Positions 1 to 64,000 of a stretch of DNA of 64,000 bases are shown here, in pieces. The stretch is from a bacterium (lineage in GTDB: Bacteria; Hydrothermota; Tepidihabitantia; Tepidihabitantales; Tepidihabitantaceae), in contig JBAMLV010000022.1 of assembly GCA_039793395.1 (NCBI GenBank), positions 2,897-66,896 of the forward strand. Reading direction: 5' to 3'. Each line of letters opens with the position of its first letter. Position 1 is the first letter of the stretch. Both the position numbers and the translations under genes were made by a program. The notes below the pieces were generated by a model. That model saw only the letters and a program-made list of their open reading frames with translations, was not told the DNA's origin and searched no databases.

Positions 1-288
1 CGAATGTGCGAACTGCTGAGCAGCCTGCGCACCCCGGCTTTTATCGAGCGGGTGGCGGTGCACAACCCGAAACAGGTGATAAATGCCCATCGGGTGCTGA
101 AGCAGGCGTTCAGCTATCAGCGGGATAATATCTGCTTTACCTTTGTGGAGTTTCTATCAACCTGTCCGACGAACTGGGGAATGTCGCCGATTCAGGCGAC
201 GAAGTGGCTGGAAGAGAATATGCTGCCCTATTATCCAGTAAAGAATTTCAAATTACCGGAAATCGGGGAGGCGTCGAATGCAGGTTGA
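1..288 (+). CDS. 2-oxoacid:ferredoxin oxidoreductase beta (TPP-binding) subunit, C-terminal fragment; the 5' end lies outside the window
   Basis: The frame is open from base 1. The tail FVEFLSTCPTNWGMSP...WLEENMLPYYP looks like KorB/OorB-type beta subunit C-termini. It overlaps the following gamma-subunit gene by 11 nt. Confidence 0.7.
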   Translation, partial: RMCELLSSLRTPAFIERVAVHNPKQVINAHRVLKQAFSYQRDNICFTFVEFLSTCPTNWGMSPIQATKWLEENMLPYYPVKNFKLPEIGEASNAG

Positions 289-832
289 GACGGTATTTGC
301 TGGTTTTGGCGGTCAGGGGGTGATGCTTGCGGGCAGATTGCTTGCTGAAGTGGGAATGAAGCTGGGGAAAGAGGTGGTGTGGCTCCCTTCCTACGGTCCA
401 GAGATGCGGGGTGGGACTGCTAACTGCGTGGTTATTATCGCCGACGAGCCGATTGCCTCGCCAATTGTCGCTCATCCCCGGGATGCGGTCGTAATGAACC
501 GCCCTTCGCTGGAAAAATTCTGTCCGGCACTGAAACCGGGTGGATTTGCTATTGTCAACAGTTCGCTGATCAAGATTCGGCCGGAACGGAATGATATCCG
601 GATTGTTGAGGTTCCGGCGAACGAAATTGCCATTGAAGCGGGTGGCGCCCGGGCAGCAAATATGGTAATGCTTGGCGCCTATGTGGGAGCCACTGCTATT
701 GTTCCGGTGGAGGCGGTGTTTGAACAGCTGAAGGAAGAGTTTGCCGCCAAGGCAAAGCTGATTCCGGTCAATTTGAAGTGTGTTGAGCTGGGGTATAAAG
801 TTGGAAAAGAGGCTTTAACCGCTTCCGGCTGA
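278..832 (+). CDS. 2-oxoacid:ferredoxin oxidoreductase gamma subunit
   Basis: 184 aa. FAGFGGQGVMLAGRLLA and SYGPEMRGG motifs are typical of POR/KOR gamma subunits. It is coupled to the upstream beta-subunit gene. Confidence 0.8.
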   Translation: MQVETVFAGFGGQGVMLAGRLLAEVGMKLGKEVVWLPSYGPEMRGGTANCVVIIADEPIASPIVAHPRDAVVMNRPSLEKFCPALKPGGFAIVNSSLIKIRPERNDIRIVEVPANEIAIEAGGARAANMVMLGAYVGATAIVPVEAVFEQLKEEFAAKAKLIPVNLKCVELGYKVGKEALTASG

Positions 833-967
833 TTAACTTTTTTTCGCAAGCCCTGCAATTTTATGTTTCCAAAACCATAGCCGAGAAACAGTGGGAAAAC
901 ACACCCTGCCAGCAACATGAGCCAACAAATCAGCAGGTAATCATTTATAAAATATAAACTGAATAGT

Positions 968-1010
968 TAAGTTATTATTTATTAATAGGTTGCTTAATAA
1001 GTTATTATTT
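968..1010. repeat. 13-bp direct repeat TAAGTTATTATTT, two copies (968-980 and 998-1010), inside an AT-rich island
   Basis: Read directly from the sequence. The copies are 30 bp apart and lie just upstream of the putative dcw -35 element, in a stretch much more AT-rich than the coding DNA. Confidence 0.8.
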
Positions 1011-1031
1011 TTTTATTTTATTATTTTTTCC

Positions 1032-1059
1032 TTGACAACAATAAAAGTGGGGATATAGT
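1032..1059 (+). promoter_or_regulatory. Putative sigma70-type promoter of the dcw cluster (TTGACA-N16-TATAGT)
   Basis: TTGACA at 1032-1037 and TATAGT at 1054-1059. A second -10-like TATAAT at 1081-1086 lacks a convincing -35. Confidence 0.5.
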
Positions 1060-1089
1060 AATTCATAGAATGATATTGTGTATAATTAT

Positions 1090-1120
1090 GTGGAAATGTG
1101 TGGAAAAATTGGGATGGTGG
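1090..1120 (+). promoter_or_regulatory. Putative MraZ operator: GTGG/GTGG/TGGG direct repeats with 10-bp periodicity
   Basis: GTGG at 1090, GTGG at 1100 and TGGG at 1110, plus GTGG at 1117, lie between the promoter and the mraZ ATG (1124). This matches the known MraZ operator logic of TGGGN/GTGG repeats at 10-bp spacing. Confidence 0.55.
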
Positions 1121-1123
1121 TAA

Positions 1124-1621
1124 ATGGCTGGGTTGGGGAGATTTATAGGTGAGTTTGAGTACACTATTGACGGAAAGGGCAGGCTCGCGGTCCCCGTGGA
1201 GTTCCGAAAGAAGCTCGGTCCGGATGAGAATCGTTTTATATTTCTACCCGGACGGTTTCAAACAATAGAAGTCCACCCCTACACAGAATGGAATGACTAC
1301 GAGGACCGCGTCCTGCGCCATCTGCCCGAGCATACTGAAGAGGCGCAGCGTTTTTTTATTCTGCTTTATTCTCAGGCAGGCGAAGCAAGCCTTGATGTTC
1401 AGGGCCGGGTGCTGCTGCCTAAACATCTGCGAGAATGGGCAGGAATAAAAAATAATGTGGTGATTAGCGGGGCCGGGAAATTTTTTCTGATCTGGGAGCC
1501 TGAGCGCTACCGGAAATTTGTTGCCGAGTCAATGCTGAACTATCAGCGTGACCGGAACGAAGCCGGACGGCAGGCATGGGAAATGATGCTGCGGTTTCGG
1601 GGTAATGGCCGGGAAGTTTGA
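1124..1621 (+). CDS. mraZ: Transcriptional regulator MraZ
   Basis: 165 aa. The N-terminus FIGEFEYTIDGKGRLAVPVEFRKKLG and a second DVQGRVLLPKHLRE repeat give two SpoVT/AbrB-like halves. It is the first gene of the dcw cluster. Confidence 0.9.
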   Translation: MAGLGRFIGEFEYTIDGKGRLAVPVEFRKKLGPDENRFIFLPGRFQTIEVHPYTEWNDYEDRVLRHLPEHTEEAQRFFILLYSQAGEASLDVQGRVLLPKHLREWAGIKNNVVISGAGKFFLIWEPERYRKFVAESMLNYQRDRNEAGRQAWEMMLRFRGNGREV

Positions 1622-2564
1622 ACATGTGCCGGTACTCGTTAATGAGGTGGTAGAGGTTTTAAAGCCATGCCTGAGTGTCGGGACAATTATAGATGCGACG
1701 GTTGGCGGCGGTGGTCATCTGGCAGCACTGGCGCAGGAGCTGATAAAGTTTGTTCCTGAAGGAAAGCGGTGTTGCCGACTGCTTGGAATTGATGTTGACG
1801 CCGAAGCCATCGCGGCCGCGGGATCAAGATTAAGCAAATTCGGATGCCAGGTGCTACCGGCAACAGGTGCCGGGAGTTACCCGGGCAGCGGTTCTGAGTT
1901 ACCGATGATTGTGTTGATGAAAGCGAGTTATGTGAATATAAATGAAGTTGTAGAAAAACTGAGAATCAGTCAGGTGAGCGGAGTGCTGATGGACCTCGGG
2001 TTGTCATCATTTCAGTTGCAACCGGAACGGGGATTTTCGTTTGAACAGGAAGGACCATTAGATATGCGCTTTGACCGGCAGAGTTCCCGGCTAACCGCCC
2101 GGGAGTTGTTGCACCGGGCAAAAGAGGGGGAAATTTATACCTGGTTAAGGACTTACGGTGAGGAACCGTTGGCAAAAAGAATAAGCCGGCAGATTTATAA
2201 GTTGAGAGGTAAGATTGAGAGCACAAGGGAGCTGGTTCAGGCGATTGCGCAGGTGGTACCAAAACGGCGTTTAAAGAAGACGCTGGCACGGGTGTTTCAG
2301 GCGCTGCGGATTGTGGTTAATGACGAACTGACAAGTCTTAAAGTGGGGCTGAAGGCGGCAATTGAACTTTTAAGACCAAAGGGGCGACTGGTAGTTATCT
2401 GTTATCAGTCGGGTGAGGACCGGTGTTTTAAGGCGGTGGTGCGGGAGCATCGGGATTGTTTACGGACATTGACCAAAAAGCCGGTCTTTCCAGAAGTTGA
2501 GGAGGTCAGAAGAAATCCCCGGGCAAGGAGTGCCCGGCTGAGGGCAGTGGAGAAAGTTCTGTAG
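1605..2564 (+). CDS. rsmH: 16S rRNA (cytosine1402-N4)-methyltransferase RsmH
   Basis: Contains FEHVPVLVNEV, DATVGGGGH and the C-terminal NPRARSARLRAVEK motif. Synteny after mraZ; overlaps mraZ by 17 nt. Confidence 0.9.
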   Translation: MAGKFEHVPVLVNEVVEVLKPCLSVGTIIDATVGGGGHLAALAQELIKFVPEGKRCCRLLGIDVDAEAIAAAGSRLSKFGCQVLPATGAGSYPGSGSELPMIVLMKASYVNINEVVEKLRISQVSGVLMDLGLSSFQLQPERGFSFEQEGPLDMRFDRQSSRLTARELLHRAKEGEIYTWLRTYGEEPLAKRISRQIYKLRGKIESTRELVQAIAQVVPKRRLKKTLARVFQALRIVVNDELTSLKVGLKAAIELLRPKGRLVVICYQSGEDRCFKAVVREHRDCLRTLTKKPVFPEVEEVRRNPRARSARLRAVEKVL

Positions 2565-2576
2565 AGAGGAGGTCGG

Positions 2577-2921
2577 ATGAAGCCAAATGGTACTTTGAAG
2601 GCGGCACTGCTGCTCGTTATTTTTTCCGGTGGGGCGCTGGGGTATCTTTATCTGCACGCTGTTAGTATTCGGGTAACCAGGGAACTGGCAAAAGTTGATA
2701 CGGAACGGAAGCTGGCTGCGGAACGGGTAGATGTGCTGGGGGTGGAGTTGGAGAGGATGAAGGGGTTCTGCCGGCTGGAGTCGCTGTGGGTGGCGAGCCA
2801 GGAAAGGTTCGTTGCAGACCGACGCGGGGAACCGCCGGCGGAGACGGTTAGAACTCAGGCGGTGGTTTTAGGTAAACCGACCCAGGAGGCGGTCGCAATT
2901 AATTGCCGGTCCGGAAGATGA
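2577..2921 (+). CDS. ftsL: Cell division protein FtsL-like (bitopic, coiled-coil)
   Basis: 114 aa with one N-terminal TM helix (AALLLVIFSGGALGYLYL) followed by a charged coiled-coil-like segment. A GGAGG SD lies upstream. The position between rsmH and ftsI supports the call. Confidence 0.6.
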   Translation: MKPNGTLKAALLLVIFSGGALGYLYLHAVSIRVTRELAKVDTERKLAAERVDVLGVELERMKGFCRLESLWVASQERFVADRRGEPPAETVRTQAVVLGKPTQEAVAINCRSGR

Positions 2922-4666
2922 GATACCGGGGGAAAAGAGAACGAGGGCTACTCGCCGGAATATTTTTGGTCTGGACGGTTTTGTTTGGTAAACTCACCGC
3001 GGTGCAGATTGTCAAGTGGCGGTATTATCAAAATGAGGCGAAGCGGCTGCATTTTAAACGGGTGGAACTGCTGGGCGAACGGGGCCGGATTTATGACCGG
3101 AAGGGACGGGCACTGGCGCTGAATCGGCTGTGCTGTTCAATTCAGATTCTGCCGAATTATGTGCGGGATAAGGATACACTGGCTGAGATTCTGGCAGGTT
3201 TTGGACTCGGTTCGGTGGCAGAAAACCGGGCACTGCTAAGCCAGGAAAAGCGATTCTTCTGGTTTCGGCGGTTTGTTGATTTTGAAGTTGGCGATTCCCT
3301 GCGAAAGGTGTTGACCCGGCGTCGGTTTATCAATGCTGTGCTCGTTCAAGATGCATACCAGCGGATTTATCCTTTCGGGGAGGTGTGTGCCGATGTGGTC
3401 GGATTTGTTGGCACCGAGCGAGGGCTGGCCGGAATTGAGTGGGAGTTTGATTCGGTGCTGCGTGGTGCGCCGGGCTGGATTATGTTGCAGAAAGATGCGC
3501 TGGGCTGGACCCATCCATCCCCTAATTTGCCAATGAAGAAACCAGTCCCCGGTGCCGATATCTATCTGACGATTGATGCCGAGGTGCAACAGATATGTTT
3601 CGAGGCTTTGAGACGGGGGGTAGAGGAATCGGGTGCGAAGCGGGGCTCGGTTATTGTGCTGGATGCTCAGAGCGGGGCAATTCTTGCGGGCGTGGATTTT
3701 CCGGGGTATGAGCCGGCGCGGTTCGCCAATTTTCCACCGGAGCGCTATAAGTGGGATGCCGTGGCGGATCAGTTTGAGCCCGGGTCAAGTTTTAAGATTG
3801 TTATCTGTGCGGCAGCACTGGAAGATTCAGCACCGGCGCGGTTTACTGAACGGGTTTACGATGTTTCCGCCGGGTTTATCCAGATCGGGAGCAAGAAGAT
3901 AAAGGATGTGCACCCGAATGGTGTGCTTTCCTTTGATAGTGTGTTTATTCAGTCTTCCAACCCGGCCTGTGCGTTGATGTCGTTTGAGGTTAATCCCGAG
4001 GTTTATTATGCGGTTGCCCGAAAGTTAGGATTTGCTGAGAAGGTGGGTATTGATTTTCCTAATGAGGGTAGCGGTCGGCTGGACCGCCCGCCACAGTTGA
4101 GAAACAGACTACGGTTTGCCACCATTTCGTTCGGTCAAGGGGTGATGGTAACATTGCTGCAAATGGCGGCGGCTTATCTGTGTGTGGCGAATGGCGGTAA
4201 GTATCTCAAGCCTTATCTGCTGGCAGGAATCGTGGAGCGGGGTCAGAGTGGGATGATTAATGAGGTGAGTTTGAACCGGAGAACTGAGGTTCGGCAGGCA
4301 TTGAGCGCCAAGACCGCGGCAAGGATGAGGGATATCCTGGAGCGGGTGGTGTGTAACGGAACCGGTAAGCTGGCAGCGATTGATGGGGTGAGCGTATGTG
4401 GTAAGACGGGAACTGCACAGAAGGTGGACCCGGACGGCGGATATTCAAGCACGCGTTCGCTGATGAGTTTTGTCGGATTTTTCCCGAAGGAACGACCTCG
4501 TTATCTTATTGCCGTTATGCTGGATGAGCCTACGCGGTACCGGTTTGCAGGCAGCACAGCGTGTCCGGTTTTTCGCGAGATTGGAGAACGGTTGCTAAGC
4601 CTGGATGAGGTGAGAGCACAGGAGCAGGAGTTAGCCACAGTTAAGTGCCGGGTGATGGGGAAGTAA
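2918..4666 (+). CDS. ftsI: Peptidoglycan D,D-transpeptidase FtsI (class B PBP)
   Basis: SxxK (GSSFK), SxN (SSN) and KTG (KTGT) motifs plus an N-terminal TM helix. I prefer ATG 2918 (ATGA overlap with the ftsL stop) to the ORF-track TTG at 2903. Confidence 0.85.
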   Translation: MRYRGKRERGLLAGIFLVWTVLFGKLTAVQIVKWRYYQNEAKRLHFKRVELLGERGRIYDRKGRALALNRLCCSIQILPNYVRDKDTLAEILAGFGLGSVAENRALLSQEKRFFWFRRFVDFEVGDSLRKVLTRRRFINAVLVQDAYQRIYPFGEVCADVVGFVGTERGLAGIEWEFDSVLRGAPGWIMLQKDALGWTHPSPNLPMKKPVPGADIYLTIDAEVQQICFEALRRGVEESGAKRGSVIVLDAQSGAILAGVDFPGYEPARFANFPPERYKWDAVADQFEPGSSFKIVICAAALEDSAPARFTERVYDVSAGFIQIGSKKIKDVHPNGVLSFDSVFIQSSNPACALMSFEVNPEVYYAVARKLGFAEKVGIDFPNEGSGRLDRPPQLRNRLRFATISFGQGVMVTLLQMAAAYLCVANGGKYLKPYLLAGIVERGQSGMINEVSLNRRTEVRQALSAKTAARMRDILERVVCNGTGKLAAIDGVSVCGKTGTAQKVDPDGGYSSTRSLMSFVGFFPKERPRYLIAVMLDEPTRYRFAGSTACPVFREIGERLLSLDEVRAQEQELATVKCRVMGK

Positions 4667-4673
4667 TTATGTT

Positions 4674-6242
4674 ATGTTTGAAGGTGAACGGGTAAAGTCG
4701 CTGGCCGAACTGATTACTGGCATTCCCTGTGAAGTTATGGCTGCCGGGATTGGTGGCCGGAGAGCGGGCCCAGGCGATATTAAAATCAAAGGGCTTGCCT
4801 ACCATTCAGCAAAGGTGAATCCCGGTTTTCTTTTTGTGGCAATTGAAGGAACAAAATTTTCTGGTAACGACTTTATAGATGAGGCAATAAATCGGGGAGC
4901 AGTGGTGGTTGCCACGAGCGACCCGCGGCGAGTGACCAAGAGCTGGGTAACGGTGGTTCAGACCCGGTTTCCCCGCCGGTTTCTTGCTCAGGTTGCCAAC
5001 AGGTTTTACGATTTTCCGGCGAGGAAATTGCAGTTAATCGGTGTAACCGGGACGAACGGGAAGACGACTACCTGTTATCTTACTCGCGCCGTTCTCCAGG
5101 AGCTGGGGCAGGAACCGGGTTTTATTGGCACAATTGAGTACTGGGATGGGGTGGAGCGAAGGGTTGCCGGTAATACCACGCCCGAAAGTCTGGATATGGT
5201 TCAGATGCTTTTCCGAATGGTGAATAACGGCGTCCGTGTGTGTGTGAGTGAAGTTTCTTCGCATGCGCTGGAACTGGACCGGGTTTTTGACCTTGATTTC
5301 CGGGTGGGAGTATTTACCAATCTTACTCAGGACCATCTTGATTTTCACCGGACGATGGAAAACTACCGTCGGGCAAAGATGAAACTGTTTCAGTCACTGA
5401 CGCCGGGTGCTTTCGCGGTAGCAAATTTTGACGACGCGGCCGGTGCGGGGATACCGGCGTTGACCAAGGCGAAGGTTATCGGTTTTGGTACGAAGCCAGA
5501 ACCGGAGCTAATTTTAGAACGGGAGCACAATGTGATTGACTACATCTGGGGCGAAGTAAAGCGGGTGAGCGAGGATGGGCTTGAATGTAATGTTTACATT
5601 AAAAGTGCCGGGGTTAAGCCGTTGCCGGTGCGGCTGAAACTGGCGGGCAGGCATAATCTGTTTAATCTGCTTGCGGTGTTCGGTATTGGCAGAGCATTGG
5701 GGTGGGATGAGGAATTAATACGCCGGGGGGTGGAAAGGCTGGATTCGGTTCCAGGACGGATGGAGCGGATTTGGAATGATAAAGGGCTGGGGGTTTATAT
5801 TGATTACGCTCATACGCCGGATGCGCTGAAGCGGGTGCTGGTAACGGTGCGCGAGTGGACGAAAGGAAGGGTGCTGGTTGTGTTTGGATGCGGCGGGGAT
5901 CGGGATCGTGGGAAACGGCCGCTGATGGGGAGTGTAGCGGCACAACTGGCCGATGTTGTTATCGTTACCTCTGATAATCCGAGAAGTGAGGAGCCGGTGA
6001 AAATTATAGAGGAAATTCTTTCGGGGATCGAACCGGCGGTGCGGCAGAATAAGAATCGCTGTATGGTGGAGATTGATCGGAGGGAGGCAATCAGGCAAGC
6101 GCTGATTCAAGCCCGACCCGGGGATACGGTTGTAATTGCGGGTAAGGGCCATGAGGACTACCAGATTGTTGGCAGCGAACGGTATCATTTTGACGACCGG
6201 GAAGTGGCGTGGGAGTTACTGCGTGCTACTCAGGAGTTGTGA
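4674..6242 (+). CDS. murE: UDP-MurNAc-L-Ala-D-Glu:meso-diaminopimelate ligase MurE
   Basis: P-loop GVTGTNGKTTT and a DNPR motif (TSDNPRSEEP), which is associated with meso-DAP specificity. Mur ligase length and synteny fit. Confidence 0.9.
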   Translation: MFEGERVKSLAELITGIPCEVMAAGIGGRRAGPGDIKIKGLAYHSAKVNPGFLFVAIEGTKFSGNDFIDEAINRGAVVVATSDPRRVTKSWVTVVQTRFPRRFLAQVANRFYDFPARKLQLIGVTGTNGKTTTCYLTRAVLQELGQEPGFIGTIEYWDGVERRVAGNTTPESLDMVQMLFRMVNNGVRVCVSEVSSHALELDRVFDLDFRVGVFTNLTQDHLDFHRTMENYRRAKMKLFQSLTPGAFAVANFDDAAGAGIPALTKAKVIGFGTKPEPELILEREHNVIDYIWGEVKRVSEDGLECNVYIKSAGVKPLPVRLKLAGRHNLFNLLAVFGIGRALGWDEELIRRGVERLDSVPGRMERIWNDKGLGVYIDYAHTPDALKRVLVTVREWTKGRVLVVFGCGGDRDRGKRPLMGSVAAQLADVVIVTSDNPRSEEPVKIIEEILSGIEPAVRQNKNRCMVEIDRREAIRQALIQARPGDTVVIAGKGHEDYQIVGSERYHFDDREVAWELLRATQEL

Positions 6243-7330
6243 TGCTGAACTATTTTTTAACTCCACTTGCCCGGTATTTCTGGCCGTTTAACCTTTTCCG
6301 GTACATCACCTTCCGTGCGGCGATGGCTGGCGTAGTGGCAATTGTGCTCACGCTTTTGGTGGGTGGGCCGCTGATCCGGCTGTTGAAAAGACTGCAAATT
6401 GGTCAGCACATCCGGGATGAGGTTCCAGAAAGACACCGTCAGAAAGCAGGGACACCGACTATGGGTGGGGCGTTAATTTTGATTTCGGCGATAATCGGGA
6501 TAGTGCTTTTTGGTGACTTAACGAATCAGGCGGTGCTTTTAGGACTGGCGGTGCTGGTGCTGCTGGGAATATTGGGATTCTGGGACGATTATGTAAAGGT
6601 ACGCGGCGGCAGGCCCCGGGGGATTAATAAGCGGACGAAACTGGCTTTTCAGTTGTTGGTTGCCGGTGGGGTGGGGGCGGTACTATACTTTCTGCCGACG
6701 GACCCCGCTCTTAAGAGCAAAACCAATTTTCTGCTTTTTAAAAATATTATTGTCGACTTTGGTGTTCTTTATATTCCAATGGTGATGTTTGTGCTGGTCG
6801 GTTCGTCCAATGCGGTGAACCTAAGCGACGGTCTTGACGGTCTGGCACCTGGACTGCTGGCAGTGGCGTTGGCAAGTTACACCGCACTTTGTTATGTGGC
6901 TGGCAATTTCAAAATTGCCCGTTATCTTAATATTCAGTATGTTCCAGTAGCCGGGGAAATGGCAGTTTTATGTTTAGCGTTGACTGGTGCCTGTCTCGGT
7001 TTTTTGTGGTTTAACTCCTACCCAGCAGAAATTTTTATGGGCGATACCGGTTCGCTGCCGCTGGGAGGAGCGCTGGGGCTGGCAGCAATTGTTTCCAAGC
7101 ATGAGCTGCTCCTGCCCATCATCGGCGGCGTTTTTATCCTTGAGGCGGGCTCAGTGCTGTTGCAGGTCTTATATTTTCATTCGACTGGTGGCAGGCGAAT
7201 CTTCAGGATGGCTCCATTACACCATCATTACGAACTGAAAGGGTGGGCCGAACCGAAGATTGTTACTCGGTTTATGATTATTGCGGTGCTGTGTGGGATG
7301 GTGGCTTTGGCAACGCTTAAGGTGCGATAA
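6242..7330 (+). CDS. mraY: Phospho-MurNAc-pentapeptide translocase MraY
   Basis: NAVNLSDGLDGLA and GTPTMGG motifs; polytopic membrane protein. ATG 6242 overlaps the murE TGA (TGATG); the ORF-track start at 6209 is probably an upstream extension. Confidence 0.9.
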   Translation: MLNYFLTPLARYFWPFNLFRYITFRAAMAGVVAIVLTLLVGGPLIRLLKRLQIGQHIRDEVPERHRQKAGTPTMGGALILISAIIGIVLFGDLTNQAVLLGLAVLVLLGILGFWDDYVKVRGGRPRGINKRTKLAFQLLVAGGVGAVLYFLPTDPALKSKTNFLLFKNIIVDFGVLYIPMVMFVLVGSSNAVNLSDGLDGLAPGLLAVALASYTALCYVAGNFKIARYLNIQYVPVAGEMAVLCLALTGACLGFLWFNSYPAEIFMGDTGSLPLGGALGLAAIVSKHELLLPIIGGVFILEAGSVLLQVLYFHSTGGRRIFRMAPLHHHYELKGWAEPKIVTRFMIIAVLCGMVALATLKVR

Positions 7331-8728
7331 ATGCTAACTTCATTCAAGGAGCAGGTTCAGAGCCGATGGTTTGTGATTTTAGGTCTTGGGCGTGCTGGCC
7401 AGACACTCAGCCGGGCACTTTTGAAAGCGGGGGCAAAGGTGGCGGCATACGAAGAGGATGAGCGGGTGTGGAATTTGCTGGCGGTCCGGATGCTGGTTAA
7501 AAGCGGTTTGATACGGCTGCGAAAATTGGGCAGTCGGGTGGTGAGTGTGAAGCCGGCGGTAATTGCCAGTCCCGGGTTCAGTGCTGAGCATCCGGCGGTG
7601 CGTTTTTTTATGGGAAAAGGCATTTCGGTCCAGGATGAACTTGATTTTGCCACTCAGTTTCTAAAAGGAGAAGTGATTGCAGTTACCGGAACAAATGGAA
7701 AGTCAACAACGGTAACAATGATTGGCGAGATTCTGCGGCAGGCGGGTAAGAAGGTCTTCGTGGGAGGGAATCTGGCTCCAGGGAAACCGCTTTCAAGTGC
7801 TCTTAATGCCGGGGGAAAAGATTTTTATGTGGTTGAGGTTTCCAGTTTTCAGCTGAGCCGTTCGGATTGGCTGGCACCCAAGGTGGCGGTGCTTCTGAAT
7901 GTCACTGCAGATCATCTGGACCGCCACCGGTCTTTTGCCGATTATGCGCGGTGTAAGGCGAGGATTTTTGAGCGTCAAAAACCAGATGACTGGGCGGTGT
8001 TGAATTATGACGATCCGGTGGTCAGGGAGTTGGCAGGAGCGGTGCGAGCAAGAAGGCTGTTCTTTTCGCTGCAGCGGCGGGCAGACAGTTATCTTTTTCG
8101 TAAATGGGTTTATTTTCAGGGTAAACGGATGGTACCGGTGGACATGATAATCGAGCGGATGACCGGCAGGGGCCTTCCGGCAGCCAGACTTTTTAGACTT
8201 GAGCATCTGCCGGTGGTGGAGAATGCGGTTGCAGCTGTGAGCGTAGCCGGGGCGCTGGGTGTGGAATCTCAAGCCGTGCACGCAGGGTTAAGATGCTGGC
8301 AGCCACTGAAACACCGGCTGGAGTTTGTCCGGGCCATAAACGGTATTTACTTTTTTAATAACTCAATGTGCACAAATCCCCAGGCGGGGATCAGGTCATT
8401 GCGGGCGTGGCGGAACAAGGTGGTGCTGATTGCCGGGGGAAAGGAGAAGGATGCCGATCCGGCGGAATTCGTCAAGGCGATGAGTGAAAGGGCAAAATGG
8501 GTGGTGCTTTTAGGGGAAAACAGTGAGCGGCTTGCTGCCGGATTGAGCCGGCTAAGCTTCCATCAGTATGAGATTGCCTACACAATGAAGGACGCGGTGT
8601 TCAAGGCATTCCGACAGGCAACACCCGGTGATGTAGTGCTGCTCTCACCCGGTTTTGCTTCATTTGATCTTTTTCGTAACTTTCAGGCACGCGGGAGGGC
8701 ATTTAAGAATGCGGTCTGGAGTTTATAA
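7331..8728 (+). CDS. murD: UDP-MurNAc-L-Ala:D-Glu ligase MurD
   Basis: The P-loop VTGTNGKSTT and Mur ligase architecture. The ATG directly follows the mraY stop codon. Confidence 0.9.
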   Translation: MLTSFKEQVQSRWFVILGLGRAGQTLSRALLKAGAKVAAYEEDERVWNLLAVRMLVKSGLIRLRKLGSRVVSVKPAVIASPGFSAEHPAVRFFMGKGISVQDELDFATQFLKGEVIAVTGTNGKSTTVTMIGEILRQAGKKVFVGGNLAPGKPLSSALNAGGKDFYVVEVSSFQLSRSDWLAPKVAVLLNVTADHLDRHRSFADYARCKARIFERQKPDDWAVLNYDDPVVRELAGAVRARRLFFSLQRRADSYLFRKWVYFQGKRMVPVDMIIERMTGRGLPAARLFRLEHLPVVENAVAAVSVAGALGVESQAVHAGLRCWQPLKHRLEFVRAINGIYFFNNSMCTNPQAGIRSLRAWRNKVVLIAGGKEKDADPAEFVKAMSERAKWVVLLGENSERLAAGLSRLSFHQYEIAYTMKDAVFKAFRQATPGDVVLLSPGFASFDLFRNFQARGRAFKNAVWSL

Positions 8729-9959
8729 CCGGAACGGGAGCTGGACGGTGCCGGGTGGTGGTCTTGGCCTTTATGGTTTGAGTTACAAGCCGAGCGCGGT
8801 TCTGCGAAATGTGCCCAATTCACCACTGGATTATCAGCTGTTTCTGCTGGTAGTGATACTGAGTTCTATCGGTTTGATCGCAGTTTACACCTCAACCTAT
8901 CATCTGGGACTTGAGTATCTGCGAAGGCATATCATTCGGCTGGGTATCGGAGCGCTATTACTGTGGTTGGGAATGAAACTAAATCTGCAACGACTGGGGA
9001 CCCGGAAAATTCAGTGGCTGTTGCTGATACTGAGTATTGGGTTGATGGTCGGGGCAATTATTTACGGAAATATCGGTGGCGAAGTTGCCCGGCGTCGGCT
9101 GGGCGTATTCCAGCCACAGGAGTTTGTGAAGTATGCACTCGTTATCTGGCTCGCCGGTTATTTTGAGCAGCTGCATGAGACCGGCGCAAGACAGACTTTT
9201 TTAAATACGATAGTGAAACCAGGACTGGTGGTGGCAATTATCGTCGGGACGGTGCTGGCACAGCCGGCGGTGGGTACGAGTGTGATTCTCGGGACGGCAA
9301 GTTTTATGGTTTTTGTGCTCGCTGGTGTACGGTGGCGGTATCTTTTAACTGTGCTGGCATTGGCAGGGGTTTTGGTTGGGACTGGATTCGGAATAATGCC
9401 GGTATTGAAAAATACGAAGTTCCGGTATATTCCGGAGCGGTGGGAAAGGTTTATCAGTGGCGACCGGTACCACCAGCATCAGGCGCTGATTGCCTTAGGT
9501 TCGGGCGGTCCGGTGGGTAAAGGGCTGGGGGAAGGCAGGCAGAAGTATTATTTTTTACCGAAACTGCACAAGGATTTTATCTTCTGTGCAATCGGTGAGG
9601 AGTCCGGGTTTTTAGGATGCGGGCTGATTATGCTGTTCTACTTCCTCCTGGCGTTGAGGATGTTCAGAATCGGTGAGCGGTCGGCAAGCGAGTTTGGCCG
9701 GCTGTTGAGCGGCGGGGTTGGGGTACTAATAACGGTTTATGCATTGGTGCACATTGCAGTGTCGTTGGACATAGTGCCCTGCACCGGTCAGCCACTGCCG
9801 TTTATTTCCTACGGTGGTTCGGCGCTGACAGCCAATATGTTTGCGATTGGACTGGTATTGAATGTGTCCAGACATAGGAGGAGCGGTCTTGATGAAGAGG
9901 ATATTAATGGTCGCGGGTGGAACCGGTGGTCACATTTTCCCCGGTCTGGCATTGGCTGA
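8709..9959 (+). CDS. ftsW: SEDS-family peptidoglycan glycosyltransferase FtsW
   Basis: Polytopic. FQPQEFVKYALVIWLAGY and LPFISYGGSAL SEDS motifs. The start is uncertain: ATG 8709 (GGGAGGG 9 nt upstream) or GTG 8748 (GGGAG 7 nt upstream). The ORF-track start at 8655 is unlikely. Confidence 0.8.
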   Translation: MRSGVYNRNGSWTVPGGGLGLYGLSYKPSAVLRNVPNSPLDYQLFLLVVILSSIGLIAVYTSTYHLGLEYLRRHIIRLGIGALLLWLGMKLNLQRLGTRKIQWLLLILSIGLMVGAIIYGNIGGEVARRRLGVFQPQEFVKYALVIWLAGYFEQLHETGARQTFLNTIVKPGLVVAIIVGTVLAQPAVGTSVILGTASFMVFVLAGVRWRYLLTVLALAGVLVGTGFGIMPVLKNTKFRYIPERWERFISGDRYHQHQALIALGSGGPVGKGLGEGRQKYYFLPKLHKDFIFCAIGEESGFLGCGLIMLFYFLLALRMFRIGERSASEFGRLLSGGVGVLITVYALVHIAVSLDIVPCTGQPLPFISYGGSALTANMFAIGLVLNVSRHRRSGLDEEDINGRGWNRWSHFPRSGIG

Positions 9960-10977
9960 GGAGCTGAAAGACCGCGGGGTGGAGGTGGTCTGGGTCGGTA
10001 GAGGCAACAGTCCGGAGGAGACGATTGCCAAGAGTGCAGGTTTCGAGTTTGAAAGGATAAGCGCGGGGCAGATTACAGGTAAGAGTGGGTTTGCCCGATT
10101 GCAGGGGATGGCAATGATTACGGCCGGGGTATTTCAGGCCTTGCGGGTGATTGAAAGCACGGCTCCGGATGCGGTGATTGGAGCAGGTGGATTTGTCAGC
10201 GTACCGGTGCTGACCGCCAGTCTGATGAAGGGGCTCAAGTTTTTTATGTTAGAGCAGAACTGTGTTCCCGGTCGAGTAACCAGGTTTTTTGCCCGCTGGG
10301 CAGCAGAGATTTTTTTGACCTTTCCGATTGAAGGGATTTTGAGGGGTAGGTGGACGGTGACCGGCACGCCGCTGCGCCGGGGTATTATTGAACGGTGTGC
10401 CCGGATTGATTTTACTCAACCGCCAGCAGGGGGACGGACTTTGCTGGTGCTGGGTGGGAGTCAGGGTGCTCGGGTGTTGAATATGGCGGCGCTGGATTTG
10501 GCGGCGACATTGCCCAATCTCCGGGTGATTATCGTTACCGGCCGGCGGGATTACCAGTTAGTGAGGTCACTTTTGCGGTCCAAAAATTGTGAAATTGTGG
10601 ACTGGACCGACCATCCGGAGGAGCTGTATGCACAGGCAACACTGGCAGTTACCCGGGCGGGGGCGCTGGTCCTTTCGGAGTTGCTGGCATTCGGTGTGCC
10701 GATGATTGTCGTGCCCTTCCCCTATGCCGCTGACCGGCATCAGGATGCCAATGCCCGGTATGTTGCCAAGGCCGGTGCCGCAGTTGTGCTTGAGCAACCT
10801 CAGCTCTCCGGTCTGCCCAGTCTGGTTCAGAGGTTGATGGCTGAGCCCGAAAAGCTTGAACTGATGAGGCAGCGGGCAAAAACGGCAGCACGGGTTGACG
10901 CCGGGATGTTAATTGCCGGGAGAATTATGGCGGCAGTCAGCGGGGAAAAGGAAGGGGCAAGATGTTTGGCAGATTGA
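9892..10977 (+). CDS. murG: UDP-GlcNAc:lipid I GlcNAc transferase MurG
   Basis: The N-terminus MKRILMVAGGTGGHIFPGLALAEEL. AGGAGGAG SD sits 8 nt upstream of ATG 9892. It overlaps the 3' end of ftsW. Confidence 0.85.
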   Translation: MKRILMVAGGTGGHIFPGLALAEELKDRGVEVVWVGRGNSPEETIAKSAGFEFERISAGQITGKSGFARLQGMAMITAGVFQALRVIESTAPDAVIGAGGFVSVPVLTASLMKGLKFFMLEQNCVPGRVTRFFARWAAEIFLTFPIEGILRGRWTVTGTPLRRGIIERCARIDFTQPPAGGRTLLVLGGSQGARVLNMAALDLAATLPNLRVIIVTGRRDYQLVRSLLRSKNCEIVDWTDHPEELYAQATLAVTRAGALVLSELLAFGVPMIVVPFPYAADRHQDANARYVAKAGAAVVLEQPQLSGLPSLVQRLMAEPEKLELMRQRAKTAARVDAGMLIAGRIMAAVSGEKEGARCLAD

Positions 10978-12347
10978 AGCGGGTGCACTTTGTTGGGATT
11001 GGCGGTGCGGGAATGTCCGGCATCGCGCTGGTGCTGAAGAATTTGGGTTTTGAAGTAACCGGTTCTGACATTCAGGCAAGTGATGTGACCGAGCGTTTGC
11101 ACCGGGAAGGGATTAAGGTATATATCGGACACCGGACTGAGAACTGTGCCGATGCCGAGGTGGTGGTTTTTTCTACCGCGGTTACCGAGGATAATCCGGA
11201 ACTGGTGTGTGCCCGAAGCCGGGGGGTCCCGGTAATCAGACGGGCGGAGATGCTCGCTGAGTTGATGCGGTTGAAATTCAGTATCGCAATCTCCGGCAGT
11301 CACGGCAAAACAACTACTACCTCGCTGGTTACACATATTCTAACCCGGGCCGGGCTTGACCCAACTGCGGTAATTGGCGGTCGAATTGTAGGAGCGGAAA
11401 CCGGTGCCCGACTTGGACGGTCGGAGTATTTAGTTGTCGAGGCGGACGAAAGCGACCGATCGTTTGTGCTGCTTTATCCCGCGATTGCGGTGGTAACCAA
11501 TATTGAACCCGAGCATCTTGATTACTATAAAAACCTTCAGGACCTAAAGAAGGAGTTTATCCGGTTTGTCAACCGAGTGCCTTTTTACGGGAGTGTGATT
11601 CTGTGTCTTGATTCACCGGCGGTGCGGTCGATCCGGAACCGGATTGACCGACGGGTTGTTACCTACGGCGTAGACAGCGAGGCCGACTTTAAGGTGGAGG
11701 AGGTTCAGCTTTACCGTTTCAGTTCGGCATTCACCGTAGTTTACCAGGGAAAGCCGGTGGGCCGGTTCAGTCTCGCGATGGCGGGCAGACATAATGTTCA
11801 GAATGCGCTTGCCGGGATTGCGGTCGGGACCGAACTGGGAATAGATTTTGCGACCATTGAACAGGCACTGGCAACATTTACCGGCGTGCACCGGCGTCTG
11901 GAGCGAAAAGGGGAAGAAAAAGGGATTGTTGTTTTTGACGATTACGGTCATCATCCGACCGAAATCCGGGTGACGATTGAGGCATTGCGGCACGCCTATC
12001 CTGACAATCGGATTTTTGTGATATTTCAGCCCCATCGCTATACCCGGACGATGTTGCTCGCCGAAGAGTTCGGCAGTGCATTTGACCGGGCGGATGAGGT
12101 GGTGATTACCGGAATTTATGCTGCAGCGGAGCCGCCGATTCCCGGAGTTGATGAGCAAATGATTGTGGCGGCGGTCAGGAGCCGGGGGCGGCCGGGATTG
12201 ACCGTGCATCACCAGCCGGAGCTGAGCGCAGCGGCAGAATTTGTTGTGCCCCGACTGAAAAGGGGTGATGTAGTTCTGACGCTGGGCGCAGGCAGTATCA
12301 CCAGGCTGGCTGATGAGTTATTGAAACTTATCCGGGAGCAGCTGTAA
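10962..12347 (+). CDS. murC: UDP-MurNAc:L-alanine ligase MurC
   Basis: VHFVGIGGAGMSGIA N-terminal dinucleotide fold and the P-loop SGSHGKTTTT. Confidence 0.9.
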   Translation: MFGRLKRVHFVGIGGAGMSGIALVLKNLGFEVTGSDIQASDVTERLHREGIKVYIGHRTENCADAEVVVFSTAVTEDNPELVCARSRGVPVIRRAEMLAELMRLKFSIAISGSHGKTTTTSLVTHILTRAGLDPTAVIGGRIVGAETGARLGRSEYLVVEADESDRSFVLLYPAIAVVTNIEPEHLDYYKNLQDLKKEFIRFVNRVPFYGSVILCLDSPAVRSIRNRIDRRVVTYGVDSEADFKVEEVQLYRFSSAFTVVYQGKPVGRFSLAMAGRHNVQNALAGIAVGTELGIDFATIEQALATFTGVHRRLERKGEEKGIVVFDDYGHHPTEIRVTIEALRHAYPDNRIFVIFQPHRYTRTMLLAEEFGSAFDRADEVVITGIYAAAEPPIPGVDEQMIVAAVRSRGRPGLTVHHQPELSAAAEFVVPRLKRGDVVLTLGAGSITRLADELLKLIREQL

Positions 12348-13267
12348 TGGCAGGGGAGTGGCAGGAGAGGCTGAAACGGATAATTACTGAGACGGGTGGT
12401 GTGGTGATGTTCAACGAGCCACTTGCGCGGCACACCAGTTTTCGCATCGGTGGTCCGGCCGATGCCGTCGTGATTATTCAGGACTTAAACGGGCTTATCC
12501 GGCTACGGGCAGGCTGCCGGGAACTGGGATTGGGGTTGGTGGTGCTCGGCCGGGGTACCAATGTGCTGATTTCGGATCAGGGGCTGCGGGGGGTGGTGGT
12601 AAAGCTGGAGGGTGAGTTCAGCCGGATTGAGGTCAGCGGAAACCGGATTAGGGCTGGTGCCGGCGCACTGCTGGACCGGATAGCCGAAGCTGGGGCGGCG
12701 AATGGACTGACCGGCGCGGAGTTTCTTGCTGGAATACCCGGAACTGTGGGGGGTGGTCTGATGAGCAATGCCGGTGCGTTCGGTCAGAGCATTGCCGATA
12801 TCGTGCAGGAGATTGAACTGCTGGAGCCGGATGACAGGGTGCGGGTGTTGAAACGAACCGAGGTGCGCGCCGGTTATCGCCAGTCGCTGCTGCCGCCGGG
12901 CACCTGGGCGTTATCAGTGGTGCTTGAGTTAAAAGAGGGGAGCGGACGCAACGGTAAGGCGATCCGTGCCGAACGTCGGGCAAAACATCCGACTGAGCCT
13001 TCGGCCGGTTCCTTTTTCAAAAATCCAGAAACGATGCCCGCCGGGAAACTGATAGAACAATGCGGGCTCAAGGGGATGAGGGTGGGGCAGGCAGCGGTTT
13101 CGGAGCGGCATGCCAATTTTATTGTCAATTTAGGTAGTGCCAGATTTGTTGAAGTTTATGAACTGATTCAGATTATCAAGGCAACGGTTGAAGAAAAGAC
13201 CGGCGTTGAGCTTGAGGAGGAGGTCCAGGTGCTTCCGCTGTCGGGCTCAGCCGGGGTCAGGAGGTGA
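12347..13267 (+). CDS. murB: UDP-N-acetylenolpyruvoylglucosamine reductase MurB
   Basis: FRIGGPADAVV and SAGSFFKNP motifs. The ATG overlaps the murC TAA (TAATG). Confidence 0.9.
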   Translation: MAGEWQERLKRIITETGGVVMFNEPLARHTSFRIGGPADAVVIIQDLNGLIRLRAGCRELGLGLVVLGRGTNVLISDQGLRGVVVKLEGEFSRIEVSGNRIRAGAGALLDRIAEAGAANGLTGAEFLAGIPGTVGGGLMSNAGAFGQSIADIVQEIELLEPDDRVRVLKRTEVRAGYRQSLLPPGTWALSVVLELKEGSGRNGKAIRAERRAKHPTEPSAGSFFKNPETMPAGKLIEQCGLKGMRVGQAAVSERHANFIVNLGSARFVEVYELIQIIKATVEEKTGVELEEEVQVLPLSGSAGVRR

Positions 13268-13271
13268 AAAA

Positions 13272-14498
13272 ATGGCAAAGGTTAGAAGGATTACTGCGAT
13301 TGACATTGGGACGACCAAGATTGTCTGTATGATTGCCGAGGTGGACAGTACCGGCAAGACCGAAATCAAGGGTTATGGTGTGTCGCCACCGGACGGATTC
13401 CGGCTGGGCGTGGTCGTCAGTCTGGACAAGGCAACTGAGTCTTTTACCGGGGCAATTGAGCAGGCGGAAAAAATGGCACAGTGCCGGATTGGCACCGGTC
13501 CAGTATTTACCAGTATTACTGGCGATCACATCAAGCATCTGCCCGGTTTGGGAGCGGTACCGGTTAGTCGGCCCACGCGGGGGATTCAGCTCCGGGATAT
13601 TGAGGATGTAATCCGGCAGGCACAGACGATTCGGCTCCCGAATGATGAGCAGATACTGCATGTGATACCAACTCAGTTTATTGTTGACGGCCAGAAGGGG
13701 GTGCGTAACCCACTGGGGCTATTCGGAGTCCGGCTGGAGGTGGAAGCGCTGCTGATCATCGGTGCGGTGACCGCGATTGCAAATATCTATCGGGTGTTGG
13801 AGCGGCTGGAGATAAAGAATCGGGCGCTGGTGCTGCAGTCGCTGGCAACCTCTTACGGGGTGTGCGATGAGCAGGATAAGGAACTGGGGGTGGTGATAAT
13901 TGACATCGGCGGCGTGATTGATGTGTCCATTTACCGGGAGGGAGAAATACGCTGGACCAAGATGTTGCCGGCGGGGGCGGCGAATATTACCAAGGATGTG
14001 GCAATCGGTCTGCGCACCTCCTATCAGCAGGCGGAGATAGTTAAGCGCGAGTTCGGAGTGGCAATGGCAGGAATGATTGAGCGGGATGAGGCGCTGACGA
14101 TTGAGGATGCTTCGGGACGGGGACCGAAACAGGTTTCCCGGCGGCTACTGGCATCAATTATTGAACTCCGGGTTGAGGAGTTGCTGAATCTTGCCGACGC
14201 CGAAATCAGGAAGTCGCAGCTTGCCGACGGACTGTCCGGCGGCGTTATCCTGACCGGCGGCGGTGCGCAATTGCCCGGGATTGATATTCTGGCAGAGCAG
14301 ATCTGCGGTATGCCGGTTAAGATTGGCCGACCGGAGCGGATAAACGGACCGCGGGAGGTGGTTAGCAATCCCGCATTTGCTACCGCGGTCGGTTTGATTC
14401 GCTGTGCTGTTGAAGGTAAGAGCAGTCAGTTGCACCGGTTGCCTGCGCCCAGTCTGGGACGGAGGCTCTGGGAGGATTTAAAAGCCTGGTTTACTTAA
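13272..14498 (+). CDS. ftsA: Cell division protein FtsA
   Basis: Actin-fold motifs AIDIGTTKIVCMIAEV and GGGAQLPGI. AGGAGG SD precedes ATG 13272. The ORF-track start at 13188 lies inside murB. Confidence 0.9.
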   Translation: MAKVRRITAIDIGTTKIVCMIAEVDSTGKTEIKGYGVSPPDGFRLGVVVSLDKATESFTGAIEQAEKMAQCRIGTGPVFTSITGDHIKHLPGLGAVPVSRPTRGIQLRDIEDVIRQAQTIRLPNDEQILHVIPTQFIVDGQKGVRNPLGLFGVRLEVEALLIIGAVTAIANIYRVLERLEIKNRALVLQSLATSYGVCDEQDKELGVVIIDIGGVIDVSIYREGEIRWTKMLPAGAANITKDVAIGLRTSYQQAEIVKREFGVAMAGMIERDEALTIEDASGRGPKQVSRRLLASIIELRVEELLNLADAEIRKSQLADGLSGGVILTGGGAQLPGIDILAEQICGMPVKIGRPERINGPREVVSNPAFATAVGLIRCAVEGKSSQLHRLPAPSLGRRLWEDLKAWFT

Positions 14499-14521
14499 AA
14501 CAACAATGAAAGGAGGTAGGA

Positions 14522-15616
14522 GTGATTGAACCGGTAGAGGAAAGAAGTCTGACGCGCATCGGAGTTTTTGGGGTCGGTGGTGCCGGCGGTAATGCGGTCA
14601 ATCATATGGTAGATGCCCGGCTGAGCGGAGTGGAGTTGTTTGCCGTGAATACCGACCTGCAGGCGTTATCAATGTCGCTGGCACCGAACAAAATTCAGAT
14701 CGGTGCCCAGCTGACCGGCGGGCTCGGTTCTGGCGGAGATCCGAAAATTGGCCGGCAGGCGGCAGAGGAATCAATTGAAATCCTGCGAGAAAATCTTGCT
14801 GGTTTTGATATGGTGTTTATCGCCGCCGGCGAGGGAGGTGGAACCGGAACCGGTGCCGCGCCGGTGATTGCTCAGGAGGCAAAGCAGCAGGGTGCACTGG
14901 TAGTGGCGGTGGTCACCCGGCCGTTTGATTTTGAAGGCCGACAGCGCCGGGAGAAGGCGCAGGCGGGAATTGAAGCCCTGAAGCCGCATGTTGATACCCT
15001 GATTGTCATTCCCAATCAGCGGATTCTGGAGGTTTACGGCGCGCAGCCCTGTTTTGAAGCCTTCCGGCTGGCAGATGAGGTGCTACTTAATGCGGTCCGG
15101 GGAATATCGGAAATCGTTACCACCAGGCAGTTGATTAACATTGATTTTGCCGATGTCCGGACGGTGATGAGCGAACGGGGTGGAGCGGTGATGTCGGTCG
15201 GCATTGCTGAAGGCGAAGGCCGGGCAAGCGAGGCGGCGCACCGGGCTTTACGTTCACCGCTGATTGAGGATATTTCAATTGAAAGCGCCAGGCGAGTGCT
15301 GTTGAACATCTCGGGTGATGAGTCAATGACCCTGAAGGAGGTGGAGGAGGCAGTGCAGATTATCTACCATGCGACCAATGGCCAGGCGGACATCAGAATG
15401 GGAGCGGCACGGCTGACCGATCTGAAGTCAGCAATGAAGGTGACACTGATTGCCACCGGGCTGAATGAACCGTTGCCGCGGCTGGAGGATGTGACCGATT
15501 TCATTAGCAGTTCAGAAATGGTCCCGCTGAAGCGCCGGGTTACCGGTCGGGGTGAACTACCGGTTGACAAATCGGATCTGGAGGTGCCTACTTTTATCCG
15601 ACGCCAGCTTGATTAA
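14522..15616 (+). CDS. ftsZ: Cell division GTPase FtsZ
   Basis: GVGGAGGNAVNHM and the tubulin signature GGGTGTGAAPVIA. GTG start preceded by AAAGGAGG. Confidence 0.95.
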   Translation: MIEPVEERSLTRIGVFGVGGAGGNAVNHMVDARLSGVELFAVNTDLQALSMSLAPNKIQIGAQLTGGLGSGGDPKIGRQAAEESIEILRENLAGFDMVFIAAGEGGGTGTGAAPVIAQEAKQQGALVVAVVTRPFDFEGRQRREKAQAGIEALKPHVDTLIVIPNQRILEVYGAQPCFEAFRLADEVLLNAVRGISEIVTTRQLINIDFADVRTVMSERGGAVMSVGIAEGEGRASEAAHRALRSPLIEDISIESARRVLLNISGDESMTLKEVEEAVQIIYHATNGQADIRMGAARLTDLKSAMKVTLIATGLNEPLPRLEDVTDFISSSEMVPLKRRVTGRGELPVDKSDLEVPTFIRRQLD

Positions 15617-15618
15617 TG

Positions 15619-15645
15619 AACGGCCTTAATCTTCAGCCGTTTTTT
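15619..15645 (+). terminator. Weak hairpin plus T-run after ftsZ (possible intrinsic terminator)
   Basis: AACGGC (15619-15624) pairs with GCCGTT (15636-15641) around an 11-nt loop, followed by a T-run to 15645. The stem is short, the loop is large, and it overlaps the convergent purF stop codon. Confidence 0.3.
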
Positions 15646-17147
15646 CTTGCCGCCTGCTCAATCCAGCGTCGCCGTTCGGCTTCCAGTGCCCGCAGGTCCC
15701 GTTCGGTAATGCCGGTGGGATAAACGCCGTTGAAACAGGCGGTGCAGAATTGACGGTCTGGGTGGTTTCCCCGAACCGCCTCAATCAGCCCGTCGTAGGT
15801 CTGATAAATCAGTTCATCCGCACCGATGAGCCGGGCAATTTGCTTCTCAGTTTTGCCCTTGGCAATAAACTCGCCCCGGGTCATCATATCAATCCCATAT
15901 ACGCAGGGGTGTCGGAGCGGCGGTGCGGTTACCGCCAGATACACCCGCCGGGCACCCGCATCCCGGACCATCTGCACCAGTTCCTTGGATGTGGTGCCGC
16001 GGACAATTGAGTCGTCAACCAGGAGGATGTTTTTGCCCTGAATCTGGGAACGGACCGGGTTGAGTTTCTGGCGCACCGAAAATGCCCGGTTGATTGTTGC
16101 CGGCGTGATAAAGGTCCGGGCGATGTAGCGGTTTTTAATCAGGCCTTCGCGCATTTCGAGGTTCATTACCCGGGCGAGGGCGCTACCAGCCGGTCGGGCG
16201 GTGTCCGGCACCGGAATGACAATGTCGGGTCTGATATTGCGTCTGAGGACCTCGCGGGCAAGGGTTTCACCGAGCCGGAGCCGGGCTTCATAAACTTCAA
16301 TACCGTCAATCACCGAGTCTGGCCGGGCAAAGTACACATACTCAAAGATACAGGTGTGGAGGTTGCCGGGTTCAATCTGGTGGTAATGCAGCCGGTGATG
16401 GCGGTCGATAAAGACCGCCTCGCCGGGTTTCACATCCCGGAACTCCTGGAAACCAATCAGATCGAGGGCAACACTTTCCGAGGCAAGGGCGTATTCATGT
16501 ACCGGTCTTTTTTTAAGCACGCTCTGGCGCAGGCTTTTTGTGCCGGTTTCAGCAGTAACCGGTCTGCTGCCGATTACCAGCGGCCGGATGCCACTGGGGT
16601 CGCGAAAGGCAACCAGTCCCTGTTGATGAATGAGCGCAACTACCGAATAGGCACCCTTTGCCCGGTTGAACACCCCCCGGACCGCCTGATAAATGTGTTC
16701 TGGTTTCAGCTGTCCGGAACGGCACTTTTCCAGTTCGTACGCAAAAACATTCAGAATCGGCTCCACATCGCAGAAACTGGTTAGCTGACGCAGGTCTCGG
16801 GTTTCCAATTCGTGGCGCAGGGTAAAGTAGTTTGTCAGATTGCCGTTATGCACCATACCGATACCATAGGGATGATTGACAAAAAATGGCTGGGCATCCT
16901 CGCTTGTGCCCGGTCCAATTGTCGGATAACGGGTATGGCCAATGCCGAGTGAGCCGGTTAGCCGGGCAAGGTTTTTTTCGTTAAATACCCGGTTGACCAA
17001 TCCGTTCCCCTTTTTCAGATGTAAGGTGACATCAGAGGTAAGGATTCCGGCTGAATCCTGACCCCGGTGCTGTAGTGCCAGCAGGCCGGTTACCAGGTCA
17101 GGTGCTACCGGCTGATTAAAATAGAAAAGCCCCAGAACACCACACAC
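15633..17147 (-). CDS. purF: Amidophosphoribosyltransferase PurF
   Basis: The initiator codon (GTG) is followed by the Ntn catalytic Cys (MCGVLG). PRPP-binding DDSIVRGTT and the C-terminal Cys cluster CTACFNGVYP are present. Confidence 0.9.
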   Translation of the reverse strand: MCGVLGLFYFNQPVAPDLVTGLLALQHRGQDSAGILTSDVTLHLKKGNGLVNRVFNEKNLARLTGSLGIGHTRYPTIGPGTSEDAQPFFVNHPYGIGMVHNGNLTNYFTLRHELETRDLRQLTSFCDVEPILNVFAYELEKCRSGQLKPEHIYQAVRGVFNRAKGAYSVVALIHQQGLVAFRDPSGIRPLVIGSRPVTAETGTKSLRQSVLKKRPVHEYALASESVALDLIGFQEFRDVKPGEAVFIDRHHRLHYHQIEPGNLHTCIFEYVYFARPDSVIDGIEVYEARLRLGETLAREVLRRNIRPDIVIPVPDTARPAGSALARVMNLEMREGLIKNRYIARTFITPATINRAFSVRQKLNPVRSQIQGKNILLVDDSIVRGTTSKELVQMVRDAGARRVYLAVTAPPLRHPCVYGIDMMTRGEFIAKGKTEKQIARLIGADELIYQTYDGLIEAVRGNHPDRQFCTACFNGVYPTGITERDLRALEAERRRWIEQAARKNG

Positions 17148-17153
17148 CCGCTT

Positions 17154-17182
17154 ATTTTAATAAAACTGCACCGAAAATGCAA
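17154..17182 (-). promoter_or_regulatory. Putative purF promoter TTGCAT-N17-TAAAAT, with the -10 ending 6 nt before the GTG start
   Basis: Minus-strand read: TTGCAT (17182-17177), a 17-nt spacer, TAAAAT (17159-17154), AAGCGG, then GTG at 17147. No SD is possible in 6 nt. Confidence 0.5.
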
Positions 17183-17263
17183 ATTGAATATTTCTTGGCG
17201 TGGCGCCACAGAAGCAGTGGGTATCTATAAACTGCAACCAGCCCTTGGGGTGTTTGTTTAGGA

Positions 17264-18505
17264 TCACGAAAGCCGGATGTTGAGCAGAGGGATTTTCAGG
17301 CGGTTCCGGGGCGGTGGAGAGATTGCCAGACCAGAGCCGATGACCTCATTACCCATTTTCCCCTTCAGGAGGTCAATCGCCTGATACAGTCGTTCCATTT
17401 TCTCCAGCCGGAGAGGGTCATCAAAAATGGTGAGCTGAATGTTTTGGGCTGAAGTCAGGTGCGTGAGGATGATGCCGGTCTGACGGTAGACCACCCCGGG
17501 TTGATAAATTGCTTCAAACCCCTGCTGCACCAGCGGGCTGAGTAAAAGCGGATATGCCGAGGGCGCTGACAGTCGTAGCGCCACCGCCCGTTCCTGAAAA
17601 TCCCTGCTGCGCAGAAAAACAATCAGGCGCCGGGGTGCCAGTTTATAGCGGCGGGCTTTGAAACAGGCAGCTTCGAGATTGGAGCTCAGATGGGCATAGA
17701 TTGTCAGCCGGTCCGCGGTCGGAGTAAAGGTCTGCGTCTTGCTGATTGACTGGTAGTCGGTTTTCGGCTCCGGAATCACCGGATAAACCAGTCGGCCGTT
17801 TAGTTCCTGCCAGATTTCAAAGTAAGGTTTGGTAAAATGCCTGCGGATGAACTCTTCAGACCGACGGGCAAAGTCCAGGGCGGTGTTGATGCCCAGTTTC
17901 CGGCACCAAGAAGCGGTGTTGTGGCCAATGCCCCAGACCTCATCAACCGGCAATTTCTGAAGGAAATAGTGAATCTGTCGGCCCGGGATTACGGTCAAGC
18001 CTCCGGGTTTTTGATAACGGGAGGCGATTTTGGCCAGCACCTTGGTCAGGCTGATACCGATTGAGACCGAGATACCAAGTTCGGTACTGATGGTTTGCTG
18101 AATCCGGAAGCCCAGCTCGGGATAGGAGCAGTGGTAAACCCGGCGCAGACCGGTGATGTCAACAAAGGCTTCATCAATTGAATACTGTTCCACCACCGGC
18201 GAGAACCTTTTGAGAACTTCCATCATCCGGACCGAGAACAGGCTGTATTTTTCATAATCGGAGTTGATAATAATTACCTGCGGGTAAAGTTTCACCACTT
18301 CCCGAATGCGCATTCCTCGTTTTATGCCCAGCCGCTTTGCCTCATAACTTGCCGCGGTCACAATTCCTCTTTCCCGGCCGACCACCACCGGTTTGCCCGC
18401 GAGGGCAGGGTTAGTTGCCTGCTCACAGGCAACAAAGAAGGCATCAGCATCAAGGTGGAGAATCGCATTATGCCAGTCAAATACGGTCAGCGGCTGATTA
18501 TTCAT
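17264..18505 (-). CDS. Y-family translesion DNA polymerase (UmuC/PolY2-like)
   Basis: LDADAFFVACEQ and SIDEAFVDITG catalytic motifs; 413 aa. The start overlaps the lexA stop (ATGA). Confidence 0.85.
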   Translation of the reverse strand: MNNQPLTVFDWHNAILHLDADAFFVACEQATNPALAGKPVVVGRERGIVTAASYEAKRLGIKRGMRIREVVKLYPQVIIINSDYEKYSLFSVRMMEVLKRFSPVVEQYSIDEAFVDITGLRRVYHCSYPELGFRIQQTISTELGISVSIGISLTKVLAKIASRYQKPGGLTVIPGRQIHYFLQKLPVDEVWGIGHNTASWCRKLGINTALDFARRSEEFIRRHFTKPYFEIWQELNGRLVYPVIPEPKTDYQSISKTQTFTPTADRLTIYAHLSSNLEAACFKARRYKLAPRRLIVFLRSRDFQERAVALRLSAPSAYPLLLSPLVQQGFEAIYQPGVVYRQTGIILTHLTSAQNIQLTIFDDPLRLEKMERLYQAIDLLKGKMGNEVIGSGLAISPPPRNRLKIPLLNIRLS

Positions 18506-19086
18506 CGGTATTTCCGGATAACCGCAATGACCACCCCGCCGATTTTCAACTCCTGTTTCGGTTTGACCGGTTGGTAGCGGTTATTGGCGGGAATCAGGGA
18601 TATTTCGGTTCCCTGACGGTGGAAGTATTTTATGGTCCATTCGCCGTCCACCTCGGCAATTACAATATCGCCGTTTTTGGGCGACAGCGACCGATCGATC
18701 AGCACCAGGTCACCGGGCAGAATCCCGGCATCCAGCATTGAGTCCCCGGTTACCTTCAGCAGAAATGTGGAGCTGGAGTTTTTCACCAGCCATTGGTCAA
18801 GCGAGATTTTGTCCAGCAGTTCTTCTTCCGCCGGAGAAGGAAAACCGGCTTCAACCGTACCCAGCAGTTTCAGCGGTGTAATAAGCGTTCCGGGGATGAG
18901 TCGGCCCGTGACATCCTGGTCTACAATCTGCAACTCCTTCAGCCGGGCAACCAGCCGAAAGACCGCATTCTTGGAACGCCAGCCAAAGAGTCGAGCGATT
19001 TCGGAATAGGAGGGCATCCGGCGGTGCTCAAGGTAAAACCGCCTCAGGCGTTCAACTTTTTCCTTCAGGTCCGGTGTCTTGCGCAC
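18502..19086 (-). CDS. lexA: LexA-type SOS repressor (wHTH plus S24 peptidase)
   Basis: N-terminal wHTH (PSYSEIARLFGWRSKNAVFRLVARLKE), an Ala-Gly cleavage site (VEAGFPSP), the Ser nucleophile GDSM and the Lys in EWTIKYF; 194 aa. GTG start. Confidence 0.85.
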   Translation of the reverse strand: MRKTPDLKEKVERLRRFYLEHRRMPSYSEIARLFGWRSKNAVFRLVARLKELQIVDQDVTGRLIPGTLITPLKLLGTVEAGFPSPAEEELLDKISLDQWLVKNSSSTFLLKVTGDSMLDAGILPGDLVLIDRSLSPKNGDIVIAEVDGEWTIKYFHRQGTEISLIPANNRYQPVKPKQELKIGGVVIAVIRKYR

Positions 19087-19092
19087 AGAATA

Positions 19093-19121
19093 ATTATAGT
19101 GAACGATTGTTCACCTGTCAA
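19093..19121 (-). promoter_or_regulatory. Consensus sigma70 promoter of the lexA operon (TTGACA-N17-TATAAT)
   Basis: Minus-strand read: TTGACA (19121-19116), a 17-nt spacer, TATAAT (19098-19093), 6 nt, then GTG at 19086. Confidence 0.65.
19099..19114. promoter_or_regulatory. SOS box (Cheo-type GAAC-N4-GTTC) inside the lexA promoter spacer
   Basis: A perfect 16-bp palindrome GTGAACGATTGTTCAC. The core GAACGATTGTTC matches the GAAC-N4-GTTC LexA operator class known from Firmicutes and several other phyla. Confidence 0.65.
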
Positions 19122-19134
19122 GAAAAATTTATGG

Positions 19135-20019
19135 CTAATTTTCAATTCCCCGGCCATTAAAATCCGGGGTGTAATCCGGCGTGGCTGAGGAGAGTTCCTG
19201 GAAAAACCCCTGCTCAAAGCCGAGGGAAAGAAAGTATTCTTTTATTTCCTGGTATTCGGCAGCGCTCAGGCGCCGGTTCATTCCCGGCAGCCGGTCTGCC
19301 TGATAGGCAGGATAATACTGTGCCATCAGACTGATGTGGGTCCGGGGTCCGAGATTGTCGCTCAGCCAGGCGAGGATTTTTTTGGAGTCCTCAATCTGGC
19401 CCGGGAGGACCAGGTGCCGGATGATGAGCCCGCGCTGGATGATGCCTGCCTCATCGTAGATGTTTTCACCTACCTGCCGCTGCATCTCCAAAATTGCAGC
19501 CGAGGCGTATTTGAAATAATCCGGGGCTGAGGAGTAGCGGCGTGCCAGTTCGTCTGAATGGTATTTTAAATCGGGTAGATAGATTGCGACCAGACCTTCC
19601 AGCCGGCGTAGCGTTTCCACCTTCTCATAGGCGTTGGAGTTCCAGAGGATGGGAATTTTCAATCTTTCCTTGGCCACCTTCAGCACCGGCAGTAACTGGA
19701 GCGTATAATGGGTCGGGGTTACCAGATTGATATTGTGCGCACCCTGTTTTTCAAGATTGAGCATAATCTGCAGGAGCTGGTCCGGGCTGACCTTACTCCC
19801 GAATCCCAGCTGGGAGATACGGTAGTTCTGGCAGAAGCGGCAGCGTAGGTTGCAATGGGAGAAGAAGATGGTGCCGGAGCCACGGGTGCCAGATACCGGT
19901 GGCTCTTCCCAGAAGTGGAGCTGCGCTTGAGCGATTTCAATCTCATCGGTTGACCGGCAGCGGCCCGGCTTGACCGCACGGTCAATGTTACATTCAAACG
20001 GACAGGCGGTGCAGCGCAT
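19135..20019 (-). CDS. Radical SAM protein, PflX/pyruvate formate-lyase-activase-like
   Basis: CNLRCRFCQN (CxxxCxxC) cluster motif and an N-terminal extra Cys motif (CTACPFEC); 294 aa. An ATGACA-N17-TATAAT element sits 10 nt upstream of the ATG. Confidence 0.7.
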   Translation of the reverse strand: MRCTACPFECNIDRAVKPGRCRSTDEIEIAQAQLHFWEEPPVSGTRGSGTIFFSHCNLRCRFCQNYRISQLGFGSKVSPDQLLQIMLNLEKQGAHNINLVTPTHYTLQLLPVLKVAKERLKIPILWNSNAYEKVETLRRLEGLVAIYLPDLKYHSDELARRYSSAPDYFKYASAAILEMQRQVGENIYDEAGIIQRGLIIRHLVLPGQIEDSKKILAWLSDNLGPRTHISLMAQYYPAYQADRLPGMNRRLSAAEYQEIKEYFLSLGFEQGFFQELSSATPDYTPDFNGRGIEN

Positions 20020-20189
20020 AGTTCATTTAATTATAAATTATCGGCAGACAGATGTCATCTTTAGTGCCCTGCCCACCGGGCAATCCCCGGGGTGATGCAG
20101 GAGGTTTGGTCGTAAATCAGGGGCGATATTGGCGCTGGTGGCGGAGTGCGTCTGAGTGGATTTATCAGAGTTGTAGGGTACAATTGGAT

Positions 20190-22355
20190 ATGCGCCGGGT
20201 TTTATCCTTGCTTTTTTTTGCCGGTCTGGTGCTGGCAGAGCCGTTGCGTATCGGTCTGTGTCTTTCCGGTGGTGCAGCACTGGGGCTTGCGCATATCGGG
20301 GTGCTCAAGGTTTTGGAAAGGGAAGGGCTGGATTTTGTCGGGATTTCCGGGAACAGTATGGGTGCACTGATTGGCGGAGTCTATGCAGCCGGTTACAGTG
20401 CGGCGCAGATTGAGAGTATCGCCCTGAGCGTGGACTGGAACCGGCTTTTCTCTTCCCGGCCCGGCTATGGTGCCCAGTATCTGCCGGAGAAGCGTCAGGC
20501 TCAGCGTTATGTGCTGCAGCTGCGGCACAAACGGTTTGTTCCCTATCTGCCAAGCGGCTTGGTTCCACTGCAGAATGTGGAGCTGCTGCTGAACCGGCTG
20601 CTTGCTGAGGCCGAATTCAATTCCGGTTACAGTTTTGACCGGCTGGCAATTCCCTATCGGGCAGTGGCGGTTGATATTAATGCCGGGGAGAAGATAGTGT
20701 TGAAAGCTGGAAGGCTGGAGCAGGCAATCCGGGCAAGTATTGCCATTCCAGGGGTGTTTTCGCCCGAGGTTATTGATGGTCGGGAGCTGGTAGATGGTGG
20801 GGTGCTTGATTATCTGCCGGTGGATGCGCTGCAGGATTTTCAGCCCGATTTTATAATCGCGGTTCTGACCATGCGCCGGGCAGAATCAGCCGGGCAGAAT
20901 CTGGTGGATATCGTATCCCGGAGTATTGACCTGATGAGCATTGGCAACCTGGAGAGGGCAAGGCGGGAGGCAGATGTGGTGATTGAGCCGGATGTTTCCC
21001 GGTTTCTGCATTCGGATTTTGTCCGGGTAAAGGAGCTGATTGCGGTCGGTGAGTCAGCGGCAATGCAGGCACTGCCGTTAATTCGGGGGAAACTAAAGGG
21101 TCGGGTGCCGGTTCGGGTCCGGAACCGGTACCCGACCAGGCCGCTGCCGGTGGTGCAGGAGATAAGATTTGAAGGCTTGAAACAGACCCGGCGTTCGCTG
21201 ATTCTGCCTTATGTCCGGACCCGGACCGGGGCAAGGTTGAATTTTGAACTGGTGTTTTCTGATCTGGAAAGGCTGTTTAACACCGGTCTGTTTGAGGAGG
21301 TCAATTTCCGGGTGGAATCTGCCAGTGTGGAGAGCGTGAATGTAATTTATGAGCTGACCGAGCGCCCGTTCGGATTTTATTCGCTCGGGATCAGGTATGA
21401 CTCTTATGATAATGTTGTGCTCGGGGCTGAAGCGGGTGAGGAGAATATTCTCGGTTCGGGAGCAGCGGTGCGGGCGGCGGCAGTGGTCGGTAATCCGAAT
21501 GAGTTCCGGCTGGGAATTACCGGCACAAGGATTTTTAATCTGCTGTTTGGTTACCGGCTGGACGGTTATGTGAGTTCGCTCGTCCGCAGTTTCTATGAGC
21601 AGGGGCAGTTCAGCTCCAGTTATTTTGTGCGGTTTTCAGGCGGGGTTGCGGAAGCGGGCTACATTACGGGCCGGAACGGGTTCTTCAATTTCGGGGTTCG
21701 GGCTGAGCGGGTCGATTATGAAGGGGCGGCGGTGGATACGCTTGACACGCAGTGGCTTGCCGGGGCGCTGTTTAATCTGGAGTTCAACAGTCAGGACCGG
21801 CTTGATTTGCCGGTAAGGGGGGCTGCCTACCGGTTGAGCGGTTTTTATTCCAGTCCGAAGATGATGAGTCAACAGGAGTTTCTTAAACTGGAGTTCAATG
21901 GCGAGCAGTTGGTACCGCTCAGTGCCCGGCTGACACTGCGGTTCTGGTCGATGCTCGGTTTTTCAGCTGGCAGTTTGCCCCTGTCAGAGCGGTTTCTTTC
22001 CGGTGGCGAGCAGTTTGTCGGTTTTGCGGAACAGGAGTTTACCAGTGAACAGCGGTTCCTCGTCGGGGCGGGCGTGCGTCTTCGAGTGTTCAATCTCCTG
22101 AATCGTCCTGATTATCCGTTGTTCCTTGAGGCGCTGAGCAATCTCGGTGCCTTTAACCGGCCAGATTTAATTTTCGGCAGTAATGGGGTTGGGGACCGTC
22201 TGCACTGGGGCATCGGTGCCGGGCTTTTGACCGGCTCACCGATTGGCCCGCTGCGGATGATGGTGTCACTCGGGGATTTTCTTAAGCGGACGCCGCATCC
22301 GGGCGGGGTCCGGTTTTATCTTGCAGTCGGAAAAGAGTTTCGTTACCGGCGATAA
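20190..22355 (+). CDS. Patatin-like phospholipase fused to POTRA plus an Omp85-type beta-barrel (PlpD-like, type Vd autotransporter architecture)
   Basis: Signal peptide MRRVLSLLFFAGLVLA. Patatin motifs SGGAALG, GNSMG (GxSxG) and VDGGV, followed by a long beta-rich C-terminal half. The ORF-track start at 20052 lies in the divergent promoter region. Confidence 0.8.
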   Translation: MRRVLSLLFFAGLVLAEPLRIGLCLSGGAALGLAHIGVLKVLEREGLDFVGISGNSMGALIGGVYAAGYSAAQIESIALSVDWNRLFSSRPGYGAQYLPEKRQAQRYVLQLRHKRFVPYLPSGLVPLQNVELLLNRLLAEAEFNSGYSFDRLAIPYRAVAVDINAGEKIVLKAGRLEQAIRASIAIPGVFSPEVIDGRELVDGGVLDYLPVDALQDFQPDFIIAVLTMRRAESAGQNLVDIVSRSIDLMSIGNLERARREADVVIEPDVSRFLHSDFVRVKELIAVGESAAMQALPLIRGKLKGRVPVRVRNRYPTRPLPVVQEIRFEGLKQTRRSLILPYVRTRTGARLNFELVFSDLERLFNTGLFEEVNFRVESASVESVNVIYELTERPFGFYSLGIRYDSYDNVVLGAEAGEENILGSGAAVRAAAVVGNPNEFRLGITGTRIFNLLFGYRLDGYVSSLVRSFYEQGQFSSSYFVRFSGGVAEAGYITGRNGFFNFGVRAERVDYEGAAVDTLDTQWLAGALFNLEFNSQDRLDLPVRGAAYRLSGFYSSPKMMSQQEFLKLEFNGEQLVPLSARLTLRFWSMLGFSAGSLPLSERFLSGGEQFVGFAEQEFTSEQRFLVGAGVRLRVFNLLNRPDYPLFLEALSNLGAFNRPDLIFGSNGVGDRLHWGIGAGLLTGSPIGPLRMMVSLGDFLKRTPHPGGVRFYLAVGKEFRYRR

Positions 22356-22356
22356 A

Positions 22357-23034
22357 TCATGGTCTGGTGCCGGGACAGGCACGGACGCACAGTCCGCAGA
22401 TGAACTGGTGGACATAGTGCTGGCGCTGAAACTCCTTCAGTTTTTCAAAACAGGCATAATGGTCAAACTGCTCGGGCTTTTCCCGGATGGCATTTGCCGG
22501 GCAGGCGGTGATGCAGCGCCGACACTCGTCACAGTCCTGATTGAGCGGAATTCCGGGTTCAAGTTCCAAGTCGGTCAGGATGGTTACCAGGCGGACCTGT
22601 GCCCCATATTCCGGGGTTACCAGGAGGTTATTTCTGCCGAGCCAGCCCAGTCCGGCAGCAATGGCGACCCGTTTGTGGGAAAGGTGGGCACGCTGGTTCT
22701 GCCAGTCAATAACCTGAGATGCGGGGATGGGCAGGGCGTGGTAGTCGTTGTGCTGTAAATAGAGCGTGAGGTCAAGGGCAATCCGGTCCAGGGCAAAGTT
22801 AACCTGGCGGTAGTGGTGTTCGTAAAGCAGGTCCGGATGGCCGGGCAGAAGGTCAAGCACCGGTCGGGAGAGCGGGATGGCGAGCGATAGGGCGCAGGGC
22901 AGGCGGCGAAAGGTATCTTCGGGCAGGAGAAAGTCGTCGGTTTTAATTTTTCTCATGTCAGCAATGCCGAACAAGGCAACGCCCCGGGTCCGGCAGAGTG
23001 ATTCCAGTTCGGTCCGCAACCTGAGCAGGCTCAT
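22357..23034 (-). CDS. QueG-related 4Fe-4S protein (epoxyqueuosine reductase/reductive dehalogenase superfamily, short form)
   Basis: [31 protein letters not shown] resembles the QueG core. It has two Cys cluster motifs ([21 protein letters not shown]). At 225 aa it is shorter than canonical QueG. ATGA overlap with mnmG. Confidence 0.5.
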
Positions 23035-24923
23035 TTTCTGCTTTCCCTTATTTTAACCGGCCGGCTTTTTTTATCAAGATAAACGCTCAGGGCAAAGATG
23101 GCGGCCGGCGTTACGCCGGGAATCCGGTGTGCCTGACCGATTGATGACGGCCGGAGCCGGGTGAGTTTCTCCCGGATTTCTGTGGACAGCCCGGGAATCC
23201 GATAGTAGTCAATATCTTCCGGAATGCGCAGTTCCTCCAGTTCGTTGAAACGGAGTTGCTGGCGCTTCGTCCTTTCAATGTAACCTTCATATTTCACCTC
23301 CACCTCCACCAGTTCCTGGACCGTCAGCGGGATATCAGGTGCAGATTCGGTCAGCCGGATAAGCGACTGCCAGTCAACTTCCGGACGGCGCAGTAGTTCC
23401 AGCGCTGTTACTGGTTCTTTCAATGGGGCGGTTCCCAGGGTGCGTAGCAGCCGGTTTAACCGCTCTGAGGGGTAGATTCGGCGGGATTTGAGCCAGTTGA
23501 GCGTGTTTTGAAACTGCAGCTGTTTTTTCACAATCTGCTGATAGCGCGTCTGGTCCAGAAGACCGAGTTCATAACCCTTGGGGCTCAGGCGCAGGTCGGC
23601 ATTGTCTTCGCGCAGCAGGAGTCGGAACTCAACCCGGGCGGTAAACATCCGGTAAGGTTCGTCGGTTCCTTTAGTTACCAGGTCGTCAATGAGCACGCCA
23701 ATATACGATTCGGAACGGGAAAGGATAAAGGGCGGTTTTTCCTGTGCCCGCAGTGCGGCATTAATTCCGGCAATCAAGCCCTGGGCGGCGGCTTCTTCAT
23801 AGCCGGTTGTGCCGTTGATCTGGCCCGCGAAGTAAAGATTTTTTATCAGCCTTGTTTCGAGGGTCGGAAACAACTGGGTCGGGTCTGCGTAGTCGTGTTC
23901 AATCGCATAACCCGGCCTGAGCATCCGGCAATTTTCCAGACCGGGAATGGAGTGGAGCATTTTTTCCTGAATCGCCACCGGCAGTGAGGTGGATATTCCA
24001 TTCGGATAGCATTCAATCGTGTCCGTGCCTTCCGGTTCAATGAAGATGTGATGTCGCTCCCGGTCGGCAAATTTAACCACCTTGTCTTCAATTGAAGGGC
24101 AGTAGCGCACCCCGCGTCCTTTGATGATACCGGTGTAAAGCGGGGATTGCTTTAATCCCTTCCGGACGAGCGCGTGGGTTTTTGCGGTGGTCCAGGTGAG
24201 ATAGCAGACTGCCCGGTTTACCGGTTGCCATTCAGTCCAGAAGGAAAAGGGCCGGGGCGGTTCATCACCCTCCTGGCGCTGGAGCCGCTTGAGTTCAACC
24301 GTGCGGATGTCAATCCGCGGTGGCGTACCGGTCTTGAATCGTCCGAGTCGGAATCCCAGTTCTGTTAGATTCCGGCTCAGCAGGTTTGCCGGTGCCTCAC
24401 CCAATCTGCCGGCAGGAAAGTGGACCAGGCCGATGTGAACCAGACCGGACAGGAATGTGCCTGGAGCAATAATCACCGTTTTGCTGTAAAACCGTTCGCC
24501 GGTTTCGGTCTCCACCCCGATCGCAGTTCTGCCCCGGGTTAGAATGCGGGCGCAGGTTCCCTGGCGCAGGACCAGGTTTGAGGTTTGCTCCAAGGTTGAA
24601 CGCATAATCTGCCGGTAAAGTTGCCGGTCAACCTGGACCCGGGAGGAGCGGACCGCTCTGCCGGCGCTGGTATTCAGTAGACGGAAGTGAATGCCGGCTT
24701 TATCAGTTATGAGCGCCATCTGACCCCCAAGGGCATCAATCTCTTTGACCAGTTGACCTTTACCGATGCCCCCAACCGCGGGATTACAGGACATCAGGGC
24801 AATGGTGTCCAGATTCTGGGTTAAAAGCAGGGTTTTCTGTCCGAGCCGGGCGCTTGCCAGTGCGGCTTCACAACCGGCATGGCCCGCACCGACCACCAGG
24901 ACATCAAACCGTTCGCGGTTCAT
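23031..24923 (-). CDS. mnmG: tRNA uridine 5-carboxymethylaminomethyl modification enzyme MnmG (GidA)
   Basis: [26 protein letters not shown] motif and full-length MnmG similarity. ATG 24923 is chosen because the ORF-track TTG (24959) is the TTG of a TTGACA -35 hexamer. Confidence 0.9.
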
Positions 24924-24930
24924 CAGCAGA

Positions 24931-24959
24931 ATTTTATTCAGCCGGGTTATAAATGTCAA
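24931..24959 (-). promoter_or_regulatory. Putative mnmG promoter TTGACA-N17-TAAAAT, 7 nt upstream of the ATG
   Basis: Minus-strand read: TTGACA (24959-24954), 17 nt, TAAAAT (24936-24931), TCTGCTG, then ATG at 24923. Confidence 0.55.
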
Positions 24960-25024
24960 AACGGCACGCCCCGGCGCTTATATATATTTGACAATAAAAT
25001 CGGTGGCGGTAAACTTGTTTTGTT

Positions 25025-25843
25025 ATGCAGACATCGGGTCGCGGGTTGCTACTCCTGCTCCTGCTGATTATCCCCGGTTATGCCATTTTTGAAGACAGCG
25101 AGTCCGGGCCACGGGCAGAAGGGATGGGAGGCAGTTTCACGGCGGTGGCAGACGATATTGGCGCCGTGGACTTTAATCCGGCGGGTCTGGCGCTGATAAG
25201 TGAGAAGCAGTTTCTGGGCTTTTATAAACTGCTTTATGGTGGTGTCGGCGTTAATCTCCACACCATCCAGGCCGGTGCTGGTGTGCCGGTCAGAAATCTG
25301 GGCGCGATTGCGCTCCGGTTTCAGGAGACCGGTTTTAAACTTCAGTCCCAGCGTTCGCTCAAACTGGCACACGGGTTCCAGATAGCAGAAGGGCTGATGT
25401 TCGGTTATGGTATTAACGGTTATAGTCTTTATCAGCAGAATTTCGGAGCCGGGTTTGCACTGGGTGTGGATTTGAGCCTGCTTGCCCGGTTTGCCCGTTT
25501 CTGGAGCGCGGGTTTTTATGCCCGTAATGTTAATATGCCGAGAATTGGCAGTTCGGAGTTGCCGCAACGGTTGGTTTTTGGGATAGGATTTTCACCCCGG
25601 CCCGGGATTCAGTCGGCGGTGCAGGTGGCAAAGGAGCCGGGAATCCGGACGCAGTTTGCGTTTGGTCAGGAGTTTGAGGTGGTGGCGGATTATCTGTCCC
25701 TGCGTGCCGGCGTTGAGACTGAGCCAGTGCGGTTTTCTTTCGGTGTGGGAACCGGTTTCCGGAAGGTCGGGGTTGACTATGCGCTGATCACCCATCCGGT
25801 TCTGCCCTTCAGCCACAATTTCGGGGTGCGGGTCAGGTTTTGA
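25025..25843 (+). CDS. Putative outer-membrane beta-barrel protein
   Basis: Signal peptide (LLLLLLLIIPGYA). N-terminal GMGGSFTAVADDIGAVDFNPAGLA motif, as in several OM channel and PorV/FadL-like families. C-terminal VRVRF ends in an aromatic residue. Confidence 0.5.
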   Translation: MQTSGRGLLLLLLLIIPGYAIFEDSESGPRAEGMGGSFTAVADDIGAVDFNPAGLALISEKQFLGFYKLLYGGVGVNLHTIQAGAGVPVRNLGAIALRFQETGFKLQSQRSLKLAHGFQIAEGLMFGYGINGYSLYQQNFGAGFALGVDLSLLARFARFWSAGFYARNVNMPRIGSSELPQRLVFGIGFSPRPGIQSAVQVAKEPGIRTQFAFGQEFEVVADYLSLRAGVETEPVRFSFGVGTGFRKVGVDYALITHPVLPFSHNFGVRVRF

Positions 25844-25847
25844 TCTG

Positions 25848-28259
25848 ATGCTGCGGTCGCTTATTCTGTTTTTGAGCATCTGGACCCCGCAGCGTCAATT
25901 GGATATCAATCAGGCAACCCGCGAGGAAATTATGCAATTGCCGCTGGATTCAATAACCGCGGAAAGGGTCTTTGAATATCTCCAGCTCTACGGGCGGTTT
26001 AATAGTATTTATGAGTTTCTGAAAGTTCCCGGGATAACACCAGGAAAGATGAATGCGCTCAAGCCGCTTATTTACATCAGCCCCCGTCCCTGGGAAGAAC
26101 GGCTGACTGACAATATTCAGCGTCTTCAGCGCCGGCTGGCGGTTGAGGATGGACCGGGCAGGGCGGTGGTGGAGGAGTGGCAGGATTTGCTTCTGGACCC
26201 GATAAATATTAACCGAGCAACCGTTGATGACCTGCTAGGGCTGGAGGATGTTTCGCTGGTGGATGCGGTGGCGGTGGTGAAGTTTATAAGTGGTGGTGGC
26301 AGGCTCACCAGTCGTCGGGACCTGGCAAGCAAGGTGGATGGGTTATCCGGATACGGTTACCGGGGAATGAGGAATTATGTCCGGTTTGAGGAGGGGATGG
26401 CGGGCGGGGCGCAAAAGCGGAACTGGAGTGGTAATTACCGGTTGAAGTTTGTGTCCGCTGAGGACTGGCAGGTCTGGACTGACGCTAGTGAGTTTGCGGC
26501 GGCACTTCGTCAGTTAGTTGAGGACAGTGCCGGTTTTCGCGCTGCGGGCTGGTCTGATGAGGAGATTGAGTTTTTCCGGAACCGGTTGATGGCGGAGGAG
26601 CGGTTCCGGCAGAATATGGGTAGTAATGCCGTGGTCCGGCAGCGGTTGAGGTTTAAGTTGGGCGAGCGGTTCCGTGCCGGGCTCTATCTCCAGCAAAATC
26701 TGGATGCATTTGCTTCGTCGCCATTGCTCCGCGCAGTGACAGGAGGAGACATTAAGGGTTATGTAATGGTTGATAATATGGGGCCGGTGCGGAGGATAAT
26801 CTTAGGTGATTACCGGTTGACGGTGGCTCAGGGGCTTTTGCTGGATAATAACTTTCAACTCTTACCCCGGGTTCACAAACGGACCGAAGGGCTGTTTGGT
26901 GGCCTGAGTGAAAATCCCGGATTCGGGTTGCGGGGTGGCGCAGGGGAACTGAAACTGGGGCGGATGGGATTGCTGGTTTTTTTTTCCCGCGCAGCCCGCG
27001 ATGGAATTGTTAATCCAGATAGTTCGGTCAACTGGTACATTATTTCCACGCCCCGCTATCCCGGACTGAAAAATGTCTTTAATCAGACCGACGGCGGTGC
27101 CAGGCTGTCCTATGACCTTTCGCAGTTGGGGTTTATACCGATAGGAAGCAGGCTCGGTTTCAATGGTCTGTTAAGCTGGACCGACCGGCGTCTGCGACCT
27201 GATGCCCGCTGGCTTGATTTGCCCGGTGATGCCGAAGTGCTGGATGACCCGAACTGGACTAGGCTGGACAGTGGGAAAACCCGGCAGGTTTATTCAGCAG
27301 ATTTTCGGACGGTGCTCAATAATCTGGCGCTGGAAGGTGAAGTTGCTCAACAGTATCGGGGCGGGAGGGCATATCTTTTAAAAGCATATACCCAGTATGA
27401 TTATCTTAATTTTACCGCGCTATATCGACATTTCGATATAAATTATAATAATCCTTATAATCGGGGCTTCTGTGAGGAACTGCGGTTTGAGGATACACCG
27501 CTGGAAAAGCCCTATCGTCTGGTTGACCCGTGCTTTGCTGCCCTGCAGGATTTTCCGATGCCGAAGGCAGAGCAGGGGTTTTTTGCTGAGTTCAGATACC
27601 AGATTTCCCGGCAGATTACCTTTACCCGGGTGTATGTTGATGTCTGGCGGAATCTGGCACACGCGGCTGACAACTACCGGTTTCAGGGCGAGTTAGAATA
27701 CCGGCCGGTATATCCCTTAAGGCTGAGATTCCGGCAGAAGGTTCAGATGAAGGAAAAACCGAAACTGGCGCTGGGTACAAACTCGGTTTCGCTCGAGTCG
27801 GCGGTCCGGGCGCTCGTTTCGCTGTCCAACCGGGACTATTTGACCGCTGAGGTGCGTTATGGTAAGACAATTTTGACCCCGATGATGGAATACAACGATG
27901 AGGCAAGCATCAATGGTGATTTTTTACTGGTGCAGTGGGAGCATAACTTTTCTGATGATTTCCAGGGGGAAATCGGGATTGCCAACTGGCGCAGTCAGGG
28001 TATGTCCAGCTGGATGTTTGAGGATAATGGCATTGACTTTGTTGACGGGGACGGATTCAAGTGGTATCTGGCGCTCAGTGACCGGCTGGGTGACAATCTC
28101 CTGGTCTACCTGAAATTCCGGCAGAAATTGAGCCAGTTTCCCCATACCGGACTGGGCGGCGCTGATGGTGTGCATTACCAGGACGGAACTCCGGCACGGG
28201 ATTTTGTCAGCGTGAGTAACCGGTTTGACATCAGCCTGCAGATTGATTTCCTGTGGTAG
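25848..28259 (+). CDS. Large outer-membrane protein with two N-terminal ComEA-like helix-hairpin-helix modules and a C-terminal beta-barrel-like region
   Basis: Two HhH modules: DINQATREEIMQLPLDSITAERVFEYL...VPGITPGKMNALKPLI and ININRATVDDLLGLEDVSLVDAVAVV. The Y/W/F-rich alternating C-terminal ~600 aa ends ISLQIDFLW. Confidence 0.55.
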   Translation: MLRSLILFLSIWTPQRQLDINQATREEIMQLPLDSITAERVFEYLQLYGRFNSIYEFLKVPGITPGKMNALKPLIYISPRPWEERLTDNIQRLQRRLAVEDGPGRAVVEEWQDLLLDPININRATVDDLLGLEDVSLVDAVAVVKFISGGGRLTSRRDLASKVDGLSGYGYRGMRNYVRFEEGMAGGAQKRNWSGNYRLKFVSAEDWQVWTDASEFAAALRQLVEDSAGFRAAGWSDEEIEFFRNRLMAEERFRQNMGSNAVVRQRLRFKLGERFRAGLYLQQNLDAFASSPLLRAVTGGDIKGYVMVDNMGPVRRIILGDYRLTVAQGLLLDNNFQLLPRVHKRTEGLFGGLSENPGFGLRGGAGELKLGRMGLLVFFSRAARDGIVNPDSSVNWYIISTPRYPGLKNVFNQTDGGARLSYDLSQLGFIPIGSRLGFNGLLSWTDRRLRPDARWLDLPGDAEVLDDPNWTRLDSGKTRQVYSADFRTVLNNLALEGEVAQQYRGGRAYLLKAYTQYDYLNFTALYRHFDINYNNPYNRGFCEELRFEDTPLEKPYRLVDPCFAALQDFPMPKAEQGFFAEFRYQISRQITFTRVYVDVWRNLAHAADNYRFQGELEYRPVYPLRLRFRQKVQMKEKPKLALGTNSVSLESAVRALVSLSNRDYLTAEVRYGKTILTPMMEYNDEASINGDFLLVQWEHNFSDDFQGEIGIANWRSQGMSSWMFEDNGIDFVDGDGFKWYLALSDRLGDNLLVYLKFRQKLSQFPHTGLGGADGVHYQDGTPARDFVSVSNRFDISLQIDFLW

Positions 28260-28271
28260 CAAGGAGGCGAG

Positions 28272-29375
28272 ATGAAAACAAAGTCAAAACTGACTGCGGT
28301 TTGGGTGGCGCTGTTGAGCGCAAGTTTTCTGGTGGCAAATGTGCCGGTCCGTAACTGGTGGGGTATTGAGATTTACCCGGAACCGGCAGCGGTTTTCTTT
28401 AATCCCGCATGCCTGGGATTTTATAACCGGCCGATGTTAACGCTCGGTATGGGCGGTCTGATTTTGAATGAGGAGCGGACCCGACTGGTTTACGACCGGT
28501 TTGAAAATACCATTGGTGAGGCGGTTTATGCGGACAACACCAGCCTTTGCTGGCGGTTCGGCACCGCGGCGGGGATTTACCGATTCCGGAATTTCGGATT
28601 TGGTGCCGGGGTGGCACCGGTGCGGGACTTCAATTACCGGTATCTGAAGGAGCAACTGGACGATTACTATGTGAAAATCGGTGAGCACCGGGTTGAACAG
28701 TCCGGACAGTTGAATAACGCCAGTGCGGGTATCAGTTTCAACCCCTTTAACCAGCTCTGCCTTGGTATCGGTGGCAGGTATCTTTTCGGCTCCAGACAAC
28801 TTACGCAACTGATAATCCAGCTGCCGGATACGACGCGGTTGAGTAGCAGTGGCAGCCCGAGCGGTGCGGGCTGGTTTGCGGGAATCGGGGCGGCGCTAAT
28901 GCCGGAACTAAAATTGGATTTTGGGTATCAGTCTGCAGTTCAGCTGAAAAACTGGGATTCAGCCGGTGTCCGGATTGAGCCCTGGCGACTGCTTGCCGGC
29001 GCCGAGTTCCGGGCAACTGGTGTGTTGCCTTCAAAGTTCCGGGCTCGCGTCTGCCTGAACGGTTGGTCAGTTACTGATTCCGCTTACCACAATGTGCTTT
29101 CGGTCCGGCTCGGGGTTGAACATCTGCTGCTGAATTCGGTGCGTTTGCGCTACGGTTTCGGGCTGGAGCCGTTGTTTTCCGACCCCGGGGTGCAGATGCC
29201 GATTGCCGATTTCGGTCTGGGTTTCAATGTTAATCACCTGCGCCTGAACCTGGGGCTGAGTGTAAGCCGCGAGGAGCTTGTTGCCCGCCATTTTATCCTG
29301 CCGGTTGAACCTGAAGACAGCCGGATTTATCAGTCGGGGCTGGAAATGAATTTGAGTATGGAATATGAGTTTTAG
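28272..29375 (+). CDS. Putative outer-membrane beta-barrel protein
   Basis: Signal peptide (KLTAVWVALLSASFLVANV), FFNPACLGF motif, alternating beta pattern, and the C-terminus NLSMEYEF with a terminal Phe. Confidence 0.5.
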   Translation: MKTKSKLTAVWVALLSASFLVANVPVRNWWGIEIYPEPAAVFFNPACLGFYNRPMLTLGMGGLILNEERTRLVYDRFENTIGEAVYADNTSLCWRFGTAAGIYRFRNFGFGAGVAPVRDFNYRYLKEQLDDYYVKIGEHRVEQSGQLNNASAGISFNPFNQLCLGIGGRYLFGSRQLTQLIIQLPDTTRLSSSGSPSGAGWFAGIGAALMPELKLDFGYQSAVQLKNWDSAGVRIEPWRLLAGAEFRATGVLPSKFRARVCLNGWSVTDSAYHNVLSVRLGVEHLLLNSVRLRYGFGLEPLFSDPGVQMPIADFGLGFNVNHLRLNLGLSVSREELVARHFILPVEPEDSRIYQSGLEMNLSMEYEF

Positions 29376-29412
29376 TTGCGAGCCGGTACCCGGGTCCGGG
29401 CGGAGAAAGGTG

Positions 29413-29581
29413 CATTGCGAGGCTCCATTTTCATCTCGTGATTGCGAGGAGCGAAGCGACGAAGCAATCCCTGCCCGCAAAGAGATTCCTTCGCCCTGCG
29501 GGCTCGGAATGACTGAAAGGAAAAGGTCATTGCGAGGAGCGAAGCGACGAAGCAATCGCCCCTTGCGAGCGACTGAAAGGA
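29413..29581. repeat. Cluster of short interspersed palindromic (REP/MITE-like) repeats
   Basis: The 30-nt unit [G/C]ATTGCGAGGAGCGAAGCGACGAAGCAATC occurs at 29440-29469 and 29528-29557, with a partial copy CATTGCGAGG at 29413-29422. GACTGAAAGGA occurs at 29511 and 29571. Translations give the DCFVASLLAMT, SLRGAKRRSN and LRSSQ artefact peptides typical of this repeat class. Confidence 0.7.
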
Positions 29582-29608
29582 GCGTGGCAACCTTTGCCGC
29601 TTCGGGTT

Positions 29609-29674
29609 TGCTTCGCACCGTTTGCAACATGGCTTCGCACCGTTTGCAACATGGCTTCGCACCGTTTGCAACAT
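29609..29674. repeat. Tandem repeat, 3 x 22 bp (GGCTTCGCACCGTTTGCAACAT)
   Basis: Copies at 29609-29630 (first base T instead of G), 29631-29652 and 29653-29674. Each copy junction creates an ATG (29629, 29651, 29673), and each ATG falls in a different frame. Confidence 0.9.
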
Positions 29675-31176
29675 GGATTTTGCTGTGGGGGCTGTTCTGC
29701 GGTCCGGCAATGGCAGGAATTCAGCATCTGTTTTTAGTTCACACGAATGACATTCACGGTGCCCTGCTGCCGGGAGAGGCTTACTGGCTGGACAACAACT
29801 TTCCGCCGCCGCTCGCCAATGCTGCCGGTGCCCTGTTCATAATTCGGGAGTTGCGGGATTCGGCAGAACGGCACGGTTACGGGTTTCTGCTGCTGGATGG
29901 CGGCGATATCTTCAAGGGCACGCCGATTGGTGATTTTACCCGGGGTCAGGCGGTGGTGGATTTTTTCCGCACTGCCAACTATGATGCGGTGGCACCGGGA
30001 AATCATGACTTTGACCTGGGCTGGCAGGTGCTCAAGGAGCTGGTGGACTCCTCCCGAATTCCCTGGATTGCGAGCAATGTTCGGGTCCGGGGGAGTGACA
30101 CACCGCCCGGGTTTCTGAGCGAGAGTTACATCTTTGAGCGGGGCGGAATCAAAATCGGGGTGTTCGGAATGCTTACCAGATATCTTTACGGAATGGTGAA
30201 TGAGTCGCTGGTCGGCAATCTTGAAATCCTGCCCTATTACGAAATCGGCCGGCAGATGGTCAAGCGGTTGCGGGACCAGGGGGCAGAGATTGTAATTGCA
30301 CTCAATCATATCGGCTATACCCATGACCAGCGGTTTGCCGATTCGGTTCCCGGAGTGGACATCATCATCGGTGCGCACAGCCATACCGGGGTTGAGCCGC
30401 CGTTTGAAAGCCCGATGAATCACACGATAATTCAGCAGGCTTATTCCAAACTGAGTTCGGTTGGCGTGCTGGATATTAAATTTGATACCGAGAGCCGCAG
30501 TATTGTCGGCTATTCGGGCCGGCTGATTGACCTCCTGGCGGATGAGGTGCCGAAAGACCGGCTTTACCAGCGGCAGCTGGATTCAATCCGGGAGATTGCG
30601 GAAAAGGGGTTTGATGAGGTGCTGGGCTATTCGCGGCGGGAGCTTACCCGGGGCGGCTTTACCGAAACGCCGCTTGGCAATCTGATTACCGATGCGCTGC
30701 GCGAGCGGTTCGGCACCGACATAGCGGTCCACAACTCGGCAGGAATCCGGGCAAACATTCCCGCTGGACCGGTTACCTACCGGGATGTGTATCAGGTTGA
30801 TGTTTTTGGCAATACGGTGGTCACCGGCAGTTACACCGGGAAACAGGTCAAGGAGATACTGGAGGTGTCGGTTAACGGGCGCCATGCGCTCTTTCAGGTG
30901 TCGGGGCTAAAGATGCGTTACACTCTAAAGCGGCCGATCGGTCAGCGGGTGCTGGCGGTGGAGATTAACGGTCAGCCGCTGGACTCAAACCGGGTTTACA
31001 CACTGGCGACCAACTCCTATCTCGCAGCCGGCAGCGGTGATTATCAGGTTTTTACCCGGGGTGAGAATATTGAGGACAGTTATCTGCCGCTCCGGGATGT
31101 ACTCGCCGATTACATCCGGAAGCATTCGCCGGTGGATGCCCGGATTGAAGGTAGAATTGTGCTGGTTGACCAATGA
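29629..31176 (+). CDS. Secreted bifunctional metallophosphatase/5'-nucleotidase (UshA-like)
   Basis: HTNDIHG, DGGDIFKGTP and GNHDFD metallophosphoesterase motifs plus a C-terminal 5'-nucleotidase domain. From ATG 29629 the N-terminus resembles a signal peptide (...WILLWGLFCGPAMA). The ORF-track start at 29365 runs through the repeat cluster. Confidence 0.8.
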   Translation: MASHRLQHGFAPFATWILLWGLFCGPAMAGIQHLFLVHTNDIHGALLPGEAYWLDNNFPPPLANAAGALFIIRELRDSAERHGYGFLLLDGGDIFKGTPIGDFTRGQAVVDFFRTANYDAVAPGNHDFDLGWQVLKELVDSSRIPWIASNVRVRGSDTPPGFLSESYIFERGGIKIGVFGMLTRYLYGMVNESLVGNLEILPYYEIGRQMVKRLRDQGAEIVIALNHIGYTHDQRFADSVPGVDIIIGAHSHTGVEPPFESPMNHTIIQQAYSKLSSVGVLDIKFDTESRSIVGYSGRLIDLLADEVPKDRLYQRQLDSIREIAEKGFDEVLGYSRRELTRGGFTETPLGNLITDALRERFGTDIAVHNSAGIRANIPAGPVTYRDVYQVDVFGNTVVTGSYTGKQVKEILEVSVNGRHALFQVSGLKMRYTLKRPIGQRVLAVEINGQPLDSNRVYTLATNSYLAAGSGDYQVFTRGENIEDSYLPLRDVLADYIRKHSPVDARIEGRIVLVDQ

Positions 31177-32810
31177 GTGCACTGCCCTGGCCCTGTAAAC
31201 CGGTGGATGAAAAACTGGTGGAAAGGCTCGCTGCCGCCGGGATTCCAGCGGTGATTGCCCGACTGCTGGTGCTGCGTGGGGTAAAGGAGCCAGCCGGCGC
31301 CGGGGTCTGGCTGAATCCGAACATCAGGCACCTGCATCCGCCCGAACTGCTGCCCGACTTTGAAACAGCTGCCCGGAGGATATTTCAGGCGATTGAGCGC
31401 CGGGAGCGGGTTTTAATCTGGGGGCACGACGACCTTGACGGCATCACCGCTGTGCTGATTATGCTCAGGGTGCTTTCCGGGATGCAGGCGCAGGTCAATT
31501 ATCACATTCCGACCAAGGGCAAAGACAAGCACGGCCTGGATGCCCGATTTATTTCCGCACTCCCGGCGACCGAACGGCCAGGACTGGTCATTACGGTGGA
31601 CTGCGGTATTTCCAATCACGGGGACATAGAGCAACTGCAGGCGCTGGGAATTGAGGTAATAGTTACCGACCATCACGAAGTGGTTCTACCACTGCCGCCA
31701 GCGGTCGCGGTTGTGAATCCGAAACGGCAGGATAGTCAGTATCCCGAGCCGATGCTCACCGGTGCGGGTGTGGCGCTAAAACTGGTGATGGGGCTGGCAA
31801 ACCAGCGGCTCGGGCTCGTACCGGCGCAGTTTTTTTCTGCCCAGCCCGACCTGCTCGGACTGGTGGCGCTGGGCACAATTGCTGACCGGGCGCCACTCAC
31901 CGGTGAAAACCGCATTCTGGTGAAATTTGGCTTTGAGCAGTTGCTGAACACCCGTCTGCCCGCGGTGCGGGCGGTGCTTGAGACCCTGAAAACGGACAAC
32001 GGACCGCTCACGGTCAGCAGTTTCCTCACCGAACTTCTACCCCTCTTTGCCTCGGCAAACGGCCGGGAAGGGGTAAGCAAATTCCTGAGCAATGATGCGG
32101 CTGAGGTTCAGGAATGGGTCCGGCAATTGGCGGTGCGAAGCCAGGAGTGGCGCCAGGAGGCTGAACGGACACTCACTCTGGCACAGGAAAATGTTCAACT
32201 CGGAGACGGGATTCTTTTTGTCCAGCACCCGGCGCTGTCCCTGCGCGCCCTGGGCTACAGTGCAGCCCGGCTCAAGGACCGGTATCAGGTGCCGGCGATT
32301 GTGCTCGGCAAACGGGGCGATGTCTGGGTCGGTGAATGCCGGGGTATTGATGGGGTGGACCTGATGGAATTGCTTCAGGCACTGCGCAACTTCTTCATTG
32401 ACTTCGGTGGCCACAAAAAGGCGGCAGGATTTACCATCCAGGCCGAGCGCGTGCCGGAGTTCATCCGGGCAGCCGAGCGCTATGCCCATGAAAACTTTGC
32501 CCCGAGAATCATCCCCGAAAATGTGCTCCGGGCAGACAGTGTTCTGCCGTTTACCGAATTTACCCACCAGATCTGCCGGCTGGCGCCATTTGGCGAAGGC
32601 AATCCCGAGCCGGTCTTCATCTCCGAGCCAGTCCGGCTGCTGATTGGCGAACAGGGCATTATTCCGGAAAGCCGGCAGGAGCTGGTGCTGGTGCCGCGGC
32701 GCAGTGGTCTGGAGATCGAGCTGGATGTGCCCTATTATGTGCTTTATGCGGTGGATGATTTGTGCCGGCTCTCCATTCTGGAACTGAAACCTGCTGAACC
32801 CGGTGCCTGA
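31173..32810 (+). CDS. recJ: Single-stranded-DNA-specific exonuclease RecJ
   Basis: DHH-family motifs GHDDLDGITA, VDCGISN and VTDHH, plus the DHHA1 region (GGHKKAAG). ATGA overlap with the upstream gene. Confidence 0.9.
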   Translation: MSALPWPCKPVDEKLVERLAAAGIPAVIARLLVLRGVKEPAGAGVWLNPNIRHLHPPELLPDFETAARRIFQAIERRERVLIWGHDDLDGITAVLIMLRVLSGMQAQVNYHIPTKGKDKHGLDARFISALPATERPGLVITVDCGISNHGDIEQLQALGIEVIVTDHHEVVLPLPPAVAVVNPKRQDSQYPEPMLTGAGVALKLVMGLANQRLGLVPAQFFSAQPDLLGLVALGTIADRAPLTGENRILVKFGFEQLLNTRLPAVRAVLETLKTDNGPLTVSSFLTELLPLFASANGREGVSKFLSNDAAEVQEWVRQLAVRSQEWRQEAERTLTLAQENVQLGDGILFVQHPALSLRALGYSAARLKDRYQVPAIVLGKRGDVWVGECRGIDGVDLMELLQALRNFFIDFGGHKKAAGFTIQAERVPEFIRAAERYAHENFAPRIIPENVLRADSVLPFTEFTHQICRLAPFGEGNPEPVFISEPVRLLIGEQGIIPESRQELVLVPRRSGLEIELDVPYYVLYAVDDLCRLSILELKPAEPGA

Positions 32811-33969
32811 TAAATCGGTCCACATCGCCCGGCAGAAAAACCGGGCCGACCGCCTCTGGATTTACAACCGTGAAATCAAACGGGTTGAAGGTGCACCCCG
32901 GACCGGTGACCTGGTGCGGGTTTATGAGCAGGGCAGGCTGATTGGCTCGGGGATGTTCAATTCCGAGTCCCTGATTGCGGTCCGGCTCTACTCCAGAAAA
33001 GATGAGGAGTTAAACGAAGAGCTCATCCTCCGGCGACTGGAAAGGGCGCTGCGTCTACGGGAGCGGTTGCTGCCCGGAGAAAAGGACTTCCGGCTGGTCT
33101 TCGGGGAGAGTGATTACCTGCCCGGACTGGTGATTGACAAATACGGCGACCATTTTGCGGTTCAGGTTTACGCTGCCGGTTTTGACTGCCGGCTGGAAAT
33201 GGTGGTCAATGCGCTCTGCCGGCTGTTACCGGTGAAATCAATCTATGAAAAGGATGACATCAAACTCCGGGAACCGGAAGGGCTAACGCGACGGGAACGG
33301 CTGCTTTACGGCACGCCCGAGCCCGACCTGGTCATTTCGGAAAACGGGGTGCAGTTCTATGTGGACATTGCCCGGGGTCAGAAGACCGGCTACTTCTTTG
33401 ACCACCGTCTCACCCGGAAAAAGGTGCGGCAGTTAGCCAAAAACCGCCGGGTGCTGGACCTTTTCTGCTACACCGGCTCATTTGCCATCAATGCGGCGCT
33501 GGGTGGTGCCCGGGAGGTGATCGGGGTGGACATATCCGAGGAAGCCTGCCACCTGGCGGTGCGCAATGCGATGCTCAATCGGGTGGAGACGGTCTGCCGG
33601 TTTGTTGTTGCCGATGCCTTTGACCACCTCCGGGAGCTAATAAAAAAGGGGGAGCAGTTTGAACTGGTGAACCTTGACCCACCCGCATTCATCAAGGCGG
33701 CAAAACAGAAGGCGGCCGGGCTCAAGGGCTATCTCAAAATCAACCGTCTGGCGATGCAACTCGTTGTTCGCGGCGGAATTCTGGTCTCCTCCTCCTGCTC
33801 CCATTATCTATTCTGGCAGGACCTGCTGGATGTGGTCAGCACCGCTGCCCAGGAACTCAACCGGCAGTTTGTGATTCTTGACCGCTCAACTCAGGGGCCA
33901 GACCATCCGGTTCTGCCCCAGATGCCCGAGTCCGAATACCTGCGCGCCCTGATTGTCCAGGTATTTTAA
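32803..33969 (+). CDS. rlmI: Class I SAM-dependent rRNA (cytosine-C5) methyltransferase, RlmI-like
   Basis: PUA-like N-terminus, SAM motif VLDLFCYTGSFAINAA and motif IV NLDPPAF. GTG start overlaps the recJ end by 8 nt. Confidence 0.75.
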   Translation: MPDKSVHIARQKNRADRLWIYNREIKRVEGAPRTGDLVRVYEQGRLIGSGMFNSESLIAVRLYSRKDEELNEELILRRLERALRLRERLLPGEKDFRLVFGESDYLPGLVIDKYGDHFAVQVYAAGFDCRLEMVVNALCRLLPVKSIYEKDDIKLREPEGLTRRERLLYGTPEPDLVISENGVQFYVDIARGQKTGYFFDHRLTRKKVRQLAKNRRVLDLFCYTGSFAINAALGGAREVIGVDISEEACHLAVRNAMLNRVETVCRFVVADAFDHLRELIKKGEQFELVNLDPPAFIKAAKQKAAGLKGYLKINRLAMQLVVRGGILVSSSCSHYLFWQDLLDVVSTAAQELNRQFVILDRSTQGPDHPVLPQMPESEYLRALIVQVF

Positions 33970-34292
33970 CCCGGGGGAAGATTTGCCCGTTGGTCCCGGG
34001 TTTGACCCGGACCGCGGAGCGGACACCGGTTAGCACGAGCAAGGGGGATTTTAACTACTGGCTGAGAGCTGGGTTAATCGGCTGGCTCAGTCCGGTGATA
34101 AAACACCGGTAGAGTTCCGGAACTAACTTTACCCTCACCGTTACCACCGGCACAAATCCCGGTTCCGGGACAGGACCGACAACAGTACGGGGGCTAGCCC
34201 CGGGCTTGCCCCCTGATTTGGCGTCCATATTGATAACCACTTGATTTTCAGAATGATAACCACCGGACCACCAAGGAACAATCCGTGCACAG

Positions 34293-34310
34293 TTGTGCAA
34301 CAATGCACAA
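34293..34310. promoter_or_regulatory. 18-bp perfect palindrome TTGTGCAACAATGCACAA (candidate operator upstream of the hdr cluster)
   Basis: Read directly from the sequence. An extra TGCACA half-site lies at 34286-34291. The shape TTGTGxA-N4-TxCACAA resembles Rex/CRP-FNR-type operators. Confidence 0.35.
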
Positions 34311-34381
34311 ATTGTAATTATGCGTTTGCCACTGGCGACCGCCGCTTGTGGATTGCGAGACGCGCTTCTTGGCAAATTTTC

Positions 34382-34409
34382 TTGACTTTGAATTTATCTG
34401 AGTTATCAT
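34382..34409 (+). promoter_or_regulatory. Putative promoter of the hdr cluster (TTGACT-N16-TATCAT)
   Basis: TTGACT at 34382-34387 and TATCAT at 34404-34409. The ATG at 34421 is 11 nt downstream, with no SD. Confidence 0.45.
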
Positions 34410-34420
34410 TTTTTCTTGCG

Positions 34421-34813
34421 ATGAATTCAGCGGCGAACTCCTCCCTGGTTTCCCGAATTGAGGAATTGAGCGGGCAGCGGGTGCTGGACTGTTATCAGTG
34501 CGGGTGCTGTACTGCTGGCTGTCCGATTGGCGAGTTGATGGACCCCGCGCCGAGTAAGGCAATCCGGCTGTTGCAGCTGGGACGGGCAGAAGAGTTGCTG
34601 GCAAGTGAAGGTATCTGGTTGTGTGCCAGTTGTCTGGTGTGCGGGACGAGGTGTCCGCGGAATGTTGATTATGCAAAGATTGCCGAGGCATGCCGGGCAA
34701 TTGTCCTGCGGGCAAAGCGGAGTGTGGTTGACCCGGACCGGGTCAGCCCTGAGCAGTTGCAGGATATACCCCAGCAGGCATTCATTGCCAGTTTCCGGAA
34801 GTTTTCGGTATGA
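34421..34813 (+). CDS. hdrC: Heterodisulfide reductase subunit C (HdrC-like, 2x[4Fe-4S])
   Basis: CYQCGCCTAGCP and CASCLVCGTRCP motifs; 130 aa from ATG 34421. The ORF-track start at 34241 precedes the predicted promoter. Confidence 0.85.
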   Translation: MNSAANSSLVSRIEELSGQRVLDCYQCGCCTAGCPIGELMDPAPSKAIRLLQLGRAEELLASEGIWLCASCLVCGTRCPRNVDYAKIAEACRAIVLRAKRSVVDPDRVSPEQLQDIPQQAFIASFRKFSV

Positions 34814-35673
34814 AGTATCCTTATTATCCTGGCTGTACGCTCTATTCCAAGGCGAGAAATCTTGACCAGTGTGCCCGGAAAGCCGCGCTCCGTGCCGGTT
34901 TTGAACTGGAGGAGATGCCATCCTGGAACTGTTGCGGTGCCATTTACAATACCAATACCGATGACCTGGCGGCGCAGGTTGGACCGGTGCGCAATCTGGC
35001 AAAGGCAAGTCAACTGGGCGAGCGGCTGGTGACGCTGTGTGCCGCCTGTTATAATGTGCTGAAGCGGGCAAGTGAGCACCTGCAGGCAACCGGTTTTGAA
35101 GCGGACCGGCAGCGACTTTTGGATTTTGTTGATGAGCCGTTGATCCGGGATGTGGAGGTGGTGCATTATCTACAGGTGTTGAAGGAGCTGGGCTGGGAAG
35201 GGCTGCGGGCAAAGGTGGCCAAGCCGCTGAACGGGTTGAAGATTGCCTCCTATTACGGCTGTCTGATGGTGCGGCCAAAGGAGGTGTTGAAGTTTGATGA
35301 CCCGGAAAATCCAATGGTGATGGATGAGCTGGTGGCGGCGCTGGGCGGAACACCGGTGCGGTTTGATTTCAAGAGCGAGTGCTGCGGCGGCTATCTCGTG
35401 GTCAATCATCAGGCGGTGGCTGATGCCTGTTCGCTGCGGGTGGTGGAGAATGCCCGGACCTGGGGCGCAGAACTGGTGGTGACCACCTGTCCACTGTGTC
35501 AGTATAATCTGGAGATGGCTCAGCGGCGCCGGTCTTCCGGGAATCAGTTAGTGCCGGTGCTTTATTTTACTCAGGTGCTGGGACTGGCACTGGGTCTGGC
35601 AGAAGCGGAGTTGGGGTTTGATGATAACCGGCTGGACCCGCGCCCGTTTCTTTTGACCAGGGGGTTGCTGTAA
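34810..35673 (+). CDS. hdrB: Heterodisulfide reductase subunit B (two CCG domains)
   Basis: Two CCG-domain signatures: SWNCCGA...LCAACYN and SECCGGY...TCPLCQYN. ATGA overlap with hdrC. Confidence 0.9.
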   Translation: MKYPYYPGCTLYSKARNLDQCARKAALRAGFELEEMPSWNCCGAIYNTNTDDLAAQVGPVRNLAKASQLGERLVTLCAACYNVLKRASEHLQATGFEADRQRLLDFVDEPLIRDVEVVHYLQVLKELGWEGLRAKVAKPLNGLKIASYYGCLMVRPKEVLKFDDPENPMVMDELVAALGGTPVRFDFKSECCGGYLVVNHQAVADACSLRVVENARTWGAELVVTTCPLCQYNLEMAQRRRSSGNQLVPVLYFTQVLGLALGLAEAELGFDDNRLDPRPFLLTRGLL

Positions 35674-35675
35674 AG

Positions 35676-37619
35676 ATGGCACGGTCGCGGGTCGGGGTTT
35701 TTGTCTGTCACTGCGGGATTAACATTGCGGGTGTGGTCCGGGTGCCGGAGCTGGTGGAGCGGGTAAAGACAATTCCCGGGGTGGTGAGTGCGCTGGATTA
35801 TGTTTACTGCTGTTCCGACCCGGGGCAGCAACTGATTAAGCAGACGATTAAGGACAAGGGGCTGGACGGAGTGGTGGTGGCGTGCTGTTCGCCGAATCTG
35901 CACGAGGCGACCTTCCGGAAGGCAGCGGCTGAAGCGGGGTTGAATCCGTATCGGTGTGAGATTGCCAACATCCGGGAGCAGTGTTCCTGGGTAACTGCGG
36001 ACCGGGATGCGGCAACCGAGAAGGCGGAAGGGATTGTCCGGACGATGGTGGCAAAGGTGCGGGAGGATGTACCGCTTTTCCGGTTGCAAGTGCCGCTGGT
36101 CAAGCGGGCGCTGGTGGTGGGTGCGGGTATTGCCGGGATTCAGGCGGCACTGGACATTGCCAATGCGGGTTATGAGGTGGTTTTGGTGGAGAAGGAGCCG
36201 TCAATCGGTGGGCATATGGCGCAGCTTTCCGAGACCTTTCCGACGCTTGACTGTTCCCAGTGCATTCTGACTCCAAAGACGGTTGAAGCGGGCAATCACC
36301 CGCGGATTAAACTCCTGACCTATTCCGAGGTGCTGGAGGTTTCGGGGTTCATCGGCAATTTCCGGGTGAAAATCCGGCAGAAGCCACGTTATGTTGATCT
36401 TGATGCCTGCACCGGCTGCGGTATCTGTCTGGAAAAGTGTCCGGTCAGGGTGGAGTCCGGGTTTGACCGCAATCTGACCCGGCGCCGGGCAATCTACCGG
36501 CTGTTTCCCCAGGCGGTACCGAATAAGGTGGTGATTGATGCCGAGCACTGCCGGCAGTTGCAGGGCAAGAGGTGCGGGGTTTGTGAGCGGGTTTGTCCGG
36601 CGCAGGCGATTCGGTATGAAGATACCGGGCGGATTATTGAGGAGGAGGTGGGGGCGATTGTGCTGGCGACCGGCTATGAGCTGTTTGACATTTCCCGGGT
36701 TGGTTCCTATGGGGCAGGGGTGGTGCCGGATGTGATTGACAGTCTGGCGTTTGAAAGGATTCTTTCGGCATCGGGTCCGTTTGCGGGTGAGGTGCGCCGG
36801 CCTTCGGACGGCAGAGTTCCGAAGCGGGTGGTTTTTGTGCAGTGCGCCGGCTCCCGGGACGCAAATCAGGGGGTGCCCTACTGCTCAAAAATCTGCTGTA
36901 TGTATACCGCGAAGCATGCCCTGCTTTACAAGCACCGGGTGCATGATGGTGAGGCAATTGTCTGTTATATTGATGTCCGGACTCCGGGCAAGGGTTTTGA
37001 GGAGTTCTATCGCCGGGCAACCGATGAAGGGGTTAAATACCTGCGGGGTAAGGTTGCCAAGATTTTCCGGCGCGCCGACCGGGTGGTGGTCTGGGCAGCG
37101 GATACGCTGGCGGGTAAAAAGATTGAGATTGAGGCTGATATGGTGGTCCTGGCAAGTGCGGTAATTCCCAATCCGAAGGGGGTGGAGCTGGCACGGCGGT
37201 TGAAGATTGCTCTTGATGCCCATGGCTTTCAGTCGGAGGCACATCCGAAGCTGCGGCCGGTTGAGACTTTGACCGCGGGCTTCTTTCTTGCCGGCTGTGG
37301 TCAGGGACCGAAGGACATTCCGGAGACGGTGGCACAGGCTTCAGGTGCGGCGGCAAAGGTGCTGGCGATGTTCGGTACGAGTGAGCTGTATCATGAACCG
37401 GTGATTGCCGAGGTGGATGAGGAGGTTTGCGTTGGCTGTGGTAATTGCGAGCGGAGCTGCGCCTATGAGGCGGTGAAGGTTGATGTCCGGCGCGGTAAGG
37501 CGGTGGTGCAGGCGGTGATGTGTGAAGGGTGTGGTGCATGTTCGGTTGCCTGTCCGGCCGGGGCAATTAACCTCAAGAATTTTACCAAGCGGGCGCTGAT
37601 TGAGATGGTGGATGTGTGA
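35676..37619 (+). CDS. hdrA: Heterodisulfide reductase subunit A (canonical-length HdrA flavoprotein)
   Basis: N-terminal VFVCHCGINIAG domain, FAD fold VVGAGIAGIQAALDIA, TFPTLDCSQCILTPK, an inserted ferredoxin (CTGCGICLEKCP) and a C-terminal 2x[4Fe-4S] domain (CVGCGNCERSC, CEGCGACSVACP). Confidence 0.9.
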   Translation: MARSRVGVFVCHCGINIAGVVRVPELVERVKTIPGVVSALDYVYCCSDPGQQLIKQTIKDKGLDGVVVACCSPNLHEATFRKAAAEAGLNPYRCEIANIREQCSWVTADRDAATEKAEGIVRTMVAKVREDVPLFRLQVPLVKRALVVGAGIAGIQAALDIANAGYEVVLVEKEPSIGGHMAQLSETFPTLDCSQCILTPKTVEAGNHPRIKLLTYSEVLEVSGFIGNFRVKIRQKPRYVDLDACTGCGICLEKCPVRVESGFDRNLTRRRAIYRLFPQAVPNKVVIDAEHCRQLQGKRCGVCERVCPAQAIRYEDTGRIIEEEVGAIVLATGYELFDISRVGSYGAGVVPDVIDSLAFERILSASGPFAGEVRRPSDGRVPKRVVFVQCAGSRDANQGVPYCSKICCMYTAKHALLYKHRVHDGEAIVCYIDVRTPGKGFEEFYRRATDEGVKYLRGKVAKIFRRADRVVVWAADTLAGKKIEIEADMVVLASAVIPNPKGVELARRLKIALDAHGFQSEAHPKLRPVETLTAGFFLAGCGQGPKDIPETVAQASGAAAKVLAMFGTSELYHEPVIAEVDEEVCVGCGNCERSCAYEAVKVDVRRGKAVVQAVMCEGCGACSVACPAGAINLKNFTKRALIEMVDV

Positions 37620-37632
37620 GGGGAAGCGGGAG

Positions 37633-40600
37633 ATGGGCGATAATGGCAATCTGAATTCGGCGGTTCCGGTGACGGAAGCCAGGGTCGGGGCGGTGCTGGT
37701 GGTCGGTGCCGGCATTGCCGGGATACAGTCGGCACTGGAACTGGCAGAGTCCGGGTTCAAGGTTTATCTTATGGATTCGGCACCCGCGATTGGCGGGGTG
37801 ATGGCGATGCTGGACAAGACCTTTCCGACGAATGACTGCTCAATGTGTATTTTGAGCCCGAAACTGGTCGGCACGGGCCGGCATCCGAATATTGAACTGC
37901 TCAACGGCGCGGAGCTGCTCGGTCTGGAAGGGGAGCCGGGCAACTTCACCGCCCGGGTCCGGCAGCGGCCCAGGTATGTGTTGCTGGAGAAGTGCACCGG
38001 TTGTATGGACTGCACCAAGGTGTGTCCGGTCCGGGTGCCGGATAGTTACAATCAGGGGCTTGCTATGCGGGGTGCGGTTTACAAGCTTTTTGCCCAGGCA
38101 ATTCCGAATGCAGTGGCAATTGACAAGAATGAACGCCGGGCACCGTGCCGGCTTGCCTGTCCGGCAGAGGTGAATGCCCAGGGTTATATTGCCCTGACCC
38201 GCGCCGGTAAGTTCAAGGAGGCTTATCAACTGGTGCGCGAGCGCCTGCCGTTTGTGGGTGTGTGCGGCCGGGTGTGCCATCATCCCTGCGAGGAGAATTG
38301 CAACCGCCGGAAGTTTGATGCCGAGAGTCCGGTTGCCATCAGGACAATCAAGCGGTTTCTTGCCGATTATGTGGCAAAACAGGGCGGACTGCCGTATTCG
38401 GTGCCGGAAAGGCAGGGGGAGAGTGCGGCGCGGGTGGCAGTTATCGGTGCCGGACCAGCAGGCTTGACCTGTGCGCTGGATTTGCGGCTGAAGGGTTATG
38501 AGGTGACGGTTTTTGAGGCGGCAGAGCAGCCGGGCGGAATGATGCGCTGGGGTATCCCAGCTTACCGGCTGCCCCGGGCGGTGCTGGACCAGGAGATTAA
38601 GGATATTCTTGATACCGGTATTGAACTGAAGTTGAACTCGCCCATTAATGACCCGGCCGAACTCAAGCGTCTGCTGGCGCAGGGGTATCGGGCAGTTTTT
38701 ATTGCCATCGGTGCCAGCCGGAGCCGGACCTTGAACATTCCGGGGATGGAGTTGAAGGGGGTGCTGCACGGCATTGAGTTTCTCCGGGAGGTAAATCGCG
38801 GGGCAGTGCCGGCAATCGGCAGGCGGGTGGTGGTTATTGGCGGTGGTAATGTGGCGGTGGATGTAGCGATGTGTGCGCGGCGGTGCGGTGCCGAAGCGGT
38901 GACGATGGTCTGTCTGGAAAAACGGGATGAGATGCCTGCCCATCCGTGGGAGATTGAGGAGGCGCTCGCCGAGGGAATAAAAATAATGCCCGGCTGGGGT
39001 CCGGCCGCAATCCGGGGTGAGGATGGTGCGGTTGCCGGACTTGAGACCATAGAGTGCACGAGCGTTTTTGATGAGCAGCACCGGTTCAATCCCCAATTCA
39101 ATCCGGATAACCGGGGCTTTGTCCCGGCAGAGACGGTAATTCTGGCAATCGGTCAGCAGGTGGCTTTACCCTTTGCTTCGTTCCAGGTTGACCCGGTGAC
39201 CCTGGAGGTAAAGGGAATGCCCGGGGTGTTTGCCGGCGGTGATATGGTGTCCGGTCCCGCTTCGGTGATTGAGGCGGTTCAGGCTGGCCATGAAGCGGCA
39301 ATTTCCATTGACCGGTTCATCCGGAAAGAGGATTTGAGCGCCGGCAGGCAAAAGCCAAAACCGGAACCGGCACGGCTTGAGGATTCTGCTGGTTATCGCA
39401 TCGGTATCAAACCCCAGGCGCGGACAAAGGAGCCGGTGCTGAACCCGGAGCAACGGCAGAACTGGGATGAGCTGAATTTAGGTTTTGATGAAGAGCAGGC
39501 ACAGGCTGAAGCCCAGCGGTGTCTGGATTGCGGTATCTGCTCGGAATGTTTTCAGTGTGTGAGTGCGTGTGAAGCCCGGGCAATTGACCACCAGCAGCAG
39601 GAAAGGCAGCTGGAACTGAAGGTGGGGGCGGTTATTCTTGCTGGCGGGTTTAGCGAGCACAAGCCGGTTGCCGATGTCAGTCTCGGTTATGCTCAACACC
39701 CGAACATCGTTACCAGTCTGGAGTTTGAGCGGATTCTTTCGGCAACCGGTCCTTATGAAGGCCAGGTGCGCCGGCCGTCAGATTTAACTCCGCCGAAGAA
39801 GGTCGCCTGGGTGCAGTGTGTCGGTTCCCGGAATCAGGAGCATTATTACTGCTCATCGGTCTGCTGTATGTTTGCGGTCAAGGAGGCGGTCATCGCCAAG
39901 GAGCACTGCGGTGGGGAGCTGGATTGTCACATCTACTATCTGGATATGCGCTGTTTTGGCAAGGGTTTTGAACGGTATTATGAACGGGCAAAAAATGAGT
40001 ATGGGGTGGTGTTCCGGCGTTCGCGGGTGAGTGCAATCCGGGCAGTGCCGGAAACCGGCGACCTCTTGATTGCGTATGAGGATGAGCAGGGCGTGCTACA
40101 TGATGAGGTTTACAATCTGGTGGTGCTGTCCAGTGCCCTGGTGGCAAATCCGGAGATGGTGGCGCTGTGTGAGCGGCTGGGAGTCAAAGTTGACCCTCAG
40201 GGGTTTGTCCAGACCTCAGCTCTTTATCCGGTGGCGACCTCCCGGGCTGGAGTTTTTGCCTGTGGTGTGCTGACCGAGCCCAAGGATATTCCGGAAACGG
40301 TCACCGAAGCAACCGGCTGCGCCGGTGCGGTTGCCGGACTTTTGAGCACCGTCCGAAATACGCTGGTGAGCAGGAAGAGTTATCCGCGGGAGCGGGATGT
40401 TACGGAAGAAGAGCCGCGGGTCGGAGTTTTTGTGTGCAACTGCGGTATCAACATCGGCGGGGTGGTGCGCGTGCCCGAAGTGGTGGAGTATGCCCGAACC
40501 CTGCCCGGGGTGGTTTATGCCGAAGAAAATCTGTTCACCTGCTCGCAGGATACCCAGGAGAAAATCAAGCGGATTATTCAGGAGCAGCGGTTGAACCGGG

Positions 40601-42117
40601 TGGTGGTTGCCTCCTGCACTCCGCGGACCCATGAGCCGCTATTTCAGGAGACGCTGGCGGAAGCGGGTTTGAACCGGCACCTGTTTACGATGGCAAATAT
40701 CCGGGACCAGTGTTCCTGGGTTCATATGCATCTGCCCCAGGAGGCGACCGCGAAAGCCAAGGAGCTGGTGCGGATGGCGGTTGCCAATGCCCGGCACCTG
40801 AAACCGCTTACCGCTGCTCAATCGCCGGTGGTGCAGAAGGCGCTGGTGGTCGGGGGTGGCATTGCCGGAATGACCGCCGCACTGGCAATTGCGGAGCAGG
40901 GGTTTGAGGTGTTTTTGGTGGAAAGGGAAAAGGAACTGGGTGGTAATCTGCGCCGGGTGCGATATGATGAGGCGGGAAATCGGACCGCGGATATTGTTGC
41001 GCGGCTGGAAAACCGGCTGCGTTCCCATCCGAAAGTCAGGATTCTGACCGGTGCGGAAATCAGTGCGGTCAGCGGTTATGTGGGCAATTATCGGACCACG
41101 GTCCGGTTTACAGGCGCTGAGCGGTCACCGGAAGAGACTTTAGAGCACGGTGTTTTTGTGGTGGCGGTTGGGGCAAGGGAGTATGTGCCTAAAGAATATT
41201 TCTATGGTGAAGACAGCCGGGTTTTGACCCAGCTGGAGCTGGAAAATCTGATTGAAACCCAGCCCGATTTTCTTGCCCGGACTGCCGGGACCGCGGGTGC
41301 AAATAAACCGTCCAGCCCGACAGTGGTGATGATTCAGTGCGTCGGGTCAAGGAATGAGGAGCATCCCTGGTGCTCCCGGGTTTGTTGCACTGAGGCGGTT
41401 AAGAATGCACTCCGGCTGAAGAAGGAGTATCCGAATGTTCAGGTGTATATTTTTTACCGGGATATGCGCACCTACGGGTTCCGGGAAGGACTTTATCGCG
41501 AAGCCCGGCGTGCCGGGGTGCTATTTATTCATTATGAGCCCGGGGAATTGAAGGTTGAACGCCGGGACGGGAAAATTTTGGTTTCCGGTTATGACCCGGT
41601 GCTGGCAGGCCGGGTGGGGGTGGTAGCCGATTATCTGGTGCTTTCAACCGGCATCGTGCCCGCGGAGTCCAATCCGCAACTGGCGAAACTGCTCAAGGTG
41701 CCGTTGAATGAGGACGGTTTCTTTCTGGAAGCACATATGAAATTGAGGCCGGTGGATTTTAACACCGCCGGGATTTTTATGGCTGGCACCGCTCACAGCC
41801 CCCGTTTTATTTCCGAGACCATTGCGCAGGCACTGGCAGCCGCGGCACGCGCGGGTTCACTTATCAGTTCAACCCGGATTATGACTTCCGCGGTGGTGGC
41901 ACGGGTGAATACCCGCTGGTGTGCAGGTTGCGGTGTGTGTGAGCGGGTGTGTCAGTATGAGGCGGTTCGGCTCAACCCGGAAACCGGTAAATCAGAAGTT
42001 ACCGCGGTTTTGTGCCAGGGGTGCGGTGCCTGTGCTGCCGCCTGTCCCGCCGGTGCAATTGAGCTGGCGGGGTTTGAATCCCGGCAACTGCTTTCAATCG
42101 TGGAGGAGGCGTTGTAA
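37633..42117 (+). CDS. Giant HdrA-type fusion: HdrA core with a nested GltD/NfnB-like NAD(P)H module, followed by a second HdrA-like module (large-HdrA, HdrL-like architecture)
   Basis: Module 1 has VGAGIAGIQSALELA, TFPTNDCSMCILSPK and CTGCMDCTKVCP. The nested GltD-like block has CGRVCHHPCEENC, VAVIGAGPAGLTCALDL and VVVIGGGNVAVDVA. The HdrA core then resumes (LEFERILSATGPYEGQVRRPSD, CSSVCCMFAVKEAV). Module 2 has VFVCNCGINIGG and VVGGGIAGMTAALAIA, with C-terminal CAGCGVCERVC and CQGCGACAAACP. ATG 37633 is preferred. Confidence 0.8.
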   Translation: MGDNGNLNSAVPVTEARVGAVLVVGAGIAGIQSALELAESGFKVYLMDSAPAIGGVMAMLDKTFPTNDCSMCILSPKLVGTGRHPNIELLNGAELLGLEGEPGNFTARVRQRPRYVLLEKCTGCMDCTKVCPVRVPDSYNQGLAMRGAVYKLFAQAIPNAVAIDKNERRAPCRLACPAEVNAQGYIALTRAGKFKEAYQLVRERLPFVGVCGRVCHHPCEENCNRRKFDAESPVAIRTIKRFLADYVAKQGGLPYSVPERQGESAARVAVIGAGPAGLTCALDLRLKGYEVTVFEAAEQPGGMMRWGIPAYRLPRAVLDQEIKDILDTGIELKLNSPINDPAELKRLLAQGYRAVFIAIGASRSRTLNIPGMELKGVLHGIEFLREVNRGAVPAIGRRVVVIGGGNVAVDVAMCARRCGAEAVTMVCLEKRDEMPAHPWEIEEALAEGIKIMPGWGPAAIRGEDGAVAGLETIECTSVFDEQHRFNPQFNPDNRGFVPAETVILAIGQQVALPFASFQVDPVTLEVKGMPGVFAGGDMVSGPASVIEAVQAGHEAAISIDRFIRKEDLSAGRQKPKPEPARLEDSAGYRIGIKPQARTKEPVLNPEQRQNWDELNLGFDEEQAQAEAQRCLDCGICSECFQCVSACEARAIDHQQQERQLELKVGAVILAGGFSEHKPVADVSLGYAQHPNIVTSLEFERILSATGPYEGQVRRPSDLTPPKKVAWVQCVGSRNQEHYYCSSVCCMFAVKEAVIAKEHCGGELDCHIYYLDMRCFGKGFERYYERAKNEYGVVFRRSRVSAIRAVPETGDLLIAYEDEQGVLHDEVYNLVVLSSALVANPEMVALCERLGVKVDPQGFVQTSALYPVATSRAGVFACGVLTEPKDIPETVTEATGCAGAVAGLLSTVRNTLVSRKSYPRERDVTEEEPRVGVFVCNCGINIGGVVRVPEVVEYARTLPGVVYAEENLFTCSQDTQEKIKRIIQEQRLNRVVVASCTPRTHEPLFQETLAEAGLNRHLFTMANIRDQCSWVHMHLPQEATAKAKELVRMAVANARHLKPLTAAQSPVVQKALVVGGGIAGMTAALAIAEQGFEVFLVEREKELGGNLRRVRYDEAGNRTADIVARLENRLRSHPKVRILTGAEISAVSGYVGNYRTTVRFTGAERSPEETLEHGVFVVAVGAREYVPKEYFYGEDSRVLTQLELENLIETQPDFLARTAGTAGANKPSSPTVVMIQCVGSRNEEHPWCSRVCCTEAVKNALRLKKEYPNVQVYIFYRDMRTYGFREGLYREARRAGVLFIHYEPGELKVERRDGKILVSGYDPVLAGRVGVVADYLVLSTGIVPAESNPQLAKLLKVPLNEDGFFLEAHMKLRPVDFNTAGIFMAGTAHSPRFISETIAQALAAAARAGSLISSTRIMTSAVVARVNTRWCAGCGVCERVCQYEAVRLNPETGKSEVTAVLCQGCGACAAACPAGAIELAGFESRQLLSIVEEAL
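38128..39516 (+). other. GltD/NfnB-like (glutamate synthase small-subunit-type) domain inserted within the inserted-ferredoxin domain of HdrA module 1
   Basis: Boundaries come from aligning the 1494-aa protein by eye with its 1007-aa paralogue. Similarity stops after ...AIPNAVAIDK and resumes at RCLDCGICSECFQCVSACEARAIDH. Confidence 0.65.
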
Positions 42118-42536
42118 TGAGTTTTGAACCGAAAATAGTCGGATTTCTCTGCAACTGGTGTACCTATGCGGGTGCAGACCTGGCAGGGACATCAAGAATT
42201 CAATATCCACCAAATATGAGGCCCATCCGGGTGATGTGCTCTGGAGCGGTCGATTCGGTTTATATCCTGCGGGCACTGCTTGAGGGCGCGGATGGAGTGT
42301 TCATCGGTGGCTGTCATCCCGGTGACTGCCATTATGTATCCGGCAATTACAAAACCCGGCGCCGGATGGTGCTGTTCAACTCCATTATGCGGTCGCTGGG
42401 CCTGGATGAAGGCCGGGTGCTAGTGCGCTGGATTTCAGCGGCTGAAGGCAAGAAGTTTGCCGATACGGTAACCGAGCTGACCGAGCGGCTCAGACAGCTG
42501 GGACCGAGTCCATTCCGCCATCTCTGGGAGGTGTGA
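42117..42536 (+). CDS. mvhD: MvhD/FlpD-type [2Fe-2S] electron-transfer subunit
   Basis: FLCNWCTYAGADLAG, CSGAVD and GCHPGDCHY motifs; 139 aa. TAATG overlap with the upstream gene. Confidence 0.85.
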   Translation: MSFEPKIVGFLCNWCTYAGADLAGTSRIQYPPNMRPIRVMCSGAVDSVYILRALLEGADGVFIGGCHPGDCHYVSGNYKTRRRMVLFNSIMRSLGLDEGRVLVRWISAAEGKKFADTVTELTERLRQLGPSPFRHLWEV

Positions 42537-42537
42537 T

Positions 42538-43677
42538 TTGGCAGCGAGCGTATTCATTAAAGTTCTAACAGATAATCCGCAGCAGACATTGCGCGGGATT
42601 TATGCCCGGTGGCTGAAAACCGGCGAACTATCGGCACTGCTGGTGCCGGCAGTTTCGGCGACCGGGGTTGCGGCACCGGTGCTTTTTTCCGACCCGGAAA
42701 AGGTGGCAATGGTCAGTCCACTGCTGCCGGTAATGGCGGTCAACAGTGCATCAATTGTTGCGGAGATTGCGGCCGAGCGGGCAACCGAAACCCGGGTGGG
42801 GGTGGTGTTGCGTCCCTGTGAAATGCGGGCGGTGGTGGAGTTGATTAAACTGCAGCAGATCGTCCGGGAAAATCTGGTGCTGATCGGGATTGACTGTCCG
42901 GGGACATACCTGCCGGCGGTGCTCGGTCCGGAGCTGGTTGAGGACCGTGGTAAACTGGATGAATGGGTGATTGAGTTCGTTAGCGGTCAGGACCGCTATT
43001 TTGAGGATGAACGGTTGCGCAGTGCCTGCCAGATGTGTGAATTTCCAACATCGCTGGTTGCCGACCTGAAAATCGGGTTTTTAGGGTTGAATGTAAGGGA
43101 AAGGCTGCTTTTGAGTCCGGTTTCTGAAGCCGGGAGCCGGCTGGTTGCGGGACTGGAAACTGAACCGGCAGCGGAGAATATTCCGGAGCGGAGTGGCTAT
43201 CTGGACCGGTTTGTGCAGTCCCGGAAAAGCCGGGCGGAACAGCGGATTGCCGATTTTGACCGGGTCGGTCTGGGACCGGAGAATCTGGTCCGTTATTTTG
43301 CCCGCTGTCTTAACTGTCATAACTGTATGAAGGTTTGTCCGGTCTGTTATTGCCGGGAGTGTTTCTTTGAATCGGATGTGTTCCAGCGAGAGCAGGATGA
43401 ATATGTCCGGCGGTCAAAAAGGAAAGGGCTTAACCGGATGCCGGCCGGAACGCTTTTGTTTCATCTGACGCGAATGAATCATATGATGACCTCCTGCGTC
43501 CAGTGCGGGATTTGTGAGGATTCCTGTCCAGCAGGAATCGGTTTGAGTGTGCTGTTCAAGAAGGTTGCCCGCAATGCCCAGGCGGCATTTGATTATCTTT
43601 CCGGTCGGTCGCTTGATGAGCCGTTGCCACTCACTACCTTCCGGGAGGATGAGTTCCGGGAAATTGGCGAGGAGTAG
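42538..43677 (+). CDS. Fe-S protein with a 2x[4Fe-4S]-like C-terminal region; the N-terminal domain is possibly FrhB/FdhB-like
   Basis: C-terminal CLNCHNCMKVCPVCYCRECFFE and CVQCGICEDSCPAG. The N-terminal VLRPCEMRAVVELIKLQ ... LIGIDCPGTY pattern is reminiscent of FrhB/FdhB-family proteins, but that assignment is not secure. TTG start with GGAGG 6 nt upstream. Confidence 0.45.
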   Translation: MAASVFIKVLTDNPQQTLRGIYARWLKTGELSALLVPAVSATGVAAPVLFSDPEKVAMVSPLLPVMAVNSASIVAEIAAERATETRVGVVLRPCEMRAVVELIKLQQIVRENLVLIGIDCPGTYLPAVLGPELVEDRGKLDEWVIEFVSGQDRYFEDERLRSACQMCEFPTSLVADLKIGFLGLNVRERLLLSPVSEAGSRLVAGLETEPAAENIPERSGYLDRFVQSRKSRAEQRIADFDRVGLGPENLVRYFARCLNCHNCMKVCPVCYCRECFFESDVFQREQDEYVRRSKRKGLNRMPAGTLLFHLTRMNHMMTSCVQCGICEDSCPAGIGLSVLFKKVARNAQAAFDYLSGRSLDEPLPLTTFREDEFREIGEE

Positions 43678-43683
43678 CGCCCA

Positions 43684-44343
43684 ATGGCAGAACTGCTGTT
43701 AAATGAACTGGACACGAGTTTTAAGTACCGGATTGCGGAACGGATGGGCGATGACAGTTTTCTCAACTGCTTTGCCTGCGGTTCCTGCACCGCCTCCTGT
43801 CCGGTGCGCCGGCTGGAGGGAAAATATAATCCGCGCCGGCTGATCCGGATGGCAATCTTGGGGATGAAGGATGAGGTGTATAAATCGGAATTTCTCTGGC
43901 TCTGTTCCTACCATTCTACCTGTCTTTACCGCTGTCCGCAGAAGGTGAACATCGGCGCGGTCAGCGATGCGGTGAGCCGGCTCAAGCAGCAGGCGGGCAA
44001 AAGTGGCTGGCCCGATGGTATCAGCACCGAGTTCCGCCGGGCGGTGGTGCGTGAGGTTCCCGGAGTAAGCGCCTGTTTTGTCTGTGGTTCCTGCACCGCG
44101 GTTTGTCCGGAAAGTTTTCTTGACCCGGCAAATGACCCGCGGAAATTTATCCGTAAGGTCAATCTCGGGCTGGCAAGGGCGGCGCTCAGCGATGAGTTCA
44201 AGGATATCTGTGCCACTCATTTCCGGTGTGAAAGCCGGTGCCCCCAGGGGGTTAAAATCAGCCGGGTGATGCAGGTCCTGCGCGAGCTGGCACTGGAAGA
44301 TGGTTATTCATTGCCGGAATCAATCCGGTTTCTCCGGGAATAG
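43684..44343 (+). CDS. Tandem (duplicated) HdrC-like Fe-S protein with a Cys-to-His variant second motif
   Basis: Two HdrC-like halves: CFACGSCTASCP + CSYHSTCLYRCP, and CFVCGSCTAVCP + CATHFRCESRCP. No adjacent CCG-domain partner. Confidence 0.7.
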   Translation: MAELLLNELDTSFKYRIAERMGDDSFLNCFACGSCTASCPVRRLEGKYNPRRLIRMAILGMKDEVYKSEFLWLCSYHSTCLYRCPQKVNIGAVSDAVSRLKQQAGKSGWPDGISTEFRRAVVREVPGVSACFVCGSCTAVCPESFLDPANDPRKFIRKVNLGLARAALSDEFKDICATHFRCESRCPQGVKISRVMQVLRELALEDGYSLPESIRFLRE

Positions 44344-44345
44344 TT

Positions 44346-47300
44346 ATGGTGAATGAACCGCAGTTAAACGGTGTCCTCGTTATCGGGGGCGGAATCGGCG
44401 GGGTGCAGGCAGCACTGGATCTGGCTGAGGCGGGCAGGAAGGTTTATCTGGTAGAACGGGCACCCGCGATTGGCGGCTATATGGCGATGCTGGACAAAAC
44501 CTTTCCTACCAATGACTGCTCAATGTGTATCCTCAGTCCGAAACTGGTCAGCTGTGCCCGTCATCCGAACATTGAACTGCTGACGCTCAGCGAAGTGGTT
44601 GCCACCGCCGGCGAACCGGGCAACTTTTTGGTGAAAGTCCGGCGCTATGCCCGTTCGGTTGACCTTTCCCGGTGCACCGGCTGTGGTGACTGCCTGGAAA
44701 AGTGTCCGGTGAAAGTGCCCAGCGAGTTTGAGGGTGGACTGGCGCAGCGCCGGGCAATCTATCGTCTGTATGCCCAGGCTGTGCCCAATGCCCCCGTAAT
44801 TGACCGTCAGCACTGCCTTAAATTTACCAAGGACCGTTGTGGCAACTGTGCCCGGGTGTGCAAAGCCGGGGCGATTGATTACCGGCAGGATGATGAGGAG
44901 ATTGAAATCCGGGTCGGAGCAATCATTATTGCCGCCGGGAGCAAGATTTTTAACCCGGCGGTGCGGCCGGAGTTTGGCTATAAAAGGCTCGCCAATGTGG
45001 TGACCGCGCTGGAGTTTGAACGCATCCTCTCGGCATCCGGACCATACGGGGGCAGGGTCAAGCGGCCAGGAGACGGTGCGGAGCCGAAGAAGATCGCCTG
45101 GGTTCAGTGCTTCGGTTCCCGTGACGAGACAATTGGAAGCAGTTACTGCTCTTCGGTTTGCTGTATGTATGCCGCCAAGGAGGCGGTTATCGCCCGGGAG
45201 CACAATCCCGATATTGAGCCGACCGTTTTTTATATGGATATGCGTGCCTATGGCAAGGAGTTTGACCGTTATATTGAAAGGGCAGAAAGGCAATATGGGG
45301 TCCGGTTTGTGCGGGCACGGGTTGCTGAAATTCTGGAAGACCGGTTGACCGGCAGGCTGATTGTCCGTTATGCCGGTGATAATGGTCAACAGGCAGAAGG
45401 GTTTGACCTGGTGGTGCTTTCCTGTGGTCTGGTGCCAGAACCGGCGACCGGTTTGACCGTTGAACACAACCGGTTTGGTTTTCCACTGACCGACCTGATT
45501 GAACCGGTGAACGCTTCCCGGCGCGGGATATTTATCGCCGGCAGTTGTGCCCAACCGGTTGCCATTCCGGAAACCGTGACCGCGGCATCAGCAGCTGCGG
45601 TCAAGGCGCTGCCACTTACCGTTCCCGCGTCCCGGCGGTTCCAGCCAGAAGCAAGCCAAAAGGAAATCAATGTCGCCGGCATTGCCCCGCGAATCGGAGT
45701 TTTTGTCTGTAACTGCGGCATCAATATCGGCGGGGTGGTGCGTGTGCCCGAGGTGGTGGAGTATGCCCGGACCCTGCCCGGGGTGGTCTTTGTTGAGGAA
45801 AACCTTTATTCCTGTTCAGCTGATACTCTTGAGAAAATCAAGTCCCGGATAAAGGAACAAAACCTCAACCGGGTGGTGGTGGCTTCCTGTTCGCCGCGGA
45901 CCCATGAGCCGCTGTTTCAGGCAACCCTGAGCGAGGCGGGCTTGAATCCCCATCTGTTGGCGATGGCAAACATCCGGGACCAGTGTTCCTGGGTTCATCC
46001 GGACCGGGACCAGGCAACCGTCAAGGCAAAGGACCTGGTGAAAATGGCAGTGGCACGGGTTCGGCGTCAGCAGCCGCTGGCACCGGTCCGACTGCCGGTA
46101 ACCAAAGCCGGGCTGGTCGTGGGCGGCGGGATTGCCGGATTGGCAGCGGCGCGGGCGCTGGCAGATTCCGGGGTGGATGTTTTGCTGATCGAACGGGAAG
46201 CGGTGCTGGGTGGTGTGGCACGCCAGATTTACCGGACAATTGAAGGCGAAGATGTCCAGCAACGGCTGAACTCGTTGATTGAACAGGTTACCAATCATCC
46301 CCGAATCAGAGTTTATACCGGTGCCGAAATCAGAAGGGTTGACGGATTTGTCGGCTCGTTTGAGACCACGATTGCGGTCGCCGGCCGCGAAGAGCGATTT
46401 CGTCACGGGGTGGTGATTGTGGCGGTCGGAGCACAGTATCGCCAGCCAACAGAATATCAGTTTGGCAGTGACCCGCGGGTGCGGACCCAGCAGGAACTGG
46501 AAGAGATAATTGCCCGGCGGCCGGATGAGCTGCACAATCTCCACTCGGTGGTTATGATTCAATGTGTCGGCTCGCGTGAAGGGGAGCGGAACTACTGTTC
46601 GCGAATCTGTTGTGCCGAGGCGATTAAAAACGCCCTCGCCATTAAAAATCTGAACCCGGACTGTGAGGTATTCATTCTGTATCGGGATATCCGGACCTAT
46701 GGTTTCCGGGAGGAGTATTACCGTCAGGCAAGAGAACTGGGGGTGATATTTATCCGTTATGAAGTGGAGCGCAAACCGCAGGTGCAGGTGGCTGACAACG
46801 GTTTAACTGTGCAGGTTCACGAACCGGTGCTCGGACTTCCCCTGACACTCAAGCCGGACCTGCTGGTGCTTTCCACCGGCGTTGAGCCGCAGCCGGATGC
46901 CGAGCGGCTGGCACAAATGCTGAAGGTGCCACGGCAGCAGGATGGGTTCTTCCTTGAGGCGCACGCCAAGCTGCGGCCGGTTGATTTTGCCACCGAAGGT
47001 GTTTTTCTTGCCGGGCTGTGTCACTATCCTGAATTTATTGACGAGACCATCGCCTCGGCTCAAGCCGCGGCCGGTCGGGCTGCCACGGTGCTGGCACGGG
47101 ATTTTATTGAAGCCGAGCCCTATCAGGCGGTGGTTTCGCCTGAGCGCTGTTCCGCCTGCGGAATGTGTGCTGGATTATGTGCCTATCGGGCAATTGAAGT
47201 CCGGGTTGTTGAAGAGCGGACCGGGAAACGGGCAGCGGTGGTTAATCAGGCGATGTGTAAAGGGTGCGGCGCCTGTGCGGCAAACTGCCGGTCCGAAGCC

Positions 47301-47369
47301 ATTGACATCCGCGGGTTTGCCGCCGAAAATATCTGTCGGGAAATTGCCACGCTGTTCAGTGAATCTTAA
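44346..47369 (+). CDS. HdrA-HdrA tandem fusion flavoprotein (paralogue of the 1494-aa gene without the GltD insertion)
   Basis: Module 1 has VIGGGIGGVQAALDLA, TFPTNDCSMCILSPK, CTGCGDCLEKCP and CSSVCCMYAAKEAV. Module 2 has VFVCNCGINIGG, VVGGGIAGLAAARALA and CSRICCAEAIKNAL, with C-terminal CSACGMCAGLC and CKGCGACAANC. Confidence 0.8.
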   Translation: MVNEPQLNGVLVIGGGIGGVQAALDLAEAGRKVYLVERAPAIGGYMAMLDKTFPTNDCSMCILSPKLVSCARHPNIELLTLSEVVATAGEPGNFLVKVRRYARSVDLSRCTGCGDCLEKCPVKVPSEFEGGLAQRRAIYRLYAQAVPNAPVIDRQHCLKFTKDRCGNCARVCKAGAIDYRQDDEEIEIRVGAIIIAAGSKIFNPAVRPEFGYKRLANVVTALEFERILSASGPYGGRVKRPGDGAEPKKIAWVQCFGSRDETIGSSYCSSVCCMYAAKEAVIAREHNPDIEPTVFYMDMRAYGKEFDRYIERAERQYGVRFVRARVAEILEDRLTGRLIVRYAGDNGQQAEGFDLVVLSCGLVPEPATGLTVEHNRFGFPLTDLIEPVNASRRGIFIAGSCAQPVAIPETVTAASAAAVKALPLTVPASRRFQPEASQKEINVAGIAPRIGVFVCNCGINIGGVVRVPEVVEYARTLPGVVFVEENLYSCSADTLEKIKSRIKEQNLNRVVVASCSPRTHEPLFQATLSEAGLNPHLLAMANIRDQCSWVHPDRDQATVKAKDLVKMAVARVRRQQPLAPVRLPVTKAGLVVGGGIAGLAAARALADSGVDVLLIEREAVLGGVARQIYRTIEGEDVQQRLNSLIEQVTNHPRIRVYTGAEIRRVDGFVGSFETTIAVAGREERFRHGVVIVAVGAQYRQPTEYQFGSDPRVRTQQELEEIIARRPDELHNLHSVVMIQCVGSREGERNYCSRICCAEAIKNALAIKNLNPDCEVFILYRDIRTYGFREEYYRQARELGVIFIRYEVERKPQVQVADNGLTVQVHEPVLGLPLTLKPDLLVLSTGVEPQPDAERLAQMLKVPRQQDGFFLEAHAKLRPVDFATEGVFLAGLCHYPEFIDETIASAQAAAGRAATVLARDFIEAEPYQAVVSPERCSACGMCAGLCAYRAIEVRVVEERTGKRAAVVNQAMCKGCGACAANCRSEAIDIRGFAAENICREIATLFSES

Positions 47370-47392
47370 ACTACCGCCGGATTTATCCGGAA

Positions 47393-47833
47393 ATGGCGGA
47401 TAGTACCCGGAATCACCGTTACCGGCTGCGGGAACACACCGCCGACCTGAAGGTAGAAATTTATGGGCGGGATTTACCAGAGCTTTTTGTCAATGCCGCC
47501 TTCATGATTTTTGATGTGATGCTGGAGCTGGATCAAGTTGTTGAACAACAGGTGGAGACGGTGGAAATTAAATCGGCCGATTTGCCGGAATTGTTATTGG
47601 ACTGGCTCCGGGAACTGCTGTTTCTTTTTTCGGTGCGCGGTTTTGTCTGCCGGCAGGTGCGGATTTCGAGGCTGAGTTCCAAACCGGCAGAGCTGGAGGC
47701 GCTGCTTGCCGGCGAAACTTACGACCCCAAACGCCACGGGTTGAAAATTGAAATCAAGACACCGACCTATCATCAGTATGCGGTTGAAAGATTGCCCGAG
47801 GGCTACCGGGCGACGGTAGTATTTGATGTATAA
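47393..47833 (+). CDS. Archease
   Basis: YRLREHTADLKVEIYGRDLPELFVNAAFMIFDVM matches the archease N-terminal signature (EHTAD...G); 146 aa. Confidence 0.8.
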   Translation: MADSTRNHRYRLREHTADLKVEIYGRDLPELFVNAAFMIFDVMLELDQVVEQQVETVEIKSADLPELLLDWLRELLFLFSVRGFVCRQVRISRLSSKPAELEALLAGETYDPKRHGLKIEIKTPTYHQYAVERLPEGYRATVVFDV

Positions 47834-49006
47834 TTATTTTCGGTTCCGGGACAGCGGTGAAATTTCCCGCAGTCGCTTTACCACCTGTTCCATAACCTCA
47901 ATGGTGTAATCAATTTCCGCCTCGGTGTTTTCTTCTCCCAGCGAGAAGCGCATCACCGAGTTGCGATAGATTTCGGGAACACCGATTGCTTTGACGGTGG
48001 GGGATGGTTCCGGTTCACCGGAAGCGCAGGCGGAGCCGGAAGCAACGGCAATGCCTTCGAGGTCAAGGTTCATTAGCAGCGCCTCGCCTTCCACATAGGC
48101 AACACTGAAATGGCTGGTGTTGGGGAGTCTTTTTTCCGGATGACCATTCAGGCGGACATCGGCAATCCGATTGAGAATGCCATTTTCCAGCCGGTCCCGG
48201 AGTCGGCGAACTTTTTCGGCCTGCTGGGGCCATTCATTTTTGAGCAGCTCACACGCCTTGCCGATACCGATGATGCCGATAACATTTTCGGTGCCGGCGC
48301 GGAGTCCGCGCTGGTGATGTCCGCCGTGGATAAGGGGCTGAATTGGCGTCCCGCTTCTGATATAAAGCACACCGATACCTTTGGGAGCGCGGATTTTATG
48401 GCCGGAGATGGTTAACAGGTCAACCCCCAGTTCATCAACATCCAGCTTGACCTTGCCGGCAGCCGAGACGGCATCGGTATGAAAGAGCACACCCTGCTCG
48501 TGGCAGATGGCAGCAATTTCTTGAACCGGTTCAATGGTGCCGATTTCGTTATTGGCAAGCATCACACTCACCAGGGCGGTTGAACTGGTGATGGCTTTGC
48601 GCACATCATCGGGGTCCACAAGACCATAACCATCGACCGGGAGGTAGGTAATCTGCCATCCCATTTCCTGAAGATACTGGGTACTGCCCAGGACCGAAGC
48701 ATGCTCAATCGGGGTGGTTATCAGCTGCCGGCCGCGGCTCATCATTAATGCCACCGCCACGCCTTTGATCGCCCAGTTGTTTGCTTCGGTGCCACCACTG
48801 GTAAAGAATATTTCCTCCGGTTTGGCGTTTAAAAAGGCGGCAACCTGTTCCCGGGCGCGGGCAATGCCTTCAGCACACTCCCGCCCGAAGTAGTGGAGAT
48901 TGGAAGGATTGCCGAATACCGTGGTCAGATAGGGTTCAATTGCCTCTTTTACCCGGGGGTCAATCGGGGTTGTGGAGTTGTTGTCCAGATATACACGCAT
49001 TTTCAT
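47834..49006 (-). CDS. nifS: Cysteine desulfurase (NifS/IscS family, class V aminotransferase)
   Basis: VYLDNNSTTP N-terminus, PLP-lysine motif SGHKIRAPKGIG and the catalytic loop SGSACASG. Confidence 0.9.
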   Translation of the reverse strand: MKMRVYLDNNSTTPIDPRVKEAIEPYLTTVFGNPSNLHYFGRECAEGIARAREQVAAFLNAKPEEIFFTSGGTEANNWAIKGVAVALMMSRGRQLITTPIEHASVLGSTQYLQEMGWQITYLPVDGYGLVDPDDVRKAITSSTALVSVMLANNEIGTIEPVQEIAAICHEQGVLFHTDAVSAAGKVKLDVDELGVDLLTISGHKIRAPKGIGVLYIRSGTPIQPLIHGGHHQRGLRAGTENVIGIIGIGKACELLKNEWPQQAEKVRRLRDRLENGILNRIADVRLNGHPEKRLPNTSHFSVAYVEGEALLMNLDLEGIAVASGSACASGEPEPSPTVKAIGVPEIYRNSVMRFSLGEENTEAEIDYTIEVMEQVVKRLREISPLSRNRK

Positions 49007-49505
49007 TGCCGGTCTCCTTTTTAGTTTTTTGTTTAATCCCGGTTATCAATTCATAGATTATAATTAAAATTACTCCGATAACAACGAAGGCATCGGCAAG
49101 ATTGAAGGTAAACCACCGGAAATTTAGTCTTTTGATTCCAACATCTATAAAATCAATAACATAACCAAGTCGGAGGCGGTCAATCAGATTGCCGAGCGCA
49201 CCACCGAGGATTATTCCATAAGCACACCCGAGATAGGTGTTCAGGGTTTTAAATCCCAGTGCCAGCACAAGGAGAATGCCCATCAACTGGAGGGCGAAAT
49301 GAAGCCAGCCGGCGCCGAATGATATTCCGAAGACACCATAAGGGTTAGTAGTGTATGAAATTTTCAGAAAGTCGCCAATCAGGCGAATGGAAAGTGGAGC
49401 GCCCGGCTGGTTGAAGAGGCCGTAAACAATGGTTTTGGTCAACTGGTCAAAAAATAGCGCCAGGATAGCAGTCCAGACAAAAGAACGGCGCAGTGCAGCG
49501 GTCAT
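48960..49505 (-). CDS. lspA: Lipoprotein signal peptidase (signal peptidase II)
   Basis: GGALGNLIDRL and FNLADAFVVIG motifs, with four predicted TM segments. The 3' tail overlaps the nifS start. Confidence 0.9.
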   Translation of the reverse strand: MTAALRRSFVWTAILALFFDQLTKTIVYGLFNQPGAPLSIRLIGDFLKISYTTNPYGVFGISFGAGWLHFALQLMGILLVLALGFKTLNTYLGCAYGIILGGALGNLIDRLRLGYVIDFIDVGIKRLNFRWFTFNLADAFVVIGVILIIIYELITGIKQKTKKETGNENACISGQQLHNPD

Positions 49506-50455
49506 CAGGTTTGTTTTTCAGTCGCCGCTGCCATTTGGTCAATCCGGTCCGGGGTGTAGACTCTAATATGGTAGTGCTGGGCAAATTGGCTGGCTTCTTC
49601 AGTTAATCTGGGGGAGACGACAAGAATTATGTCCTGAGCACCGACATCGTATGCCTTGGCATAAAGTTTTATCACCGCTTCCGAATCAACATGCTGGGCA
49701 CCGGTGGCAAACCCGACAATGACCCGATGTTCGAGCGGTCCGGTATTTTTGATTGCCAGGATGTCAATCAGATGGACGGCGCCGGAGCGTCCCTTGACAT
49801 TAACCGATTCCTGAACTTCATAACCTTCACGGGTCAGCAGTTCCCGAATCCGGGCGCGCGGTATCCGCTCCTGCCGCAGACGGGTGACCTGGTCGGGATT
49901 CAGGGAGTATTTATAGAGTATCAGCTCCCGGATTTCATCCTTTTCGTAAGTGCGGTCACAGGAACGGCAGTGCCAGCGTTCAATCGGGGTGCGGGTAATT
50001 TCCTTACAGTCCGGGCAGCGATAGCGGTTCCCGAGGTCGTCATAGTCGCTTCCCAGTAACAGCAGTTCATTCCGGCACTTCGGGCAAACACGCCGGTCAT
50101 TCTGGATAAAATTTTCCACCGGTGCCGTATAGTTACAGGTGCGATGCCGGAACAGACGGGTGCGCCCAATTTCCAGGGAATTACATTTCGGGCAGTAAAG
50201 AGTAAGACCCAGGTCAGTGGAATTGCAGGCGGGACAGAAAAATACTCGCTCAGCAAACTGACGGTTCAAATATCCAAGATGGTACAGGTCTTCAAGTAAC
50301 TGAACCGCATATTCAGCGTCAACACCAAGTTGTGATTCAACCGCCTGGTAACTTACACCCTTCACCGTATGTGGTGCGAATACCGGTTCAAGACAATTGA
50401 GTTCCTGGTCAACCAGCAGTTCAAATAGTTTCAGCAACTTTGCGTCATTCAACAT
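49505..50455 (-). CDS. Zinc-ribbon-rich protein of unknown function (possibly a TackOD1-like Zn-ribbon module plus a C-terminal alpha/beta domain)
   Basis: CPACN...CPKC, CPKCRN...CPDC and CRSC motifs. The helical N-terminal region resembles a wHTH. The C-terminal VKGRSGAVHLIDILA...EHRVIVGF segment is vaguely nuclease-fold-like. ATG 50455 has GGAGG 5 nt upstream. Confidence 0.5.
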   Translation of the reverse strand: MLNDAKLLKLFELLVDQELNCLEPVFAPHTVKGVSYQAVESQLGVDAEYAVQLLEDLYHLGYLNRQFAERVFFCPACNSTDLGLTLYCPKCNSLEIGRTRLFRHRTCNYTAPVENFIQNDRRVCPKCRNELLLLGSDYDDLGNRYRCPDCKEITRTPIERWHCRSCDRTYEKDEIRELILYKYSLNPDQVTRLRQERIPRARIRELLTREGYEVQESVNVKGRSGAVHLIDILAIKNTGPLEHRVIVGFATGAQHVDSEAVIKLYAKAYDVGAQDIILVVSPRLTEEASQFAQHYHIRVYTPDRIDQMAAATEKQT

Positions 50456-50477
50456 AGCTTCCTCCAGCAGCGGATTC

Positions 50478-50505
50478 ATTATAATGCAAATCAGAGCGGA
50501 GTCAA
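50478..50505 (-). promoter_or_regulatory. Putative promoter (TTGACT-N16-TATAAT) of the Zn-ribbon/lspA/nifS operon
   Basis: Minus-strand read: TTGACT (50505-50500), 16 nt, TATAAT (50483-50478), followed by a ~22-nt leader containing GGAGG. Confidence 0.55.
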
Positions 50506-50548
50506 TCAAAATTTGTTAACCAAAATTCCGGGGAAAATGGCATTAAGA

Positions 50549-50577
50549 TTGACATTTGAAAGATAGTTTCTAATTAT
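50549..50577 (+). promoter_or_regulatory. Putative promoter TTGACA-N17-AATTAT, 6 nt upstream of the Na/Pi transporter ATG
   Basis: TTGACA at 50549-50554, AATTAT at 50572-50577, ATG at 50584, no SD. Confidence 0.4.
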
Positions 50578-50583
50578 TTAGTA

Positions 50584-52584
50584 ATGCGACCGATGGTGAT
50601 GACGGTGCTGTTCACAGCGGTGGTGCTGGTGGCGAAGCCGCTGGAATTGAGGTTTGCGGTCGTTGGCGATGTGAATATTTCGGGCAATAAACAGGTGGGA
50701 GAAACGGGTGCCGAGCTGGCACGGCCGCTGACCGTTCAGGTTCTTCACCAGGGCCAGCCTGCGGCTGATGTGCCGGTTCGGTTCTCAATTCTCCACCAAC
50801 CGCAAGAAAACAGCTACGCCGGCACTCCCTGCCGGTTATCGGATACGCTGGTTCTAACCGACCGACTCGGATTTGCCAGGACCAAACTGGTGCTGGGCAG
50901 TTATCCGGGCGATTATCTGATCCGGGCAGAAACGGGCGAACTGGGGCTGATTTTCACCATTAAGGGGCTAAGAAGGGGTTGGTATTTTTTAACAATACTG
51001 GAAGTGATTGGCGGCATGGCGATATTTCTGTTCGGTCTATATTACGGTTCAAAGGGATTACGCCGGCTTGCCGGCGACCGGTTAAGGCAGGTGCTGTTTT
51101 CGCTCACCCGGAATCGACTGCTGGGACTGGTCGTCGGGGTTATGATTACGGCGATATTCCAATCTTCAAATGCCACGGTCAGCCTGCTGATATCGCTGGC
51201 ATCAACCGGACTGCTGACGCTGGGACAGTCGCTGGGGGTGATTCTTGGCGCTGATATCGGAACTACCCTTACGGTTCAGTTATTATCCTTCCGGATATAT
51301 GATTACGCACTGCTGGCAATTGCGATTGGTTTAGTGCTGATGAATATCAGTTGGCGGTTGCGTGATATTGGTCAGGCGGTGTTTGGATTCGGTTTGGTTT
51401 TCTTCTCGCTGAAGGTGGTTTTGACCGCGGTTGAGCCGGTAAAGTCGGTTCCGCAGGTCCAGGAGCTCCTCCGGGCTGGCAGTCTGCATCCGCTTTACTC
51501 ATTCATAATTGCACTTGTTTTTACCGCCCTGTTAAGGTCCTCGGCGGCAACGATTGGCATCATGGTTGGGCTTTCATATTCCGGACTGGTAGAGTTAAGA
51601 AATGCGATTCCATTTCTGCTTGGTGCTAATGTTGGCAGCGGATTAAGTGCGCTCTTGGTGTCCTGGCAGGGCACGGTTGAAGGTAAAAGGGTGGCTGCTG
51701 CTCAGGTTATTTTTAAGGTGCTTACCGTGCTGCTGGTGCTGCCATTTGTGCCATTAATAGTAAATGTGTTTGCCCGAACTTCGTCTTTGGTTGCCCGACA
51801 GATTGCGAACGCTCATACATTTATTAACATTTTCGTGGCGTTGTTGGTGCTGCCTTTTCTGGGTCTATTCACCCGTTTGCTGGAACGGCTGATACCGGAC
51901 CGGACCCAAGAAAGGATGGCGCCACGCTATCTTAATCCGGCAGCATTAACCACTCCGGAACTGGCGCTGGCGCAGGCAACCCGGGAAATTTTAAGAATGG
52001 GGGAAATTGTCCAGCAAATGCTCGACACCGCCCTGACCGTTTTCTTGGAAAATGATAAGGATGGATGCCGGCGACTGGCGAATGAAGATGACCGGGTGGA
52101 CAATCTGGAAGTGGAAATTACCGGCTTTTTATCCAAAATTTCCACGGAATCATTAAGTGCGGAAAGTTTCCGTCGCATCCGGGCGCTGTTTTATATAACC
52201 GATGAACTGGAGCATATTGCCGATATTGTATCAAAGAACATCGTAGTATATACCAGAAAGAAAATTAATAACAATCTGGCATTTTCCGCTGCCGGACTAA
52301 AAGAAATAAAGGATTTTCATCAGGAGGTGGTTAGAAATCTGTCCCTGGCGTTAAACTGTCTGGCAACCTGGGACACCGATATGGCAAAACAACTGGCTGA
52401 TAAAAGGGAGTGGGGAGTGGAGAAGAAGCGGGAATTACACAATCGCCACCTGGAGAGGTTAAACCAGGGCTTGAAGGAAACAATTGATACTTCAACAATT
52501 CACCTTGATTTAATCTCGGACCTGGAAAGGATAAATTTTCACTGCTCGCAAATCGGTGTAGCAATCATCGGAATAAGAACCTGA
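50584..52584 (+). CDS. Na+/phosphate symporter family protein (NptA/YjbB-like) with PhoU-like C-terminal domains and an N-terminal extracytoplasmic extension
   Basis: Na/Pi cotransporter repeats (QSSNATVSLLISL, RSSAATIGIMVGL) and a C-terminal helical PhoU-like region. The first ~130 aa are a beta-rich extra domain behind a signal/anchor helix. Confidence 0.85.
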   Translation: MRPMVMTVLFTAVVLVAKPLELRFAVVGDVNISGNKQVGETGAELARPLTVQVLHQGQPAADVPVRFSILHQPQENSYAGTPCRLSDTLVLTDRLGFARTKLVLGSYPGDYLIRAETGELGLIFTIKGLRRGWYFLTILEVIGGMAIFLFGLYYGSKGLRRLAGDRLRQVLFSLTRNRLLGLVVGVMITAIFQSSNATVSLLISLASTGLLTLGQSLGVILGADIGTTLTVQLLSFRIYDYALLAIAIGLVLMNISWRLRDIGQAVFGFGLVFFSLKVVLTAVEPVKSVPQVQELLRAGSLHPLYSFIIALVFTALLRSSAATIGIMVGLSYSGLVELRNAIPFLLGANVGSGLSALLVSWQGTVEGKRVAAAQVIFKVLTVLLVLPFVPLIVNVFARTSSLVARQIANAHTFINIFVALLVLPFLGLFTRLLERLIPDRTQERMAPRYLNPAALTTPELALAQATREILRMGEIVQQMLDTALTVFLENDKDGCRRLANEDDRVDNLEVEITGFLSKISTESLSAESFRRIRALFYITDELEHIADIVSKNIVVYTRKKINNNLAFSAAGLKEIKDFHQEVVRNLSLALNCLATWDTDMAKQLADKREWGVEKKRELHNRHLERLNQGLKETIDTSTIHLDLISDLERINFHCSQIGVAIIGIRT

Positions 52585-52614
52585 AAATAAAAAGAGCCCG
52601 GAAAACCCGGGCTC
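52584..52614 (-). terminator. Intrinsic terminator oriented for the minus strand
   Basis: Minus-strand read: GAGCCCGG-GTTTT-CCGGGCTC followed by TTTTTATTTT. On the plus strand the stem is followed by AAGTGC with no T-run. Confidence 0.6.
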
Positions 52615-52793
52615 AAGTGCAGAGCTGCGACGCATCTCACCCCTTTATAGCCGCTCCCTCAATTCTACGCAAGTTGCTTTTGTCATAATTACACTCCGCG
52701 CCCTCGCCTCACATTAGCCCCAACCTCATCCAGCCCCATTTACTGGAATAACCCATATTAACCCGAGCAATATCTATGCCAATCTATGTCACA
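52585..52793 (-). ncRNA. Candidate small RNA (unassigned family), ending at the minus-strand terminator
   Basis: A possible promoter TTACTT-N17-TATAAA (52828-52800, minus) and the terminator at 52614-52584 bracket ~200 nt. No ORF of 60 aa or more occurs in any frame, and the minus-strand sequence is G-rich and C-poor. I could not match it to tmRNA, RNase P, SRP or 6S by eye. Confidence 0.3.
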
Positions 52794-52994
52794 CTTGCCT
52801 TTATATTTAAGTCACTTAAAATAAGTAAGTTATAGAATTTACCGGAAAACCACAAAGAAAAGAAGAATAATTATTGCCTAAATTATCAGCGGTGATGTCG
52901 TAGTTTTCTGCTATCGTTTATGGTTTCGGGGTGGTGATGGCAGGTTTGTGGTTGCGACTTTTTATTTTATTTAATCATGTCGAGGGTCAAATGC

Positions 52995-53021
52995 TTGACT
53001 TGAGAGCTGGGCGGGTATAAT
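52995..53021 (+). promoter_or_regulatory. Putative promoter TTGACT-N15-TATAAT
   Basis: TTGACT at 52995-53000 and TATAAT at 53016-53021. The leader contains AAAGGAG before ATG 53049. Confidence 0.45.
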
Positions 53022-53048
53022 TATTTACCAAAATGAAAGGAGTAAAAG

Positions 53049-53696
53049 ATGAAAAAAGGGATAGCAGTTCTGTTTGCACTGGCACTGGGAGTTCAGATTT
53101 ATGCTCAACAGAAAATAGATACCCTAATGGTTCCTTATGACTCGCTGATGGATTACCGGGTTAGTGTGGATGGTTATATTGATGTTGAGGATAATGAGTA
53201 TCCGGCAGCTTTCCGGGATCCGGCGACCGGCATTACTGTGCACTGGGGACATGATGACAGTCTGATTTATATTGGGATGGAAGCAAGGGGCAAGGGATGG
53301 CTGGCAATCGGGTTTGGTTCGCCAGTGATGAGCGGTTCAAATATGATTATTGGCTTCTATGCTGACGATTCGGCTGGGGTGGTCAACCATGTGGGTGCCG
53401 GCAGGCTGCATCGTCCGCCGAAGGGTAACGAGAATCTGATTGAGGATTGGGAGATTGATTATGATGATGAGAGCAATACCGTGGTAATGGAGTTCGTGTA
53501 CCCGCTCCAATGGCAGGGATTAACGGGAACAGCAGTGTCCGGTTTATTGCCGGAGCACCTTTATGACCTGATACTGGCACGCAATCCGAGAACAATTTCA
53601 CTGGCGGCAAAACATGCCCAGAAGTCACACCGGGTTTTCGCTCTCGCACCCAATCCAGCTGCTGAACCGAACAAGTCCCAACCAGAAAATAAGTAA
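53049..53696 (+). CDS. Secreted protein, possibly DOMON-like fold
   Basis: Signal peptide MKKGIAVLFALALGVQIYA. GWLAIGFG...MSGSNMIIGF is reminiscent of DOMON/heme-binding beta-sandwich domains. The family assignment is weak. Confidence 0.4.
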   Translation: MKKGIAVLFALALGVQIYAQQKIDTLMVPYDSLMDYRVSVDGYIDVEDNEYPAAFRDPATGITVHWGHDDSLIYIGMEARGKGWLAIGFGSPVMSGSNMIIGFYADDSAGVVNHVGAGRLHRPPKGNENLIEDWEIDYDDESNTVVMEFVYPLQWQGLTGTAVSGLLPEHLYDLILARNPRTISLAAKHAQKSHRVFALAPNPAAEPNKSQPENK

Positions 53697-53726
53697 GTTA
53701 CGCGGCTCTTACTCATCATTTTACCA

Positions 53727-54443
53727 TTGGTTCACAGTGAGGTTGATTTTACCACTTTAGGGTGCAGCCCGATTGATGCTGATATTGTGATTGTGCCCAA
53801 TTTCGGCGGCTGGGGCAATGTTCCTTTAAGTCAGGCCCGGGATTTGGAACCGATAATTACCGGGGTTCAACAGTACCTTGACAGTTGCGGATGGCGGACA
53901 ATAGTTGCTCCCTATCGCCGGGCGCCGGCGGTTTTTCCGCAGGTGCCGGAATGCCGGGTTCAGTTGGGGGTAATTACCGAGATGCTGGGGTTGCATCACA
54001 CCCGGGCACGGCGCTTTGTCAATGTACTTGAGGCAGTTGCCCGGCAAAATCCAAAAGTGAAATTTCTACTCATCGGGCTTTCAAACGGCGCCACTTTTGT
54101 TGATAAGACCGTGGAGCTGATGTCTTCCCGGTTTGACCGTCAGGTGGCGGCGGTAGCAATCGGAATTCCGTTCTGGAGCAGTATCTGTATGAGTGATAAT
54201 ATAATACACCTGGATAATGGTGGTGGCGACCCTTTAACGCAGGGGCAGGTGGAGGAGTTGGTGGGAGCAACCGTAGCCGGTCTATTTCTGCAGTTTACCG
54301 ATCTGATTAGCGGCCGAAAGACAAGGTTTGAAGATGTCTGGCAGATACCGGACCATTTTTACCGCTGGGAAGAAATGAGGCCGGCGGTGGTTAATTTTAT
54401 CAACCACTGGCTGGTTCATGACGAACCGGCATTCCACCATTGA
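53727..54443 (+). CDS. Putative alpha/beta-hydrolase-fold protein
   Basis: IVIVPNFGGWG followed by the nucleophile-elbow-like FLLIGLSNGATF (GxSxG). The start (TTG 53727) is uncertain and has no clear SD. Confidence 0.4.
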   Translation: MVHSEVDFTTLGCSPIDADIVIVPNFGGWGNVPLSQARDLEPIITGVQQYLDSCGWRTIVAPYRRAPAVFPQVPECRVQLGVITEMLGLHHTRARRFVNVLEAVARQNPKVKFLLIGLSNGATFVDKTVELMSSRFDRQVAAVAIGIPFWSSICMSDNIIHLDNGGGDPLTQGQVEELVGATVAGLFLQFTDLISGRKTRFEDVWQIPDHFYRWEEMRPAVVNFINHWLVHDEPAFHH

Positions 54444-54504
54444 CAATTATTATTACTTTGGTAATGTATATAAATGGAGTGCTGGCGATTAAAAAGGAGG
54501 AATT

Positions 54505-55980
54505 ATGCGCCGTAGTTTTAGATTTGCCGGGAGCCTGACGCTTTCCGGATTGGCAGGTTTAGTGATATTTGCCGGTTGTCCGAAGCCGCCGCTTACTCCT
54601 GATAAGCCTCGTGGTGCGGAAATAACTTTTGCCAATACTGTTTACTCCTGCACCACCAGCACCACCGACCCGCAGGGTCAGCAGGTGGCGTTCCAGTTTG
54701 ACTGGGGGGATGGCGTGAGGTCGGAATGGTCGGGCTGGCTGGCGGGCGGCACACCGTTTGCCGATACTCATACCTATGTCCAGAGTGGCGAGGTGAAGAT
54801 TACCGTTCGGGCAAAAAACAGCCGGGGAAAGGTTTCAGGCTGGTCTGAACCGCTGATTGTCAATGTCAGCCCGGGTGAGGGTAATGTGCTTTGGAGGTTC
54901 GGTTATTATGACCCGGAATCGCCTGAGGATTCGGCCGATTTTACCGGTCACACCTTTGCCATCGGTCCGGAGGGGCAGATTTACATCGGTTCGGGAGACA
55001 TCTGTGCCTTACTCTGCCGTAAGAGCAATGGGAGTAGACGCTGGGAGTTTATCGACCCGGATGAAGAGGAGTTTTCGGTGGCACCGGTTGTTGGTGAGGA
55101 CGGAACGGTTTATGTCGGGACCGAAGGTGGAAAGTTTTATGCCCTGACCGCTTCCGGGACCAGGAAATGGGAGGTTACATTCCGGTCCGGGATTATCGTT
55201 CCGCCCGCGCTTGGCGCCGATGGCACCATTTTTGTCCAGCCCGAAGATGACACCGTTTTTGCCCTTGACCCGAACAATGGTGCCCGCAAATGGGGCTTTT
55301 ACGCCGGGGGTGGGGTTCAGCCGCCAGTAGTCGGGGCGGACGGAACAGTCTATGTTTCCCATGATGACACGCTATTTGCACTTGACCCGACAAATGGCGG
55401 TATCAAATGGCGTTATGGAATGAGGCAGGCAATTGCCACGGCGCCGGCAGTTGATGTCAGCCGGAATGTGGTCTACACGGTGGATGATGATGGCTGGCTG
55501 GCTTCAGTCAATCTTGCCGATGGCAGTGAGAACTGGCAGGTCTGGGTTGCTGGTGATGCCTCGTCCCCGGTCATTGATGAGAACGGCAGAATTTACATCA
55601 CCGGTGGTGGACGGCTGCTGGCATTGAATCCGGTGAATGGCGGTGTTGAATGGGAATGGGTGTCACCGGTTCCGGAGGAGATGACGATGCCGGCGGTTTC
55701 CAGTGAGGGGATTGTTTACCTGCTGGTTTTCTCGTCAACGGTGGCGGGTGCGGTTGATACTTTGTATGCAGTCAACCACGACGGCAGCCGGCGCTGGGCG
55801 GTCGGGCTCGGGGTCGGAACCCCGCTGGATTTTGTCTCGGCACCGAAGATTGACGACCGGGGATTTGTCTATATCGGTGATGGCACCCGGGGCTGGTGTG
55901 TTGTCGGTAAGGGTGGCCCGGCGGCATCATCCTGGCCGATGTTTCAGGCCGATATCAGGAATTCCGGAAGGGCAAGATAA
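54505..55980 (+). CDS. Lipoprotein with a PKD-like domain and a PQQ-type beta-propeller
   Basis: Lipobox VIFAGC. FQFDWGDGVRSEWSGW (PKD-like). Repeated GTVYVG...FYAL...G..KW propeller blades. AAGGAGG SD. Confidence 0.7.
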   Translation: MRRSFRFAGSLTLSGLAGLVIFAGCPKPPLTPDKPRGAEITFANTVYSCTTSTTDPQGQQVAFQFDWGDGVRSEWSGWLAGGTPFADTHTYVQSGEVKITVRAKNSRGKVSGWSEPLIVNVSPGEGNVLWRFGYYDPESPEDSADFTGHTFAIGPEGQIYIGSGDICALLCRKSNGSRRWEFIDPDEEEFSVAPVVGEDGTVYVGTEGGKFYALTASGTRKWEVTFRSGIIVPPALGADGTIFVQPEDDTVFALDPNNGARKWGFYAGGGVQPPVVGADGTVYVSHDDTLFALDPTNGGIKWRYGMRQAIATAPAVDVSRNVVYTVDDDGWLASVNLADGSENWQVWVAGDASSPVIDENGRIYITGGGRLLALNPVNGGVEWEWVSPVPEEMTMPAVSSEGIVYLLVFSSTVAGAVDTLYAVNHDGSRRWAVGLGVGTPLDFVSAPKIDDRGFVYIGDGTRGWCVVGKGGPAASSWPMFQADIRNSGRAR

Positions 55981-55997
55981 CCGGAGGTGGCATCCGG

Positions 55998-58973
55998 ATG
56001 GACAGCACTCCGTCAGCACCGCAACCGATGATTTTTCAGCCGGTTGCGACCCAGCCTGATTATCAGGAAATACAGCGCCGGATACTGAAATTCTGGGAAG
56101 AAGGGCGTTATTTTTACCGGTTGATGGCGCGGAACCGGGGTGGACCGAAGTTCAGGTTTCTTGACGGTCCGATTACTGCCAACGGTCCGATGGGAGTTCA
56201 TCATGCCTGGGGCCGGACTTACAAGGATGTGTTCCAGCGCTATAAGGCGATGATCGGATTTGACCAGCGGTTTCAGAACGGGTTTGACTGTCAGGGGCTC
56301 TGGGTGGAGGTTGAAGTTGAAAAGGAGCTCGGCTTTAAATCCAAGCGCGACATTGAAAAGTTCGGCATTGACCGGTTTGTTGAGAAATGCAAGGAACGGG
56401 TGCTCAGGTTTTCCCGGATTCAGACCCAGCAGTCAATATTGATTGGACAGTGGATGGACTGGGACAACTCCTATTACACGATGTCGGAGGAAAACAACTA
56501 TTCCATCTGGTATTTTCTCCGGGAATGTCATCGCCGGGGACTGATTTACGAGGGAACCGATGTGATGCCCTGGTGTGCCCGGTGCGGAACCGCGATTTCG
56601 GATATGGAGATTGCGACTGAGGGGTATCGGCAGCTGACCCATCCGGCGGTTTTCGTTAAGTTTCCGGTTCAGGGGAAGGAGAAGGAAAGTCTGCTCGTCT
56701 GGACGACCACGCCCTGGACTTTAAGTTCCAATACCGGTGCAGCGGTGCATCCGGAGCTGAGCTATGTCCGGGCAAAACTGGGGGATGAGGTTTTTATCCT
56801 GGCAAAGGAGCGGCTGGGTGTGCTCGGTCCGGAGGCAAAAGTTGTTGAGGAGTTTTCAGGTTCGGAGCTTGCTGGTCTCAGGTATCGTGGACCGTTTGAT
56901 GAACTGCCGGCACAGCAGGGGGTAGAGCATCGGGTGGTGGTCTGGGATGAGGTGAGCGCCAGTGAAGGGACCGGTATTGTCCACATCGCGCCGGGGTGCG
57001 GTAAGGAGGATTTTCGGCTGGGTAAGGAACAGGGGCTGGCGGTGATCGCGCCGTTACTGGAGGACGGGACCTTTCGGGATGGGTTTGACTGGTTGAGCGG
57101 TCGACCAGCGGGGGAGGTGGCGGCAGACATTTTTACCAACCTTCGGGCAAAGGGAGTCCTTTTCCGGGTTGAGGATTATACCCACCGTTATCCGGTGTGC
57201 TGGCGCTGCGGGGAGGAACTGGTTTTCCGGCTGGTGGATGAATGGTTTATCAGGATGGATCCGCTCCGGGCTGAGATTATGGATTCGGCACGGCAGGTGC
57301 GGTGGATTCCGGAGTTCGGGCTGGAACGGGAACTGGACTGGCTCCGCAATATGGGCGACTGGTGTATTTCCAAGAAGCGGTACTGGGGGCTGGCGTTGCC
57401 GATTTTCAAATGTGAGTGCGGCTGGTTTGATGTGATTGGTTCCCGGGAGGAGTTACGCGCGCGGGCGGTTGCCGGCTGGGAGAAGTTTGAAGGTCATACA
57501 CCGCACCGCCCCTGGGTGGATGAGGTGAAAATTGCCTGCGCTCAATGTGGCCAAGCGGTTGCCCGGATTAAGGATGTTGGTAACCCCTGGCTGGATGCCG
57601 GAATTGTTCCCTTTTCCACCACCCATTACCTTACCAACCGCAGTTACTGGCAGGAGTGGTTTCCGTTTGACTTTATCACCGAATCATTTCCCGGGCAGTT
57701 CCGTAACTGGTTCTATGCCATTCTGGCGATGAGCACGGTGCTGGAAAGGTGTGCGCCTTTTAAAACGGTGCTCGGTTACGCCACAATGAAGGCGGAAGAC
57801 GGTCGGGAGATGCATAAATCCTGGGGTAATGCAATTGAGGTGGAAGAGGCGGTGGAGAAGATGGGCGCGGATGTGATGCGCTGGGTTTTTGCCCGGCACA
57901 ACCCGGTTCAGAATCTGCTGTTCGGCTTCAAAGCCGGGCAGGAGGTTAAGCGGAAGTTGTTGACCTTCTGGAATGTCTACGGATTTTTTGTGACCTATGC
58001 GAATATTGATCGCATCAACCCGGCGGAACTGTCGGTGAAGCAAGAAGACCTGACGCTCTTGGACCGCTGGATTCTGTCCCGGCTCAATTCGCTGGTGGCG
58101 CTCGCCCGGGACCGGCTTGACGATTACGACTGTATGAGCGTGGCGCTGGCGGTGGAGGAGTTTATTGACGACCTGTCAACCTGGTATGTGCGCCGCAACC
58201 GGCGCCGGTTCTGGAAGTCGGCTGAGGATAAAGACAAAGCCGCGGCTTATTATACGCTTTATAACTGTCTTGTCAGCCTGGTGAAACTGCTGGCGCCAAT
58301 TATGCCCTTTATCACCGAAGACATCTATCAGAATCTGGTCCGGCGCTGCGACCCAGCGGCACCGGAAAGTGTTCATCTCTGTTATTATCCGGAAGTGGCG
58401 GTGGAAATGATTGACCAAAAACTGGAAAAAGAGATGAAGGCAGTGCGCACGCTTGTATCCCTGGGCCATGCTGCCCGGGAGAAGGCACAGGTCCGGGTTC
58501 GGCAGCCACTGGCGCGGATGGCAGTGGTAATCAGGAACGGGCAACCGGCGGAGCGGTTCCAGCCCTATCTGGAGATTATCAAGGATGAACTGAATATCCG
58601 GGAGGTGCTGTTTTTGAAAACCGGGGAGACGATGCCGGCCGGGCTGGTGATTCAGACCGATGATGATTATACGGTTGGCATTGACACCCGGCTAACTCCG
58701 GAACTGGAATATGAGGGGGTCGCCCGGGAACTGGTGCGCAAGATTCAGAGTATGCGTAAGAATGCCGGATTGCAGGTGGTTGACCGGATTGTGATTGGCA
58801 TCCAGTGTCCGGCAAAAGTGATTGAGGCAATCCAGATGTTCGGTGATTACATCCGGCAGGAAACCCTGGCGCAGGATCTCCGCTTTGCGCCGCTGGCGCA
58901 GTGCGCAGCCCGGGGTGATTTTGACATCAACGGCAACCCGGTGCGGGTTGAGATAAATAAGGAAGGGGATTAA
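55998..58973 (+). CDS. ileS: Isoleucyl-tRNA synthetase (type 2-like)
   Basis: 991 aa. HIGH-region variant PMGVHHAWGR, KMSKS-region EMHKSWGN, CP1 editing insertion and C-terminal Zn-type Cys pairs (CWRCGEE, CECG, CAQCG). GGAGGTG SD. Confidence 0.95.
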   Translation: MDSTPSAPQPMIFQPVATQPDYQEIQRRILKFWEEGRYFYRLMARNRGGPKFRFLDGPITANGPMGVHHAWGRTYKDVFQRYKAMIGFDQRFQNGFDCQGLWVEVEVEKELGFKSKRDIEKFGIDRFVEKCKERVLRFSRIQTQQSILIGQWMDWDNSYYTMSEENNYSIWYFLRECHRRGLIYEGTDVMPWCARCGTAISDMEIATEGYRQLTHPAVFVKFPVQGKEKESLLVWTTTPWTLSSNTGAAVHPELSYVRAKLGDEVFILAKERLGVLGPEAKVVEEFSGSELAGLRYRGPFDELPAQQGVEHRVVVWDEVSASEGTGIVHIAPGCGKEDFRLGKEQGLAVIAPLLEDGTFRDGFDWLSGRPAGEVAADIFTNLRAKGVLFRVEDYTHRYPVCWRCGEELVFRLVDEWFIRMDPLRAEIMDSARQVRWIPEFGLERELDWLRNMGDWCISKKRYWGLALPIFKCECGWFDVIGSREELRARAVAGWEKFEGHTPHRPWVDEVKIACAQCGQAVARIKDVGNPWLDAGIVPFSTTHYLTNRSYWQEWFPFDFITESFPGQFRNWFYAILAMSTVLERCAPFKTVLGYATMKAEDGREMHKSWGNAIEVEEAVEKMGADVMRWVFARHNPVQNLLFGFKAGQEVKRKLLTFWNVYGFFVTYANIDRINPAELSVKQEDLTLLDRWILSRLNSLVALARDRLDDYDCMSVALAVEEFIDDLSTWYVRRNRRRFWKSAEDKDKAAAYYTLYNCLVSLVKLLAPIMPFITEDIYQNLVRRCDPAAPESVHLCYYPEVAVEMIDQKLEKEMKAVRTLVSLGHAAREKAQVRVRQPLARMAVVIRNGQPAERFQPYLEIIKDELNIREVLFLKTGETMPAGLVIQTDDDYTVGIDTRLTPELEYEGVARELVRKIQSMRKNAGLQVVDRIVIGIQCPAKVIEAIQMFGDYIRQETLAQDLRFAPLAQCAARGDFDINGNPVRVEINKEGD

Positions 58974-59365
58974 TGAAGCCGAAAAAGAGTTGCCGCACTT
59001 CACCGCTGAGTAAAAACGACCTGCTGCGGCTGGAGAAGGCGCTCCTGGAAGAAAAGCAGCGCATCCTCAGGCAGAGCAGTTTTACCCAGAAGGTAATGGA
59101 CTCACCCGCGGCTGCCGGTGACCTGTCCAGTCATCGGACCCATGTGGCGGACCAGGGGACGGAAAACTATCAGCGGGAGTTTGCCTCCCAGCTCAAGTCA
59201 ATTGAATCATCGGCGCTGCGTGAGATTGATGATGCGCTTGCCCGGATTGCCAGCGGTACTTACGGCATGTGCGAGCGGTGCGGCGAGCCGATACCGCGGG
59301 CACGGCTGGAGGTTGTTCCCTATGCCCGGTTGTGCATGAAGTGTCTGAAAGCCAGCAGGTGCTAA
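58973..59365 (+). CDS. DksA/TraR-family C4 zinc-finger protein
   Basis: CERCGEPIPRARLEVVPYARLCMKC C4 finger with an upstream coiled-coil region. TAATG overlap with ileS. Confidence 0.8.
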   Translation: MKPKKSCRTSPLSKNDLLRLEKALLEEKQRILRQSSFTQKVMDSPAAAGDLSSHRTHVADQGTENYQREFASQLKSIESSALREIDDALARIASGTYGMCERCGEPIPRARLEVVPYARLCMKCLKASRC

Positions 59366-59401
59366 CCGCGCGGGCAGCAGGGTTGAAACCGGCAGTCGGC
59401 A

Positions 59402-60172
59402 ATGGGGGGTATCAGCAGTAGCGGGCGGGAGTTAAATCGTCAGGGGGAATTGATAAAAAACATCAAATTGACAATTGAGTTTGACGGCACCGATTATGCC
59501 GGGTGGCAGATTCAATCCGGGCAGCCGACAGTTCAGGGGTTGATTGAAAATGCGGTCGCACGGGTGTTCGGTCAGGCAATAACCGTTTATGGCTGCAGTC
59601 GCACTGACGCCGGGGTTTCGGCGCGCAACTACACCGCCAATTTTTTCATGCCGCTAAAACTGCCGGTTGACCGGATACCAGCCGCCCTCAATCACTATCT
59701 GCCCCCAGCGATTTATGTCCATCAGGCAGAAGTGGTGCCGGACGATTTTCATGCCCGCTATTCAGCCCGGGTGAAAACCTATGTCTATCACCTCATCTGC
59801 GGCCGGTCACCACTGCGCCGGCGATTTGCCTGGGAGTATCCGGGCAGGCTTGACCTCAGCCGGCTGAAAAAGGGGGCGCGGCTTTTTGTCGGGACCAGGG
59901 ATTTCAGCCGCTTCTGTTTTGTCCGGTCGGGGAACGGGGTCTGCACGGTAAAATCAATCACCGTCCGGTCGCGGCAGGATGAACTGCTGATTACGGTCCG
60001 GGGAGACCGGTTTCTTTACAAACTGGTCCGGCGGATGGTCGGCGCGCTGGTTGCCTATGCGGCGGGACGCATCACCAGCCGGGACATCCGGGCAGCACTT
60101 GCGGGCAGAAAACACAAGCCGTTTATTACCGCACCGGCACACGGGCTGATTCTGGAACGGGTTGGCTATTAA
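59402..60172 (+). CDS. truA: tRNA pseudouridine(38-40) synthase TruA
   Basis: IKLTIEFDGTDYAGWQIQ and the catalytic CSRTDAGVSA. The exact start is uncertain because the N-terminal ~17 aa are not conserved-looking. Confidence 0.9.
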   Translation: MGGISSSGRELNRQGELIKNIKLTIEFDGTDYAGWQIQSGQPTVQGLIENAVARVFGQAITVYGCSRTDAGVSARNYTANFFMPLKLPVDRIPAALNHYLPPAIYVHQAEVVPDDFHARYSARVKTYVYHLICGRSPLRRRFAWEYPGRLDLSRLKKGARLFVGTRDFSRFCFVRSGNGVCTVKSITVRSRQDELLITVRGDRFLYKLVRRMVGALVAYAAGRITSRDIRAALAGRKHKPFITAPAHGLILERVGY

Positions 60173-60175
60173 AAT

Positions 60176-61426
60176 TTACTGCTGCCGGTAGCGCCGGGCT
60201 GCGTCGTTCAATGCCTGGGCCGGGCTTTTTTCGCCGAGGGTTGCCGCTTCCAGTTCCTCGACCAGCGCCTTTCTGCCAGCAAGCCATTTTAAGCCCCGGG
60301 GTTCAAACACACCGTATTCCATCTGCCGGTAGGCGGCAAGCAGACCCGGGGTGGTGGCAAACCGCTCCTTCAGCCTGGGGTCGCTGAGACAGGAGCGGTG
60401 GACAGGCACATACCAGGTTCCGAGTGACCAGCGGACCTGCTGTTCAGGGGCGATGAACCATTTGATAAACCGCCAGGCCGCATCCTTTTCCGCCTTTGAG
60501 GCTTTTTTGAACATCCCGATATTGGTGCCGTAGATAATTGCCGCTGGTCTGCCTTCAACCGGAATTGGCGCCATACCGACCGGAAACTTTTCCTGACCGA
60601 CCACCGGTGCGCGCCAGGTGGAACTGCCGGTGAGGGTGGCAATCCTGCCCGTCAGAAAGTCCTCCATCGGGTTCCGGCCTGAGGCGGTGGTCTGGACGCT
60701 GTCTTTGACAATCAGGTCAACCTGAAATGAGAGTACCTGAACTCCGATCGGATTGTTGAACTCCGGTTCACCATCCTCCTGACTGAGAAATCTGCCCCCG
60801 CGCTGAAAGAGCATTGAGCCAAAAATCCAGATGTCGGTGCCGTTGGCGGTTGCCCAGGTGTGGACAGTGCCGTCCGGATTGCGGCGCACCAGTTTCCGGC
60901 ACATCTGCCGGAATTCGGACCAGGTCCGGGGAAAGGAGTCATAGCCGGCAGTCCGGAGCAGGTCCACATTGTAATAGTAAACCGGTACACTTTTGTTAAA
61001 GGGCAGGGTCAGTATTTTTCCGTCCCAGCGGTTGTTTTCCAGTAGCGCTGGATAGATGTCGGCAAGCTCGGCGCCAGGGATGCTGTCGGGTCCCCGGATA
61101 TAATCTTCCAGGAACTCCAGTTGACCCGCAGTGTATAACTGAGTGGTCCAGTTTTCATACATCTGGGCGATAGTCGGCGGACGCTGGACCGCAACCGCAC
61201 CCAAAAGTTTCTGTGCCAGTGCGTCGTAATTTCCCATCCCCACCAGTTCAATGCTGATGTCCGGGTGCTGCCGTTCAAAATCGGCGACCATTTCCTTAAG
61301 TGTCTTCTGCGCCTCGCCACCCATTGCATGCCAGAACCGGACTTTGACTTTTCGGGCGGAGCGGGAACTGCATGCCGGGGAAAGGACCGAAATTACGAGT
61401 GTAAATATCACCAGCCCGCGGGGCAT
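60176..61426 (-). CDS. ABC transporter extracellular solute-binding lipoprotein (family 1, sugar-type); no permease or ATPase genes adjacent
   Basis: Lipobox VLSPACSS and SBP family-1-like sequence throughout. ATG 61426 is chosen because the ORF-track TTG (61462) is part of a TTGACA -35 hexamer. Confidence 0.8.
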   Translation of the reverse strand: MPRGLVIFTLVISVLSPACSSRSARKVKVRFWHAMGGEAQKTLKEMVADFERQHPDISIELVGMGNYDALAQKLLGAVAVQRPPTIAQMYENWTTQLYTAGQLEFLEDYIRGPDSIPGAELADIYPALLENNRWDGKILTLPFNKSVPVYYYNVDLLRTAGYDSFPRTWSEFRQMCRKLVRRNPDGTVHTWATANGTDIWIFGSMLFQRGGRFLSQEDGEPEFNNPIGVQVLSFQVDLIVKDSVQTTASGRNPMEDFLTGRIATLTGSSTWRAPVVGQEKFPVGMAPIPVEGRPAAIIYGTNIGMFKKASKAEKDAAWRFIKWFIAPEQQVRWSLGTWYVPVHRSCLSDPRLKERFATTPGLLAAYRQMEYGVFEPRGLKWLAGRKALVEELEAATLGEKSPAQALNDAARRYRQQ

Positions 61427-61433
61427 AAAAATT

Positions 61434-61462
61434 ATTTTAATGGTCAAATTCGGTAGTGTCAA
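61434..61462 (-). promoter_or_regulatory. Putative promoter TTGACA-N17-TAAAAT, 7 nt upstream of the SBP ATG
   Basis: Minus-strand read: TTGACA (61462-61457), 17 nt, TAAAAT (61439-61434), AATTTTT, then ATG at 61426. Confidence 0.55.
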
Positions 61463-61481
61463 TTGGCGTTACCGGATTAAT

Positions 61482-61509
61482 TTGACAGTGCGCTGTCGGT
61501 TTTTACAAT
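61482..61509 (+). promoter_or_regulatory. Putative promoter TTGACA-N16-TACAAT upstream of tRNA-Leu
   Basis: TTGACA at 61482-61487 and TACAAT at 61504-61509. The tRNA 5' end is 15 nt downstream of the -10. Confidence 0.55.
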
Positions 61510-61523
61510 TAAATTGATTTTCC

Positions 61524-61605
61524 GCCGGGGTGGTGGAATTGGCAGACACGCATGGTTGAGGGCCATGTGCCTTTTGGCATGCAGGTTCAAATCCTGTCCC
61601 CGGCA
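61524..61605 (+). tRNA. tRNA-Leu (anticodon GAG), class II with a long variable arm; no encoded CCA
   Basis: Hand-folded. Acceptor GCCGGGG/CCCCGGC plus discriminator A. Anticodon stem CATGG/CCATG with loop TTGAGGG. Variable arm TGCC-TTTT-GGCA. T-arm GCAGG-TTCAAAT-CCTGT. Confidence 0.9.
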
Positions 61606-61614
61606 TCTAAGCCG

Positions 61615-62799
61615 ATGCAAAAACCGCGGGCAATAATTGTGGTGCTGGACGGCGTCGGCGCTGGTGAACTGCCCGATGCCGACCGGTTCAATGACCACGG
61701 TTCCAATACATTAGGCAATCTGGCAAAGGCGGTTGGCGGGTTGCACCTGCCGAATCTGGAGCGGCTCGGGCTGGGTAACATCATTGAAATTTCGGGTGTG
61801 CGGGCACAGGGAAAGCCCCGGGCCGCATTCGGCAGGATGGCAGAAAGGTCGGCGGGCAAGGATTCCACCACCGGTCACTGGGAGATTGCTGGTGTCATCA
61901 CCGATGAGCCATTTCCGGTTTTTCCGGACGGATTTCCGCCCGAGATAATCAGCCGGTTTGAGCAACTGATTGGCAGGAAGGTGCTGGGGAATGTTGCCGC
62001 CTCCGGAACCGAAATTATCAACCGGCTCGGTGCCGAGCACTTAAAGACTGGATTCCCAATCGTATATACCTCGGCGGACAGCGTATTTCAGATTGCGGCG
62101 CATATTGATGTCATTCCGGTGGCTGAACTTTACCGGTGGTGTGAAATTGCCCGGCAGTTGTTGACCGGACCACACCGGGTGGCAAGGGTGATTGCCCGGC
62201 CGTTTGCCGGTGTGCCCGGTTCGTTTTATCGGACCGCCCAGCGCCGGGATTTTTCCTGTCCCCCGCCGCAGCCGACCCTGCTTGATAATGTCCGGGCAGC
62301 GCAGCTGGCGGTCATTGCGGTTGGCAAGATTGACGAACTTTTTGCCGGGCAGGGGATTACCCGCAGTTTCCATTCGGTGAAAAATGGAGAGTGTCTGGAG
62401 TTTACCCTTCAGGCACTGAACCAGCCGGAACCGGGACTGCTCTTTGTCAATCTGGTGCAGTTTGATATGGACTGGGGTCATCGCAACGACCCATCGGGGT
62501 TTGCCCGGGGCCTGGAGGAGTTTGACCGGTGGTTGAGCAAAATCATTCCGGCGCTGCAGTCGGATGACATAATGTTCATCACCGCGGACCACGGTTGCGA
62601 CCCGACCACACCGTCAACCGACCATTCCCGCGAATATGTGCCGCTTTTGGTTTACGGTGCCACTGTCAAGCCCGGGGTGAATTTAGGAACCCGGGACAGT
62701 TTCGCTGACCTCGGTCAGACCGTGGCGGAATACCTCGGGGTCAGACCGACGCCGGCGGGCAGCAGTTTTCTGAACTTAATCCGGAAGGAGGGTGATTAA
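61615..62799 (+). CDS. deoB: Phosphopentomutase DeoB
   Basis: IIVVLDGVGAGELPDA and TADHGCDPT motifs. ATG 61615 is chosen because the ORF-track start (61552) lies inside the tRNA. Confidence 0.9.
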   Translation: MQKPRAIIVVLDGVGAGELPDADRFNDHGSNTLGNLAKAVGGLHLPNLERLGLGNIIEISGVRAQGKPRAAFGRMAERSAGKDSTTGHWEIAGVITDEPFPVFPDGFPPEIISRFEQLIGRKVLGNVAASGTEIINRLGAEHLKTGFPIVYTSADSVFQIAAHIDVIPVAELYRWCEIARQLLTGPHRVARVIARPFAGVPGSFYRTAQRRDFSCPPPQPTLLDNVRAAQLAVIAVGKIDELFAGQGITRSFHSVKNGECLEFTLQALNQPEPGLLFVNLVQFDMDWGHRNDPSGFARGLEEFDRWLSKIIPALQSDDIMFITADHGCDPTTPSTDHSREYVPLLVYGATVKPGVNLGTRDSFADLGQTVAEYLGVRPTPAGSSFLNLIRKEGD

Positions 62800-63222
62800 A
62801 TGAACCGTCAGGAGCGGATGCGGCTGCTCAAGGCGGCAAAAAGGGCGCAAGCCCGGGCTTATGCCCCTTATTCCGGTTTCCAGGTCGGAGCGGCGGTCCT
62901 GACCGCCAGGGGCAGAATTTATGCCGGTGCCAATGTGGAAAACAGTTCTTACGGTTTGACCATCTGCGCCGAACGGGTGGCGATTTTTAAGGCGGTCAAT
63001 GCCGGTGAGCGGCAAATCGTTGCCCTGGTCGTTTACACCCAAACCAAAGGGTTCACCCCGGCTTGCGGTGCCTGTCTGCAGGTGCTCAGCGAGTTTGGGA
63101 AAAATCCGGTGGTGGTGCTTGCGGGTCAAAATGGGACCAGGGAGTTCCGGTTGCGGGAACTGCTGCGGTTCGGGTTCCGGCTGGCGCCGGTTCAGCCAAT
63201 CCGTTCCCGCCCGTGCAGATAG
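62800..63222 (+). CDS. cdd: Cytidine deaminase
   Basis: CAERVAI (zinc/catalytic Glu) and PACGACLQVL motifs; 140 aa. The ATG directly follows the deoB stop. Confidence 0.9.
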   Translation: MNRQERMRLLKAAKRAQARAYAPYSGFQVGAAVLTARGRIYAGANVENSSYGLTICAERVAIFKAVNAGERQIVALVVYTQTKGFTPACGACLQVLSEFGKNPVVVLAGQNGTREFRLRELLRFGFRLAPVQPIRSRPCR

Positions 63223-64000
63223 GGACGCAGGACCTCGGGCACAATTACCGAACCGTCCGGTTGCTGGTAGTTTTCAATCAGGGCGATAAAGGTGCGGGGC
63301 AGGGCAAGGGCTGAGCCGTTGAGCGCATGCGGGTAGAAACTGCCGCCTTTTTGGGTCCGGACCCGAATCTTGCCGCGCCGGGTCTGAAAATCCTCGCAGT
63401 TGGAGATTGAGGACACCTCCAGCCATCTGCCCACACCGGCAGCCCAGACCTCAAGGTCATAGGTCTTTGCCGATTGAAAGGCAATATCCCAGGCTGCCAG
63501 TCGTTTCACCCGGTAGGGCAGGCAGAGCAACTGGAGCAGGCTTTCGGCTTCAGCGCGCATCTCCTCCAGGTCCTGATAGGAGCGCTCGGGCCAGGTGAGC
63601 CGGACCAGTTCCACTTTGTCAAACTGGTGAATCCTGATCATCCCGCGCACATCCCGGCCATAGGAGCCGGCTTCCCGGCGGAAACAGGGTGTATAGGCAA
63701 CCAGTTTCACCGGCAGTTCGGTTTCGGCAAGGGTGCTTTCCCGGTAATAGGACACCAGTTGCGGTTCGGCGGTTGGAATTAAAAACAGTTGGTCCTCGGG
63801 AAGAAAATACATTTCCGATTTCAGGTTGGGCAGTTGACCGGCAGCGTGCAGGGTTTCGGCATTGGCAAGCACCGGGGGCGCAATCTCGGTGTAACCGTAT
63901 TTTTGGACCGCGGTATCAAGGAAGAAGTTGATGAGCGCCCGTTCCAGCGCCGCACCCTGTTCCCGGAAGAGCACAAACCTTGAGCCGGCAAGGCGGGCGG
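63192..64000 (-). CDS. serS: Seryl-tRNA synthetase, C-terminal catalytic part; the 5' end lies beyond the window
   Basis: Class II motif 2 FRREAGSYGRDVRGMIRIHQFDKVE. The frame stays open upstream of the ORF-track GTG to base 64000 (…ARLAGSRFVLFREQ). The 3' end overlaps cdd convergently. Confidence 0.9.
   Translation of the reverse strand, partial: ARLAGSRFVLFREQGAALERALINFFLDTAVQKYGYTEIAPPVLANAETLHAAGQLPNLKSEMYFLPEDQLFLIPTAEPQLVSYYRESTLAETELPVKLVAYTPCFRREAGSYGRDVRGMIRIHQFDKVELVRLTWPERSYQDLEEMRAEAESLLQLLCLPYRVKRLAAWDIAFQSAKTYDLEVWAAGVGRWLEVSSISNCEDFQTRRGKIRVRTQKGGSFYPHALNGSALALPRTFIALIENYQQPDGSVIVPEVLRPYLHGRERIG

Follow-up and report, generated by a model that had tools for sequence, protein, structure and literature searches.

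The window (the whole 64-kb stretch of DNA analysed) contains a series of hdr-related genes, the coordinates of which are listed in Table 1. Two of these genes encode large HdrA-related proteins, one of 1007 aa and the other, of the HdrL type, corresponding to an ORF of 1505 aa. The ORFs and their motifs indicate that each of these proteins consists of two fused HdrA units with complementary losses.

Table 1. Genes, domains and motifs of the two double-HdrA proteins and their neighbours; positions are those of the window.
Feature	Position (nt)	Strand	Remarks
hdrC	34421–34813	+	
hdrB	34810–35673	+	two CCG domains
hdrA, canonical four-domain, 647 aa	35676–37619	+	TFPTLDCSQC; internal reference
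1505-aa ORF, HdrL-type, two-unit HdrA	37600–42117	+	1494 aa from the probable start codon, ATG at 37633
GltD/NfnB-like NAD(P)H flavin unit (ORF aa ~186–635)	38155–39504	+	Fer4_20 + Pyr_redox_2
Unit 2 of the 1505-aa protein	40411–42114	+	VFVCNCG at 40426, CTPRTHE, QCSW; C-terminal ferredoxin from ~41875
TrxR2 of the 1505-aa protein	GGGIAG 40852; QCVGSR 41335; CCTEAVK	+	without CxxC or inserted ferredoxin
mvhD (FlpD, 139 aa)	42117–42536	+	immediately after the 1505-aa gene
FrhB/FdhB-like Fe-S protein, 379 aa	42538–43677	+	
Tandem HdrC-like protein, 219 aa	43684–44343	+	
1007-aa fused double HdrA, type II/BamE-like	44346–47369	+	two FAD folds, Cys sets for seven [4Fe-4S]
Unit 1 (aa 1–425), TrxR-like FAD domain 1	44346–45620	+	BLASTP, phmmer, MAFFT; Foldseek TM 0.93
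TFPTNDCSMC, with C58 and C61	44499–44528	+	C61 equivalent to HdrA Cys197 and BamE Cys62
Inserted ferredoxin of unit 1 (aa ~104–180)	44655–44885	+	
QCFGSR...CSSVCCMYAAK	45105–45179	+	TrxR1-cluster ligands C255, C268, C272, C273; Y275; K278
Inter-unit linker, variable (aa 426–447)	45621–45686	+	no invariant family columns; pLDDT below 50 at aa 431–436
N-terminal HdrA domain of unit 2 (aa 448–585)	45687–46100	+	C455, C457, C490, C515, C547
TrxR-like FAD domain of unit 2 (aa 586–922)	46101–47111	+	without CxxC, inserted ferredoxin or SASGP stretch
GGGIAG of unit 2 TrxR domain	46122–46139	+	
QCVGSR...CCAEAIK of unit 2 TrxR domain	46560–46628	+	E758 aligns with BamE Gln768; K761
C-terminal 2x[4Fe-4S] ferredoxin domain of unit 2	47112–47366	+	eight invariant Cys

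In a phmmer search of the PDB, residues 10–364 of the 1007-aa protein matched residues 146–497 of HdrA from M. thermolithotrophicus (5ODC), corresponding to the TrxR-like domain with its inserted ferredoxin. Residues 448–599 matched residues 4–156, the N-terminal domain, and residues 826–1005 matched residues 475–651, covering the last part of the TrxR domain as well as the C-terminal ferredoxin. The same domain map was obtained for both fusions by BLASTP comparison with the 647-aa HdrA of the window. The four modules of the two fusions were also aligned with this HdrA by MAFFT. In both proteins, unit 1 contains a GxGxxG motif, TFPTNDCSMC (nt 37819–37848 in the 1505-aa ORF), the inserted ferredoxin and a QCxGSR...C..CC block with its Lys residue; neither the N-terminal cluster domain nor the C-terminal ferredoxin was found in this unit in the alignment. 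Unit 2 opens at VFVCNCG (nt 45699 in the 1007-aa protein), includes C(S/T)PRTHE and QCSW, and has a second GxGxxG, a second block (QCVGSR...C..CC plus Lys) and the C-terminal 2x[4Fe-4S] domain. In the same alignment, it displayed no Cys at the site equivalent to CxxC (RTIEGEDVQQ and YDEAGNRTAD, respectively) and no inserted ferredoxin. The presence in each fusion of two Rossmann starts and two QCxGSR...C..CC blocks implies two TrxR-like FAD domains per polypeptide. The initial annotation had already assigned these domains to the first and second modules in this way, and all three methods, together with the motif positions, bear it out. The starts that it gave for the second modules (~45690 and ~40417) agree with the positions of VFVCNCG, and the domains that it reported as missing from the first modules are indeed present in the 647-aa HdrA, which has all four.

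Identity between corresponding units of the two fusions was 50–61%, versus 36–37% between non-corresponding units (BLASTP), indicating that the fusion is older than both the divergence of the two proteins and the GltD insertion. The kinship of units 1 and 2 was detectable only via HdrA and by cross-comparison with the 1505-aa protein; when the 1007-aa protein was compared with its own sequence by BLASTP, there was no off-diagonal match at E<0.1. TrxR2 was the most diverged domain (36% identity to HdrA). All the domains and cofactor motifs of the fusions are found in the canonical HdrA homodimer of the MvhAGD-HdrABC complex (5ODC), with 36–48% identity, but the fusions lack its twofold symmetry, having each accessory domain once per pseudo-dimer rather than twice. 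In neither fusion does a single unit contain all four domains, as in canonical type I HdrA. None of the NCBIfam models is specific to fused HdrA, to BamE or to HdrL; only the HdrA and HdrA2 models matched the fusions, with scores below the cut-offs, as was also the case for the neighbouring four-domain HdrA.

The 1505-aa protein has an additional Fer4_20 plus Pyr_redox_2 region (aa 180–563; NCBIfam PRK12771, 547 bits), and this GltD/NfnB-like unit separates the two cluster motifs of the inserted ferredoxin in unit 1. The combination of such an insert with a downstream mvhD, characteristic of HdrL and type III proteins, was found for this protein only. As in HdrL of Desulfobacterium autotrophicum (Strittmatter 2009, PMC2702500), also referred to as “type III HdrA” or NfnB-inserted HdrA 9–11, a large HdrA/glutamate-synthase fusion is followed by mvhD, and a GltD/NfnB-like unit of ~450 aa lies within the inserted ferredoxin. 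Unlike HdrL, the 1505-aa protein has no selenocysteine and combines the GltD insertion with the type II two-unit architecture in one chain; it is comparable to the “A9-TRX-C” class. Orthologues of 1484–1491 aa were found in loci L081–L083, and the motif positions of HdrL-type homologues revealed the same complementarity of units 1 and 2.

The 1007-aa protein aligned end to end (aa 4–1000 with residues 7–1013, 47% identity) with a Geobacter orthologue of BamE (L046), the gene for which lies in a confirmed bamBCDEFGH cluster on a genome contig. BamE, from the class II benzoyl-CoA reductase of Geobacter metallireducens, has been described by cryo-EM as a fused HdrA dimer within a C2-dimeric core, in which the FAD of TrxR1 (Lys280, Cys59-Cys62) is bifurcating and that of TrxR2 (Gln768) is not (preprint 10.64898/2026.04.10.717634; PDB 29QY/29RC/29RN). 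In the numbering of the orthologue, C59/C62, K280 and Q768 lie at a constant offset of +2 with respect to the preprint, with no offset for BamF Sec19. The counterparts of Lys280, Cys59-Cys62 and Gln768 in the 1007-aa protein are K278, C58/C61 and E758, K278 also being equivalent to K409 of HdrA. The two proteins share the order TrxR1 with CxxC and inserted ferredoxin, linker, N-terminal domain, TrxR2 and C-terminal ferredoxin, together with C58/C61, K278, the seven Cys sets and an MvhD-type partner in the gene cluster. They differ in that Gln768 is replaced by Glu, the MvhD of the window is short and lacks Sec, and the partners encoded here are HdrBC, the tandem HdrC-like protein and the FrhB-like protein, rather than BamD and BamBC. 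The 379-aa FrhB/FdhB-like and 219-aa tandem HdrC-like proteins are likely partners of the 1007-aa protein. We rejected assignment of the cluster to class II benzoyl-CoA reductases, because the bamB, C, G and H genes are missing: in tblastn searches of the 64-kb window, the corresponding L046 queries matched ferredoxin motifs only. We also rejected the notion that Gln768 replaces the flavin Lys, as it aligns two residues past the CC pair, at a position occupied by Tyr in canonical HdrA and by Glu in the 1007-aa protein; the Lys residue at CC+5 is retained in unit 2 of BamE too.

Conservation was assessed in 81 homologues, and the architecture was checked in 79 close and 80 cross-phylum homologues. 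The two-unit architecture was invariant in both these sets, excluding a chance pattern, and the complementary loss (Cys197 equivalent in one unit, N-terminal domain in the other) was maintained in all 81 homologues. In unit 1, C58, C/Sec61, E225 and K278 were present in 81/81 sequences (position 61 being Cys in 48 and TGA-encoded Sec in 33) and Y275 in 76/81. In unit 2, E719 and K761 were each present in 54/81, position 758 was variable, and none of the 81 homologues had a Cys at the CxxC-equivalent positions. Both window proteins nevertheless retain, in this unit, GxGxxG, four cluster Cys and the equivalents of K409 and E356 (K761 and E719 in the 1007-aa protein), within the motifs CCAEAIK/CCTEAVK and ELEEII/ELENLI; the close family shows no variation in GxGxxG, in the acidic residue following beta-2 or in the GG motif. 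The initial annotation was correct in noting that the FAD domain of the second module lacks the TFPT.DC..C motif and the inserted ferredoxin. Word sharing identified more than 8000 relatives of fused HdrA proteins, and species-representative genomes of many bacterial and archaeal phyla contain at least 598 loci.

AlphaFold2 predicted a single compact body for the 1007-aa protein (pLDDT 86.7, pTM 0.89). With Foldseek, one half of the model matched the TrxR plus inserted-ferredoxin part of HdrA (TM 0.93) and the other the HdrA protomer (TM 0.76), and no fused HdrA or BamE entry was matched in the PDB by phmmer or Foldseek.

The N-terminal-domain cluster of the HdrA homodimer receives one of its ligands, Cys197, from the partner protomer (summarised in PMC9012536), and Chadwick et al. 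2022 proposed, from the complementarity of Cys197 and the N-terminal domain, that fused HdrA acts as its own heterodimeric partner (PMC9012536). In both window fusions, the Cys197 equivalent (Cys61) is confined to unit 1 and the N-terminal domain to unit 2. Cys61, the N-terminal domain, the inserted ferredoxin of unit 1 and the C-terminal ferredoxin of unit 2 make up one complete electron route, the mirror route being wholly deleted. The retained parts therefore correspond to exactly one of the two routes of the homodimer. We consider it probable that both fusions are permuted type II HdrA proteins, in which two units per chain replace the homodimer and flavin 1 is the sole bifurcation site. 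This interpretation, which matches the suggestion in the initial annotation of a hard-wired asymmetric dimer with one bifurcating flavin, is also indirectly supported by the full-length identity to the BamE orthologue together with the fused-dimer structure of BamE, by the strict conservation of the unit-1 residues relative to E719 and K761 of unit 2, and by the compact predicted body with its per-unit Foldseek matches. The position of mvhD, 3' of the 1505-aa gene and not of the 1007-aa gene, counts against it. In the homologous loci, mvhD adjoins the double-hdrA gene in 70 of 80 cases.

The sequences show that unit 1 retains the FAD domain with Cys-x2-Cys and the Glu/Lys pair, a [4Fe-4S] cluster of its own and the two-cluster inserted ferredoxin, whereas the N-terminal cluster domain and the two-cluster ferredoxin at the C terminus come from unit 2. 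By homology to HdrA and BamE, electrons would enter through the C-terminal ferredoxin of unit 2 and an MvhD-type adaptor, with bifurcation at the flavin of unit 1. From there, the high-potential electron would reach an HdrC/HdrB-type partner through the cluster of unit 1, and the low-potential electron would pass via the CxxC pair to the N-terminal cluster of unit 2 and then to the inserted ferredoxin of unit 1. In the 1505-aa protein, the low-potential exit may be further wired to the nested GltD/NfnB-like NAD(P)H flavin unit. The flavin domain of unit 2, judging from its sequence, probably still binds FAD beside its own cluster, as it keeps the FAD motif, the [4Fe-4S] cluster and the Lys/Glu pair. 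Without CxxC, a partner N-terminal domain and an inserted ferredoxin, this flavin would have no low-potential branch, and would not be a bifurcation site.

Unit 2 retains the Lys, the Glu and the cluster here, unlike in one third of the family. Its flavin could function as a redox centre connected to the tandem HdrC-like protein encoded immediately upstream, with the canonical HdrA dimer and the HdrL-type and 1007-aa pseudo-dimers forming a single NAD(P)H-fed serial-bifurcation supercomplex. Such a complex would resemble class II benzoyl-CoA reductase in its coupling of modules, though not necessarily in its low-potential product; we regard this as a rather improbable arrangement. It is also unlikely that each polypeptide has two bifurcation or confurcation sites and performs two FBEB reactions, as proposed for type II HdrA on the basis of K409/E356 retention (PMC12054007, 2025). 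The Lys and Glu equivalents and the adjacent four-Cys cluster in unit 2 of both window proteins are consistent with this proposal, but flavin 2 lacks a low-potential branch, as unit 2 has no CxxC or inserted ferredoxin and unit 1 no N-terminal domain. Moreover, the same Lys and Glu are present in unit 2 of BamE, although its FAD is reported to be non-bifurcating, and the 54/81 conservation of K761 and E719 contrasts with the invariance of the unit-1 residues.

The single-chain pseudo-dimer could also be replaced by an exchange between two fusion chains, unit 1 of one pairing with unit 2 of the other. Intra- and inter-chain pairing cannot be distinguished from sequence alone, and BamE lies in a C2-dimeric core, but the compact and confident AlphaFold2 monomer, the description of BamE as a fused dimer inside one subunit and the presence of a variable 22-aa linker in all family members make such swapping very unlikely. 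There is similarly little likelihood that unit 2 is a cofactor-free scaffold, given the invariance of GxGxxG, the acidic residue and the GG motif in the close family and the FAD bound by unit 2 of BamE, despite the absence from TrxR2, the most diverged domain, of the SASGP stretch, the CxxC loop and the GK of YGKGF.

The asymmetric pseudo-dimer remains the preferred interpretation. The hard-wired asymmetric HdrA dimer is already published (HdrL in 2009, Chadwick in 2022, the type II/III classification of HdrA in 2025 (PMC12054007) and the BamE structure in 2026), and the window proteins add no new principle to a concept established both bioinformatically and structurally. They share their complementarity with the fused or tandem HdrA of ANME (HdrA3/4, 5/6 and 12/13; PMC9012536), termed “type II HdrA” (PMC12054007). 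In ANME HdrA3/4, unlike in the window, the reported order is reversed, the N-terminal unit having the N-terminal domain and lacking Cys197, and the archaeal clusters include FdhB together with a molybdopterin protein, F420 being the proposed donor. Few uncharacterised electron-bifurcation modules are as common in anaerobes as fused HdrA proteins, and a single bifurcating flavin per asymmetric dimer would guide annotators in counting bifurcation sites and drawing electron paths. The window provides a clean bacterial example of such fusions, and the canonical, type II and type II+III (HdrL) HdrA proteins encoded side by side in one operon constitute a convenient natural comparison set. The nearest named homologues are from WOR-3 (76% identity).

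The two fused proteins are encoded within a single tight operon on the + strand (34.4-47.4 kb of the window). A relative represented by loci L081-L083 has the identical eight-gene set in the same order, with a homologue of the 1007-aa protein that is 73% identical. Among named homologues, the nearest (76% identity) carry the label candidate division WOR-3.

Genes of the operon, with their positions in the window (nt)
Gene or product	Position	Strand
hdrC	34421-34813	+
hdrB	34810-35673	+
canonical four-domain hdrA, 647 aa (HdrA647)	35676-37619	+
1505-aa ORF (HdrL-type fusion)	37600-42117 (ATG at 37633, probable start)	+
mvhD	42117-42536	+
FrhB/FdhB-like Fe-S protein, 379 aa	42538-43677	+
tandem HdrC-like protein, 219 aa	43684-44343	+
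1007-aa protein (type II, BamE-like fusion)	44346-47369	+

In a phmmer search against PDB sequences, residues 10-364, 448-599 and 826-1005 of the 1007-aa protein aligned with residues 146-497, 4-156 and 475-651, respectively, of M. thermolithotrophicus HdrA (5ODC), and BLASTP comparison of both fusions with HdrA647 gave a domain map in agreement with this one. Motifs were checked by their coordinates and on a MAFFT alignment of the four HdrA-derived units with HdrA647. In both fusions, the first HdrA-derived half (unit 1) contains GxGxxG, TFPTNDCSMC, the inserted ferredoxin and a QCxGSR...C..CC cluster block followed by Lys, and lacks the N-terminal domain and C-terminal ferredoxin of HdrA647. 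The second half (unit 2) starts with VFVCNCG (nt 45699 in the 1007-aa gene and 40426 in the 1505-aa gene) and has C(S/T)PRTHE and QCSW, a second GxGxxG, a second QCVGSR...C..CC-Lys block and the C-terminal 2x[4Fe-4S] domain; when aligned with HdrA647, it has no Cys at the position of the CxxC pair and no inserted ferredoxin. The alignment and the motif coordinates bore out each statement made in the initial annotation about the content of the two units. In the 1505-aa protein, a GltD/NfnB-type unit of ~450 aa (Fer4_20 + Pyr_redox_2) interrupts the inserted ferredoxin of unit 1. This split ferredoxin has CLDCGICSECFQCVSAC as its second cluster motif (ORF aa ~631-653; window 39490-39560), with two Cys beyond the Cx7-8CxxCxxxC found in both HdrA647 and the 1007-aa protein.

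In the HdrA homodimer, Cys197 of the other protomer is one ligand of the N-terminal-domain cluster, and low-potential electrons reach the inserted ferredoxin by way of this shared cluster (PMC9012536). In the alignment of the fusions, the Cys197 equivalent (C61 in the 1007-aa protein) and the inserted ferredoxin are kept in unit 1 only, and the N-terminal domain and C-terminal ferredoxin in unit 2 only. The initial proposal, drawn from sequence alone, that both fusions resemble covalently linked, asymmetric HdrA pseudo-dimers appears both correct and non-trivial. As the sequences show directly, the homodimer has two symmetric electron routes, of which the pieces kept make up precisely one, complete, and the pieces deleted precisely the other.

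The AlphaFold2 model of the 1007-aa protein (79-sequence alignment) had a mean pLDDT of 86.7 over all residues and a pTM of 0.89, indicating that the predicted structure is one confidently placed body. Confidence was low only for the first three residues, the linker (aa 431-436) and three loops: one ahead of the CxxC pair (aa 52-57), the N-terminal domain's QCSWVH loop (aa 547-551) and AHAKLRPVDF (aa 872-882). Foldseek searches of the PDB matched the model to the resolved TrxR and inserted-ferredoxin part of HdrA (8rvu_a and 8rwn_A; TM 0.93, rmsd 1.7 Å, 44% identity), which we read as unit 1, and to full HdrA chains (5odc_A; TM 0.76, 37% identity over 655 columns), read as unit 2 from the identity level. 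Of these loops, aa 52-57 adjoins the CxxC pair and aa 547-551 belongs to the N-terminal-cluster (E3) domain; the separation of these two elements differs between the two conformational states of BamE (cryo-EM preprint, 10.64898/2026.04.10.717634).

Relatives were sought in species-representative genomes, yielding at least 598 loci. The best 80, used for cross-phylum comparison, all align end to end with the 1007-aa query (45-55% identity). Their sources include Bathyarchaeia, Thermoplasmata, Methanomassiliicoccales, Asgard archaea, Archaeoglobi and Methanoperedens among the archaea, Desulfobacterota, Chloroflexota, Nitrospirota and Bacillota among the bacteria, and further groups. One of them, locus L046 of a Geobacter MAG, encodes a bamBCDEFGH cluster: BamB is of the AOR type, BamC is present, BamD contains HdrC and CCG domains, and BamH is NuoF-like; the in-frame TGA at residue 19 of its BamF agrees with the Sec19 reported in the cryo-EM preprint on class II benzoyl-CoA reductase. 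Its BamE shares 47% identity with the 1007-aa protein across aa 4-1000, and residues C61/C64, K282 and Q770 correspond, with a constant offset of +2, to Cys59-Cys62, Lys280 and Gln768 of the preprint. According to that study, BamE is a fused HdrA dimer, each TrxR domain binds FAD beside a [4Fe-4S] cluster, and the hallmarks of a bifurcating flavin are found on the N-terminal FAD. The same BamE residues map to C58/C61, K278 and E758 of the 1007-aa protein; canonical HdrA and unit 1 both have Tyr at the Gln768 position. Genes for BamB, C, G and H are all missing from the window, and the operon was therefore rejected as a benzoyl-CoA reductase.

Residue conservation was counted over 81 cross-phylum homologues (1007-aa numbering). 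In unit 1, C58, E225 and K278 (the last two equivalent to E356 and K409 of canonical HdrA) were present in 81/81 sequences and Y275 in 76/81. In unit 2, position 758 was variable (His, Gln, Glu and others), and Cys occurred at the CxxC-equivalent positions in none of the 81. The cluster Cys of unit 1, unit 2 and the N-terminal domain were invariant. E719 and K761 of unit 2 are each found in only 54 of the 81 homologues. Set against the near-invariant flavin residues of unit 1, this pattern shows strict selection on flavin site 1, with site 2 only loosely preserved. Both flavin domains might nevertheless bifurcate, as a 2025 survey of archaeal HdrA proposed from K409/E356 retention (PMC12054007), and unit 2 of both window proteins does retain GxGxxG, the four cluster Cys, the Lys (CCAEAIK / CCTEAVK) and the Glu (ELEEII / ELENLI). 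However, unit 2 of BamE also has this Lys and Glu, yet is reported to be non-bifurcating (BamE preprint), and the low-potential branch is absent for the unit-2 flavin; we therefore consider two bifurcating sites quite improbable.

Position 61 of unit 1 is Cys in 48 homologues and an in-frame TGA (Sec) in 33, implying a putative selenocysteine at the residue bridging to the N-terminal cluster. The TGA-bearing loci (L012, L013, L015, L018 and 29 others, with TFPTNDC(A/S)M*) are mostly from Desulfobacterota. The window proteins have Cys here (Cys61, nt 44526-44528 in the 1007-aa gene).

Among the 80 cross-phylum loci, mvhD adjoins the double-hdrA gene in 70, mostly directly downstream, an HdrC/HdrD-like gene occurs in 44, and an FrhB-like gene lies directly 3' of mvhD in 14 (for example, Desulfosudis oleivorans L013 and Methanoperedens L032). 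The comparison suggests that the FrhB/FdhB-like protein is a conserved, uncharacterised electron-input subunit. In the window, the order double-hdrA, mvhD, frhB-like fits the 1505-aa gene. Downstream of the 1007-aa gene (region 47369-47400) comes an archease gene, and the 1007-aa gene has no mvhD of its own; its product may rely on the one MvhD as well or on a different adaptor. The tandem-duplicated HdrC-like gene ends 3 nt upstream of it, an arrangement kept in L081-L083 and with similar matches in ~9 distant loci, and each half of this fused HdrC pair may dock on one TrxR cluster of the neighboring fused HdrA pair.

A description of the HdrL gene type dates from 2009 (PMC2702500), and the 2025 survey termed such fusions “type II” and GltD-inserted forms “type III” (PMC12054007). 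The concept of an asymmetric fused HdrA is not new, and both window fusions are new, uncharacterised proteins of an already described type. When the 1007-aa and 1505-aa proteins are compared, identity is higher for the same unit (50-61%) than across units (36-37%); the fusion therefore predates their divergence, and the GltD unit was inserted after the two HdrA units had been joined. The longer homologues of the HdrL type (1328-1697 aa) likewise carry a single CxxC, located in unit 1, while unit 2 has the N-terminal domain. The homologue P0076 (1697 aa), with two N-terminal HdrA domains (aa 8 and aa 1156) and a GltD insert, is a variant whose unit 1 keeps its N-terminal domain.
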